A stretch of 63,805 nucleotides of DNA, filler included, from Octopus bimaculoides (Eukaryota), in NCBI RefSeq assembly GCF_001194135.2. It is 6 parts of 5 records of this genome, joined end to end, with 100 filler letters (N's around TTAATTAATTAA, not from the genome) between each part and the next. Parts side by side here need not be neighbours in the genome. Positions count along the whole stretch, not along the records: positions 22,451 to 50,484 come from NC_068986.1; 5 more parts are not named here. One strand, given 5' to 3'. The number at the start of each line of letters is the position of its first letter. Position 1 is the stretch's first letter. Positions 1 through 63,805 of the stretch are shown in pieces. A program made the translations under genes and the position numbers. The notes beneath the pieces are model-generated. The model was not told the origin of the DNA, did no database searches, and worked only from the letters and a program-made list of their open reading frames with translations.

Positions 1-11
1 ACATGCATGTA

Positions 12-59
<48 letters not shown>

Positions 60-523
60 GTGTATACGTTTTACCTTTCGTCCCGACCCAGTACCTTACC
101 ATTTAAGTACCTGATTCACTTGAATCCTGATCTATTATAATATGCATGTAGGTGTGTATGGATGGATGGATGGATGGACGGCATGTACATATGTGTGCCT
201 ATATTTACATACATGCATTCATATATCTATATCTATGTGTGTGTGCGTGTGTGCGAATATACACACACACACACACACACAAGCACACAAATACACGCTC
301 ATACTCACGCGCGCACACATACACACACGCGCGCGTGTGTGACGTTTGACGTTTTCCTGTTTTTCTTTGAATTTTCAGCACCAAAATATATTGAATGGAA
401 GAGAATCTTTGGAAGCAGCCTGGAAAGAAGTACGCTAACATGTAACAGAAGAAAGAATGCAAAGAATTCCTGGATGTCAGCTTGACTTTACCAGCGTAAA
501 TAAGAAATGCAGTTGAGTCTGCA

Positions 524-560
<37 letters not shown>

Positions 561-777
561 AGGGCGTTGGACCCGCAGTATCGTTAGAGCGTCGAACAAA
601 ACGCTTTGCGGTGTTTGTTTACAACACTTAACGTTTCCGTCGATGCTGAAAATCTAAACACTGTAAGCAAGGGAGTTAACTCGAATAAGTCCCCTCCACC
701 CAAGGTTGACTTCATCTTTTTACCCTTCTGAGTTCGATGACCTCTTCCCTCCAAAATTTCTGGTCTTGTGCCTGAGC

Positions 778-978
778 AACGATTTGGCAGTATCGTTAGC
801 ACGCCGGAAGAAAATGTTTTATTCAGCAGTATTTCTTCCAGATTTACGGTCTGAGTTCAAATTCCTCCCAGGTCGACTTTGACGTTCATCCTTTCAGGGT
901 CGATAAAACAAATACCAGCTGAACACTGGAGGTCGCTGTATTCAGCTCCCCTGAAATTGCTGGCCAACATTTGAAACA
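778..978 (+). mobile_element. tRNA-head SINE, family A (core gttcaaattccgccgaggtcgactttgcctttcatcctttcggggtcgataaa); further partial copies at 561-780, 1129-1345 and 1380-1480
   Basis: The same ~200-bp sequence recurs more than 12 times in the window on both strands. It has an A-box-like tggcagaatcgttagc and a B-box-like gagttcaaattcc head. The central block resembles my recollection of the Meta/Sauria-type SINE domain (unverified). Confidence 0.8.
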
Positions 979-1491
979 AATATAGGCATAAATCGCAGCC
1001 ATTTTCGTCGGCGAAAATTTAACTATGATTTGAGAAAATATAAGTTATAGAAATTCTCAACAATAAAACGGAATGTATTTTGTTATTGTTTTAACCTCAA
1101 CAGAATTTTTTTTTTTTTAACAAAATGGGTACCAGTCAAGTACTGGGGTTGATGTAATCGACACCCCCTCCCACCTAAAAAACTGCTGGTCTTATGTCAA
1201 AATTCAAATTCCGCCGAGGTCGACTTTGCCTTTTATCTTTTCGGGGTCGAAGAAAAGAGTACCAGTCGAGTACTGGGGTCGATGTAATCAACTATCCCCT
1301 TCCTCAATTTCAAGCCTTGTGCCTATAATAGAAAGGATTATTATTAATACAGCAAAAGCGTTGGATTTCTAAATACGAAAGAGTGGCGAAAAAAACCGCA
1401 CTGCGATATTTAGCCACGATTCTTTATATTCAGAGTTCAAAACCTGTCAGGTTCAATTTTGATTTTCATCCCACAGAGGATCGTTTAAAAG

Positions 1492-1522
1492 GACATGTTT
1501 CTGTCTTATTAAATTTCCTCAG
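1492..1522 (-). ncRNA. degenerate minimal hammerhead ribozyme core
   Basis: Minus strand reads CTGAGGA-aattt-aata-agaca-GAAAC-AT-GTC. Spacing matches the copy at 1701-1735, stem III is palindromic (ACATGT) and the triplet is GUC. Stems I and II are decayed. Confidence 0.4.
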
Positions 1523-1700
1523 CGATTAACTTAGACTATTCGTGCAATTAATGCACAAAGACTCCTTCTGTGTAGAGTTTAAAATCTAAACACTGCAAAC
1601 AAAGGAGATGACTTGATTAAGATCAATTACTGAAATACTTTGTAACTAAGCACAATGGAGTGTGTAATGAATCTCATCGGTAAAGCTAAATAGGAAAATC

Positions 1701-1735
1701 AACAGGCCTGTTTCGGTCTTATTAGATCTCTTCAG
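1701..1735 (-). ncRNA. minimal hammerhead ribozyme core of the Penelope pseudo-LTR type, partly degenerate
   Basis: Minus strand reads CTGAAGA-gatct-aata-agacc-GAAAC-AGGCCT-GTT. Stem II pairs 4/5 and stem III is the palindrome ACAGGCCTGT. Stem I does not pair well. Confidence 0.6.
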
Positions 1736-1759
1736 CGAAACATATCCTACTCAGGTTGA

Positions 1760-2085
1760 TCGGAATATAAAAGAAATAGAGAGAATTTAGTGGGGTTTGT
1801 TTTATGAATATGACATATTTAAAAAATCTAAATCAGAGAAGCGTTTGCATAGTAAATACAAATATGGTAGCCAAGTAGAATATGATTTGCTGAGAAGGTT
1901 TAAATGCAATCGAAACACGTCCATTGCATTCGCTAGTTGGGATTGCTTACATGATACGATTCATATTCATATCAACCTGCATCATCTTCATTTTCCAATA
2001 ATTTCGACTTTGATGATCTCAGCTAACCAAAAATTTATAACTCACTACGTTGCATATGTGAGACACTACCATATTTTTACTTAGC
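1760..2085 (-). mobile_element. Penelope-like element, GIY-YIG C-terminal remnant
   Basis: Frameshifted minus-strand translation KVEIIGK/EDDAG*YEYESYHVSNPN.../MDVFRLHL resembles the final GIY-YIG segment of PLE ORFs. It is followed by a hammerhead core, as expected for a pLTR. Confidence 0.45.
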
Positions 2086-2100
2086 ATTTAGTCTGCAGAA

Positions 2101-2790
2101 GGTGGCGGGCTGGAGGTATCGTTGACATGCCGAGGGACAAATGCTTTTTTTTTTTTTTTAAATTTTTAGCGACATTTCATCCGCCTTTACGTTCTGAGTT
2201 CAAATTCCGCCGAGGTCGACTTAGCCGTTCATCTTTTCGCAGTTGATAAACGAAGCACCAGTTGAGCTCTGGGGTCGATGTAATCGACTTAACTCCTCAC
2301 TCGAAATTACTGACTTTATTGCCAAAATTTGAAACCATTATTTTGTATCGGAAAGGTTGCGAGTTGGCACAATTATTAGCACACCGGGCAAATTGCTTAG
2401 CAGCATTTCGTTTGTCTTTATGTTTGTAGCTCAAATTCCGCTGAGGTTGACCTTGACTCTCACCCTGTCGGGGGTTGATAAGATAAGTACCAATCAAGTA
2501 CTTGAATTGATGTATTCAACTTTCTCTCCCCCGAAAGTACTGGCCTTGTGCCAAAATTCGAAACTATCATTTAGTATACACCAAGGCTGGTAGAATTCTT
2601 AGAGCGTCGAAAGAAAATGCCTTGCGGCATTTGTTCTCGTTCTTTAAGTTATGAGTTCAAATACTGCCGAGGCCAACTTTACTTTTTATCCTTTCAAGGT
2701 CGATAAAATAAAGGACCAGTCAAGTATTGGGGTCGATGTAACTGACTGTCCTTCTTCCGCTAAAACTGCTAGTTTCGTGATAAAAAAAAA
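2101..2790 (+). mobile_element. three head-to-tail family A SINE copies (2101-2338, 2355-2566, 2583-2790)
   Basis: Three consecutive head-core-tail units in the same orientation with very short gaps. Confidence 0.85.
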
Positions 2791-2913
2791 ATTCGAATTA
2801 TTTCGTATTCAGAACGTTCTCCTGAAGTACTTTTCCTCAGTCAACTTGTCTGATATTCATATTGAAGAGTCTACCATTGTATATACTGTCAAATATGTAA
2901 TGGTGTGATAGTG

Positions 2914-3233
2914 TAGGGAAGTTCTCGACCGGGGTCCATATAAGATTTTGGAGGGTCCATGCAACAAAATAGTAGATTGGAGATCCACAATACTATTTTA
3001 AGGACCCCTGAAAAAATTTTGCTTTAGATGCATGTATTGGTATGTATTGCAAGAAACAGCTCGGTTTCCTTATCCAACATTTTACAGAGTTCAAACTACA
3101 CAAGTTAATGTGTGATGAACTAAATAGGAATTTTAAAAAAGTTTCTATAAAACTCGGACGGCTATGGTGGAGGCTACCAGAATTAAATAGTAATCAGAGG
3201 GGTCCATAGATAAAAGTTGGTCGAGATCCCCTG
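2914..3233. mobile_element. non-autonomous hAT/Charlie-like MITE
   Basis: Left end agggaagttctcgacc and right end ggtcgagatcccctg resemble Charlie-type CAGGGGTTCTCAACC termini. Subterminal ggggtccata is repeated. No clear 8-bp TSD. Confidence 0.55.
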
Positions 3234-3586
3234 AATCTAGGCTTCAGCCAACCAGTTGTTTGGTTGAAGAAAAGTTTACAGCAAATGAATGGGTGGACTA
3301 CATTCCACAGTCTCAGTCACATTAATGAATCATTCAGATTAAACGTGCTTGTCTTTTTTTGTTGTTGTTTTTATTTTGAAGTAAATTCGGGGCGGAGTTA
3401 TTTTTAGTTTGAAAGATTGTGACGGTGGTGGTGGTAGCGATTATGGCGGCGATGTTGTTGTTCTCTTCTTTTTCTTCTTTCTTCTTCAAATCAGCCTTGA
3501 TCAAACTGGGTTGGAGAGAATTTCAACAGTAATCATCCCGTCACTACACACACACACACACACACATACATATATATATGTATATA

Positions 3587-4612
3587 CAACTTTAGCCAAA
3601 AGTATTAGGCCACCCCAATGTTTTGGGTTCTGCTATCTCAATGTTAATGAAACTCGTGCACATGGTAGATTATGGTATATTTCACAATATACATTAGTTC
3701 TAATATCTGGCTGACCCTCCTTTACCATCAATTACCGCTTTTATACTGTACTGTACATATGCAACCAATTATGAGTTAGACCAACGTCCAAAACTAACTC
3801 ATGTTTCCTTGATTATTTCAGAGTTTTATGCTAAAATACATTGTAGATACAGTTAATAAACAGTAAAATGCCTAAAACAAGGTGGTTGAGTGAGTGTGAG
3901 TGAGGTCAAATCGTAGCTCATCACGAAGATGGAATGTCTCAAAAGCAAATTGCTCAGAAGATGAAATGTTCTCGTTGTGCAGTGCAAACGACTCTCTAGC
4001 ACTTCAGAGAGACAAAAGATGTGAAGTCAATACAAAGAACAGGCAGAAGAAAGGTTACATCACCTCGTGATGATAGATCCATCATCCGTCAGTCGCTCAG
4101 AAACAGAAGAAAAACATCGTCGGAGCCCTGTACGGACTTCAACAAGGCAAATACTTCACAAATATCAATCAGAACTGTTAGAAGAAGGCTTGTAGAGTGC
4201 GGTCTGAAAGGCGCCATGGGTTTCTGAAGCGAATATGGAAAAACGTCTTCTGTGGGCCAAAAGCCACTCAAATTGGACTAGTGGGCAATGGTCAAAAGTC
4301 ATATGATCTGATGAAAGTAACTATGAGGTAAGATAGTACATGTATTCAATCAACATATAAATTTAATGTAGCTAGTTTGTTGCCCAAAATATATATATAA
4401 AAAAAAATTATCCAACATAATGCTATTGTTTTTCATGTTTTTAGTCAGGTTTTCGGTACATCTGGTGCAACTTTCATACGTCGCAGACTTGGGGAAGTCT
4501 GGTACCAACCATAAAACATGGGAGTGGTTCTAGCATGGTGTGGGCCTGCATGTCTGCCACAGGACCCGGAGAAATGTTTTTATGTCAGGGAAGGATAAAT
4601 TCAGCTACCTAT
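3587..4612 (+). mobile_element. Tc1-family transposon, 3'-truncated, with an intron-containing transposase pseudogene
   Basis: TA then caactttagccaaaagtattagg terminus. ATG at 3868 gives MPKTRWLSECE*GQIVAHHEDGMSQKQIAQKMKCSRCAVQ, then TGRRKVTSPRDDRSIIRQSLRNRRKTS, SDESNYE|VFGTSGATFIRRRLGE and PTIKHGSGSSMVWAC. No right TIR seen. Confidence 0.85.
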
Positions 4613-4904
4613 GCTTCTATGTTATCAGATGTTTTATAGCCATCAATTGCTAAATTGCATCCAGAAGTGTCGGAAAGTCAAGGTTAGATTGATACACTCG
4701 GCCGACGTCTTAATCACTTTGTCTTTATATGACAAACTGCGATATGAGGTGTTTTGTTTGCAATTTTTAGCAGACCTAAATTCTTTAAATTATAAGCCAA
4801 TGGTCTTTTTAATTGGTCGTGTTGTGTTTAGCTCTAAAAACGTAATCACATGTTCTTAGGATAATTACCATGTTGTATTAAACATAACTTCAATATCTTA
4901 ATGC

Positions 4905-5108
4905 TTTTATATTGGAACGCCGGGTAAAATGTTTAGCAACATTTCGTTCGACCATACGTTCTGAGTTCAAATTCCGCCGATGTTCGACTTTGCCTTTCAT
5001 CATTTCGAGGTCGATAAAATAAGTATCAGCCAAGTCCTGGTATTGATGTAATCGACTTACCCGCTCCCCCGAAATTGATGGCTTTATGCCAAAATTTGAA
5101 ACCAATAT
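4905..5108 (+). mobile_element. family A SINE copy
   Basis: Core gttctgagttcaaattccgccgatgttcgactttgcctttcatc and tail gccaaaatttgaaaccaat. Confidence 0.8.
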
Positions 5109-5548
5109 TTTTAAGCACTTTCCTCAGACCCATTTCCTGCCTCTCGTTTCACCGTGGCTCACCTACTCTATCCTTTTATCCCTACCTATCTCCTCAATTT
5201 TACCACCATCTGCACTATTATTTTTCATCACTACTACCACCTCTTTTTCACTCTTATCCTTTACCAAGACACCGTTTTTTTTACCACCCCACCCCATTAA
5301 CCCTTTCTCTCTCAGTCATTCACTACACAACTTTCAGAATCCAACACTAGGAAACTGTATAAATTTACAAACCAATTAAACTCATATCAGCACTAAGGTC
5401 AATGATGGAATTAAAAATAAAATAATTTACTAAACTATTAACTACATCATTCGAAGCACGAACATTTAAAAAAATATTTACGTCTACAATTACTAGAGAT
5501 AAAACTGATGGCGGTGGGATGTGATCTTTTTGATTAATAACATAGATA

Positions 5549-6384
5549 CAAGGTGGTATCAAAAAGTTCCAAGACTAGTTCTGTAGCACGCCAACAGATG
5601 ACAGTACACGGTTACGTGCGCAGTGAGAGCCATAGTGACTTTCGTGAGGCAATGTGTTTACTTAGCAAGTTGTGAAATTTCTGCGATTTTTGTCATGGAC
5701 AGGAAGTTGGAACAAAGAGCCAACGTGGAATTTTGCATTAAACTTGAGAAGTCTGCTACAAAGACATTGAGTATAATTCGATAAGCTTACGGCGATGAGG
5801 CAATGGGTCGTACGCAATATTTCGAGTGGCACGGGCTCTTCAAAAACGTCCCCAAAAGACCGTGAGCGATCTGGACAACCTGCTACGAATGCCATCTCCG
5901 GAAATGGGGGAAAAAAAATTCATCAGCTTGTGCATGAGGATCGTCCGAGGACAATCAACGACGTTTTGAAGCGTTTGAGGGAGGACATTCGGCGAAAGCG
6001 ACTGGATCTGTGGAGCGCGAAGAATTGGAGTCTTCACGACGAGAATACACCGCCACAGGGCTCTCCTCACTCGAGAATTTCTCGCCAAAAACAACATGGT
6101 ATCGCTTCTGCACCTGCAGACTTCTATCTCTTCCTCAAGAAGAAAATGCAACTCAAAGGTCGCTGTTTTAATACCGTTGTCAAAATCCAGTGCGAATCGC
6201 ATAAGGTCCTCGATTCGCTAACGGAAAACGACTTCCAGGTCGGGTTCCAAAAGTGGCAGAAACGTTGGGACCGGTGTATTGCTGCACAAGGTGACTGTTT
6301 CGAAGGAGATTATGTTAAAACTTGGGTAAATAAGTTGTTTTTTATTAAACATAACTAGTCCAGGAACCTTATATTAAGCCCCCC
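5549..6384 (+). mobile_element. mariner (DD34D-type) internally deleted element
   Basis: Imperfect TIRs caaggtggtatcaaaaagttccaagactagtt / aactagtccaggaacc. Remnants include IKFCIKLEKSATKT-like, DRPRTIND fused to VLKRLREDIRRKR...WSLHDEN, DFYLFLKKKMQLKG and FQKWQKRWDRCIAAQGDCFEGD. Confidence 0.85.
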
Positions 6385-6524
6385 CCTCTCTCACACACTT
6401 TCATGGGGATGCGTGAGCTACAAAGAAAAAAGACCAATCCCAGTTTTTGATTGCAGCTCAAGATTCTGGAAGGGTAAAGGGACAGAGTTGACCTGAGATT
6501 TGAACTCTGTAAGTACTTATATAC

Positions 6525-6890
6525 CTTTTATCTGTTTACTGGCTTCAGCCATTAGACTGTGACCATGCTGGGGTAATTACCTTGAAGGATTTAGTCAAAA
6601 AAATTGACCCCAGTACTTTATTCTTTTCTAAGCCCAGTACTTATTCTATCAGTCTCTTTTTGCCGAACCGCTAAGTTACGGGGAGGAAAACAAACCAATA
6701 CCGGTTATCAAGTGGTGGATGAGACAAACACTAACATCCACACACACAAACACACGCATACGATGGACTTCTTTCAGTTTCCATCTTCCAAATCCACTCA
6801 TATGGCTTTGGTTGGCATGGGGCTATAGTAGAAGACATTTGTCCAAGTTGTCATGAACTTGGAACCATGTGGTTGGGAAGCAAACTTGTT
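6525..6890 (-). mobile_element. tRNA-head SINE family B (minus copies also at ~8010-8300, 9630-9830, 12765-12915, 13215-13378, 14225-14455, 15240-15395, 16605-16715, 19730-19855, 20575-20810, 21080-21300, 60965-61250)
   Basis: Recurrent consensus: gtggtaag...ccacatggttccgggttcagtcccactgcgtggcaccttgggcaagtgtcttctactatagcc...gaaactgaaagaagcccgtcg, then a (TA/TG) microsatellite, then ...ccagcatggccgcagtcaaatgactgaaacaagtaaaaga. Confidence 0.85.
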
Positions 6891-7062
6891 TTCCATGACA
6901 GCATATTTTATATATACATACAGTTCATACTTACAGAAAAACAAAAGATGAAGACAGGTATAAGAACAAGCAGGTGTATTAGCTAAACGGTCAGGAAAAA
7001 TGGAAAAGTCTTTTACATTTCCAGCCTACAAGTCTTACAAAGAAAGGAAGATTTCAGTGGTC

Positions 7063-7116
<54 letters not shown>

Positions 7117-7124
7117 GATGCCTG

Positions 7125-7268
7125 TGTAGTAAGAAGCTGGCTTCCTAACCACATAGTTCTGTGTTCAGTCCCACTGCATAGCACCCTGGGCAACTATCTT
7201 ATAATACAGCCTCAGGCTAACCAAAACCTTGTGAGTGGATTTAGTAGCTAGAAACTGAAAGAAGCTCG

Positions 7269-7306
<38 letters not shown>

Positions 7307-7530
7307 CTGTATGTATGTCCTTGTATCTGTTTGTCACCACTTGACAACCGGTGTTGGTGTGTTTACACCCCCGTAACATTGCAGTTTGGCAAAAGAAACT
7401 GAAAGAATAAATATTAGGCTTTACAAAAATAAGTTCTGGGGTCGATTTGCTCAATTAAAACCCTTCAAAGTGGTGTTCCAGCATGGCTGCAGTCGAATGA
7501 CCGAAACAAGTAAAGGAATAAAAGAATGCT
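7125..7530 (+). mobile_element. family B SINE, near full length (other plus copies 21735-21932, 25005-25165, 25300-25515, 58020-58182, 61235-61440)
   Basis: Matches the family B consensus head to tail. Confidence 0.85.
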
Positions 7531-7636
7531 ATTTGTAACCTGATTTTAGGATAGGTACACTGTGTCCTTGCATATGTAATGGATCAACAAAAGTGCTGAC
7601 AACACAAGGGGTACCTGGCCATAAAACACTTAGAAA

Positions 7637-7812
7637 ACCTGCCACGAATGTCATCCCCGGAAATGGGGGAAAAAATTCATCAGCTTGTGCATGAGGATCG
7701 TCCGAGGACAATCAACGACTTTCTGAAGCATTTGAGGGAGGGCATTCGGCGAAAGCAACTGGATCTGTGGAGCGCGAAGAATTGGAGTCTTCGTGATGAC
7801 AATACACCACCA
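7637..7812 (+). mobile_element. mariner fragment paralogous to 5877-6055
   Basis: Near-identical ~175 bp carrying the same DRPRTIND/..LKHLREGIRRK fusion junction. Confidence 0.85.
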
Positions 7813-8448
7813 GGATGGAAACAGATGAGAAATGATGCTGCCAATAGTGATGTCAATAATACACACACACACACACACTTACACACATATATATTGTCAT
7901 TGTATAGAGTCTGATGAGCTGTCCACAAGGTTGTGGCTTTTGTGGATGCGAAACCATTGGTAACTCTATGACCAGAATTTAACTTTATGTTTTAATATAT
8001 TGTGTTTTAGTCAACAGACTCTGGCCATGATGGGGCACCACCTTGAAGAATTTTAGCAGCTAGTTACAGGGATGTAAACACACCAACACTGGTTGTCAAG
8101 TGGTACTGAAGGACACACACAGACATATATATATATACACACACACGACAGGCTTCTTTCAGTTTCTGACTACCAAATTCACTCACAAGGTTTTGGCTGG
8201 CCTAAGGCTATACTAGAAAATACTTGCCCGTGGTTCCATGCAGTGGGACTGAACCTGGAACCATGTGGTTGGGAAGCAAGCTACTTATAACACAGCCATG
8301 CCTGCATCCAGCTGTAAAAATCATGCCAAAACAGACACAGTAGCCTGGGGTAGTCTTCTATCTGGGCAGCTCCTGTCAAACCATCCAGCTCATGCCAGCA
8401 TGGAAGGCAGATGTTAAACAATGATGATGATGATAATATATATATATA

Positions 8449-8574
8449 CAGGGTGTCCACAAAGTCTGGGTACATGGGATTAACACATACTTTAAGAAAT
8501 TATTATTTCTTATATTTAATTGTTTATGTTATGATTTTATTTACTCCATGTACCCAGACCTTGTGGACACCCTG
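8449..8574. mobile_element. 126-bp Tc1/mariner-type MITE
   Basis: 29-bp TIRs cagggtgtccacaaagtctgggtacatgg / ccatgtacccagaccttgtggacaccctg with 1 mismatch, in TA-rich flanks. Confidence 0.9.
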
Positions 8575-8618
8575 TTTATATATATATATATATAATTAAA
8601 AAAAAATTTAATTAATTC

Positions 8619-8624
8619 TTTATT
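8619..8624 (-). promoter_or_regulatory. candidate polyadenylation signal of MTFMT
   Basis: AATAAA on the minus strand ~265 nt downstream of the MTFMT stop codon. Position only; no transcript evidence. Confidence 0.4.
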
Positions 8625-8758
8625 TTGTATATTTTCACTTGTCTTGCCCGTTCACATTTTGGTGTGCGCTTAATTTCCCTAGAGAACATTCTTTTCTTTT
8701 GTGGTTTGATCGTAGATGGTATATCTCTAGCATAATGAATGTCCACTTAGTGGTCATC

Positions 8759-8829
<71 letters not shown>

Positions 8830-8886
8830 AAAGCCTTTAAGGGTTTTTTTCTTTTTCAAAAAAACTATCAGCAACCCATTATGTAG

Positions 8887-9173
8887 CTAGCTTCGGATTG
8901 TTCGTTTTTTATTATAAATATCATCGTACAGATAATTCTTTTGGCTGTCAAATTTACAAATCTTGTTTGCAGGTACTTTACAAAGAAACCCATTCTGAAA
9001 CTCCTGAGCAGTCATCGTTTTACCCTTGATGATTCTCCGAAAGGCCACCCAACCATTGACACACTTAATCATCAAACAGTTAGCTTTCTTGTAATGTAAC
9101 ACAGTCCCAGGGTGAACATCATCTGAGGAATTTACCGACAGCTTCTGCTTCAGTAACAAATTGACATGGTATT
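8887..9173 (-). CDS. MTFMT: mitochondrial methionyl-tRNA formyltransferase, terminal coding exon
   Basis: Strong polypyrimidine tract and AG at 9174-9175, phase 1. PGTVLHYKKANCLMIKCVNGWVAFRRIIKGKTMTAQEFQNGFL aligns with the recalled human MTFMT C-terminus [43 protein letters not shown]. Stop TAG at 8887-8889. Confidence 0.9.
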
Positions 9174-9484
9174 CTAAAAGAAGAAAAAGAAAAGAAAAAG
9201 AATGAATGAACAGGATGAAGAGAAAGAGAGAGATAAGAAAATGTTTAGACATAAACGGAATTATTGTTAGAGGGAAAGAACACAGCAGAAAGTTTGTGAA
9301 GGGTAGCAGGGTGGCAGGGAGTTAGAAGGGATGTAAATATTTATTGTGGTAACATAAATAATTATTGACCAATGCGATATCAATGGTTTTCTGTGTAATA
9401 TTAATGTGTGAGTGTGTGTTGTGAGTGAATATATATATATATTTATACACTCTCTCTTTCCTTTCCTGAGCGTCNNNNNNNNNN

Positions 9485-9551
<67 letters not shown>

Positions 9552-10099
9552 CAAATATGTATACAAATATATGCATACACATATATATGTATATGTACAT
9601 ATAAGTATATACATATATAAGTACATATTCTTTTACTTGTTTCAGTTATTTGACTGCAGCCATGCTGGAGCACCACCTTAAAGGGTTTTAGTCAAAGAAA
9701 TTGATTTCAGGACTTATTCTTTGTAAGCCTAATACTTATTTTATCGGTCGTTTTTGCCGAACTACTAAGTTATAGGACCATAAACACACTAACATCTGTT
9801 GTCAAGTGATGGTGGAGGGACAAACACAAAGCCACACACACACACACACACATATATATATACAACGAGCAGTGGCCTGGGAATTAAATTTGTTTAGTGG
9901 ATGCAAACTCACTTCCAAAATTTTTTTGCAAATAAGGCCAGCCAATTTTTCTTCTATCTTAATATCAAAACAAAAACAGGTATGATAATATTTTTTATTA
10001 TTATACATGGAAAAGTAATGCTTCAAATCATTCTAAAAATTTTTCTATGCTCACTTGTTTTCCAAGAGGATTTCCAAAGTGTTTTCATTGCACAAGTTT

Positions 10100-11000
10100 T
10101 TATGTACATGCATTACAGCCCAGTGTGTTAGATGGTGTTGCATCATTGTGGTACAGAGTCAGATCTTCAAACACCAAAGGGTGTCGAACATTCCTTTACT
10201 TGATGCAACAGACACTGGCTTGCAACATGATGACATCCTCATCACAAAGGCTTGTCCATAGTGCTTTCAGAAGAATGGTGATTTGGGAAACAAAGTTCAA
10301 TGCATCAGTGACCATGACAACTGTAGATCCACCTTCGTGGAGGACAAGGTCCAGAGAGTGGTTTCTGCAGTGTATAATATATACCAGGAAGCATCTTTTA
10401 ATCTCTTTTGTATGCCTGAAATGTTTCTACTCATGGTACATGCACCATCAAAGGCAAAAGCAGCATAATTTTGAGCCCAGCTCAATGTTTAGACAACAAA
10501 AAACAGCCAGAATAATGTTAGTTAGTGTCTCTGAAGTGTAGTCAGGAGAAAATCTTTGTGGATATCCTGGTTTTCAGAAACATGATGACAATAATTGATC
10601 CTTGTTTCATGCCAGAGCAATCACATATAATACCAATAAACAACCATTTTTCTCATCTCATGTAGGGTGTTATGAGCATATGCCTCAAAGATTTCATTTT
10701 GTATGGTATCAGATAAGAAATTAACTCATCATTTAAGCAGCTTGTCTTAGTTCAGCACCACACTCATCAGCAAGTTATTTTATGAGATTTACAAAGTCTC
10801 CTGTGACATGTGTTAACTTTCTCTTCAAAAATGGAACTAGTGACTCCTTTTATCTTTTACTAAGACTCTTCCTTGATCCTTCAACAATGAAACTGCAAAC
10901 TAGTTATCTTTTACAAAAAAATTTCCTTAATTCACTAATCATGAAAGTGCTAACCACTATTATCTTCCACTAAAGATGTTCTTCAATTCTTCAATGAACT
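10100..11000 (-). pseudogene. hAT transposase fossil (ZMYM1/DUF4371-like) inside the MTFMT intron
   Basis: Frameshifted motifs appear in the expected order: TGDFVNLIK*LA, SDTIQNEIFE, FDGACTMSRNISGIQKRLK and YIIHCRNHSLDLVL (CxxH motif). Confidence 0.7.
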
Positions 11001-11456
11001 GGTAACTACTAATATCTTTTATTAGATATTCCTTAATTTTATTCTCTCCAAAGACGGAATAGTTGGCTCACATGGAAACCTTTGCTCAATGATATATGAT
11101 CAACAGATTCAGCTATTCTAGAAACAACTGTGAGAAACTTTACATATTATTTCTTAATCCCTTATTTACTATAACTACTCTGCAATTATGTTTGAATAAA
11201 AAAAATTAATATGCTCTAAAGTGATGCCAGATGCTTTACTTGTTTATCTCTCTTTCTAATCTATATCTGCCAGCTCAATGATGAACCGCTTATAACCATC
11301 TTTGATAGGCAGCTTCAACAACATCTTCGTTTCAGCTGCTGTTCAAGCTGAAATTTTAGAGGTAAACCAACTTTAGCACTTAAAGTTCACACCTATTACA
11401 TTACATCATTAGACAGTTTTTTTAAAAATATATATACACACACACAGACATATATA

Positions 11457-12712
11457 TTGGGTCATCCCATAAATAATGCAGTTCTTTTATACTTCTTTTA
11501 TTTTTCAAAATTAAGATAAACAAAGTTCTTTTTTAATCTAAAATATACTCTCCTTCATTTTCTACAATGCTCTTCTATCTATTTGGTAGACTTGCAAGGT
11601 CCCTCTTCCAAAATTCATTTGTCCATGATGAAAAATTCTCCTCCAGTAATGTGAGGGTTAGAATTGTGACCTTACCTACAGAATTCGTATTTTTTCCGTC
11701 CAAATGATTTTGAAGACTGTGGAATAAATGATAATCAGATAGGGCAATGTCCAGCGAATATGGTGGGTGGGGCATCATTTCCCATTCAAACTGCTCAAGC
11801 TTTTAGAATGTCATCCTCGCTGTATGTGGCCAAGCATTATCCTGACAGAAGAGCGCCTTTTGTCTTAAAACCAAAGATGGTCATTTTCCTTCAAGCACTA
11901 ACTTAAACCACTCAAGCTACTCGCAGTAGATTGCCATTGTTATCATTTGGTTTGGGTTTAAAACTTCAAAGTGGACTAAACCTTTCATATCTCACCAAGC
12001 AGATAACAACACCTTATGTGGGTGAAGACCTTTCCCTACCCACTGTCTTCAGCACTTGACATTTTTATACAGAGCTAATTTCTCGTCACTAGTCACTATT
12101 CAGTCCAAAGAAGGTTCATTCATGAGACATGACAGCAAAGAAGAGAGCACACATTCACTCTCTGCACGTGATTAGACTCGGAAAGTTTGTGAGGAACCCA
12201 TTGACCCAATTTGCTGACTTTTCTGATGGCACGCAAGTGTCAATGAATGGTTGAATAACCAAATCCAAGTATCTCTGCTAGTTCCGCAACAGTTACAATG
12301 GGATTTTGTTTCACCAGAGTTTGCAGGATGCCCTCGTTGAGCTCTGCGGATCTTCCAGGATGTGGCTCGTCTTCTAGGCTGAAGTTTTCAGCTTGGAATT
12401 TCTGGAACCACCACTGATACTGGCTTATTGTCCGATCCCCATATACTGCATTAATATTCCCCACACTCTCCGTTGCCTTTATTGAACTCTTACAGCAAAA
12501 TATGCCAAATATGCTCCTTTGTCACTTCCATTTTAGCTTTGGAAAAATAACTGTTAAACCAAACTACACTATTCAAAACTTGCACTAAGAATACGCACAA
12601 GGTAAAATTACTACCTGCTTTTATAGAAAGTTGATGCAAGTAGTTTATCCTGTCCCCCTCCAACTTTTAATTCATGCAATTGAAAAACCGCATTATTTAT
12701 GGGATGACCCAA
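11457..12712 (-). mobile_element. full-span but decayed mariner (DD34D) element
   Basis: TIRs ttgggtcatcccataaataatgc / gcattatttatgggatgacccaa, both flanked by TA. Remnants WFQKFQAENFSLEDEPHPGRS and HPPYSLDIALSDYHLFHSLQNHL. Confidence 0.9.
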
Positions 12713-12734
12713 TACATACACACACACACTCACA

Positions 12735-12767
<33 letters not shown>

Positions 12768-13678
12768 CAGGCTACATTTCCAACTACCAAATCGGCTGAC
12801 AAGGCTTTGGTCGACTTGGGACTATAGTTGAAAGCACTTGCCCAACTTGCCACACATTGGGACTGAACCCAGAACCATGTAGATGGGAGGTTTCAGTGGT
12901 AGGATTGCAGCCATAGTGGAGCACCACTTTAATTTATTTCCTATCAGCTTCATTGTCACTTTATGGCTGGAAGTTGGTCTATAATTGAGTTTGTAGCAGC
13001 TGATCTCTTCTGAGTGCATCCTTGAATGACTGACTGGTCCAGTATTATTGTTAGGACTTTATCGAATGTTTTATTTTTGTTTTGTTTTTGTTTAATGTTT
13101 AAGTAGAGGTCCCTTTTATACTTCTGATTACTTTAGATAAGCAGTTGACCAGGTGAAGACCTCTAAATATCAGACACAAAATCATACGTGCACAGATATA
13201 TACACACACACATACACAATGGGCTTTTTTCAGTTTCTGTCTACCAAATTCACTCACAAGGCTTTGACTGGCATGAGGCTAAAGTGGAAGACATTTAACC
13301 AAAGTGCCATGCAGTGGAACTGAACCTGCAACCATGCGGTTGGGAAACAAGCTTCTTACCACACAGCCATGCCTGCAGTTATCTATATATATTCATATAC
13401 ATACACACACACACACACACACATATATGTATATATACATATGTACATCCCACACATCATCATCATCATCATCCAGTGTTTTAAATCCAGGTTTTGTCCC
13501 TGTTAACAGGGTGGCTGGATCTACCTCAATGCCATAGCAACTGAGGTAGGCAGGTGCAGCTCACCTCAACCTTTAGATTGGCTGGTGTCCATTCTCCCTT
13601 GCAATCAAGAGGCTTTTTTGGAGCTGGATTGTCTTCATATCAATGCAAAACATGGAAAGACATACATATACACATACA

Positions 13679-13728
<50 letters not shown>

Positions 13729-14459
13729 TGTGTGGTGTGAAAATGTTCTAGAAAATATAAACATGATAGGTACTGAAACAACAAGATGTGCTGAATATTC
13801 TAAGATAATTTTCCACTTTATTTTACAAACTATCTGCAAAATATCTCTTGTATTTTTTTAGCATTATAAAAAAAGATAAACTCAAAATTTCGTTTCAGAA
13901 TATTACAGACAATGAGCAGAAATAGAAGATGACCGTTATTAGCAGAACACACACACACACACACACAGAGTGTATATCGTAGGCTGTCTGTGAATATCAA
14001 AGATGATGTTTTATATTACATTTCACTTCAAAGAAGTTGTCATGTACAAATGGTGTTCACTTGTCAAGAAATCTTCAGCAGCAGATAAGGGTTAGTGATA
14101 CAAAGAGCAACTAGCAGTAAAGCACAATGGCACAATAACAGAGACGAGCTTAGCCCATGTAAGCATGGAAAAAACAGAAGTTAAGAGGAATGAACAAAAA
14201 ACGAAAGCATATAACAAAAGCTTGTATCTTTCATCTTCTTTTGTCTTTAACTTGTTCCAGTCATCAGACTGTGGTCATACTGGAGCACCACCTTGGAGTC
14301 AAATAAATCCACTCCAGTACTTTTTTTATTTTAAGCCGGTATTTGTTTTATCAGTCTTTTTTTGCCAAACTGCTGCATTACAGGGATGTAAACAAACCAA
14401 CATAAGTTGTCAAGCGGTGATGGGGGACAAACACAGACACAAAGATACACACACGTAAG

Positions 14460-14497
<38 letters not shown>

Positions 14498-14504
14498 TCA
14501 TCAT

Positions 14505-14655
14505 CATCATCATCATCATCATCGTTTAACGTCCGCTTTCCATGCTAGCATGGGTTGGACAATTTGACTGAGGACTGGTGCAACCGGATGGCTACACCAG
14601 GCTCCAATCTAATTTGGCAGAGTTTCTACAGCTGGATGCCCTTCCTAACGCCAAG
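14505..14655 (-). mobile_element. RTE-LINE 3' tail (family C; also ~8300-8435+, 17300-17570+, 18030-18220-, 20320-20560-, 21500-21730+, 55130-55330+)
   Basis: The same sequence forms the 3' UTR of the RTE ORF remnant at 18464-19530 and ends in an (ATG)n tail. Confidence 0.8.
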
Positions 14656-14669
14656 GACGAATTCTTTTA

Positions 14670-15150
14670 CAAGAATTTATCAAGTAGCTAGCGTGAAAAA
14701 ACCTCATAAGGGAAAAAATCCATCATTTATTCCCGAAATATATATTTATATTTATATAAGGGCATTACTATACAATAACGCCTCACGCCATGAGGGACTC
14801 TAAGGTCAGACTACTATAAAAAAAACACATTTTTACCGAACACGAGGAAATGTAACTCTCAAAGCCAGCCCCTTAAAGACAGACTAAATTATAGATCATG
14901 ATTTCGTAGTTATTGTAGTATTATACAACCTCTACTCGTCAGTATAATATGGCCAAGAAAAATAGAAGTAAACAGAGAATCAACATACCAAACGAACATC
15001 GTATATCCAATATAGCATATAGAAGACTGTTCATCGCTATTTCCCTATGTAAGTGGCTTTTTCCCTATGTAAATGTGCTTTTTATGGTAGTTTGACCTTA
15101 GAGTCCCTCATAGCGTGAGGCATTATTGTATAGTAATGCCCTTATATAAA
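14670..15150 (-). mobile_element. non-coding hammerhead-bearing element with an ~80-bp inverted repeat (14751-14832 / 15071-15150)
   Basis: The IR arms match at 66/70 over the outer 70 bp and the ribozyme lies between them. The left flank 14673-14790 is homologous to 39064-39175. Confidence 0.6.
14888..14948 (-). ncRNA. type I hammerhead ribozyme, all core nucleotides intact
   Basis: Minus strand: AUUAUA-CUGACGA-GUAG(agguuguauaauacuacaauaa)CUAC-GAAA-UCAUGA-UC|UAUAAU. Stem I is 6/6, stem II is 4/4 plus an inner uugua/uacaa stem, stem III is palindromic and the cleavage triplet is AUC. Confidence 0.9.
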
Positions 15151-15165
15151 TATATATATATATAT

Positions 15166-15226
<61 letters not shown>

Positions 15227-15502
15227 CATACACATATACAATGGGCTTCTTTCAGTTTCCATCTACCAAATCCACTCACAATGCTTTGGTCAGCCCAAGG
15301 CTATAGTAGAAGACACTTCCACAAGGTGCCATGCAGTGAGACTGAAGCCAGAACCATGTGGTTGGGAAGCAAGCTCCTTACCACACAGCCACACCTATAA
15401 TATATATAATGTAATTGATAACATAAGCATGTCTCAGTTTGAGCCATTTTACTAAAGCTGATTCATTATTTTCTTATTACTCTTGTGTTTTATTTAGTCC
15501 CA

Positions 15503-15845
15503 ATGCGTGGCACCTTGGGCAAGTGTCTTCTACTATAGCCTCGGGCCGACCAAAGCCTTGTGAGTGGATTTGGTAGACGGAAACTGAAAGAAGCCCGTCG
15601 TATATATGTATGTGTGTGTGTATGTTTTTGTGTCTGTGTTTATCCCCCCAACATTGCTTGACAACCGACGCTGGTGTGTTTACGTCCCCGTTACTTAGAG
15701 GTTCGGCAAAAGACCCCGATAGAATAAGTACTAGGCTTCCAAAGAATAAGTCCTGGGGTCGATTAACACGACTAAAAGGTGGTGCTCCAGCATGGCCGCA
15801 GTCAAATGACTGAAACAAGTAAAAGAGTAAAAGAGAGTAAAGAGT
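15503..15845 (+). mobile_element. young family B SINE, 5'-truncated
   Basis: Retains consensus CpGs and a gtaaaaga-repeat tail. Confidence 0.9.
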
Positions 15846-16098
15846 ACACAGTGTGATTTGAGGAAAACTTAGCTACTATTTGGAACAGACCATGTGATTA
15901 CACAGAAGCTTCCTTGGGTATTCTGTAATTATAGAGTGAATGTATGTTATTCTATTTACTTTTGTGCATGCTTTGGCTTTGGGACAGGTAAACTGCCACT
16001 GCAAGTCATAAGAATCAGCTACACTACTATAAAACTCTGCATCAAGAAAAACTGTCCAAACCATGTCTGTGTGGGAAAGTGGACATAAAGCAATGATT

Positions 16099-16135
<37 letters not shown>

Positions 16136-16770
16136 CAGTGACAATGATGACATGAACTAGTTTTGTAATAATATCTCATTGTTACCAATACAAGATCAGC
16201 CATCATGGAAGTGTCTTATTTGTATGGTTATTCCAACAGTTAAAGTCAAGAACTTTATACTTTGTATGTTTGTACCTGAATGCATGAAATTAACATTGGT
16301 TATCTGAAGTTTATTCAATGGTTTCCAAGTTTGTAATTTAATGGTGAGAAGAAAAAATTTTATTTTGGTGTGTTTTCCTGTAATATATTTTTAAAGCTAG
16401 TTTATAAATTGGGTGTAAAATCTGCTGCAATTTCAAGAGATTTCTGATAACATGTCAACTATTCTATATTTCAGCTGCATTTTATTCAAACAATATCCTC
16501 TATGTGTATGATGGCGTTGACTTAATGCATAAAGCATCAACAAGATAACTAAGTAAACATTTATGTGATGATGGAAAAACAATTCTGGTCATTACTCTTA
16601 CTCTTATACTCTTACTTGTTTCAGTCATTTGACTGTGGCCATGCTGGAGCACCGCCTTTAGTCGAGCAAATCGACCTCAGGACTTATTCCTTGTAAGCCT
16701 AGAACTTATTCTATCAGTCTCGATGAACTTCCTCATAGTCTTCATTTATATATATATGTGTGTGTGTGTT

Positions 16771-16837
<67 letters not shown>

Positions 16838-16903
16838 GAATATTTAGACACACATACACACATATATACATGAAACTTAAAGCCTACATAGACATGCACT
16901 TAC

Positions 16904-16976
16904 CTTTTGCGGTTTCATTATCAACCATGTCTAATAACTTCACAACCTTGCAATCCCAAATTGTTTTCAAATAGAC
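16904..16976 (-). CDS. MTFMT: MTFMT penultimate coding exon (73 nt)
   Basis: tttccag|GTC...AAAG|gtaagt. Translation VYLKTIWDCKVVKLLDMVDNETAK matches recalled human [20 protein letters not shown]. The phase 1 end (G+AA = Glu) joins the terminal exon in frame. Confidence 0.9.
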
Positions 16977-17644
16977 CTGGAAATACATCATCATCACAAT
17001 TATCAACATGAAAAGATAACCAGAATTATCCCCAAATAACTATACCAATGTTACCCATCCAACAACAACCTCTATTTTATTTCTGTTTTTGTTGTTATTG
17101 AATTTTTTCTTTGACAAGGTAATCTGCAGGCCCTGCTAATACAACTTCTAATAGCCTTGACCTGAATTTCACAACATCCTATTTTGTTCTCAGATGAAAC
17201 TAAAAACTAAAATCATCATTTTCAAATCCCATAAGAGTAGATACCAGTCATATACTAGGGCCCAATACAATAAGGCATTCCCAGCTGTTTATATGCATAC
17301 ATACATATGTCATGTAAATTGGCATCCATGCCGGTGGCATGTAAAAGCACTCTGGTGTCACACAAATGGCACAAATGCTGGTGGCACATAAAAGCACCCA
17401 TTGCACTCTCAGATTGATTAGCATTATGGCATTAGGAAGGGAATCCAGTTGTAGAAAATCATGCCAAATCAGACTGGAGCCTGGTACAGCCTTCCAACAT
17501 GTAAGCCTGGTCAAACCATCCAACCTATGCCAGCATGGAGAACAGACATTAAATGATGATGATGATATATATATATATATCTACATACATACACACATAC
17601 ATATATATAGAAATACATTTATACATATATACACATACATTTTT

Positions 17645-17945
17645 AAGTGGCACTCTCTTAGTCACAACAAGGGTTCCAGTTGATCCGATCAATGAAACAG
17701 CCTGCTAGTGAAATTAACATGCAAGCAGCTGAGCATTCCACTAATATGTGTACTCATAATGTAGTTCTCAGGGAGATTCAGTGTGACAAGACTAGCCCTT
17801 TTTAAATACTGATAGTGTTCATTTTTTCCAGCTGAGTGAAGTGAGCAACTTGAAATGAAGTGTCTTGTTCAAGGACACAAAATGCCACCAGAAATCAAAC
17901 TCGTGACTTTACCATCATAAGCTGGATACCCTAACCACTAAGTGA
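17645..17945 (-). mobile_element. tRNA-head SINE family D (also ~53690-53975 and 59812-60020)
   Basis: Recurrent gagggttccagttgatccgatc...gtgaaattaacgtgcaag...catttttgccagctgagtggactggagcaacgtgaa...; the tRNA-like head is at the right end on the minus strand. Confidence 0.75.
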
Positions 17946-18429
17946 CATGTATACATATATACTCGCACACACACACATATATATTCACTCACATATACAC
18001 ATAGCTAAATACATAAACACACATATACATATCATCATCATCATCATCATCATCGTTTAACGTCCGCTTTCCATGCTAGCATGGGTTGGACGATTTGACT
18101 GAGGACTGGTGAAACCGGATGGCAACACCAGGCTCCAATCTAATTTGGCAGAGTTTCTATAGCTGGATGCCCTTCCTAACGCCAACTACTCAGAGAGTGT
18201 AGTGGGTGCTTTTACGTGTATACACGTATATACCTATATACACATACACATATATATTTAATATTTTGGACTAATAGGTATATGCCAATTAGTGTGTTGA
18301 AGTGTTGAGTAGAGTACTGGCACAGTTTGGGCTGCCTGGTGTCATCCGCAGTTGGGGTATATTTCCATTGGATCTACTTCAGGATCTCCAGTGTTAGTTG
18401 AGACAGATCTGGTTACTTAATCAATTAAC

Positions 18430-18463
<34 letters not shown>

Positions 18464-18469
<6 letters not shown>

Positions 18470-19530
18470 CATCATTTAACGTCCGCTGTCTATGCTGGCA
18501 TGTGTTGGACAGTTTGACCAGGCTGGCACACTGGAAGGCTGTGCCAGATTCCAGTCTGATTTGGCATGGTTTTCAACAGCAGGATGACTTTCCCAATGCT
18601 AACCACTGCAAGAGTGTAATGGGTGATTTTAGGTGCTACCAGCACAGGTGCCATTTGCATGACACTGGGGTACTTTTACATGCCAATTTGTGAGACACCG
18701 GTATCTGTCACAACTGTGATTTTGTTCGGCTTGATGTGTCTTTTTCTCAAGCAGGACATAATGCCAAAGCTCTCAGTCATTTCTTCCTTGAGACCCAACA
18801 CTTGAAAGGAACTCAGCCACTTTGCCCCCGTGAGGCCCAATGCTCAAAAGATGTTCTTTACGTGCCATCAGCATTACCATTACCATTGAAATTACCATTG
18901 ATGGGTCCTCTCAAGCACAACAGATCACCAAAGGTCTCAGTCACTAGTCACTGCCTCTGTGAGGATCAAAGTTCAAAGATCATACTTCACCACCTCATCC
19001 CATGTCTTCCTGGGTCAACCTCCACCACAGGTCCCTCCACAGTTAGAGATCGGCACTTCTTTACACAGCTGTCCTTGTCCATACGCATCACATAACCATA
19101 CCAGTGCTGTTGCCTCTTCTGCCCACCAAATCTGATACCTCTTATGCCTAACTTTTCTCTCAAGATGCTTACACTCTGTTGCACATGCACACTCACATTC
19201 TCACAGCTACGCTCTTGGAGCATCCACATCCACAACTAACATGGTCAACTAGATAATGGAAGCTATCTACTACCTCTAGCTTGCCCCCCTGGCAGTTGAT
19301 GGAGTCTATTTTCTGCACATTTTCAGCATTTATTGTACCTGTGCAATCTTCCACATACAATAGCTAGTTTCCTTGTTAACTTTCCTCTGATATTGCTACA
19401 CCTTTTATGTGTCCAAAGCTTACACTGGGTGCATCTTATGGAGTTTCTAGCTACACTTTTTCTACAGATCAAGCAGGGCCATCTACATGAAGGGATTTAT
19501 GATTTGTCTGACTTTCTACTTAATATCCTT
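18464..19530 (-). mobile_element. RTE-clade LINE 3' fragment (ORF remnant, 3' UTR and (ATG)n tail)
   Basis: RWPCLICRKSVARNSIRCTQCKLWTHKRCSNIRGKL...CGR, then KLEVVDSFHYL, LREKLGIRGI...WYGYVMRMDKDSCVKKC and GRPRKTWDEVVKYDL. Confidence 0.85.
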
Positions 19531-19608
19531 AATTGCTTTATCTACTACGGAACTGTTGATTCAGGTAGCCAGTCCCTCAATTGGGTCAACATTTGGCAGA
19601 CTCTCCTC

Positions 19609-19652
<44 letters not shown>

Positions 19653-21366
19653 TACATACATATATATGCATGTATACATTCAAATACATAAATATATGCA
19701 TACATACACATATAGATATATATTTATGCAATAGGGTTCTTTTCAGCTTTAGTCAACCGACTTCACTCACAAGGGCCTAGGGTTACATTAGAGAAGACAC
19801 TTGCCCAAGGTGCCACACAGTGGGACAGAACCCAAGACCATGTGTTTGAGAAGCAATTGCCTGAAAAATTAAAGATGAGATGATTACAGCTGAAATGCCT
19901 TTGATTATTGCACTATTTATACAAGCGGGTTTGACCTGGAGTTAACAACACCACCACCACCACCAACCACAACAACAGCATCAGTAAATTAATGTGAAAT
20001 ATTTTCCTGACATGTCTTAAGATTCATTCATTTTGGAACGAAGAAAAATGTTTGGCACCTCCTGTTTTGGTATTCCGTAGCTAGCTGCCATCTAACTGTA
20101 AACAACAGCAGTATACCATATAACTGATGGGCTATTTTCTATGCCTGAGAGTTGAGTTCAAATCCTGCATTTGACATAGTGAGTCTGTGATAGATTGGTA
20201 TCCTATAAATTGCAGACAATTTTGCAATTGCTTAATAGAGTAAAAGTTGAAAGCTTCACCCATCACCCAAATCATCATACTCACACACACTTATATGCAT
20301 CTTCTACCATTATCATCACCATCATTCTAACGTCCATGTTTCCATGATTGCAAAGGGTCATATGGAATTTGTTCAGAAAGATTTTCTATGGCCGGATGCC
20401 CTTCCTGTTCCCAATCCTCTCCTTTTCCCAAGTGAGGTAATAATATTTCCCCATGGCCAGATAGGTTTATCACAGAAAACTGGAAATGAACCACACTGCT
20501 TGCATGGCAGTGATGCTCATTTACAACTATTGTGCAATGTCAAGACAAGGAGACAGTAACACACACATGCAGGTTTTATCTTTCACTTGTTTCAGTCATT
20601 AGACTGTGGCCATGCTGGGGCACTGTCTTGAAAATACACACACACATACATACACAACAGGCTTCTTTCATTTTTTTATCTACCAAATCCACTCAATAAG
20701 GCTTTGGCTGACCTGAGGCTACAGTTGAAGACAATTGCCCAAGGTGCCATGCAGTGAGACTGAACCTGGAACCATGTGGTTGGAAGCAAACTTCTTAACA
20801 CACAGCTGCCATGAAACACCAAATTCAGAAGTGGGTAGCACAGAGAAAAATCTATAATGAAAAAATACTTTTCAAATTAAAGCAAACACTACACCTCAAA
20901 TATTAAACTTCATCTGATGAGACAATGAAGCTACTATGTGACTACAAAACGTGCTAGAAATAGCAGTTAAGCCTTCAACTTACACCCTGTGGCTAATAGA
21001 AAGGAAGGACACATTGGATAATGTATTTTGATATACTGTATTAATAATTTAGTGACTGCAAGTGCTTAATAATATCTTTTATCTTTTACTTGTTGCAGTC
21101 TATGGCCATGCTGGGGTACCGCCTTGAAGCATTTAGAAGAACAAAGTGACCCCATTATTCATTTTTTAAAGTCTGGTACTTGTTCTATTAGTCTTGCCAG
21201 TTGAGTTGCTAAAATACAAGGATGTAAACAAACCAATATCTGTTATCAGTTGGTGGGGAGGATAAAAATACACACATATATCCATACAAATGTGTGTGTG
21301 TAACCATATGTAAATCATTGGCGATTTTCTTCCTCTGTCTTCCCTTCTATTGGACTTCCTCTGTTT

Positions 21367-21395
21367 CCGAAGAAGAGTGCCTGCTCGAAATGTTA
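21367..21395 (+). ncRNA. degenerate minimal hammerhead-like motif in a short repeat
   Basis: CCGAAGA-A-GAG-tgcctg-CTC-GAAA-tgtta. Carries CUGA>CCGA and GAAAC>GAAAT changes. Confidence 0.35.
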
Positions 21396-22394
21396 AACCA
21401 TCTTTCTTTCCTTTCCTGAGTGTACCATGTACTTGCATTGTTGTTTTTTTGTGTTTGTTCTTTTTGGATTTACTATATATATATATTTATATAGCTTAAC
21501 CCATCACACTCACAGAGTGGTTGGCGTTAGAAAGGGCATTCAGCTGTAGAAAACCGTGCCAAATCAGACTGGAGCCTGGCACAGCCTTCCAGTATTCCAG
21601 CCCAGTCAGACTGTCCAACCCATGCCAGCATGGAAAATGGATGTTACATGATGATGATGGTGGTATATATTCTATTTGTCCCATCCATGCCAGCATGGAA
21701 GATGGACATTAAACGATGATGATGATGATGATATAGGCGCAGGAGTGGCTGTATGGCACAGGTGCAGGAGTGGCAAGTAGCTGTGTGGTAAGTAGCTTGC
21801 TTACTAACCACATGGTTCCAGGTTCAGTCCCACTGTGTGGCACCTTAGGCAAGTGTCTTCTACTATAGCCTCGGGCCAACCACAGCCTTGTGAGTGGATT
21901 TGGTTGACGGAAATTGAAAGAAGCTCATCATATATAAATATATATATGTATGTGAATATATATAAATGAGAAATCCATTCTAAATTATCTCAATCCCTTC
22001 TCTCCGCTGACATACTACGACGAAGTCTCCAAGATGCAGATAAGATAGAGATTTTTATTTATTTACGGCCTCAAACATCTCATACCTTCGCGCTTTAGTT
22101 TGCCCTCTATTATTTATCTTGTTTCTCTCCATGAAATTCAATTGAATTCAGTTGTTGTCTTAAATTCATACTTATTCATTTTCTAAGCTTCCTAAATTCA
22201 TGCTACGTTATATTCTATTCACCTAGAATTCATTGCTCTTTTAAAAATTACGATTTATGCATTGTTGTCTCTCAAATATTTAAAATCTACAATTAAGAGC
22301 CCTATCTACTCGCTGACATACCCACCCCTACCCATTTTCCTTTATTCAAANNNNNNNNNNNNNNNNNNNNNNNNNNNNNNNNNNNNNNNNNNNN

Positions 22395-22406
22395 TTAATT
22401 AATTAA
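22395..22406. other. assembly linker TTAATTAATTAA (also 50529-50540, 53100-53111, 58300-58311, 62578-62589)
   Basis: All five are exactly 44N + 12 nt + 44N = 100 nt, and the 12-mer gives stop codons in all six frames. Confidence 0.95.
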
Positions 22407-22729
22407 NNNNNNNNNNNNNNNNNNNNNNNNNNNNNNNNNNNNNNNNNNNNTATATATATATACTTATGTATATATATATGTGTATCGAAGTTTGGAAACA
22501 CTCGTCAGTCATACAGTACCCCCACAACTTGTATCACACCATGGTTCTTATCTATTTGATGAGTTAAACTTTATATCACGTTTGGTGAGTAATAACGTCC
22601 TTGCTAACCGGTTTCGAATGGGTCACTCGTTGCTTCACTACATTTACTAGACTGACGAGTGGTTGCGGAGCCAAATCACAGGGATTTTTTGTTCAAATGC
22701 ATGTTTATTATTCTTTTCTTTTCTACTCC

Positions 22730-22900
22730 AGGCACAAAGCCCGACATTTTGGGGGAGGGGGGGCAGTCGATTAGATCAACCCCAGTACGCAACTTGTACT
22801 TAATTTATCGACCCTGAAAGGATGAAAGGTAAAGTCGACCTCGGTGGAATTTGAACTCAGAACGTAAAGGCAGACGAAATACTGCTAAACATTTCGCCGC
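22730..22900 (-). mobile_element. family A SINE (minus copies also ~23895-24070, 37815-37955, 38730-38905, 52570-52715; plus copies ~25600-25790, 25905-26075)
   Basis: Reverse complement of the family A core: gaaaggatgaaagg(c/t)aaagtcgacctcgg(c/t)ggaatttgaactcagaacgta. Confidence 0.85.
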
Positions 22901-24516
22901 CTTTTTATTCAAAAGCATCTTTTTATTGGTCCGGTTCTATCACCGATGTTTTAAACTTCACTCCCGCACACACCGAGTATTCTGATTTACAAACCTAGGA
23001 AGACCACTATTCAATAAATAACTCAGTACATTTTAATATGTAGAGTCAATTTCTGTATAGAATTTTATTTGACATTAACTGTGTTATATAAAGTATGAAT
23101 TAATTCAATGAATAATATCAGTTCAATTTTGTCTTCTGTGAAACAACTTACCTATCGGTGGCTCAACACTGAAAAACGACTGTGGGAAAGATTTGACCTT
23201 TCAGCTTAGAAAACGACTGAGAACAACAAATGTATGAAAAAAAAAACCCCAAAAAAACCCAAAAAAACCATTGATTTAAAAAGAAAGGGAAGAAAAGAAA
23301 GAAAAATATCTAAGATTTTAAAGTTTTATCGAAAAAAATTAAAAATACAAAAACCTGCAAAATACAAAATTACTTCAACAAGGAAAGTATTTACTCTACA
23401 AGTGAGCACATGTGTTTCATTTCATATTTCGGAACCTCACCACGAACGGTTTACGCACACGAAGGACTTGCAAACAATTTTGAGGTACTGAGCTTTATTC
23501 ACAAACCAGTGGTCGCTACGAGGCTGTGGTAGCGGACTCTTGACCAAGTTTCTGAGCTATGGCATCGATTCTGGAGCTATGACTTGCTGAATTGAACCAT
23601 TGGTTCTCAACCTTTTGTAACTCAGCATCCTTTTTCACGAACGACCCCAGGTCATGTTCTGCAATAAATAAATAAATAAATAAATAAATAAAAATAAAAA
23701 TAATTTTTTTTTAAATAAATAAAAAGTAAGAGAATTAACGAAACAGAAGCTCATTGTGTGCAACGGTTTATTATTATCTGTATTTCTTATACTAGCGTCT
23801 GCCTTGATTTTTGATATTTGAACGCATTAGTATCTGGTCATGCTTATTTCTTTAATGGATATTTGTTAAGTGGGTGAAGGCCTACTTTATCCTTTCTACT
23901 CTAGGCACACGGCCAGAGATTTTGGGGAAGGGGAAGGTGTCGATTTTATCAGCTCCAGTACTTGATTGGTATTTATTTTATCAACTCAAAAAGGATGAAA
24001 GGCAAAATCGATCTGGGCGAAATTTGAACTCAGAACGTGAAGCCGAAAGAAATGCAGGTAAACGTTTAATCTAGTGTTCAACATTAATTAATGTATTTTG
24101 GGGAAAATTTGAGCGTTATTACAAGCCAATCGAGCCAGAGTGCAGAGGTGCCCTCGATGGGTCGAAAATGATTAGTTGTTTTCCGGTATAGATACTAAGG
24201 TTCAGGATTATATTGGTAGGTGGAAGAGGAAAAGGAGCTTGTGTGATATTCGTGTTTCTCTAAAAAGGTATGAGTACTATATGCATAACAAGAAATGATT
24301 TCATCTGGAAATGGAATTTGCACTGCGGATCCAGTGGCCTTAGCATATCAAATGCCTTTACTTTGTAGCAGAACGACGACGACCGAAACCACCATCACCA
24401 CCACTGTAGTCTTGAATATACAAAAAGACGGGATGGTTATGGTTAGAACGTCATTACTCGCACGTCTGCTCGGTCAGAGTTGACTTGAGCGTAAACAGCA
24501 CCAACATCATCATCAC

Positions 24517-24548
<32 letters not shown>

Positions 24549-24609
24549 CACTACCACCACCATCACCACCACCACCACCACCAACAACAACAACAATATC
24601 AAAAAGAGT

Positions 24610-24760
24610 ACCGGAACAGTCCTGAACCGGATTCGACCGACAATCAAATCTGTTTTACTCTTGATAGCAGGTGTCCGACATATGGCCAGAAGCTGGCGAT
24701 CAATGAATGACCAGTGACCACTGGATGAAAGTGAAATAATTACTTCTTGTAGTCGCTCCC
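24610..24760 (+). pseudogene. short LINE reverse-transcriptase remnant
   Basis: VLNRIRPTIKSVL...AG.R, followed by a GRS-GDQ-like remnant, resembles the RT N-terminal NRIRP...QAGFR..RSC.DQ motif. Confidence 0.4.
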
Positions 24761-24871
24761 GCACCTCTGTCACATCTAAATAACTCCCTACCATTCTTCA
24801 ACAATATTCGTTATAAAACGTTTTGATTTTAATAGTGTAACTGTTGTATTTCTTAAAATATGTATACATTA

Positions 24872-24943
<72 letters not shown>

Positions 24944-27399
24944 ATACACACACATAAACACACACACACACATATATATAAATACATACATATATATATA
25001 TTAGCTGATGGCAAAGCTTTGTGGTAAGAAGGTTTCTTCCCAACCACATTGCTCCAGGCTTAGTCTCACTGCGTAGTACCTTAGGTAAAATTCTTCTATT
25101 AAAGTCCCTGGACGACCAAAGTCCTCTGAGTGGATTTGGCTGACAGAAAATGAAAGACTGTCGTGTATATATATATAATTCACGAGAAAATAATTCACTA
25201 GAAAAAATAATCATGAAAAAATAATTTGCGAAGGTATCATCGACTCTATTATTATCTAGTGTAACAATTCAAAAGTGATAATACCAGAATCAATAATATA
25301 TGTTCATATTTGTGTTTGTCCCACACTGCAACTTGACACCCAGTGTTGTATTGTTTACGTCCGCGTAACTTAGCGCTTCGGCAAAAGATATCGATAAAAT
25401 AAGTAGAAAGCTTTAAAAAACAAGTACTGGCGTTGATTCATTCGACTAATACACTTCAAGACAGTGCCCCAGCATGGCAGCAGTCCAATGACTGAAACAA
25501 GTGAAAGATAAGTCACAAGTATCTTGGACTGCATCCAGAGTAGGACCCTACGACTGATTGGCAAATAATCACCCACAGGTACATTCGATCCCTTAGTTAT
25601 TACTTTTGCGACGAATTGATGAAGCATTAAGGCGTCGGTCAAAAAACCTTACAGTATTTATTTCCGATTCTTTATGTTCTGAGTCCAACTTCGCTTTTCA
25701 TCCTCCCCAAATCAACATGAAACACCAGTCAGGCACTGGAGTCAATTCAATCGACTGTTCTCACTCCCTTAATTTCTGGTTTTTGAGCTGATGTAAGAAG
25801 TTTTTACCTTCAGATGCACCTACCCACTTCTTGTTGCATACATCCATGTCGCATTGTGGTTTGCGGGTCAGTGCTTTACAGACGGTTTAGAACTAAATTG
25901 GCCATGACACTCTGCGGAATTTCGTTCGTCTTTACGTTCTGGGTTCAAATTCCGCCGAGGTCGACCTTTGCCTTTCATTTTTTCGGAGTCTATGAAATAA
26001 GTACCAGTTGCTCACAAGAGATAAATATAATTGACTAACCTCTTTCCCCAACATTTCAGGCCTTGTGCCTATAGTAAGGAAATACTTGATTGAAGCTTAT
26101 AACTCGTTCACCAATTTAACATCCCTGCCTCTGGTTTACTGCTGCTTACACCACTGAACTTAATCACTCCATGGAACACACTCACAGTCAGGTGGAGTAA
26201 GCTATTGAGAAATAACTATCGTTTTATTTTGTGATACAAATCCTGCCATTCCCGTGTTCAGCCAGATATTGTTAAGTTTAATCATATATTGTTAACAACC
26301 TATCAGAAACACAAAGAACACTTTGAGGAATGCAGTCCAGGGCGTACTGTAACTGAAAATAAGATGAAATGGCCCTGAAAGGAATGTTTTCCTTCTTTCG
26401 AGCAAAAAATGAAGCCTTAGGTCAATGGTTTCCAACCTTTTCAATATTTTGCACCCTTAGGATACGTTTGATTAAATTTCACACCCTCTTCGAAAGTAAT
26501 ATCGCATAATGAAGATAAAAACATCAATTTTCTAATAACGTATTTATTATCCTTTTTTTAATTGAAATACATACAGTACTGCGAATGAATGCATTGAACT
26601 TAAACAATAAGTGCATTAGAATGCAAATGTAAATTGAGCAGTTGGAAAAAATAACTGTAAGCAGTAAAATCAATCACATGACATTTTTGTTCCTGCTTCT
26701 CATTCATAAATTTAATTAAAACGTGGAACTTTCTTATTGACTCGATCCACAGATATGCCTGTGGATTCAGGCGATTTCTAGATTTTGTCTTGATTGACAA
26801 AAGAGAACTGAATCCAGATTCACGTATGTCGTTGCAAATGAAATGAGGAAACAGTTCTTCGCCTTAATCCTTTATGGATTGAATCTCCATAAGAAGAATA
26901 AAGCTTTTGATGTAATTCGTAAAGTTATTTTTAAGAGTTAATTAATAATTTTATTCTGAAAAGTGATTTTAATAAATATGTATAAATGTTTCCTCATTTC
27001 AGCAAAGTATATATTTTCCCTCCTGAAATACCATCTCGCACTCCAGGCTGGGAGTTATGCTCTTGGCGGTCACTCAACCTCTCAGAAAAAGTAGATAAAT
27101 TACTTTCAAATCATACGATACAAAAGTGAAGGTTTAACTTCGACGCAGAAAATCTGTTTATCATTGCCTAAATAATAGAAACCATATTTGGTAATACATA
27201 CATACAATCAACAATAAAACCACCCTTGATATCAGCCTACATATTAAAGAAATAGTTCGTGTACTGTGCAAGTAAAGATACTTTCCTCTTGTCACAAAGC
27301 AAGTTACATAAGAAAAAAGATGGAATAGGGATAAGTTCTCCCTTTCGGTCAACCTTTGCCGTGTTCTACATGGGTAATTAATAAATCACACAAAACAAG

Positions 27400-28610
27400 A
27401 AGGTATGAATTTTTTAGATACATCAGGTTTATCGGCAATAAACTTGTCGTTATGGGATACACGGGAAGATGCCGAAAAATAAAAGAACTTTATTAAAAAT
27501 GCAACATCCATAACAACACAAGTAAAACTTCTAGCGAAAAACAACAGTCTCTATACCTATTCATAAACATGATATACATCATAAAAAGATACACATCATA
27601 TCGTCTACATCAATTACAGAAATGAATATCAGTATCTATATGGAAAGAGAGAATGTCTACACACATCTGTAATGCCAATGGTGAAATCCCTACTAGAAAA
27701 GTATTTAGATATTCTTTCATAATCAAAACAGTAAATGAAGAAGTCAATAGAATAAAACAAAGCCTAATCAATAGCGGATATTGAAACGAACTAATAAACC
27801 AAACCATAGAACAATACAAAAACAAATGCAACACAGCAAATACGCAAGAAACCACACCGATCAAAAATACATGAGCCATCCATAAATTGTATTATATGAA
27901 TCAAGTGGATACTAACTACAAAAATGATAAAACCATTATCAAAAGCCTCATAAAAATTGTATAAAAATACTTTACATTTAACCATAAACTAACAATAATA
28001 ATAATATACTACGAAACACTAGAATGAAGAACTTTCTAAACAGCATGAAACCACAGTATATAAACATACGAATAAGCAAGTAATGACCATTGTGGTTTAT
28101 AAACATGAAAGATATAAACTTCACGACTGCAACTGCTTTGTTGGTTATATAATTACGACACTTTCTCATTGGCTTACAATACATTTACAAGAAGCGACTG
28201 TCATACATTACACCACACAAAATAAAACAAAATAGGAGAACTTTAGTAAACGTATTTCTCTATTCTTATGCAATGTAATAATTGCGATGCACTACTCTAT
28301 ACAACATAAAACAAAGCTAGTCAGGAAAGCATTAGTCGTTAACGCATCCATACTATTCAGAATTGTTCAGAAAAATAGACACTTAAGGATAGAAGTAATA
28401 TTTGTGACACAATATAATGCTAAAATAAATACAAAAGACAGCATAAAGAAGTCACAAACAAAAGTAAACTCCTGAATTATGACGTTACAATCTAAAGTTC
28501 AAAAACTCAAATGTTGGTAGTAACATTGACAACACGCCACAACTACGTCATCCTGAAGATGAGACCTCGAAGTCCTTGAAATGTTGAAGACAAGTTTGAA
28601 AATTTTACAG
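27400..28610 (+). mobile_element. Penelope-like element (RT C-terminus, linker, GIY-YIG, pLTR), decayed
   Basis: RYVDD-like remnant near 27450, then EEVNRIKQSLINSGY, KLYYMNQVDTNYKNDKTIIKSLIK, IIYY/RNTRMKNFL and VVYKHERYKLHDCNCFVGYIITTLSHWLTIHLQ, followed by a hammerhead-like core. Confidence 0.8.
28553..28586 (+). ncRNA. degenerate PLE-type hammerhead core
   Basis: CTGAAGA-T-GAGAC-ctcgaa-GTCCTT-GAAA-tgttg, at the expected pLTR position after the GIY-YIG region. Confidence 0.45.
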
Positions 28611-29356
28611 TGTCAAGCAAACTGGAGGAAACTCGTACGTAATAATGAAAGAATAAATGAACAAAATAACGTTAACAGAAAAGCTAGAAAGTAATAACGT
28701 TTTCAGTGCGCCATGTGCGCGCATATATATATATATATATACAAATACACACACACACACACACAACCCATACGTACATACACACACACACACACACTGA
28801 CTTCTTTTAAGTAATCACCAAGCGTCTCCTGCCGGATAAGGGTTGACCTGGGGTTAAAGAACAACAACAGCAACAACAACAACAACCATGATATACAAAT
28901 CCTTTGCACTCCATGCTGAGACAATACGATGAGGATTTAATAGAATGTTTTGCCAACACTTTGCCAACATCAGTTAACTCCATGTCATATATTTCAATAA
29001 CACCACCCCTAGTTAATTTTCTTTGACAATCTTTACAAGTTTATTTTTCCCATGTTATCAATTATGAGTTAATGTCATAGATCTGACAATATCACGACTC
29101 CACCCCTTAAGGCAATTACTACAGCAGACGAAAAAAAACAAAAACAAACAATCAGGGTGCCGCTGTAGACAGATTAATAAACGCGGAGGAAGAGAAGACA
29201 TTGCGAGCAAAATGTGTGGAGTATTTTAACAAAACAATATATACATTCATACATGCGCACACACGCGGGCGCGCAAACGTAATACATACATAAATGAGCA
29301 TGTATATACATACATACACATATACACTCACACATATATATGCACGTATATATATG

Positions 29357-29391
<35 letters not shown>

Positions 29392-29614
29392 NNNNNNNNN
29401 NNNNNNNNNNNNNNNNNNNNNNNNNNNNNNNNNNNNNNNNNNNNNNNNNNNNNNNNNNNNNNNNNNNNNNNNNNNNNNATAATACGTACACTCACACCCA
29501 TATACATATATGAATACATATGTAAATGTATATATACATATACACTACATAGACGCATACATACATGCGTGAGTGAACGCGTAAGGCTATGTATGTCTGA
29601 GGACACACACACAT

Positions 29615-29658
<44 letters not shown>

Positions 29659-29832
29659 CCAAGTGTTAACTGAGGTTATTATTTTGAAGCAAGTTTAAGA
29701 ATAACAAAAGAACATTTACTGAAGCTGAGGGGATTCAATACTCAGAATAGAATAAAATCGGTTATAAAATCTGTGTCGACTGGTTGAATAAGCCGTTAGG
29801 CAAAACTCTCATTCAATACAAATTTTATCATA

Positions 29833-31035
29833 AGGTTTTGTAGTCATTTTCGTACGTTCGTCATTCAATTTGATAATCGGGTCATTCAAAGTCGCGAAAA
29901 AATATCAGCGCCATGAGGTTAGTCATTCAAATTCGTTTTTCGATCCGGAGGCGTCAGAAGTGTGGGCTTATGCAAGAACACCTGTTATCTGATGCAAGAA
30001 GAGTGCAACTGTCTGAAATTCCTCATAACTCGCCGTTTCTTAATTGTACGGAAATGGCACATTCTGCCTTTAAGGCGGCTGTCAAGTGGGACCTCGCTCG
30101 AGCTGAGTTGCAGCAAAGGGTTGGCGACCGGGCAGCTGCAGAAGAAGCCAGCATGATCATGGAAGAACGGCGTGCACATGTCATACAACAGGTCGCAAGT
30201 CGTAACATCAACACTATCACTCCAGAAAATTGTGTTCATTGGTTTAGACACACCCAGACCTACCTCTCGAGATGCATCGACCGCCAGGAAATAGACGACT
30301 AAGTCCCCTCAAATGAACTCCTTATCAAGGCTGTAAATTAATAATTATCTGAGTGCACATAGCACCATTTCCNNNNNNNNNNNNNNNNNNNNNNNNNNNN
30401 NNNNNNNNNNNNNNNNNNNNNNNNNNNNNNNNNNNNNNNNNNNNNNNNNNNNNNNNNNNNNNNNNNNNNNNNNNNNNNNNNNNNNNNNNNNNNNNNNNNN
30501 NNNNNNNNNNNNNNNNNNNNNNNNNNNNNNNNNNNNNNNNNNNNNNNNNNNNNNNNNNNNNNNNNNNNNNNNNNNNNNNNNNNNNNNNNNNNNNNNNNNN
30601 NNNNATGATGTCTTTAACAATAAATACATGTACCTATGCAAAAATAAAAGAACACATAGAAAAGGCATGGGCACGATAAAGCGCTTAAAGCATAAACAAT
30701 GGATGAAAACACATGACTATGATAAAAATGATCATGAGATAAAACCAAAACAACTCTCGTGCTAATTTGATTGCTCGAAGCGTTAAATAGATTGCTCGGA
30801 AACGAACTTGAATGCTCGAAAAGACGCTTCCTCACATTCCAACTAATTCGAATGCTCTCGACGGGCATTTTAATGTGAATGATGACAATGGTAAATTCTT
30901 TGACCGAAGTGCGAAATTGAATGATCGAAAAACGAATTTGAATGACTAACTTCATGGCGCTGATATTTTTTCGCGACTTTAAATGGCCCGATTATCAAAT
31001 TGAATGACAAACGTACGAAAATAACTGTAAAAATT
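29833..31035 (+). mobile_element. IS630/Tc1-superfamily element with >100-bp TIRs and a transposase C-terminal remnant
   Basis: 29842-29945 is the near-perfect reverse complement of ~30922-31026. Internal PHNSPFLNCTEMAHSAFKAAVK...ITPENCVHWFRHTQTYLSRC. Interrupted by an N gap. Confidence 0.8.
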
Positions 31036-31056
31036 TATATTATTTATTTATATCTA

Positions 31057-31587
31057 CAGGGTGACTGAAAAGTAACTCCTTATTTCAAAATACTTATAAA
31101 TTATTTATTAATTGTAATTTTTACAATTAATAAATGGATATGAGAGGAATGCTTTTAGCATGAGGTTTTAATTAAAATTCGATATGGGCTTCAGGTGTCG
31201 CCACCAGCTTCTTGTGTCGCCCAGAAATTGCGTCAACTAATTTCACCCGGAAATCTTGTGGGATGGAAGACATAACTTCTCGTTCGCGCTCTTCAGGTTC
31301 TTTCAAAGTCTTTGGTTTGGTACAGTTGACTTGTTCCTTTAACAAACCCCAAAGAAAGAAGCCACAGGGTGTGAAGTCGGGACTCCTGCCTGGCCACTCA
31401 TGCGGATCACGACAACCCATCCATCTCCTGGGAAAAGTGGGCATTCAGCCATTCACGAATGACAAGAGCAATACGATCACAGATCGAATTCTCATACTTC
31501 AAAAAAAAAAAAAATTGAGAAAAAAATAACAATTAATAAATAATATATAAGTATCTTAAAAGAGGGAGTTACTTTTCAGTCCCTCTG
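31057..31587 (-). mobile_element. maT/DD37D-like deletion derivative
   Basis: TIRs cagggtgactgaaaagtaactcc / ggagttacttttcagtccctctg. Remnant WPGRSPDFTPCGFFLWGLLKEQV. Confidence 0.85.
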
Positions 31588-33193
31588 TCCTATCTGCCTC
31601 TTTTGCCGAATAAGTTACGGGGCTGTAAATAAACTAGCACCGATTGTCAAGCGCTGGTCGTTGGTTGCGATCTATTCAACTGGTCATTTCGCCTTCACCA
31701 TTAAGACCACATACAACTTTCTATCTGTTGCTTTAGTCTCTCTCTTGCTAACAACTGTCCACCGGGTCATACAATGACCAGCTGATCATCCATTTGATGG
31801 GTCTTTCGAGGGTTATATAGCTCAATCCTTTGTATATAATTTCACTTACAGACCGGACATGTAAATGTTTGATGGTGGTGGAGGTGGTAGAGTAGGGGAC
31901 GTACAGCTCTGTCTTTCTCTCTCTTAATCTCTCCCTTTTTTTTTGTCTTTCTCTCTCTCCTCCTCTCTCTCTCTTTCTCTGTGTGCGCATGTGCATGTGT
32001 GCACGTGTGGATTTTCTTGTTTCTTCATGTTGTGCGGTGTGCATTTCTCTTTCATATTTTCAATACTTTCTACACAAACACACATGCACGTTCATGTTCA
32101 TAAAGACATATGTACCCAAGAGTGCATATACACACAGAGATTCACACACACACACACACACACATACACATATGCACACGCACACACATACACATATGCA
32201 CACGCACACACACAGACATGCACACACGAATATATACATTCGCAAATACGTACACAACACATGTACATACAGAGAAAAACCATCATGTTGACACATAGTG
32301 GTGCGCATGCACTAACCTATAGGTGAACACACCCGTGCATTCCCGATCAATAAGGGACTCCCACCCGCACATGNNNNNNNNNNNNNNNNNNNNNNNNNNN
32401 NNNNNNNNNNNNNNNNNNNNNNNNNNNNNNNNNNNNNNNNNNNNNNNNNNNNNNNNNNNNNNNNNNNNNNNNNNNNNNNNNNNNNNNNNNNNNNNNNNNN
32501 NNNNNNNNNNNNNNNNNNNNNNNNNNNNNNNNNNNNNNNNNNNNNNNNNNNNNNNNNNNNNNNNNNNNNNNNNNNNNNNNNNNNNNNNNNNNNNNNNNNN
32601 NNNNNNNNNNNNNNNNNNNNNNNNNNNNNNNNNNNNNNNNNNNNNNNNNNNNNNNNNNNNNNNNNNNNNNNNNNNNNNNNNNNNNNNNNNNNNNNNNNNN
32701 NNNNNNNNNNNNNNNNNNNNNNNNNNNNNNNNNNNNNNNNNNNNNNNNNNNNNNNNNNNNNNNNNNNNNNNNNNNNNNNNNNNNNNNNNNNNNNNNNNNN
32801 NNNNNNNNNNNNNNNNNNNNNNNNNNNNNNNNNNNNNNNNNNNNNNNNNNNNNNNNNNNNNNNNNNNNNNNNNNNNNNNNNNNNNNNNNNNNNNNNNNNN
32901 NNNNNNNNNNNNNNNNNNNNNNNNNNNNNNNNNNNNNNNNNNNNNNNNNNNNNNNNNNATAGATAGATAGATAGATAGATAGACAGAGATATGCAAATGG
33001 ATAGCTAGATCGGTGGATGGCTAGATTAATACACAAACAACTGAAAAGATAGCGAGATAAATAGAGAAAGGTGTGTGTGTGCGTGTGTGTGCATGTGTAT
33101 GCGTGTATGAATGTATACATATATATGTATATATATCTATGTACATACATATGTATATATTTATGTATATGTATCTATCTGTTTGTCTGTCTG

Positions 33194-33249
<56 letters not shown>

Positions 33250-34068
33250 AATATGTATTATACATGTACACATATATACATATGTACATACACAGACACA
33301 CACACATATATTTAGACAGATAGCTTGATAAAATGCCGGACAGCTATATAGATGTCATGCTGAAAAAACACAATAAAAAAAAAAACTCCAAGCAAATAAA
33401 ACAAACAATCAAGGCACGAACTGTCAGACAGATACATCCGTATTGCAACAATCGGGATGAAGACGATAATTCCACACAGGTAACTTGCAAACTTTACATC
33501 AAAGTTAAGAGCACTGCTGCATTTGACTACTCAGTGTATATACACACATACATACATACATATATTATATACATGTATATTATATATATATATGTGTGTG
33601 TGTGTGAGTGTGTGTGTGTATATATAAATATATATATATATATATATANNNNNNNNNNNNNNNNNNNNNNNNNNNNNNNNNNNNNNNNNNNNNNNNNNNN
33701 NNNNNNNNNNNNNNNNNNNNNNNNNNNNNNNNNNNNNNNNNNNNNNNNNNNNNNNNNNNNNNNNNNNNNNNNNNNNNNNNNNNNNNNNNNNNNNNNNNNN
33801 NNNNNNNNNNNNNNNNNNNNNNNNNNNNNNNNNNNNNNNNNNNNNNNNNNNNNNNNNNAAAACGAAAAAACATCATGAACATGTCGTTGCATCATATCCA
33901 TTTCCTGCCCCTCCCCAACCCCCTTTATTTGTTTGCACCCACACCGTTTGTACATGTCCTCTCTGCACTGTATTCTTCGCCATGCATGTATAAACTCCTG
34001 CCCTGTATTTTACTGCTTCTCCACCCTTCTTCCTTATTACAAGGGACGGCTGACGTTCGAAATAGCTC

Positions 34069-34160
<92 letters not shown>

Positions 34161-34680
34161 ACACTCATATAGACACACGCATATATATATATACTCTTAG
34201 ACGCACATATGCACTCGTATACAAATGCATATATTCATACCAATTTTTTGAAGTTTATTTCTTCCGAAAAAAATTTATTTTATTTTATTTGGATGTAGAA
34301 GAAGGGGAAGGAAAGACACTGTCTTTGTCTCTCTCACACACACTCATACACACACATACACTCATCGTCTCTTTCTCTTTCTCTCACGCATATATATATA
34401 TATATATACACACATACACAGAACAAGGAAAGAAAAAAAAACGATTAGCGCCTGAGGAGTCAAACGCTGATAGCTTGGCGAGCACGCGGCACGATACAAC
34501 ACGTTCTGTGCTACAGGAGTTCCAGGATGAAGGAATAGAGGAATGAATAGATAGATAAATATATCATTAGGTAACTAAACAACAAATATAGTAACAGCAG
34601 CAGTAACAACAACAGCAATTTCTGATAACTTTGATAATTACAATGACGATGACGATGATAACAATTACAATGAAAATTTT

Positions 34681-34741
<61 letters not shown>

Positions 34742-34748
34742 CACTACA

Positions 34749-34783
<35 letters not shown>

Positions 34784-34804
34784 TAATAATGATAATAATA
34801 AATG

Positions 34805-36490
34805 TTTTCTTTATTAACCACTAGGGTCTTACAAAAAGATCGAGGATGGTACGGGACGGTACAATATGATGCAATATGGGATTGCATAATAGCGCGTAAA
34901 CAGTAAAATAAAAGAAACAAAGGAGCAACAAAATTCAAACAAGAAATCTCCCCAAAAGTGGGGAGACGTCCGAGTGTAGCTCGTAGAAACCTCTCAAAAC
35001 CACAATCCCACTGACCACTAGGCAAGTTCCATCTCACTTTCTTCTTCTTCTCTCAGTCTATAGGCACATGTTCAGAACAGACCTGTTCACTCGGACCATC
35101 CTTGTCACTCTCATCCATCTTTCATCAAATCTGTTGAAAGGCAGCGTTTCCCTCTCCACTCTCACTTTCCTTTTCAAGTGGAACTTGAAAAAGTTGACGA
35201 GGGCTTGGCCAAAGAAGACGGTATCTGTCCTTAAACCTTTCAGTTTGTCCATTTTTGCTAAGGCTTCTAGACAGATAAAGACTGTATGTGTTTCTCGGCC
35301 AAAGGAAGGCAGCGGACCGATCTTCACAATCGACTTAGCTGATGGCCGAATCCATTCCACTCGCGAGAGCAGTTGTTTGACAACTCCACGAGTCAGCAAT
35401 ACTGCGGGTACAGGACGAGTGCGTGCAAAACAGTTTCGGGAATCGGTAATGTTCCCACCACACACCACCACCACCACTACCACCACCTCTGGTAACAATG
35501 ACAAGCCAGAGATTTCTGGAAATTATTGATGAACGTTGGCCCGAAATTCTTCTGGAACACACCAGCCAGTTGACTTTCGTCAACACCAAGAGTTTCTTTG
35601 AGAACGTTGTTGTTCTTGCCCGTCATTAACCATCTGTAAAACGCCAAAGTAGAATTTTCACAGAACATATTACCCGATTGTGTGCACCTTACAATATTCT
35701 CGGTACCAGGCAGACTGTCGCGGTCTACGCTTGATTCAGGACAACAAATCTGTCAAAGAGATGGGCCAAGGAAAACGTGTCCGACAAATAACCACCACAC
35801 TTGTTAAATGTTAAGGATATGTTGGAGATGCTGTAGCTTTCATACATCTCTGCGCCTCTCTAGCCACAGTACGTACAATCCTCCATTCAGTGAGTGTTGA
35901 CAGCAAATACAGCGTCTGACCAGTGGAATGCGTCCCTTTCACAAAAAAAGTGGAGGTGCAGATGATTTGGCGCAAGGCACATCCGTCAGACGTAATAGAT
36001 GACGGATGAGATGAAGGAGTTCATCATCTCTGCCCGATGTTTCAGGGATAGACTCTACTCAGCCCAATTCTGAGTGAGATTGGTAACCCGGCTCGTCACC
36101 TTATCTTAATTCTCGTTCAAACTTCGAGCAATTCAACCGGTCTATCCGTCCAGGGTCTTACAATGCAATTAGACGGCATAAACCTGCCTCTCCGAGCTGC
36201 GGCCAGTGATATTGGTAGGATGTCTTTATGTTGTAGTTGTGTTGGCGATCCTTGTTCCCTGGGTGGTGATGTTGCTGTCTGCAGCTGGTATCGTTGAGAG
36301 TGTTTTTGTTGTTCCTTTTCGTGCCGCTTCTCTTGGTCCTACTGCTGTTCATGCTGCTGTTGCTGCTTCTGATTTTGTTGCTGATGTTGCTGTTGTGGTA
36401 AAGGCATCGGCTAAAAAGGGGTCCTTCCTACTCTGCTTCTTCTTTTTCTTTGGCAGTAAACAGAAAGATCTTACATGTTATGTGTCTCCA
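34805..36490 (-). mobile_element. L1/Tx1-clade LINE, copy 1 (post-RT ORF2, zinc-knuckle region, 3' UTR; low-complexity ORF1-like piece at 36200-36490)
   Basis: VTSRVTNLTQNWAE*SLSLKHRAE, KGRIPLVRRCICCQHSLNGGL, FQKSLACHCY, ETVLHALV and ALVNFFKFHLKRKVRVERE..F.ERW. AATAAA then (TTA)n near 34810. Confidence 0.8.
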
Positions 36491-36657
36491 AATATATAAC
36501 CTTCTGAAAAGCCGTAAGCCATTCGGAAGGTTGATTACATCAAGTATAACCTCTATACTTTCTTGACCTGTTTAAATTAATAATGCCATCTCTGTGTCTG
36601 ATCAATTTTTCTTTCTCAGCCTGTAAACTGGCAGACTATTTTTATTTTCCATGTCGT

Positions 36658-36776
36658 ATCGGACAAGAATCGATGTTTTCAACGTGATTTGGCCGTAAAC
36701 TTGTTTACTACACCTAGGTTTCCCAAGCAGTCACCCATCTAAGTACTAAGTAGATTCGACTTACTTAACTCAGCTG
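36658..36776 (-). pseudogene. 5S rRNA-derived sequence, circularly permuted (nt ~45-119, then AA, then nt 1-43)
   Basis: Minus strand: cagctgagttaagtaagtcgaatctacttagtacttagatgggtgactgcttgggaaacctaggtgtagtaaac-aa-gtttacggccaaatcacgttgaaaacatcgattcttgtccgat. The 5' part matches a recalled metazoan 5S consensus at 38/43, and box C agtactt-gatgggtgac is recognisable. Confidence 0.85.
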
Positions 36777-36870
36777 GCAAAAATGAGTGATCCTGCGACA
36801 GACTGATGTCCCGTCCATGCGGGGAACATATGCGCCAGGGAAACCGAGAAAACCGGCCTTATGCTTCGGG
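36767..36870 (+). mobile_element. headless SINE body fragment abutting the 5S copy in the opposite orientation
   Basis: actcagctggcaaaaatgagt is shared with family D and is followed by cctgcgacagactgatgtcccgtcca. Confidence 0.55.
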
Positions 36871-37959
36871 AAAAGTTTTTATCCATTTTATGTCGTATAA
36901 TACGGACACCGTCAGCAAGAAGAAAAGATATCTACTTCTTGTGTTATCTGACTCTCCTGTATTTTTACCCCCCCCCCTCCGAGATATGTTGAAATCGAGA
37001 CCATTTCATCTCTCTTTATGGCTCTCATATTTTCCTTTTCTTCGGTTTGTGACGTCACCTCAACTTATAACAAAACGTCTTCCTCGAGAGACACAAGTTT
37101 TTATGCATCAGATTGACAAAGCTTCGATTTAAGTGTGATGCATTTGTATATGATTGTTTTCCTTTGGCTTTCCTCTTGAATCCATTGCAGTGTGTTCAGC
37201 TAAATTACTGTACCATTTTTGGTGAGATGAGTTTTTGCTTTCTTAGTTCTTATAAAGATACTACTTCTAGTTTTCTGTATACATTTACGAATCCGCTTCT
37301 ACCGTTTTTATTCTCCGAGAATGTGTGGTGGTGGTGGAAGTCGTATACATTCCAATGCTCTCTTTGTCTCGCTTGCCGCAGTTGTTGCTGTTGTTGCTGT
37401 TATTTGTCGTGATGTGAAGTATGGTGGAGCAGCAGTGTTGCTTTTGCATCTCTTTTCATTTGGGCTGCCTTTGTTGTCGTTGTTGTTGTTACCATTGCTA
37501 TTGCTATTCATACGGTCTCTGTTCACTGCGGCTGCAGTGGAAAATTAATATTATATTAACTGTTGGAACAGCTAACTGCCAACTCGATTTGATAAGCCAT
37601 ATCTTTTTAAATATCTAACTTTATTTTTTAAAACGTTCAAAATTCGCCCTGAAGGGATGAACATTTTACAAAGCCAATCAACCTCAGAGGAGGTTTAATA
37701 TGAAAATGGTACAATAGAGAATCAAAAATACTTTGTTCAAAATTGGATAACAAATTACGAGCTCTAAATCAACGTCTTTCACTTGCAGAGATTATAAAAA
37801 TATAAATAGTAATTTTGGTTTCAAATTTTGGCACAGAGCCTGCTGTTTGTAAGGAGATGGGGAAGTTGATAACATCAACTCAAGTACTTGACTGGTACAT
37901 ACTTTATCGAGCTCGAAAGGCAAAGTCAACTTCGGTGGAATTTGAATTCAGAACGTAGT

Positions 37960-38725
37960 TCATGCAACAAGTTCATCCTCGTCGACGCCTGTTGTTTCCC
38001 GAGAACGTCAACGTCATCGCTCTTACCCATCACTACATTTCTATTCATTGCTACAGTAGAAATCCGCTGACCGCATTTCCCAACTGGTAGAGGGCAGTGA
38101 GTACCTGACGACATTCCCGATGACAGGCGCCTAATATTGGTCTTTTTTTTTTTACCCAGAATTGCAACTCAACCAAAGAGATGAGCTACGGAAAGGAATG
38201 TCATACAAACGGAAACCACACCGGCTCAACGCCCAGGAAAATCTGTAAGTGGCACAACTGCAGCGCGTGCCTGCGCATGAGCAGTCATGGCATGGCAAGC
38301 CCGCCATCCAGAAGGCATTAGCAGCCATGGCATGGCAAGCCTGCAATCCAGAAGGCATTAGCAGCCATGGCATGGCAAGCCCGCCATCCAGAAGGCGCTG
38401 GCAACAGATAGACCGTCTCACTAGAGGAACGTGTCCTTTCCACAGCGGAAAAGTAAACGCTCCAGTCTGGCCAAAACGAGAACTGGGGCAAGGTACAACA
38501 GTCAGGCGGTAAGTTACTAAGGAGACGATGTAAGCATTCACCACCCTTTCAGGGATAATTTCCTCTCGTCCCATTTCTGAATTAAACTGGTCACCCTGCT
38601 TGTAACCTCGCCCCACTAATTGTCCACCTGGAGGTTCAGATAGAACTAGACGGCATGCAATTTCACCGGTCCGTCTGTCTACCGACCTACTATTCTAGTC
38701 GTTGGCATAGACTTGTCTCTCAAGA
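37960..38725 (-). mobile_element. L1/Tx1-clade LINE, copy 2 (ORF2 post-RT fragment)
   Basis: TDGPVKL...WGEVTSRVTSLIQKWDERKLSLK, AYIVSLVTYRLTVVPCP, LWKGHVPLVRRSICCQRLLDGGLAMPWLLM and GVDEDEL. Cut by a family A SINE at ~37955. Confidence 0.8.
38281..38396. repeat. 40-bp tandem repeat, ~2.9 copies
   Basis: Unit gcagccatggcatggcaagcccgccatccagaaggcatta starts at 38281, 38321 and 38361. Confidence 0.95.
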
Positions 38726-38989
38726 TTTCTATTATAGGCAAAAGGTCTGAAATTTTGGGGAAAGGGCTAGTCGAAGACATCGACCTCAGTGCTCAACTGG
38801 TACTTATTTTATCGACACCGAAAGGATGAAAGGCAAAGCCGATTTCGGCGGAATTTGAACTCAAAACGTAAAGGCAGACGAAATGCCGCTAAGCATTTTG
38901 TCCGTCTTTACGTTCCGTCGTAACAGAAGCTTAATCCAGGCACGAGGTCGGCAATGTTTCGAGTGGCTGATACTAGAGGNNNNNNNNNN

Positions 38990-39043
<54 letters not shown>

Positions 39044-39063
39044 TGAAGGGTAAAAATCATTCA

Positions 39064-39740
39064 TGATTTTACCAGGTGGTAAGCGCAGAAATAAAAACCT
39101 CATAGTTAAATTTTACAAAATATTTTATAATTATATACATTATTATAACAAGGGATTGGCTATACGCCTCACCACGCACTGTTAAAATAGACGCCCGAAG
39201 ACACTATTACCACCTTAAAATCCCCGAGAATATATATATAAAAATTATAATCAAGGGTACCAGATAGTACCACCATTGTTAGGAGTAAGAGTGAAAACGA
39301 CTCAAAACCAGTTATCACTTATACACACTGGTGAGTTCGAGGAAACGAGTAAATATAAAAGTGAACTTACCAATAACAACTGAAAATCGCAAATGAAATT
39401 TTCTGACGTACTCATCTCACGTGATTTCGAACCCTGTGGTAAGCATTTAGTTCTCATCAGTGAGTATTACTGCCGAGGGCTAAAGATACTCGTGTCACCG
39501 TGTGTGTATTGACAATTTGAATGCAGCGGCAAATTCAAAAATGATTGAAGTGAATAAAATTATTGTAATATATAAGGATATTATTATAAATAAATAATAA
39601 TAATAATAATATAAGTGGCTAGCAAGCATAAAAATCACCATAGAGGTAAAATTATTAATTTATAATCAAAGGTACCAGATAGCACCAGCATTGCTAGAAA
39701 TAAGAGTCAAAATGACTCAAAACTATAGTTATCACTTATT
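39064..39740 (-). mobile_element. hammerhead-bearing non-coding element with an ~80-bp direct repeat (39245-39322 / 39660-39739)
   Basis: The direct repeat ttataatcaa(g/a)ggtaccagatag...gactcaaaac..gttatcacttat is spaced 415 bp apart and brackets the ribozyme. The flank is homologous to 14673-14790. Confidence 0.55.
39409..39466 (-). ncRNA. type I hammerhead ribozyme with a U16.1-to-G substitution (probably inactive)
   Basis: UACUCA-CUGAUGA-GAAC(17 nt)GUUC-GAAA-UCACGUGA-GA|UGAGUA. Stems I and II pair perfectly and stem III is palindromic, but the triplet is AGA rather than NUH. Confidence 0.8.
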
Positions 39741-39827
39741 GCGCGTTAGGTTACATTATTTATGCTCCCTATAAGTGTATTGAGCACTTCGTGTTTATTA
39801 CATAAAGCTACATCAAAGGTGTATGCA

Positions 39828-39872
<45 letters not shown>

Positions 39873-40550
39873 NNNNNNNNNNNNNNNNNNNNNNNNNNNN
39901 NNNNNNNNNNNNNNNNNNNNNNNNNNNNNNNNNNNNNNNNNNNNNNNNNNNNNNNNNNNNNNNNNNNNNNNNNNNNNNNNNNNNNNNNNNNNNNNNNNNN
40001 NNNNNNNNNNNNNNNNNNNNNNNNNNNNNNNNNNNNNNNNNNNNNNNNNNNNNNNNNNNNNNNNNNNNNNNNNNNNNNNNNNNNNNNNNNNNNNNNNNNN
40101 NNNNNNNNNNNNNNNNNNNNNNNNNNNNNNNNNNNNNNNNNNNNNNNNNNNNNNNNNNNNNNNNNNNNNNNNNNNNNNNNNNNNNNNNNNNNNNNNNNNN
40201 NNNNNNNNNNNNNNNNNNNNNNNNNNNNNNNNNNNNNNNNNNNNNNNNNNNNNNNNNNNNNNNNNNNNNNNNNNNNNNNNNNNNNNNNNNNNNNNNNNNN
40301 NNNNNNNNNNNNNNNNNNNNNNNNNNNNNNNNNNNNNNNNNNNNNNNNNNNNNNNNNNNNNNNNNNNNNNNNNNNNNNNNNNNNNNNNNNNNNNNNNNNN
40401 NNNNNNNNNNNNNNNNNNNNNNNNNNNNNNNNNNNNNNNNNNNNNNNNNNNNNNNNNNNNNNNNNNNNNNNNNNNNNNNNNNNNNNNNNNNNNNNNNNNN
40501 NNNNNNNNNNNNNNNNNNNNNNNNNNNNNNNNNNNNNNNNCTCTCTCCCC

Positions 40551-40584
<34 letters not shown>

Positions 40585-40719
40585 TACATACACATACATA
40601 TATACGCATACACGTATAGCCATCCAATCACAGAACAAATTCAAGTATACAAAATTTAGAAAAAGTCAATAATTATAATAAAAAACAACAATTTAAATAT
40701 TGATAAAGATGAAAAAGGC

Positions 40720-40870
40720 GGGACCTGGTTTATGAACCGTGGGTAGGTAGATAAGAGGTAGGGACAATATGGTTGGCAGCGGCAGAGATATCATGAAGTG
40801 GGCGTGATCAGTGGTTGGTAAGATTGGGTATGATAGTTGTAAGCGTGGTAACGGAAGCTGAGTTGGGTGT
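40720..40870 (-). pseudogene. possible Penelope-like pre-RT remnant
   Basis: LHDISAAANHIVPT/LIYLPTVHKPG resembles the PLE IYFLPKIHKP motif. Short match that needs a frameshift. Confidence 0.35.
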
Positions 40871-42729
40871 AGACGGTGGTGTAGTTGTGGTTGTGGTGGT
40901 GGTAGTGTTGAGGGTCGCGTTGTCGGTGACAGACGAGTGCCGAGATAGTATAGTAGGCGGGAATAGGGGCTGTTACATCGCTGTTGTTGTTCTTGTTGCT
41001 GAGTCCTAGGCCAACTCCAATCGAGTACATTTACGATCACAGACAAAACAGCTGCGACAGACGTGTCTGTTTAGAGGTATCTGAAACGACAAAATCTTAT
41101 GTGCCTCTGTGATACAGTGTAGTTTGGGTGAGATTTGGCTGCTATTTCTAGCCATCCGAATGATCACCTACATATCTCATCGTTGGTGCTTTTTGTCACT
41201 GCTGCTGATTTTTAGCTCTTGGTTAATCATGAATTAGCAACACCATGGACATGGGTTACGTTACCGATTGACAATATATATATATATATATATATATATA
41301 NNNNNNNNNNNNNNNNNNNNNNNNNNNNNNNNNNNNNNNNNNNNNNNNNNNNNNNNNNNNNNNNNNNNNNNNNNNNNNNNNNNNNNNNNNNNNNNNNNNN
41401 NNNNNNNNNNNNNNNNNNNNNNNNNNNNNNNNNNNNNNNNNNNNNNNNNNNNNNNNNNNNNNNNNNNNNNTATATATGTATATGCATATATACATGCGCA
41501 TATGTACATACTCACATCTATACGTATATATATATATGCATATGTGGGCACAGGACGTCACGAAACGTGTACAACAAAAAAAATACGAAGCACGAGTACA
41601 TGGAACATGGACTATTCTTTCGAACAATGAAAGACACAAGTGGAAAACAAAACAAACATCATAAAAAACGACCCTTCATCAGTTGTTGGCTGTTTTTCTA
41701 GTCTCGTATTTCGAGCATTTAACAACAATATATGCTTATATGTATATATTCTTTTATTCTTTTATTTTTTCTGTCATTTGACTGCGGCCATGCTGGAGCA
41801 TGTTGTCACTCAATATTTCACTTAAGCAATTATCGGTACAGAGATAATTATTAGAAGCTCAGCAAACGAACATTTGAAGTTGTGTTCTAAATGTTTATTT
41901 GACGTTTATTAGTGTCCATCACTTGTCAGTATGTTACTGTTTTTGTCTTTAACAACCTCGAGTGTCTGAATTTCGTAGGGTCATAAAACTTGACTACACA
42001 AAGAATACTTCATGTTTCAGTTTTTGTTTGAAACTTTACAAAATTTTAACATAAGAAATTCTCAATGTTATTATGATTTTGTAAAGATCTAAAGTACACA
42101 ACATAATGAAGTAAAATAGTTAAGACTTTGGATAACCGTATTTTTCGGAAACAAGTCGAAGTATCTATATAATGTAAAAATATGGTGTAAAGATTTAAAC
42201 AATGTCACTCTCTTTTCCTATATTGTAGCATTTTACATGAGATTTTTAGTCCGCCAAAGTTGTCTTGGAATAGAAGTCAGCCTACCTTTTTTTTTTTGCT
42301 GTAAATTTTGGTTTGAGAAATTCGACTCGTATGCTGGAAAATACGGTAAAAATATTAAATTAAATATTTATTAATCTCAAAGTTTCAAAATTTGCAACAG
42401 ATTCATATTTAATGCATTACAAAATAGGATCTTTTTTTTTTTAAGGAAAAGCTCACTGACTTGCAGGCCCGGTCCCAAACAGGGTGCGCAGATAAATGCA
42501 AATACATAAACCAAATGAATTCTTCGATGCTATAACTCTACGTAGGCAGTGACATCCATTTCTTCGTTATAAAGAAGGAAAATATGACACTAGCCGTCGT
42601 CACGTTATGAATGGTTCCCGTTAACTCACTTGGGTTCATGCATAATGTCTCAATCAAGAGCAGTTCGGATATTTTTTGAAAGCATAATAATGTCCTATGT
42701 TAATAACAGAGAAAGTAGAACAGATGCTA

Positions 42730-42945
42730 AAGATTACGGGTTTATCTTCTTCACTTCACATATCAACGAAGTCAGAGAGCGCGTTCTTATAGGAAAATTA
42801 AGTGACACTTAACACAGTTTCCGTCCGGGTAGAAGCTTCTTAGCACAGCTTTTGCAGCCTTACGACTGGATACTGAAGCAGCAACTACTCAACCAGTCAA
42901 CTTAGAGTTAGATGTGGTATATATCTTGACTTCTCAAAGGTCATT
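42730..42945 (+). mobile_element. CR1/Jockey-group LINE RT fragment
   Basis: DYGFIFFTSHINEVRER...HSFRPGRSFLAQLLQPYDWILKQ...DVVY/LDFSK matches YRPISLTS...QHGFRPGRSCLTQLL...YLDFxKAFD. Confidence 0.8.
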
Positions 42946-43195
42946 AAGGAAGTTAAACATTGAAGATTATGTCACAAACAACGTGAGCTCAACATGATTG
43001 GAAAATTAGGAAATTAGGGAAGTGTCTGAATGACTTTTCAAGAGAGAGAGAGAGAGAGACAGAAAGACAGGAAGGGAGACACAGCGAGATATAGATGGTG
43101 CCTGAGAGAGAAAGGAAGAAGTCAAGCCGTTGCAATTGCCAGCCAAAAGTGCTGTTTCAAAAGATAGTTCCGAGTGATGTGTAGTAGCTTTTCTA

Positions 43196-44464
43196 TCAGG
43201 TTGAGTAAATAGTAAACAACGTTTTGAACCACGAAGAATTCGTACCGGATTTTTGCAGAGTTTTGAATTTTTAAACATTTTTTTGCAACAGTCTGATAAT
43301 ACAGACATAAAATTGCCCAAATGCATAAATAAATTAACATTGATATTTTTTTAACGTTGTTACAAATATCTGGAATAGAACTACCAAAGTGCGATATTCG
43401 AGCAATTTTGTTATTCAACTTCAAAAAAGGACGTAAAGCAGCTGAAACTGCCCGTGATATCAACGAAACGTTTGGTGAGGAAATGACCAGTGAGTGGTCA
43501 GCTCGAAAATGGTTTAAACGATTTCACAGTGGAGACCTGAGCCTTGAAGATCGTGAGCGTGGTGGACACACATCTGTCATCGATGACGGTCAATCAAAGA
43601 CCGTCATTGAGAAAGATTCACGTAAGACCACTCGAAAACTGGCAAAAATACTTCAAGTTAGCCAGAAAACTGCCTGCAACTATTTGCATGCGATCGTAAA
43701 ATCAAAATAGCTCGACAAATGGGTACCACACAATTTGGATGAAAATCAGAAAATGTGCAGATATGAAATTTGTTCGTCGCTTCTTCTCTGTAACCAGACC
43801 GATCCATTTCTTGACCGTATTGTAACTTGCGATGAAATGTGGATTCTGTACAATAATAAAAAAACGTTCTTCGCAGTGGTTGAACCAAAATGAAGCACCA
43901 AAAACCTTCCCTAAACCCGAGCTCTTCAAAAAGAAGGTTATGGTGATTGTTTGGTGGTGTACTGCTGGACCCATCTACTATAACTTCTTAAAACCCGGAA
44001 AAACCATTACTGCAGAAACATATTGCCATGAAATTGCCGAAATGAACGAAAAACTGGTACTCATCCTCCATCCCAGATTGATCAAAAGAAGAGGGCCAAT
44101 CATTCTTCATGACAATTCTCAACCACTAATGAAGTTGAGGTAACTTGGCTACGAAGTTCTTCCCCATCCAGCTTATTCTTCAGACCTTTCTCCACCCGAC
44201 TACAACTTTTTCAAGCACCTCGATGGTTTCCTGCGAGAGAAAGAGTTCAAAAATCAAACCGATGCTGAAAGTGCGTTCAAAGAGTTCAATAGTTCCAGAA
44301 CTCCAGATTTTTTATGTTACCGGAAGAAACAAACTTGTAACTCGTTTGCAAAAATGTGTTGACTGTAATGGTACTTACTTTGGTGAATAAAATTTCCGCA
44401 TTGTTGGAATATATTGTGATGAATTTCATGTTTCAAAACGTTGCTTACTTTTGACCCAGCCTGA
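43196..44464 (+). mobile_element. near-full-length mariner (DD34D) with a disrupted transposase
   Basis: TIRs tcaggttgagtaaatagtaaacaacgttttgaa / ttcaaaacgttgcttacttttgacccagcctga, with TA on both sides. Motifs WVPHNL, TCDE.WILY, LHDNSQP and HPAYSSDLSPPDYNFF across ORF pieces 43357-43710, 43832-44143 and 44145-44390. Confidence 0.95.
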
Positions 44465-44984
44465 TACTTAGCGTGTGACATTCAAAACACTACTTTATCA
44501 TTAGAATTTGTATAGATTATATTGCAGGAATTTGCCATTGTTTTGTATTTGACGTGTACATTGAACATGAATTTATTTTAACATTGTACTGTGCTACAAA
44601 TAATGCTTCCATCATTAATCGCCTATTTTTATGGGGAAATTATGCATAGTATGTATGTGTTGTCCACTAATGTTTTCTTATCTAGCTTTGACTTGTGTTG
44701 CATGGAGTAGTGTTGCAACTGCTCCGTTGTATAAGCGTGTGGTGAACCGTAAAGTCTATACAACTTCTGGCGATAAGTTTACAAAAAATGCTTTAACTCA
44801 CTACTGCAACAAAAGTCCGCATCCCGAAGATAAGACTGTGAAAATCTATAAACGTTGATAACAGGTTTTAGGAATTACGTTGTTCAAAATGAATAGTACG
44901 AGGTTCATACTTTTTCAAGATATGCAAAAGGTAATAAGAAATCATAAAACTAGGATACAGCCTCATTTTCAATACACTACAATA

Positions 44985-45066
<82 letters not shown>

Positions 45067-45376
45067 NNNNNNNNNNNNNNNNNNNNNNNNNNNNNNNNNN
45101 NNNNNNNNNNNNNNNNNNNNNNNNNNNNNNNNNNNNNNNNNNNNNNNNNNNNNNNNNNNNNNNNNNNNNNNNNNNNNNNNNNNNNNNNNNNNNNNNNNNN
45201 NNNNNNNNNNNNNNNNNNNNNNNNNNNNNNNNNNNNNNCACACACACACACACAGTACGCATATATTTTCTCCGAAGATCGGAGAAAGAGTTAATTCGAA
45301 ATTATTTTGAAGCTCAGGGTGTGATTGTTGAACCTAGCCTTGAAATTCCCCTCTGTAAGGCCACACATTTCTATAC

Positions 45377-45421
<45 letters not shown>

Positions 45422-46483
45422 CTTTATATATATATACTTTTTAAGGGATTTGAACACACATTTCACGAACCTGTAAACCAATGCGTTCACTTCTCAACCA
45501 ATTTGTCTTCACAAGAAAATTATGCTTGAAAGTATATAATAAAAAGAGAAGCGAGCTGTCGTATAAAATATGCAGCTAAAACAAGTGCAGTACCGGATAT
45601 TGTGTTCTATTGGAGGTTTGTACAAAAATTCTGCACATCATGCAATTCCTTGATACTGAGTGGATTTCTTGCTTCTTCAGCGTGCTTCGCTAATCCAACC
45701 ACCATCTTCATTTCCTGACCTCACTTTCGCATCTTTTTATCTCTTCTTTTCCTCTGTTTAAGAATGATGCATGTTTAGTTTTAAGTTTCTGTAAAAATGT
45801 TCTCAGAATTCAGAGATTAACGTTTTGTGTCAAATCTCGGTTTGATGTCAGACTTTTCACTGAACAAAAGCGAACATTTTTATAAAACTATTCACATATG
45901 TACGCTTACGAGTACGTCTTTATTTTTAATCGATTGCATACATTTGTTGAGAGTATGTCAGTGACAACACACACACACACACACACACACGCAAACACAC
46001 ACGCAAACACACACGCAAACACACACGCACACACATGCGCAAATACACGTACGCGCACACACGCTCATATATATGTGTATGATATATAACATATATGTAG
46101 ATAGACACATGTATGTACATACATATATATATGTGTATATATATACATACATACATATATATATATATATATGCGTGTATGTGTGTGTCTGTGTGATATA
46201 GTTTTCATGTCTTTGTGTGTGTACGTGTGCATGTGTGAATGCATGTGCGCGCCCGTGTGTGCGTGCGTGTGTGTGTAAGCTAGATAAGAAGGCAGAAATA
46301 CAAAGAGAAAGATTAGTGAGAGTACGAGTGTGTGTTAGAGTGAAACGGCTGGCGTATCAAGAGTATTACTGTTTACAGTTTCTGGGATATTTACACTGGC
46401 ACAAATAGAGGCAGGTAGAGTTAAGTCGATGTTGTACACACACGTATACAAATGCGCACACATAACCAATATTTGTATGTGTG

Positions 46484-46531
<48 letters not shown>

Positions 46532-46573
46532 CGTGTGCGTGTGTGTATGTGCACATGTATATATATAATATAC

Positions 46574-46619
<46 letters not shown>

Positions 46620-46620
46620 G

Positions 46621-46660
<40 letters not shown>

Positions 46661-46830
46661 AAATATATACTTACACATATATATATACGTATGTATATAT
46701 ACGTATATATGTTTACATGTATGCATATATGTATATATATGTGTGTATATATATATATATAATACATTCATATGCAAAAATACATACCACTTTTCATCTC
46801 TTGTGTATATGTTTGTGTGTGTGTGTGTGT

Positions 46831-46862
<32 letters not shown>

Positions 46863-47048
46863 TACAAAACATTTACAAATAATGCAACACACACCGGAAA
46901 ACACAGATATACGCATACACAATTTCAGTCGTTCTCCTTCGATTTGCAACCTTCTGTCAACCAGTTCGTAAATGAAAAACACACTCATTCTTGTCCCCCT
47001 CCTTTCGTGTGTGTGTGTGTGTGTTTCTGTGTGCGCTTGTGTGTCTGA

Positions 47049-47088
<40 letters not shown>

Positions 47089-47486
47089 ATATGCGTATGC
47101 CTGAATGTTTTCTGGGATACGTATAAACNNNNNNNNNNNNNNNNNNNNNNNNNNNNNNNNNNNNNNNNNNNNNNNNNNNNNNNNNNNNNNNNNNNNNNNN
47201 NNNNNNNNNNNNNNNNNNNNNNNNNNNNNNNNNNNNNNNNNNNNNNNNNNNNNNNNNNNNNNNNNNNNNNNNNNNNNNNNNNNNNNNNNNNNNNNNNNNN
47301 NNNNNNNNNNNNNNNNNNNNNNNNNNNNNNNNNNNNNNNNNNNNNNNNNNNNNNNNNNNNNNNNNNNNNNNNNNNNNNNNNNNNNNNNNNNNNNNNNNNN
47401 NNNNNNNNNTATATATATATATATATATATATACATATATATACATATATACATATATATATATATACACATATATGTATATATAC

Positions 47487-47530
<44 letters not shown>

Positions 47531-47908
47531 ATATATGTATGTATGTACATATGTATGTATATATATATGTATATATTCATTGTAATGTATGTCTTTCCAT
47601 GTCTTCCTCCTTCTGCTATTTTTTCCCCTATGTATAACACTGTCAGGTATGATCTTATCCTCTCGCATCGACTTCTTTCCTAAAGACAGTATACTACAAA
47701 ATGTCTTGTTTGTGTTAATAAAATGTTTATCCCTATTGCTGATAACCTGTATGTATGTATATGAATGTATGTATGTATAAATGTATGTAAGTATGTGTGT
47801 ACGTGTGTACGTATTTGTAAGTATACACACGCACGCATCACAAACACACACACATACCACACACGCACACACGTATATATACAAACACCTACATAGATAC
47901 ATATACAC

Positions 47909-47948
<40 letters not shown>

Positions 47949-48533
47949 GATCACACACATATACACTCACACATACATACGCACTCATACACGCATATAT
48001 ATTCTGTCTACTGAAACACCCAAGAAGTTAGTTTGAATAACCTTAAAACTCGCAGACTGTGATATACAAGTCCAGGCGGGTGCTACGTCCTTTATGCTAT
48101 GTGTAAAATATGTAATAATCATTGCCCATACAATCCAGGCAGAATGTTTAAAATGCATAGAAGGCTGCCCACCATGCCATATATATTCTACAGAAAGCGA
48201 GTTCTTATCGTATTGCAGTATAAATTTTTGCCTGAACTAGTTGTGCTTTATTCATCACTCCCACGAAAAGAACCATGTTAGAAAAAGTTGCTATAACAAT
48301 CGAATGGCACCGAGACCAATGTTTTACAACAAAAAAGATAAGCAAAACAAAAAACAAAAAACAATAAACAATAAAAAATAGATGACGCAGTTGTATCCGG
48401 CTACTTTCGGCCAACAACAATTACCTAGAAGTGTTAGTTATGGCGTCGCGAACTATGATACTAAAAAAAAAATTACCAGGTAGTGCTATTAAATTAGACA
48501 TTTCCTGGCCTTATCGTAGGTTATCTGAGGTAT

Positions 48534-48595
<62 letters not shown>

Positions 48596-48739
48596 NNNNN
48601 NNNNNNNNNNNNNNNNNNNNNNNNNNNNNNNNNNNNNNNNNNNNNNNNNNNNNNNNNNNNNNNNNNNNNNNNNNNNNNNNNNNNNNNNNNNNNNNNNNNN
48701 NNNNNNNNNNNNNNNNNNNNNNNNNNNNNNNNNNNNNNN

Positions 48740-48802
<63 letters not shown>

Positions 48803-48806
<4 letters not shown>

Positions 48807-49708
48807 GTGGGTGGAAAGCAACTAGGTATCAGAAATTGCTGATAGATTATTTAATATCACTGAAGTCATGACGAAAACATTTTTTAAACAGACAACACTA
48901 ATAGGGACTTCTTATTTACTTATTGCCTTGTTTCTTATATCTTGGTTTCCAGATGGCTGGTCGCTTGATTGTTCAGGAGCGAGCTAAGATAACAACACGC
49001 TATGAAGTATGGAATTCCATTGTTTTGATTCAGAGATGGTGGCGTGCATGGAATGTCAAGCATACAATGCTACATTCAGAGACAATAAAAAGTTGTCATG
49101 CAAAGCTGATGACCACGGGCTCTGTGAACGATGCAAGAAGAAGTGGCTTTCCAACTACATCCCAATTAGGGGAGAACGTAGCAACAGTGCAACAAATGTT
49201 TAATCGCATCCCGCAAAAATCAACACGTCAAGCAGCTCGTGAAAGTGGACTAACAAGACACACAATACGTAGGGTGTTGCATAAAGGATTGAATTTTCGT
49301 TCGCGGAAACCCCATTACGTACTGGAACTAAAACCCGATGACTGTGAGTGTAGAAGTCCAGAACTCCAAGAAGTCCAGACCTCACTCCATGTGATTTTTA
49401 CCTGTGGGGTTACACAAAAGAGGTGTAGAAGACAAAACGTTGTATACCGGAGGACTTGGAGACACGGATTCAGGAGGTTCTCAATGATATCCCAGACGAC
49501 GTCCTTCAGAAGGTTGTTCATCCCATCCCTGGCCGTTTGAGGAAACTGGTTGACGCTACCGGTGCTAACGTTGAAATATGAAGCTTCACTTTCATTTTCC
49601 CATATGATAAAGATGTATCGTTTGTTTCAATACATTTGTAAAAGGAATGTGGACTTCATTACAAATTGTTAATGCCTACCTAATGCCTACCAATTTTTAA
49701 TGCCTACC
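48803..49708 (+). mobile_element. maT/DD37D-like element with an internal deletion
   Basis: N-terminal DUF4817-like MAGRLIVQERAKI...STRQAARESGL...KPDDCECR joined to RSPDLTPCDFYLWGYTKE...RLRKLVDATGANVEI*. Left end cagggtgggtggaaagcaact. Confidence 0.85.
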
Positions 49709-50584
49709 TATATATATATNNNNNNNNNNNNNNNNNNNNNNNNNNNNNNNNNNNNNNNNNNNNNNNNNNNNNNNNNNNNNNNNNNNNNNNNNNNNNNNNN
49801 NNNNNNNNNNNNNNNNNNNNNNNNNNNNNNNNNNNNNNNNNNNNNNNNNNNNNNNNNNNNNNNNNNNNNNNNNNNNNNNNNNNNNNNNNNNNNNNNNNNN
49901 NNNNNNNNNNNNNNNNNNNNNNNNNNNNNNNNNNNNNNNNNNNNNNNNNNNNNNNNNNNNNNNNNNNNNNNNNNNNNNNNNNNNNNNNNNNNNNNNNNNN
50001 NNNNNNNNNNNNNNNNNNNNNNNNNNNNNNNNNNNNNNNNNNNNNNNNNNNNNNNNNNNNNNNNNNNNNNNNNNNNNNNNNNNNNNNNNNNNNNNNNNNN
50101 NNNNNNNNNNNNNNNNNNNNNNNNNNNNNNNNNNNNNNNNNNNNNNNNNNNNNNNNNNNNNNNNNNNNNNNNNNNNNNNNNNNNNNNNNNNNNNNNNNNN
50201 TATATATTTAAAAATACAAATATACATACATATAAATTTATATATGCATATTTGCATATATATCTATCTATGCTTAAATGCATACATGTTTTGTATGCGT
50301 ATATTTATATTTACACAAACACACACACACACACACACACAAACACACACTAAGAGTCACATGCAAACATTTTGGCATGCCTGCAAACGGTCATAAGCAT
50401 AAACGCATACATGCATGCATGTACACACACACATACACACATATGTGTGTGTGTGTGTGTATGTATGTGTATATACATATATATNNNNNNNNNNNNNNNN
50501 NNNNNNNNNNNNNNNNNNNNNNNNNNNNTTAATTAATTAANNNNNNNNNNNNNNNNNNNNNNNNNNNNNNNNNNNNNNNNNNNN

Positions 50585-50620
<36 letters not shown>

Positions 50621-50861
50621 GTACGCATATATATATATATGTACATATATGTACGCATATATATACACACATACACATATATATATACATAGATGTGTGT
50701 TTGTGCGTGTATAAAAAAAATATATGCTTACAAGCGCACATACATATCTACAAAGATACATAGATATATAATTGTATATATATACATATATGTGTGTGTG
50801 TGTGTTTGTATGAGATATACATGCACATACATAGATGTGTATGTATGCATGTATGTATGTA

Positions 50862-50910
<49 letters not shown>

Positions 50911-51237
50911 ACTTAGAGAAAGCAAGCAAATCAAAGATGGCGCCTCTGTTTCAGCCTTTAAGTAATTAACACGTTCAAATAGACATGTTGGAAAAGGCCA
51001 ACAGCAAGCACAGACAAACCTCAGGAAACTGTCATATCTGATTGCTACAAACGTATCATTGACAATTGCTGTTCTATACCGCAGAGGATTGAACCAGAGA
51101 ATCAGCCAACCAGCCATCAAATAAATGGTTACGATTGTCAAATTCGACGTTTCGGTTTTCCTTTTTTTTCTTTCTTCATTATCGGATTTTCATTTTCTTT
51201 TCAATAAAGGATTTGTCATTGATTTAACATATTATCT

Positions 51238-51322
51238 TTGTGTGTGTTGTTGTTTTTGAGGCTGTTGCTGTTGTTGAGATTGTTGTTGTCGAGATTGTTG
51301 TTGTTGGTGTTGTTATTGTTCT

Positions 51323-51365
<43 letters not shown>

Positions 51366-51780
51366 GCTCTTTTTCTCCTCCTCCGCCTCCTTCTTCTTCT
51401 TCTTCTTCTTCTTCTTCTTCTTCCTTCTCCTTTTCCACTTCTCCGCTTCTTTTCTTGTTTTTATTCTTCCTCCCCTCCTCCTCCACTTCCTCTTCTTCTT
51501 ACCCCTCCTCTTCTTCTCATTTTCTTCTTCCTTTTCCTCTTCCTTTTCTTCACCTTCCTCCCCTTGTTTTGTTTTGTTGTTGTTGTTGTTGTTGTTCTTC
51601 TTCTTCTTCTTCTTCTTCTTCTTCTTCTTCTTCTTCTTCTTCTTCTTCTTCCTCTTCTCCTTCTTCTTCTTCTTCTTCTTCTTCTTCTTCTTCTTCTTCT
51701 TCTTCTTCTTCTTCTTCTTCTTCTTCTTTCTATTCTTCTTCTTCTTCTTTCTATTCTTATTTTATCATTATCATTAGTAG
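51238..51780. repeat. compound low-complexity tract (TTG)n/(CTTT)n/(CTT)n
   Basis: Read directly. The ORFs called here are poly-L/F/S/R artefacts. Confidence 0.95.
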
Positions 51781-52142
51781 TGTTTGATGGGGAAAGGCTT
51801 ATTAGCGGTGTAAATATTATTAATAGTAGTAGTAATATTGGAGCTGGTCGTGTTAGTAGTGGTGGTGGCCGGCAATCGCAGTGGAGGCTGTTGTTCTCAT
51901 TGTTAATATCAATCATTGAACCTTCAGATTGTTTGATATGACTCACCACCAAACAATTTGCATATGTACGTATGTATGTATGTATATATGTATGTATTAT
52001 GTATGTATGTAGGAATGTGTGCATGTATGTGTATATATGAACATGTATGTGTGTATAAATATGCATATGTATTTATTTTGTATGTATCAATCAATTTATC
52101 TCCTTCTGTGTCTTTCTCTTTCTGTCTGTCTCTCTCTCTCTC

Positions 52143-52173
<31 letters not shown>

Positions 52174-52804
52174 NNNNNNNNNNNNNNNNNATATTAAAGT
52201 AATGCGTTAATGGACGTAATACATTTATAGAATCCGATACAATCTGTTTCATGGTCGGATTCTCGGTGACTAAACGGGTTTACCCTCGCCCAGTTTTTTT
52301 TTCCGATGAGGAGGGTTGCAAGAAATACAACATTATAGAAAAAAAAAAAGGTTCTTGTTCTCAACGTCATCATTCGCACAACAACTCATCATTAAAATTT
52401 TAAACAGAACTTGCAAATTTTTATTGTTTCACATATCGCATCCATCTGTAACATGAATCGTTGAGTTTGATTTTTGTTTTCTCTTCAGGAATTCTAGTTT
52501 AGCGACAGCTCGATACAGCTGGAATCATAAATATATATCCTGTCACTCCAATAATAATCCTTTCTGCTATAAGCACAAGGCCTGAGATTTAGTGGGAGGG
52601 GTAAGTCGATTACATCGAAAGGATGAAAGGCAAAGTCGACCTCGGCGGAATTTGAACTCGGAACATAGCGGCAGGCTAAATACCGCTAAGCATTTCGCCT
52701 GGCTGCAAACGATTCTGTCAGATCGTTGCCTTTGTCATTCCAATGATAATAATAATAATAACAACAATAATAATAATAATGATAATAATAATAATAATAA
52801 TAAT

Positions 52805-53055
52805 GCACTCACACCTTTAACAGAATTGCTAAATAGAACTGGATGCGGTTACAAATGCTATGGAAAAACAGTCAGCCACCTTCTATATATGAATGACCTA
52901 AAATTATATGCAAAAAACGACAAAGAGCTAGAAACACTACTACAGACACTACACGGCTTTACCAAGGAAATAGAAATGAAATTCGGATTAGAAAAATGTG
53001 CCAAAGCAACCCTGAAAAGAGGAAAATTAGTTAAAAGTAGCAATATAACACTAGA
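52805..53055 (+). mobile_element. R4/Dong-clade non-LTR retrotransposon RT fragment
   Basis: ALTPLTELLNRTGCGY...VSHLLYMNDLKLYAKN...IEMKFGLEKCAK matches the R4/Dong HLLYMDDLKLYA / GMxFGLDKC signature. It starts directly after (TAA)n. Confidence 0.8.
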
Positions 53056-53164
53056 NNNNNNNNNNNNNNNNNNNNNNNNNNNNNNNNNNNNNNNNNNNNT
53101 TAATTAATTAANNNNNNNNNNNNNNNNNNNNNNNNNNNNNNNNNNNNNNNNNNNNATATATATA

Positions 53165-53417
53165 TTGGGTTGGTGCATAATTATTGCGGCATTTTTTCAG
53201 CAAATTTTATTCAGCAAAAATGATAACAAAATGTAACAAAAACATCTATAAATGATTATTCCGGAGCATATTCACCATCTCCTTCAATTACTGCTTCCCA
53301 TTTGCTTGGCAGACGATCAGACCGCCATTTAAAGACGTCTTCGTTAAATATTGTTATTGCAGTTGTTGAATAAAATTTATTGAAAAAAAAAATTTTTAAA
53401 CCCCAAAACGCCGCAAT
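53165..53417 (-). mobile_element. short mariner deletion derivative
   Basis: TA then ttgggttggtgcataattattgcggc TIR, and a partial opposite end gccgcaata. Minus-strand C-terminal remnant RLPSKWEAVIEGDGEYAPE*. Confidence 0.6.
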
Positions 53418-55482
53418 ACACATACACATACACATACATTTAATGCAATATATGTATATAATATATCTTATTTCGGTTTATATATAATTGTGAAAACCCT
53501 ATCAATTTTCCATGCGCAACATGCCTTGGCCCCGAAATGTGAAACTCCGAGTAGCAAAATTCAACGATAATATTATGTTATTAATCTGTACCGTGGTAGT
53601 CAACACTAAACGTTATACATATGCATACATACACACATGCATGCATCGTGACTACATGTATACGTGCATATACGCATTCTCTTTGATTACGACGACGTGG
53701 GTTCCAGTTTTTCCAATCATGAGGACAGCCTACTTGTGAAATTAACGTGCAAGTTCACAGACATGTATACCCTTAACGCATTTGTCAGGGAGATTCAGCA
53801 TGACACAGAACGTGACAAAACGGACCCTTTTGAATTACAGGTACAACTCATGTTTTGCCAGTTGAGTGGACTGGAGCAACGTGAAGCAAAGAGTCTTGCT
53901 GAAGAACACAATGCACCGTCAGATATCGGACTCCTGACTTTACGATCGTCTGTGGAATACGCTCACTACACACGCTTTACAAACATACATAATACATACA
54001 TACATAATACATACATTACATAAATACATACATACATACATACACAAAAATACCCTGTTGTTGAAATTCCAAATGAAAGAGCCTTGGATCCAGGTTAGAA
54101 ACTGGCACTTTCTCTATTGGCAAGAAATATTGAAATAAAACTGAACAATGACATACATACAAACATCTCTATATGTTATATATATTAAATATATTTGCAT
54201 ATGTGTGTACGTGTCCACATTTGTATGTGTGTGTGTATGTGTTTGCGTATGCACGTAGTGTGTGGATGTATGTATATGTGTGGGTGTGCGTGCGTGGGTG
54301 TATGTGTGTGTGTGCGTGTGTGTATTTGACAGGTATTAGTTAACTATTTTAATGTACAAACAATAACAGTTTTTTAGAAATATTTGTTAAAAACAAGCGA
54401 AATCCTAACAAATGGAAAACCATTTGGGATTCATTTTCATGTTTATCTGATTGTTTGTTCGTTGCACAACTGGGATCACAAAATCGCAGAATTAATGTCT
54501 TTGCATTTTTCCTAGAAATTTGATCAGAATTTCGGAATTCTAATTTCGCAATATATTCCACTCCCACTCTGCCTCAGCCAGTATGTATGTGGTAGTGGTG
54601 GCGGGGGGAGGAGGGCTTATTTGTATATTTATTTATGATTTTATTTATTTGATTTACTTATTAATTTCCCTGTATGAACATTCTTTCGTCCATTGCTTAA
54701 CAATGTTGACAATATGTAGAAATGGTATTTCACACGTTCTTTAGTTCCATTCTAGAATTTCATTTATATTTTGTTCCTTTCAATGAGAGAATAAAATCAA
54801 AAAATGGAAATAGCAAAGAAAGAAATAATGGACAAGTAAATAAATAAGCTATTTCGAAAATGAATATTGATATCAACATTGCAATGATGACCATCGTGAA
54901 ATCTCGCCCAATGGTCTGTAAAATATTCCCGCTTGAGGGCTGGTGCCATGTGTCGGGTTGGGAAAGATTCCTTTCTATTATTCACTGCCAAGACTCAGCC
55001 GAAACTTAGCATATAGTGGAAAGGTTGACAGACACGATTGGGGATGCAGGCTTTGCGATAGAATGCTTGGTTTATCAAGTTCCTGAAGGATTGCTCGAAT
55101 CGAGGGAAGCGAACAGAAAACACGCGTATTGCAAGATTCGTGGCAACGTCACTTGTAACCGTGCCGCACTTTGTAAAGTGGTTGGCATGAGGAAAAACAT
55201 CCGGCTGTAGAAACCATGGCAGAAATGACAGTGGAACCTGGTGCGGCTGCAGGTCTTACCAGATCCTGTCAAAACCGCCCAACACATATCAGGTTGGAAA
55301 ACGTACGTTAAAAGGTGATGATGATGATGATGATATAAGTATATATAGGTATATCTGTCAGTATATATATATATATATATATNNNNNNNNNNNNNNNNNN
55401 NNNNNNNNNNNNNNNNNNNNNNNNNNNNNNNNNNNNNNNNNNNNNNNNNNNNNNNNNNNNNNNNNNNNNNNNNNNNNNNNNN

Positions 55483-55513
<31 letters not shown>

Positions 55514-56221
55514 ATACACACACACACACACAGACACACAATACATACAGTATGTTCAGGTGTGCGTGTATGTATGCATAGAGTTCTGTTTTGTATTTTT
55601 TTTTCAAGAAATCTTTCGTACGTGCGTCAAATTATTTGACGCTCGTACGAAACGTATAAAGTAAATGTAGAGGAGATATTAGCAAGCACACTCACACACG
55701 CACAGATACTTGTGGTTGTACAAGAATCTCTCTCTCTCTCTCTCTATCTTTATATCTATTTGTCTATCTTTATATCTATCTAGCCATCTAGCCCAGCCCC
55801 TTTTGACGCAGTAAGTAATGCACAAACCTCTGTGTCAGTACTCACTATAGAACCCTTTTATAGTGATATGTCGTATATGAAATGTTTTTTTTTTTTTACT
55901 ATAGAATACAGTGCAATATATAATATTGCTTCAGCTCTTCAACTCTTGTATAATGGATGTGCTATGAATGCCTTCGGGACGTTAGTGAATATTGTGCGGT
56001 TTGTGTTGGTGATGTTACGCAAAAATGGTTCCTATTTCTTTTTTCATTATGGAAAATATTATCGGTATTTTTCGTGTCAGCAGTTAATGACGTACATGCA
56101 ATAATAAAGTCATGTGTATGTATGTATGTGTGCATGTATGTATGTATGTGTGCATGTATGTATGTATATGTTCATGAATGTATGTGTGTGAGATATATAT
56201 ATATATATGGACATGTGTTCG

Positions 56222-56445
56222 TGTTATTTCTTTACTACCCACAAGGGGCTACTCACAGAGGGGACAAACAAGGACAGACAAACGGATTAAGTCGATTACA
56301 TCGACCCCAGTGCGTAACTGGTACTTAATTTATCGACCCTGAAAGGATGAAAGGCAAAGTCGACCTCGGCGGAATTTGAATTCAGAACGTAGCAGCAGAC
56401 GAAATACCGCTAAGCATTTCTCCCGGCGTGTTAACGTTTCTGCCA
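56222..56445 (-). mobile_element. young, near-complete family A SINE with the long tail variant
   Basis: Head, core and tail (gtccttgtttgtcccctctgtg...ccccttgtgggtagtaaagaaata) are all present with CpGs retained. Confidence 0.9.
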
Positions 56446-56795
56446 CCACACACACAAACACATATATATGTATATGTGTTTGTGTGTGTGTATGCATGTG
56501 TGTGTGTAAGTGTGTAATTGTAAGACCCAAGGATCTATGTGTAAGCGGTTAATGAGCTTCGAGTAGTCCGTGGTAGGTATGAAGAGAAAAACACAACTAT
56601 CAGGAACAATAATATTTTATTGACGTCAAAGGTTGTCGGCTTTTCCCATATCAACGTTCTGTAAGGTGAAAAGGGGTCTTTTTTTTATATAATTCACAGT
56701 TAGCAACTAGGGTTGCTATGAATACGAACAAAAAATATAAACTGAGGGAATGCATTCCTTCAGTTTCGATATATATATATATATATATATACCTG

Positions 56796-56866
<71 letters not shown>

Positions 56867-57181
56867 ATATATATATATATATATANNNNNNNNNNNNNNN
56901 NNNNNNNNNNNNNNNNNNNNNNNNNNNNNNNNNNNNNNNNNNNNNNNNNNNNNNNNNNNNNNNNNNNNNNNNNNNNNNNNNNNNNNNNNNNNNNNNNNNN
57001 NNNNNNNNNNNNNNNNNNNNNNNNNNNNNNNNNNNNNNNNNNNNNNNNNNNNNNNNNNNNNNNNNNNNNNNNNNNNNNNNNNNNNNNNNNNNNNNNNNNN
57101 NNNNNNNNNNNNNNNNNNNNNNNNNNNNNNNNNNNNNNNNNNNNNNNNNNNNNNNNNNNNNNNNNNNNNNNNNNNNNNNNN

Positions 57182-57221
<40 letters not shown>

Positions 57222-57882
57222 TGTATGTATATGAATATGTGTGTGTGCATGTGTGGTTGGGTGTGTCTATGTATAGTTGCATGTGTATATATATTTCATC
57301 TCAGAAATTCAGTTGATCATTTCTATATCTAAGTAGAAAAATATAACTGAAAAAGTTGTTCTTATGCTATTTTATTCTTTTATCTTTTTCAGCCTAAATT
57401 CTGTGGCCATGCTGGATACCGCCAAAATCGTCACATTCAATAAAATCCTCCATATAGTCTACATACAGAAAATTAATAGGAATAATTGAATAATATATAA
57501 TATACATCAGTAATATTTAGTTGAATTGGATACTTAAGTTGAGATCCCACGTTACGTTGGAATGATATATACATAAACACTATTATGTAAACGACCGCTT
57601 TGGTACAGAAGTACCGGCACAATGACAACCCTGTAGCGCAGGCAACGGATTTGAACCAGCAGAGTATATAATCCGCTGTTGAACTATTCAGACATGTATG
57701 TTTTATTAAATATACAATCCATGATATTCTACGGAATTTGCGAAGGGCATGTTCCCAGAAACGACCGTAATGAATTGACACCTGTCTTTGAATTGTTACT
57801 TATACACACAGACATACATACAGACACACACACACACACCCACACACACACAGACACACACACACACTCACATACACACACA

Positions 57883-57984
<102 letters not shown>

Positions 57985-58210
57985 ATATATAAATATTTGT
58001 TATGTTTATACGTACATAGCGCAGAATGTGGCTGTGTTGTAAGTAGTTTGCTTCCCAACCACATGGTTCCAAGTTCAGTCCCACTGTGTTGCACCTTGGG
58101 CAACTGTCTTCTACTATAACCTCGAGCCGACCAAAGACATGCGAGTGGATTTGGTAGATGGAAACTGAAAGAAGCCCGTCGTATATATATATATATATAC
58201 ATATATGTGC

Positions 58211-58255
<45 letters not shown>

Positions 58256-58355
58256 NNNNNNNNNNNNNNNNNNNNNNNNNNNNNNNNNNNNNNNNNNNNT
58301 TAATTAATTAANNNNNNNNNNNNNNNNNNNNNNNNNNNNNNNNNNNNNNNNNNNN

Positions 58356-58388
<33 letters not shown>

Positions 58389-58647
58389 GTGTGTGTGTGC
58401 TTGAATGTTTGGGGAGGTTTGTTCTTGCTGGAACATTTTTACCACAGAGCTATTACTAATGGTGGGTGTTACCGGCAGAAATGCTTCCTTTGTGTTGTTG
58501 ACAACAACAAACGACAACAACAAAAAACAACAACAACAACAACAATAACGACAACTCACAATAACAAAGTTCAGGTAGCAAAATCAGGAGAAAGAAAGAA
58601 TTATTATCATCATTATTATTATTATTATTATCAGTATTATTATTATC

Positions 58648-58690
<43 letters not shown>

Positions 58691-59024
58691 GAAAAATAAT
58701 GGAATTGAGAAGACACATGAGAAGAGCAATTGAAAATGTTAATAGTCCATGCAGTCTTTGAGGAAATTCGATTCTTCATTCTTCATTCTTCATTTATTCT
58801 ACGTATGTATGTATGAATGTATGTATGTTTGTATGTATGTACGTACGTATGTACGCATACATATGTATGTATTCCTTTATATTGTTAATACATCGTGCAT
58901 GTTGTTTGATAACACATCCACCAGTATGGATTCTACTTGAATTATGCATATGTATACACACCTACACACACATGCCCACACACATACACACACACGCGCA
59001 TACATGCATACACACATATATACA

Positions 59025-59055
<31 letters not shown>

Positions 59056-60084
59056 GCGCAAACATACATACACACACGCACACACATATATATGTAGATA
59101 TTTATATGTATGTATAAACATATATATGTATATGTATATATAAATATACATACGCAATGTGTGTGAATGTGTGGGTATGTATATGTGTCTTTACTAGCAG
59201 TCATGAATTCACTATAAATAATTTCAATATATTAATTGTAAAAGATTCTGGTAATCATCATTTGATCAGAGAATGTTGATTCACTCGGAAGTGTTGCATC
59301 CAAACCGATCAGAACACGACCCAAGTTGAACATCAGAAAAATAATCTTCGATTCGAATCGCCTTAGCAGATTTCTTCCAAACAATGTCAAAGTCTTTGTC
59401 CTCACGGATAGGCCATTAACATACGCTCCATCCTCTCATATTACACTTTAACCATCACATTATGTTTGTCTCTCATATACCAAACTACTGCTACAGGAAA
59501 CAGCAATAAATATATAACTGGCAGAAATACATTTATTATATTTCTCTCATAGATTTACACTAAAAACAGACAGCAAAGATAACACTTGTACATTTAATAT
59601 GTTCATTTTGTTTTTTAAGTCATCCAGGCTGAACTTTTCTCAAAATCATTTCAACGGCATTCTAATAGACAAGTAACGAAAATAAATATATCGATTAAGA
59701 ATGCGTATTTATTCTCCAACCATCTCTCAACGATTTATCGTTACATTCTATTGTATGCTACACACACACATACACACACATACACATGCGCGCATGCACC
59801 TATATCTAGCAAATGGCACTCCGTCGGTTACGACGACGAGGGCTCAAGTAGATCCAAACGAAGGAACAGCTTACTCGTGAAATTAATGTGCAAGTGGCTG
59901 ATCACTCCACAGACACGTACAAAATTAACGCAGTTCTCAGGGAGATTCGGCGTGATACAGAATGTGACAACGCTGGCCCTTTAAGATACGTGTACTACTC
60001 ATTTTGCCGAGAAGACTGGAGCTACTAAGGCAGTTCTGCTAAGATAAGTATTGGTTTAATTATTTTGAGCCAGAGACGTAGAGA

Positions 60085-60480
60085 AGATCCATGCAGTTGA
60101 AACACCCCTCCTCACCAGCTCCAAAGAAGGCCAAGGTTGTTTCATCTGCAGTTTTTTTTTTGGGTGGGTGGGTGGTGCAAAAGGCATTGTGCTTATTGAT
60201 TATCTTCGAAAGGGCTACAACAGCAATGGAGAATACCATGCTAACTTGCTGAGACAGTTATGAAATGCTACCAACATCAGATCCCCAGGAAAACTGATGA
60301 ATGGGATCTAATTTCAACAGGACAATGCTCCAGCACATAAAATCCTCGGTTTCAATGGCTGCTGTGCGTGACTATGGCTTTCAACTGGTTGATCACGCAC
60401 CCGTTTGTCCTCATTTGTGCCCATTTGGCTATCATCTGTTCCCCAACATGAAAAAACACTTGGCTGGTAAAGTTGCCCTC
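60085..60480 (+). pseudogene. mariner transposase catalytic-domain remnant
   Basis: PAPKKAKVVSSA, KGIVLIDYLRKG...YHANLLRQL, FQQDNAPAH and HAPVCPHLCPFGYHLFPNMKKHLAG. Confidence 0.75.
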
Positions 60481-62043
60481 GGCAAAAATATGAACTCAAA
60501 ACGCAACAACAGACGAAATGACGCTAAGCATTTTCTCAGACTTGCTCACGATTCTGTCACCTCACTGCTTTACAAATACTGCAAAATAATAAAATCTGAA
60601 AAGGGAAGCCAAGTTTTTTTTCACTTCAGAATTAGAAAATACTTCAGCTCCAATAGTTATTCACACTTTACAAAGCTCATTGGTGACCCACAGTAGAGTA
60701 CGGCTCAACACTTTGCATGGCACTGCTTTTATACACACAGACTAAACATGCTATCTGTGTCTCTAAAGAGGTCATCTGTACCCGATAGATTGGTGTGTAG
60801 TCTTTCGACAGCTTCTCTCCAATGGACACGCCGTTCAACCATTTCCGCTGTAATTCCAATGTTCTCGCCTCATCGGAGCGAGCTCGACTCTTAACAATAC
60901 CGCAGAGGTATTCCACTCTATACATCTCTCTTCTTCCACTTTCCACCCTTCACCCACGAGTCTTATAAAAAACCCTTAAAATGCAGAACTATTTAAGGTG
61001 ATGCTCTAGCATGGCCGTAGTCTTATGAGTGAAACCATTAAAAAAAAGAACTCTTTTTCAATATCTTTCTTCAAGCGTGGCTGAGTGATAAGAAGCTTGC
61101 TTCCCAACAACACGGTTCCGAGTTCAGTCTCACCACGTGGCACTTTGGACAAGTGTCTTCTATTGTTTCGGGCCGACCAAAAACTTGTGAGTGAAACTGA
61201 AAGAAGCTCGTCGTATATGTGTGTGTCTGTCTGTCTGTCGTCCCACCGCTGAACAACCGGTGTTGGTATGTTTACGTCGGCAAAAGAGACCGATAGAATA
61301 AGTAGTACTAGGCTTAAAAATAAAAATAAAAACAAGTACTGGGGTGGATTCATTCGATTAAAAAATATTCTTCAAGGTGGTACCCCAGCCTGGGCGCAGT
61401 CTAATCACTGAAACAAGCAAAAGATAAAAGGTAAAAGATAAATCAACAGTTTTCCACCCTGTTGATGACTGTTTGATACAACATGAAAACTTCAGGTTCA
61501 TGGAAGTGTTTACATACTTAAAGGCTTTGCATTAATGTAGGCAACAACTAGAGGAAACACGAAACAGAAAAGAAAAAAAGTAAATTAAATAATAAAAAGC
61601 AATAAATATATATATGCAATAAATAAATATATCGAAAACCTCATCAAGAAACAATTCATCCACAACTAAAATCTCTGCAAAATCAACTGTAAAGAACAAA
61701 AAAATTATAACAAATAAAACAAAAATAAAAATAATGAAAAACAGCAGCCATATTTAAATCAGAACAGTTTATGGCTTTCTTATCGTTATTTCCCAAATTT
61801 GTTTTTTTTTTTGCAGTGAACGCCATCATCTCTCTTTCTATGTTCCCTTCGTTTCACGTTAGCTGTATTGATATTAATTCCCTGTTAATTTGCTTAATTA
61901 ATCCATAACAGGGAGGTTTTAATTAAAAATTTCAGAATTCCTCGTTAACTTAACAGAGAACCTTTCTGAGTTAGAAAAGAGATTGAGAGAGAGAGAGAGA
62001 GAGGGGGGGAGAAAAGAAAGAAGAAAAATAAAGAAAAATGGGG

Positions 62044-62076
<33 letters not shown>

Positions 62077-62495
62077 TATAGATAGACAAACGGACAGATA
62101 GGGAGGTAGGTAGGTAGGTAGATAGGTAGATAGATAGATAGATAGATAGAATTATACACACATCAACATTGAGAGCGAAGGAGAGAGAGAGAGAAGAAAG
62201 ATAGGGCTACATGAAGTGGAGGAATTAATAAAAAGACTGAGAGTATGAGGAGAAGGTTTATTTACCGATCCCATTTCATTAGGGAAACCAAAGGATCAAA
62301 TTCCAATGCCGTCGTAATAGATCGCATCGTAACAGTACGTATATACAATACAGTGATACGTGCATATATACACGCATGCACGTTTGTAACATATATAAAT
62401 ACACATATATATAACACACACACGTAAATATGTATATATACATATATATGCTACATATATATATATATATAACACATATAAACATATATATATAC

Positions 62496-62533
<38 letters not shown>

Positions 62534-62633
62534 NNNNNNNNNNNNNNNNNNNNNNNNNNNNNNNNNNNNNNNNNNNNTTAATTAATTAANNNNNNNNNNN
62601 NNNNNNNNNNNNNNNNNNNNNNNNNNNNNNNNN

Positions 62634-63805
62634 AGCCCTAACCCTAACAGTAGGCCTAACACTAACCCTAAACCTAAACCTAAACCTAACCCTGACTCTA
62701 ACCTTAACCCTAACCCTAACCCGAAACGTAACCCTAACTCTAACCATAACATAACCCTAACTCTAAACATAACACTAACCCTAATCCTAACCCTAATCGT
62801 AAGCCTAACCCTAACCCTAACCCTAACTCTAACCCTAACCCTAAACCTAACCCNNNNNNNNNNNNNNNNNNNNNNNNNNNNNNNNNNNNNNNNNNNNNNN
62901 NNNNNNNNNNNNNNNNNNCCCCAACCCTAACCCTAACACTAACTCTAACCCTAACCTCAAACCTAAACCTAACCTTAACCGTAACCGTAACCCTAACACT
63001 AACCCTAACATTAACCCTAACACTAATCCTAGCCCTAGCCCTAGCCCTAAACCTTACCCTAACCCTAATCCTAAACCTAACCCTAACCATAACACTAACA
63101 CTAACCCTAACCCTAACTCTAACCCTAACACTAACTCTAACCCCAGCCCTAACCCTAACCCTAAACCTAACCTTAACACTAACCCTAACCCGAAGCCTAA
63201 CCCTAGCCCTAACCCTAGCCATAACCCTAGCACTAACCCTAGCCCCACCCCTCACCCTAACACTAACCCTANNNNNNNNNNAACCCTAGCACTAACCCTA
63301 GCCCCACCCCTCACCCTAACACTAACCCTAACACTACACCTAACCCTAACCCAAACCCTAACCTTAACTCTAACCCTAACCCTAAACGTAACACTAACCC
63401 AAACCCTAACTTTAACCCTAGCCCTAACCCGAGCCCTAACACTAGCCCTAGCCGTAAACCTAACCCTAACCTTAATCCTAACCCTAAACCTAACCCTAAC
63501 CCTAACAATAACCGTAACCAAAGACCTAACCCTAACCCACACCCTAGTCCTAACCCTAGCCCTAGCCTTAAAACTAACCCTAACCCTAAACCTAACCCTA
63601 ACCCTAACACTAACGCTAAACCTAACCCTAACTCTATCCCTAACCCTAACCCTAATCCTAAACCTAACCCTAGCACTAGGCCTAGCCCTAACACTAACAC
63701 TAGCCTTAACCCTAGCCCCAACCCTATCCCTAACCCTAGCCCTAAACCTAACACTAACCCTAACCATAAACCTAACCCTAACCCTAACCGTAGCCCTAAC
63801 CCTAA
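62634..63805 (+). repeat. degenerate telomere-like (CCCTAA)n array
   Basis: Hexamer register with CCCTAA plus many variants (CACTAA, ACCTAA, CCCTAG, CTCTAA, CCGTAA, CCTTAA); two internal N gaps. Confidence 0.9.

What the first reader, a model, noticed from the sequence alone, without database searches (positions are those of the whole stretch)
36658..36776. Circularly permuted, unit-length 5S rRNA copy
Seen: on the minus strand the 3' part of 5S (nt ~45/50-119) comes first, then AA, then nt 1-43. The total is 119 nt, so it is essentially one monomer with its ends joined. The joined ends are complementary (gtaaac / gtttac), as helix I requires, so both halves derive from the same 5S variant. 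Known: animal 5S rDNA repeats have a non-transcribed spacer much longer than 2 nt, and ordinary 5S retrocopies start at or are truncated toward nt 1. Inference: reverse transcription of an end-ligated circular 5S RNA, or an RT jump from the 5' end of one 5S molecule to the 3' end of another. It would be a genomic fossil of circular 5S rRNA.
Basis: partly seen in the sequence, partly recalled or inferred. Interest (0 to 1): 0.75.

Follow-up and report, generated by a model that had tools for sequence, protein, structure and literature searches.

The report
Circularly permuted 5S rRNA pseudogene
A dead, single copy of 5S ribosomal RNA sits in this (probably octopus) scaffold with its back half placed before its front half. 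The two natural RNA ends are joined by just two bases, so it was most likely copied from RNA by a reverse transcriptase that crossed from one end of 5S to the other. It is a neat curiosity, not proof of circular 5S RNA.

Summary
On the minus strand, 36776-36703 matches 5S nt ~44-119, 36702-36701 is AA, and 36700-36656 matches 5S nt 1-43/45. A small animal 5S HMM finds only these two hits in the 28-kb piece (E 7.5e-11 and 1.4e-6). After re-permutation they form one colinear full-length hit of 73 bits. Rfam finds nothing at its gathering score.

The copy keeps 33 of 39 canonical base pairs. That is more than the same substitutions placed at random would keep (P ~0.005). So it came from an intact, AT-rich 5S variant and has decayed only moderately.

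The flanks hold no further significant 5S, no tandem array, no target-site duplication and no second copy. Because the junction joins the two RNA termini, an RNA-templated origin is the best reading. Reverse transcription probably started in the loop C / A-rich region, a breakpoint known from mammalian 5S retrocopies. It then ran to nt 1 and continued from the 3' end.

A covalently circular template is possible but not required, because helix I already holds the two ends together. I could not test genome-wide copy number, raw reads or orthologous loci. Verdict: a new variant of a known kind, of modest interest.

The parts
36703..36776 (-). 3' part of 5S rRNA (about nt 44/49 to 119). It carries the internal control region (box A, IE, box C) and the 3' strand of helix I, ending in GTAAAC.
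   Evidence: nhmmer model 49-115, 36.5 bits, E 7.5e-11. Rfam RF00001 aligns its positions ~60-120 here. MAFFT alignment to four references.
36701..36702 (-). AA dinucleotide joining the 5S 3' end to 5S nt 1. No T-run terminator and no spacer.
   Evidence: Direct reading. Junction pattern unique in the window, 0 expected by chance.
36656..36700 (-). 5' part of 5S rRNA. Nt 1-43 are secure; the last two bases (AC) are ambiguous.
   Evidence: nhmmer model 1-43(51), 22.6 bits, E 1.4e-6. Alignment.
36637..36655 (-). Immediate downstream flank GACATGG + AAAATAAAAATA. It may be the A-rich priming or target site, and is weakly alignable to 5S nt 44-51.
   Evidence: nhmmer extends into it at low posterior probability, 0.4-0.5. 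Anchored alignment is not significant. Its role is inferred by analogy with tailless retropseudogenes.
36777..36786 (-). Upstream linker TCATTTTTGC with a T5 run (36779-36783). This is a Pol III terminator-like run lying between any upstream start site and the 5S internal promoter.
   Evidence: Direct reading. The functional consequence is inferred.
36787..36826 (-). Unresolved weak resemblance to 5S nt ~12-46. If real, the insert would be about 1.3 units long.
   Evidence: Right-anchored alignment to Drosophila 5S nt 1-46 is reached by 0.07% of random 40-mers, but by 7.9% when the copy's own 5' part is the reference. Unanchored searches are not significant.

Best explanation
This is a non-functional, RNA-derived copy of the host's 5S rRNA, made in one reverse-transcription event.

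Synthesis began inside the RNA, in the single-stranded loop C / A-rich stretch around nt 45-55. It ran to the 5' end (nt 1) and added two extra bases, read as AA on the sense strand. It then carried on from the 3' end of 5S. That 3' end most simply belongs to the same linear molecule, whose two ends are held side by side by helix I; it could also belong to a second 5S molecule. Synthesis stopped when it came back to the loop C region, which gives one unit length.

The cDNA was then fixed in the genome and has since picked up a few mutations.

Shown: the permuted anatomy; the junction at both RNA termini; the structural integrity of the source variant; and the absence of a surrounding array.

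Inferred: the reverse transcriptase, the priming site, the jump and the integration route.
For: - The junction joins the last helix-I base to nt 1 with only AA between them. There is no terminator T-run or spacer. DNA breakpoints would have to hit both RNA termini by coincidence.
- The two halves add up to one colinear 5S: 73.2 bits when re-permuted, against 36.5 + 22.6 as found.
- The copy keeps 33 of 39 canonical pairs. The same substitutions placed at random keep 27 +/- 2 (P 0.004-0.006). Only 6 of 69 positions invariant across the four animal references are changed. So it derives from a real, folded 5S RNA variant.
- The break at nt ~43-49 matches known hotspots. Human tailless 5S retropseudogenes are truncated in loops through internal priming at A-rich stretches, with A-rich target complementarity (PMC5322556). 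5S segments in LINE-1 chimeras run from nt 1 to a truncation at nt 46 or 90 (bioRxiv 10.1101/2025.02.02.635956).
- An A-rich block, AAAATAAAAATA, lies 7 nt beyond the 5' part.
- There is no further significant 5S in +/-300 nt and no tandem repeat.
- Dong et al. name reverse transcription across the close ends of a structured linear RNA as a route to non-colinear pseudogenes.
Against: - No target-site duplication was found, either at the borders or within 400 nt.
- There is no clear poly(A) tail.
- This is one copy only, with no second example to show recurrence.
- The tailless and template-jump precedents are mammalian LINE-1 cases, whereas this genome is probably a cephalopod's.
- Unit length needs a reason to stop at loop C if two separate molecules were used.
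- The AA could equally be part of the RNA 3' end.
- A weak hint of extra 5S-like sequence upstream would change the geometry if it is real.
Confidence: 0.45

Rival explanations
1. The template was a covalently closed circular 5S RNA, with its 3' end (carrying AA) ligated to nt 1. Reverse transcriptase started in loop C, went once around the circle and stopped at its own starting point.
For: Unit length and the exact end-to-end junction follow naturally from this model. circRNA-derived pseudogenes with non-colinear junctions and poor A tails exist in mammals. Circular 5S reads were reported in archaea, although they were not validated by RT-PCR.
Against: No paper in the searched library describes circular 5S rRNA in eukaryotes. 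From my own knowledge, eukaryotic 5S keeps the 5' phosphates of its transcription start, which makes it a poor ligase substrate. The observed anatomy is produced equally well by a jump across helix I on a linear RNA. A circle gives no special reason for AA rather than the usual 3' U residues.
Confidence: 0.17
2. The origin is at the DNA level. The segment is a fragment of a spacerless head-to-tail 5S dimer, or of a 5S-derived satellite, that exists elsewhere in the genome. It was moved or left here by duplication and deletion.
For: This could not be excluded, because the genome itself could not be searched. There is a weak, unresolved 5S-like stretch upstream (36787-36826). Further chance-level 5S-like words lie downstream, for example GTTTACTGCCAAA at about 36462-36450.
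Against: TRF finds no tandem array here. The flanks show no significant 5S and there is no other copy in 28 kb. Known animal 5S arrays have spacers with terminators. Trimming a dimer to exactly one unit needs two more coincident deletions. Any such array would itself need an RNA-end junction at its origin.
Confidence: 0.15
3. It is an assembly artefact of a draft scaffold, with mis-joined reads from 5S repeats.
For: The scaffold is a gap-rich draft with 11 N runs in 28 kb. The junction forms an inverted repeat (GTAAAC/GTTTAC), a context in which assemblers can err.
Against: The locus lies in a gap-free stretch between N runs at 33858 and 38980, inside unique sequence. A fold-back error would give the reverse complement of the 3' part, not the genuine 5' part. 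The copy is diverged from a canonical 5S, so it is not a collapsed active array.
Confidence: 0.05
4. It is a functional permuted 5S gene, whose transcript is used as it is or re-joined by way of a circle, as with permuted tRNA genes or brown-algal mitochondrial 5S.
For: The internal promoter region is well kept, and 33 of 39 pairs survive. Permuted 5S molecules exist in stramenopile mitochondria.
Against: It is a single copy in intergenic, repeat-rich DNA. A T5 terminator-like run lies between the expected start site and the promoter. Six pairs are broken, and the fold is no better than shuffled sequences, z = -0.29. There is no terminator after the 5' part.
Confidence: 0.02

Closest known systems
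circRNA-derived pseudogenes (Dong et al. 2016, Cell Res; PMC4897178)
   Same: A genomic DNA copy whose parts are in non-colinear order, joined exactly where the RNA's 3' end meets its 5' end. The A tail is weak or absent.
   Different: Those derive from back-spliced Pol II exon circles whose parent circRNA is documented, and often occur in several copies. Here the parent would be a Pol III 5S rRNA with no documented circular form, and there is only one copy.
Tailless 5S rRNA retropseudogenes (Noll et al. 2015; PMC5322556) and 5S/LINE-1 chimeric insertions (bioRxiv 10.1101/2025.02.02.635956)
   Same: A 5S segment that starts at nt 1 and is cut off in a loop (hotspot at nt ~46). There is no oligo(A) tail, and the target is A-rich next to the truncation.
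   Different: Those end at nt 1, or abut LINE-1 sequence, and carry target-site duplications. Here nt 1 is preceded by the rest of 5S (nt ~45-119), and no duplication is visible. The known cases are also mammalian.
Chimeric retrogenes made by reverse transcriptase template switching (Buzdin and colleagues; recalled from memory, and cited within)
   Same: Two RNA-derived parts in the same orientation, fused at an RNA terminus in one insertion event.
   Different: The usual partners are a small RNA plus a LINE-1, Alu or mRNA 3' part with poly(A). Here both partners are 5S, and together they make exactly one unit.
Permuted mitochondrial 5S rRNA of brown algae (Valach et al. 2014; PMC4267664) and permuted tRNA genes of Cyanidioschyzon
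   Same: The gene order of RNA domains is permuted, and helix I is closed into a hairpin.
   Different: Those are functional, conserved, expressed organelle or nuclear genes, with the new ends at the alpha/gamma junction. This is a lone decaying nuclear copy with its ends in the helix III / loop C region.
5S-derived mobile elements: SINE3, Cassandra, Ajax (Kojima 2024; PMC10886601)
   Same: 5S-like sequence dispersed outside the 5S arrays, with the internal promoter conserved.
   Different: Those are multi-copy families with a colinear 5S head or a promoter-only fragment, plus a LINE tail or LTR context. Here there is a complete 5S in permuted order, no tail, no LTRs, and a single copy in the piece.
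Circular 5S rRNA reads in Archaea (Danan et al. 2012; PMC3326292)
   Same: RNA-level joining of the 5S ends has been proposed.
   Different: Those are archaeal RNA-seq evidence only, not validated by RT-PCR, and leave no genomic copy.

Membership tests
5S rRNA gene (Rfam RF00001) | Colinear full-length match at or above the gathering score (38 bits) | tested here: not met
   No match at gathering score. Best match is 22.3 bits, E 0.051.
5S rRNA gene (Rfam RF00001) | Sequence homology to 5S over the whole molecule | tested here: met
   Two hits cover model positions 1-43 and 49-115. After re-permutation there is one hit, model 2-115, 73.2 bits.
5S rRNA gene (Rfam RF00001) | Canonical five-helix fold | tested here: inconclusive
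   33 of 39 consensus pairs are kept in the re-permuted order. The free fold is no better than shuffled sequences, z = -0.29.
5S rRNA gene (Rfam RF00001) | Pol III terminator (T-run) after the 3' end, and membership of a tandem array with spacers | tested here: not met
   AA followed by nt 1 comes after GTAAAC. There is no tandem repeat and no other 5S in 28 kb.
circRNA-derived pseudogene | Non-colinear junction joining the RNA's 3' end to its 5' end | tested here: met
circRNA-derived pseudogene | A documented circular parent RNA | not testable with these tools
   No RNA data for the species. No paper in the library contains the phrase 'circular 5S rRNA'.
Tailless retropseudogene (internal-priming TPRT) | 3' truncation in a single-stranded region, with A-rich target complementarity | tested here: inconclusive
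   The 5' part ends at nt 43-51, in the loop C / helix III region. AAAATAAAAATA follows 7 nt later. The anchored alignment of the flank to the 5S continuation is not significant.
Tailless retropseudogene (internal-priming TPRT) | Flanking target-site duplications of 8-35 nt | tested here: not met
   No flank match beyond chance.
Tailless retropseudogene (internal-priming TPRT) | The element begins at nt 1 of the RNA and abuts unrelated DNA | tested here: not met
   Nt 1 is preceded by AA and 5S nt ~45-119.
5S-derived SINE / TRIM (SINE3, Cassandra, Ajax) | Multi-copy family with a colinear 5S head plus a LINE-derived tail or LTRs | tested here: not met
   Single copy in the piece and in permuted order. 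The only nearby direct repeat (35603-36192 / 38010-38721, 60% identity) does not abut the 5S. Genome-wide copy number could not be tested.
5S-derived satellite / spacerless array | Several head-to-tail units at the locus or elsewhere in the genome | tested here: inconclusive
   Not present at this locus. The rest of the genome was not searchable. A metagenome scan for such junctions gave only chance matches.

The most novel reading that the evidence does not exclude
Animal cells (here probably an octopus germ line) make covalently end-joined, circular 5S rRNA. One such circle was reverse-transcribed once around and integrated, which would make this locus the first genomic fossil of a circular Pol III ribosomal RNA in a eukaryote.
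Probability: 0.15. Interest if true: 0.6.

Novelty: new variant of a known kind. Interest (0 to 1): 0.35.

Why it matters
If the RNA-templated reading is right, the locus records a reverse transcriptase crossing from the 5' end to the 3' end of a small structured RNA in vivo. That is an unusual product class, lying between tailless retropseudogenes, template-switch chimeras and circRNA-derived pseudogenes. I found no report of it for 5S rRNA in the searched literature.

It suggests a cheap genome-wide screen: look for permuted junctions of 5S, U6, 7SL, Y RNA or tRNA. Such a screen could measure how often end-to-end jumps or RNA circles feed the germ line.

It also shows a practical weakness of covariance-model annotation, which misses permuted copies: Rfam found nothing at its gathering score.

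On its own, a single decaying copy has no evident function and cannot tell a circle from a jump.

Tried and rejected
- **Rfam cmscan.** At gathering score it found nothing. I used nhmmer instead.
- **Longer array.** TRF, the repeat finder, local alignments of +/-300 nt against the copy's own monomer and the Drosophila monomer, and unit-versus-flank alignments all stayed at chance level.
- **Target-site duplication.** 40- and 60-nt flanks with shuffles and a genomic control, and a 400-nt upstream scan, gave nothing beyond chance.
- **Other copies in the piece.** None found.
- **5S-targeting element or LTR context.** The flanking 60%-identical repeat does not reach the 5S, and the sequences next to the 5S are not homologous to each other. 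Rejected.
- **Coding content nearby.** Ten start-to-stop ORFs from across the piece were scanned against Pfam. The four nearest the 5S (35058-38616) gave no hit; the only hits were transposase-type domains (mariner and a weak Tc3 HTH) far from the locus. The stop-to-stop frames of 34400-39000 were listed but not scanned.
- **Metagenome scan** for spacerless head-to-tail 5S junctions. There were 26 matches, about the number I roughly estimated by hand for chance; none contains 5S by nhmmer, and the five I read look like GC-rich coding sequence.
- **Fetching the same or an orthologous locus.** Four exact-protein look-ups of window ORFs failed. A homologue search with the ORF adjacent to the 5S found nothing.
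- **Organism.** It is only indirectly indicated as an octopod.
- **Functional permuted gene.** Rejected on the T5 run, the broken pairs and the single-copy context.

Full report
**Context.** The piece (22451-50484) is a draft animal nuclear scaffold.
- It has 11 runs of N, mostly next to CA/TA microsatellites.
- It holds a mariner remnant (HTH_48 and Transposase_1 domains, 43357-44143) and a Tc1-like ORF.
- It contains no tRNA and no Rfam family at gathering score.
- The only database homologue of a young transposon ORF (29913-30302) is an Octopus vulgaris protein. An O. bimaculoides protein also appears among the hits of another transposase ORF.
- The source is therefore probably an octopod cephalopod. 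This is an indication, not a proof.

**Observation.** Read on the minus strand, the sequence runs as follows.
- 36776-36703: CAGCTGAGTTAAGTAAGTCGAATCTACTTAGTACTTAGATGGGTGACTGCTTGGGAAACCTAGGTGTAGTAAAC
- 36702-36701: AA
- 36700-36656: GTTTACGGCCAAATCACGTTGAAAACATCGATTCTTGTCCGATAC

Both are on the minus strand. Model 49-115 matches 36771-36706 (E 7.5e-11), and model 1-43(51) matches 36700-36646 (E 1.4e-6).

Rfam's covariance model reaches only 22.3 bits (gathering score 38). It does so by aligning the true 3' part and forcing unrelated upstream sequence into the 5' half. After re-permutation the sequence aligns to the 118-nt references with one 1-nt gap and scores 73.2 bits as a single hit covering model 2-115.

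The uncertainty is about 5 nt, because model positions 44-48 can be assigned to either half.

**State of the copy.** It keeps 33 of 39 consensus base pairs, including 8 of 9 in helix I across the joined ends.
- Most of its 31-39 differences from the reference species lie in paired columns, and many are double changes that keep the pair.
- The same substitutions placed at random keep only 27 +/- 2 pairs (P 0.004-0.006).
- Only 6 of 69 positions that are invariant in all four reference animals are changed.

The AT-richness is thus largely a property of the source gene, a structurally sound 5S variant. The copy is a moderately decayed pseudogene. Its free fold is no better than shuffled sequences (z = -0.29).

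A T5 run (36779-36783) lies between the place where Pol III would start, about 50 nt upstream of box A, and the internal promoter. From this I infer that the copy is not productively transcribed.

**Surroundings.**
- There is no tandem repeat at the locus.
- The 300 nt on either side show no significant similarity to 5S or to the unit itself.
- There is no second copy in the piece.
- No target-site duplication stands out from shuffles or genomic controls.
- An A-rich block (AAAATAAAAATA, 36648-36637) lies 7 nt beyond the 5' part.
- One loose end remains. The 40 nt upstream of the linker TCATTTTTGC resemble Drosophila 5S nt ~12-46 when the alignment is anchored. Only 0.07% of random 40-mers score as high. 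Against the copy's own 5' part the figure is 7.9%, and the anchor was chosen after looking at the data. I leave this unresolved.
- An old direct repeat (35603-36192 and 38010-38721, 60% identity) brackets the region but does not abut the 5S. The sequences next to the 5S are not related to each other. An LTR or a 5S-specific-element context is therefore not supported.

**Mechanism.** The key fact is that the junction coincides with both ends of the RNA, with two bases and no terminator or spacer between them. DNA-level breaks would have to hit both termini by chance. Trimming a dimer to one unit would then need two more precise deletions. An RNA-templated origin is the economical reading.

The position of the break fits known behaviour of 5S in retroposition.
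- Human tailless 5S retropseudogenes start at nt 1 and end in loops. This is attributed to internal priming at A-rich stretches, with A-rich target complementarity (PMC5322556).
- 5S segments in LINE-1 chimeras run from nt 1 to a truncation at nt 46 or 90 (bioRxiv 10.1101/2025.02.02.635956).

I therefore propose the following sequence of events: priming near nt 45-55, synthesis to nt 1, addition of two bases, continuation from the 3' end of 5S, and a stop back at loop C.

Whether the template was covalently circular, the same linear molecule bridged by helix I, or two molecules cannot be decided from one locus. Dong et al. explicitly note that reverse transcription across the close ends of a structured linear RNA mimics a circle-derived pseudogene. 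Unit length favours a same-molecule event, whether circle or bridged ends, over two molecules.

The AA has three possible sources: non-templated addition by the enzyme, 3' adenylation of the RNA (both recalled from my own knowledge of the literature), or part of the gene.

I found no paper describing circular 5S rRNA in eukaryotes. Archaeal circular 5S reads exist but were not validated.

**What could not be done.** No eukaryotic genome collection was searchable by DNA. Genome-wide copy number of the junction, the species' real 5S arrays, the raw reads and orthologous loci therefore remain untested.
- A scan of the metagenome contigs for spacerless 5S head-to-tail junctions gave 26 matches, about the number I roughly estimated by hand for chance. 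None contains 5S by nhmmer.
- Exact-protein look-ups of window ORFs and a homologue search with the ORF next to the 5S found nothing.

**Verdict.** The feature is real and correctly described, and it is most likely a one-off RNA-derived permuted 5S pseudogene. It is a new variant of known kinds (tailless or template-switch retrocopies, and circRNA-type pseudogenes). It is of modest interest by itself, and it is not evidence that specifically supports circular 5S RNA.

Noticed in passing
window 22714-22894, 23887-24067, 25919-26076 (-), 38726-38909, 37830-37957 (partial): A SINE-like repeat of about 180 nt is present five times in 28 kb, at 72-80% pairwise identity. Its consensus contains ...GAAAGGATGAAAGGCAAAGTCGACCTCGGCGGAATTTGAACTCAGAACGTAAAG... 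From memory it resembles abundant octopus SINEs, with the tRNA-like end on the opposite strand. ARAGORN finds no tRNA.
   Followed up: partly
window 29830-31038: A probable young DNA transposon. Its 116-nt terminal inverted repeats (29830-29945 and 31038-30923) are 92% identical. It has an internal ORF at 29913-30302, whose only database homologue is an Octopus vulgaris hypothetical protein (65% identity over 43% of the query). An N gap interrupts the element.
   Followed up: partly
window 43357-44143: A frameshifted mariner (Mos1-type) transposase remnant, with HTH_48 (E 7.5e-18) and Transposase_1 (E 2.2e-24) domains on the + strand.
   Followed up: no
window 48923-49540: A Tc1/IS630-like transposase N-terminal ORF. 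Homologues at 50-70% identity occur in many animal and metagenome sources, including Blattella and Octopus bimaculoides.
   Followed up: no
window 35603-36192 and 38010-38721: An old direct repeat of about 600-700 nt, 59-60% identical (E 1e-17 and 4e-8), with no Pfam hit. It brackets the 5S locus at distances of about 470 and 1230 nt. It is probably two copies of an ancient non-coding repeat family.
   Followed up: partly
window 36787-36826 (-): A weak 5S nt 12-46-like stretch lies just upstream of the linker TCATTTTTGC. It is significant only against the Drosophila reference and only with a post-hoc anchor. If real, the insert would be longer than one unit.
   Followed up: partly
window 29392-50200 (11 N runs): Most assembly gaps are bordered by TA or CA microsatellites. 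Simple repeats therefore appear to be what broke the assembly. The 5S locus lies in a gap-free 5.1-kb stretch (33859-38979).
   Followed up: no
window 36342-36396 and 37366-37508: Imperfect GTT/GCT trinucleotide-type repeats (reading as CAA/CAG-rich on the minus strand) lie on both sides of the locus. Their significance is unknown.
   Followed up: no
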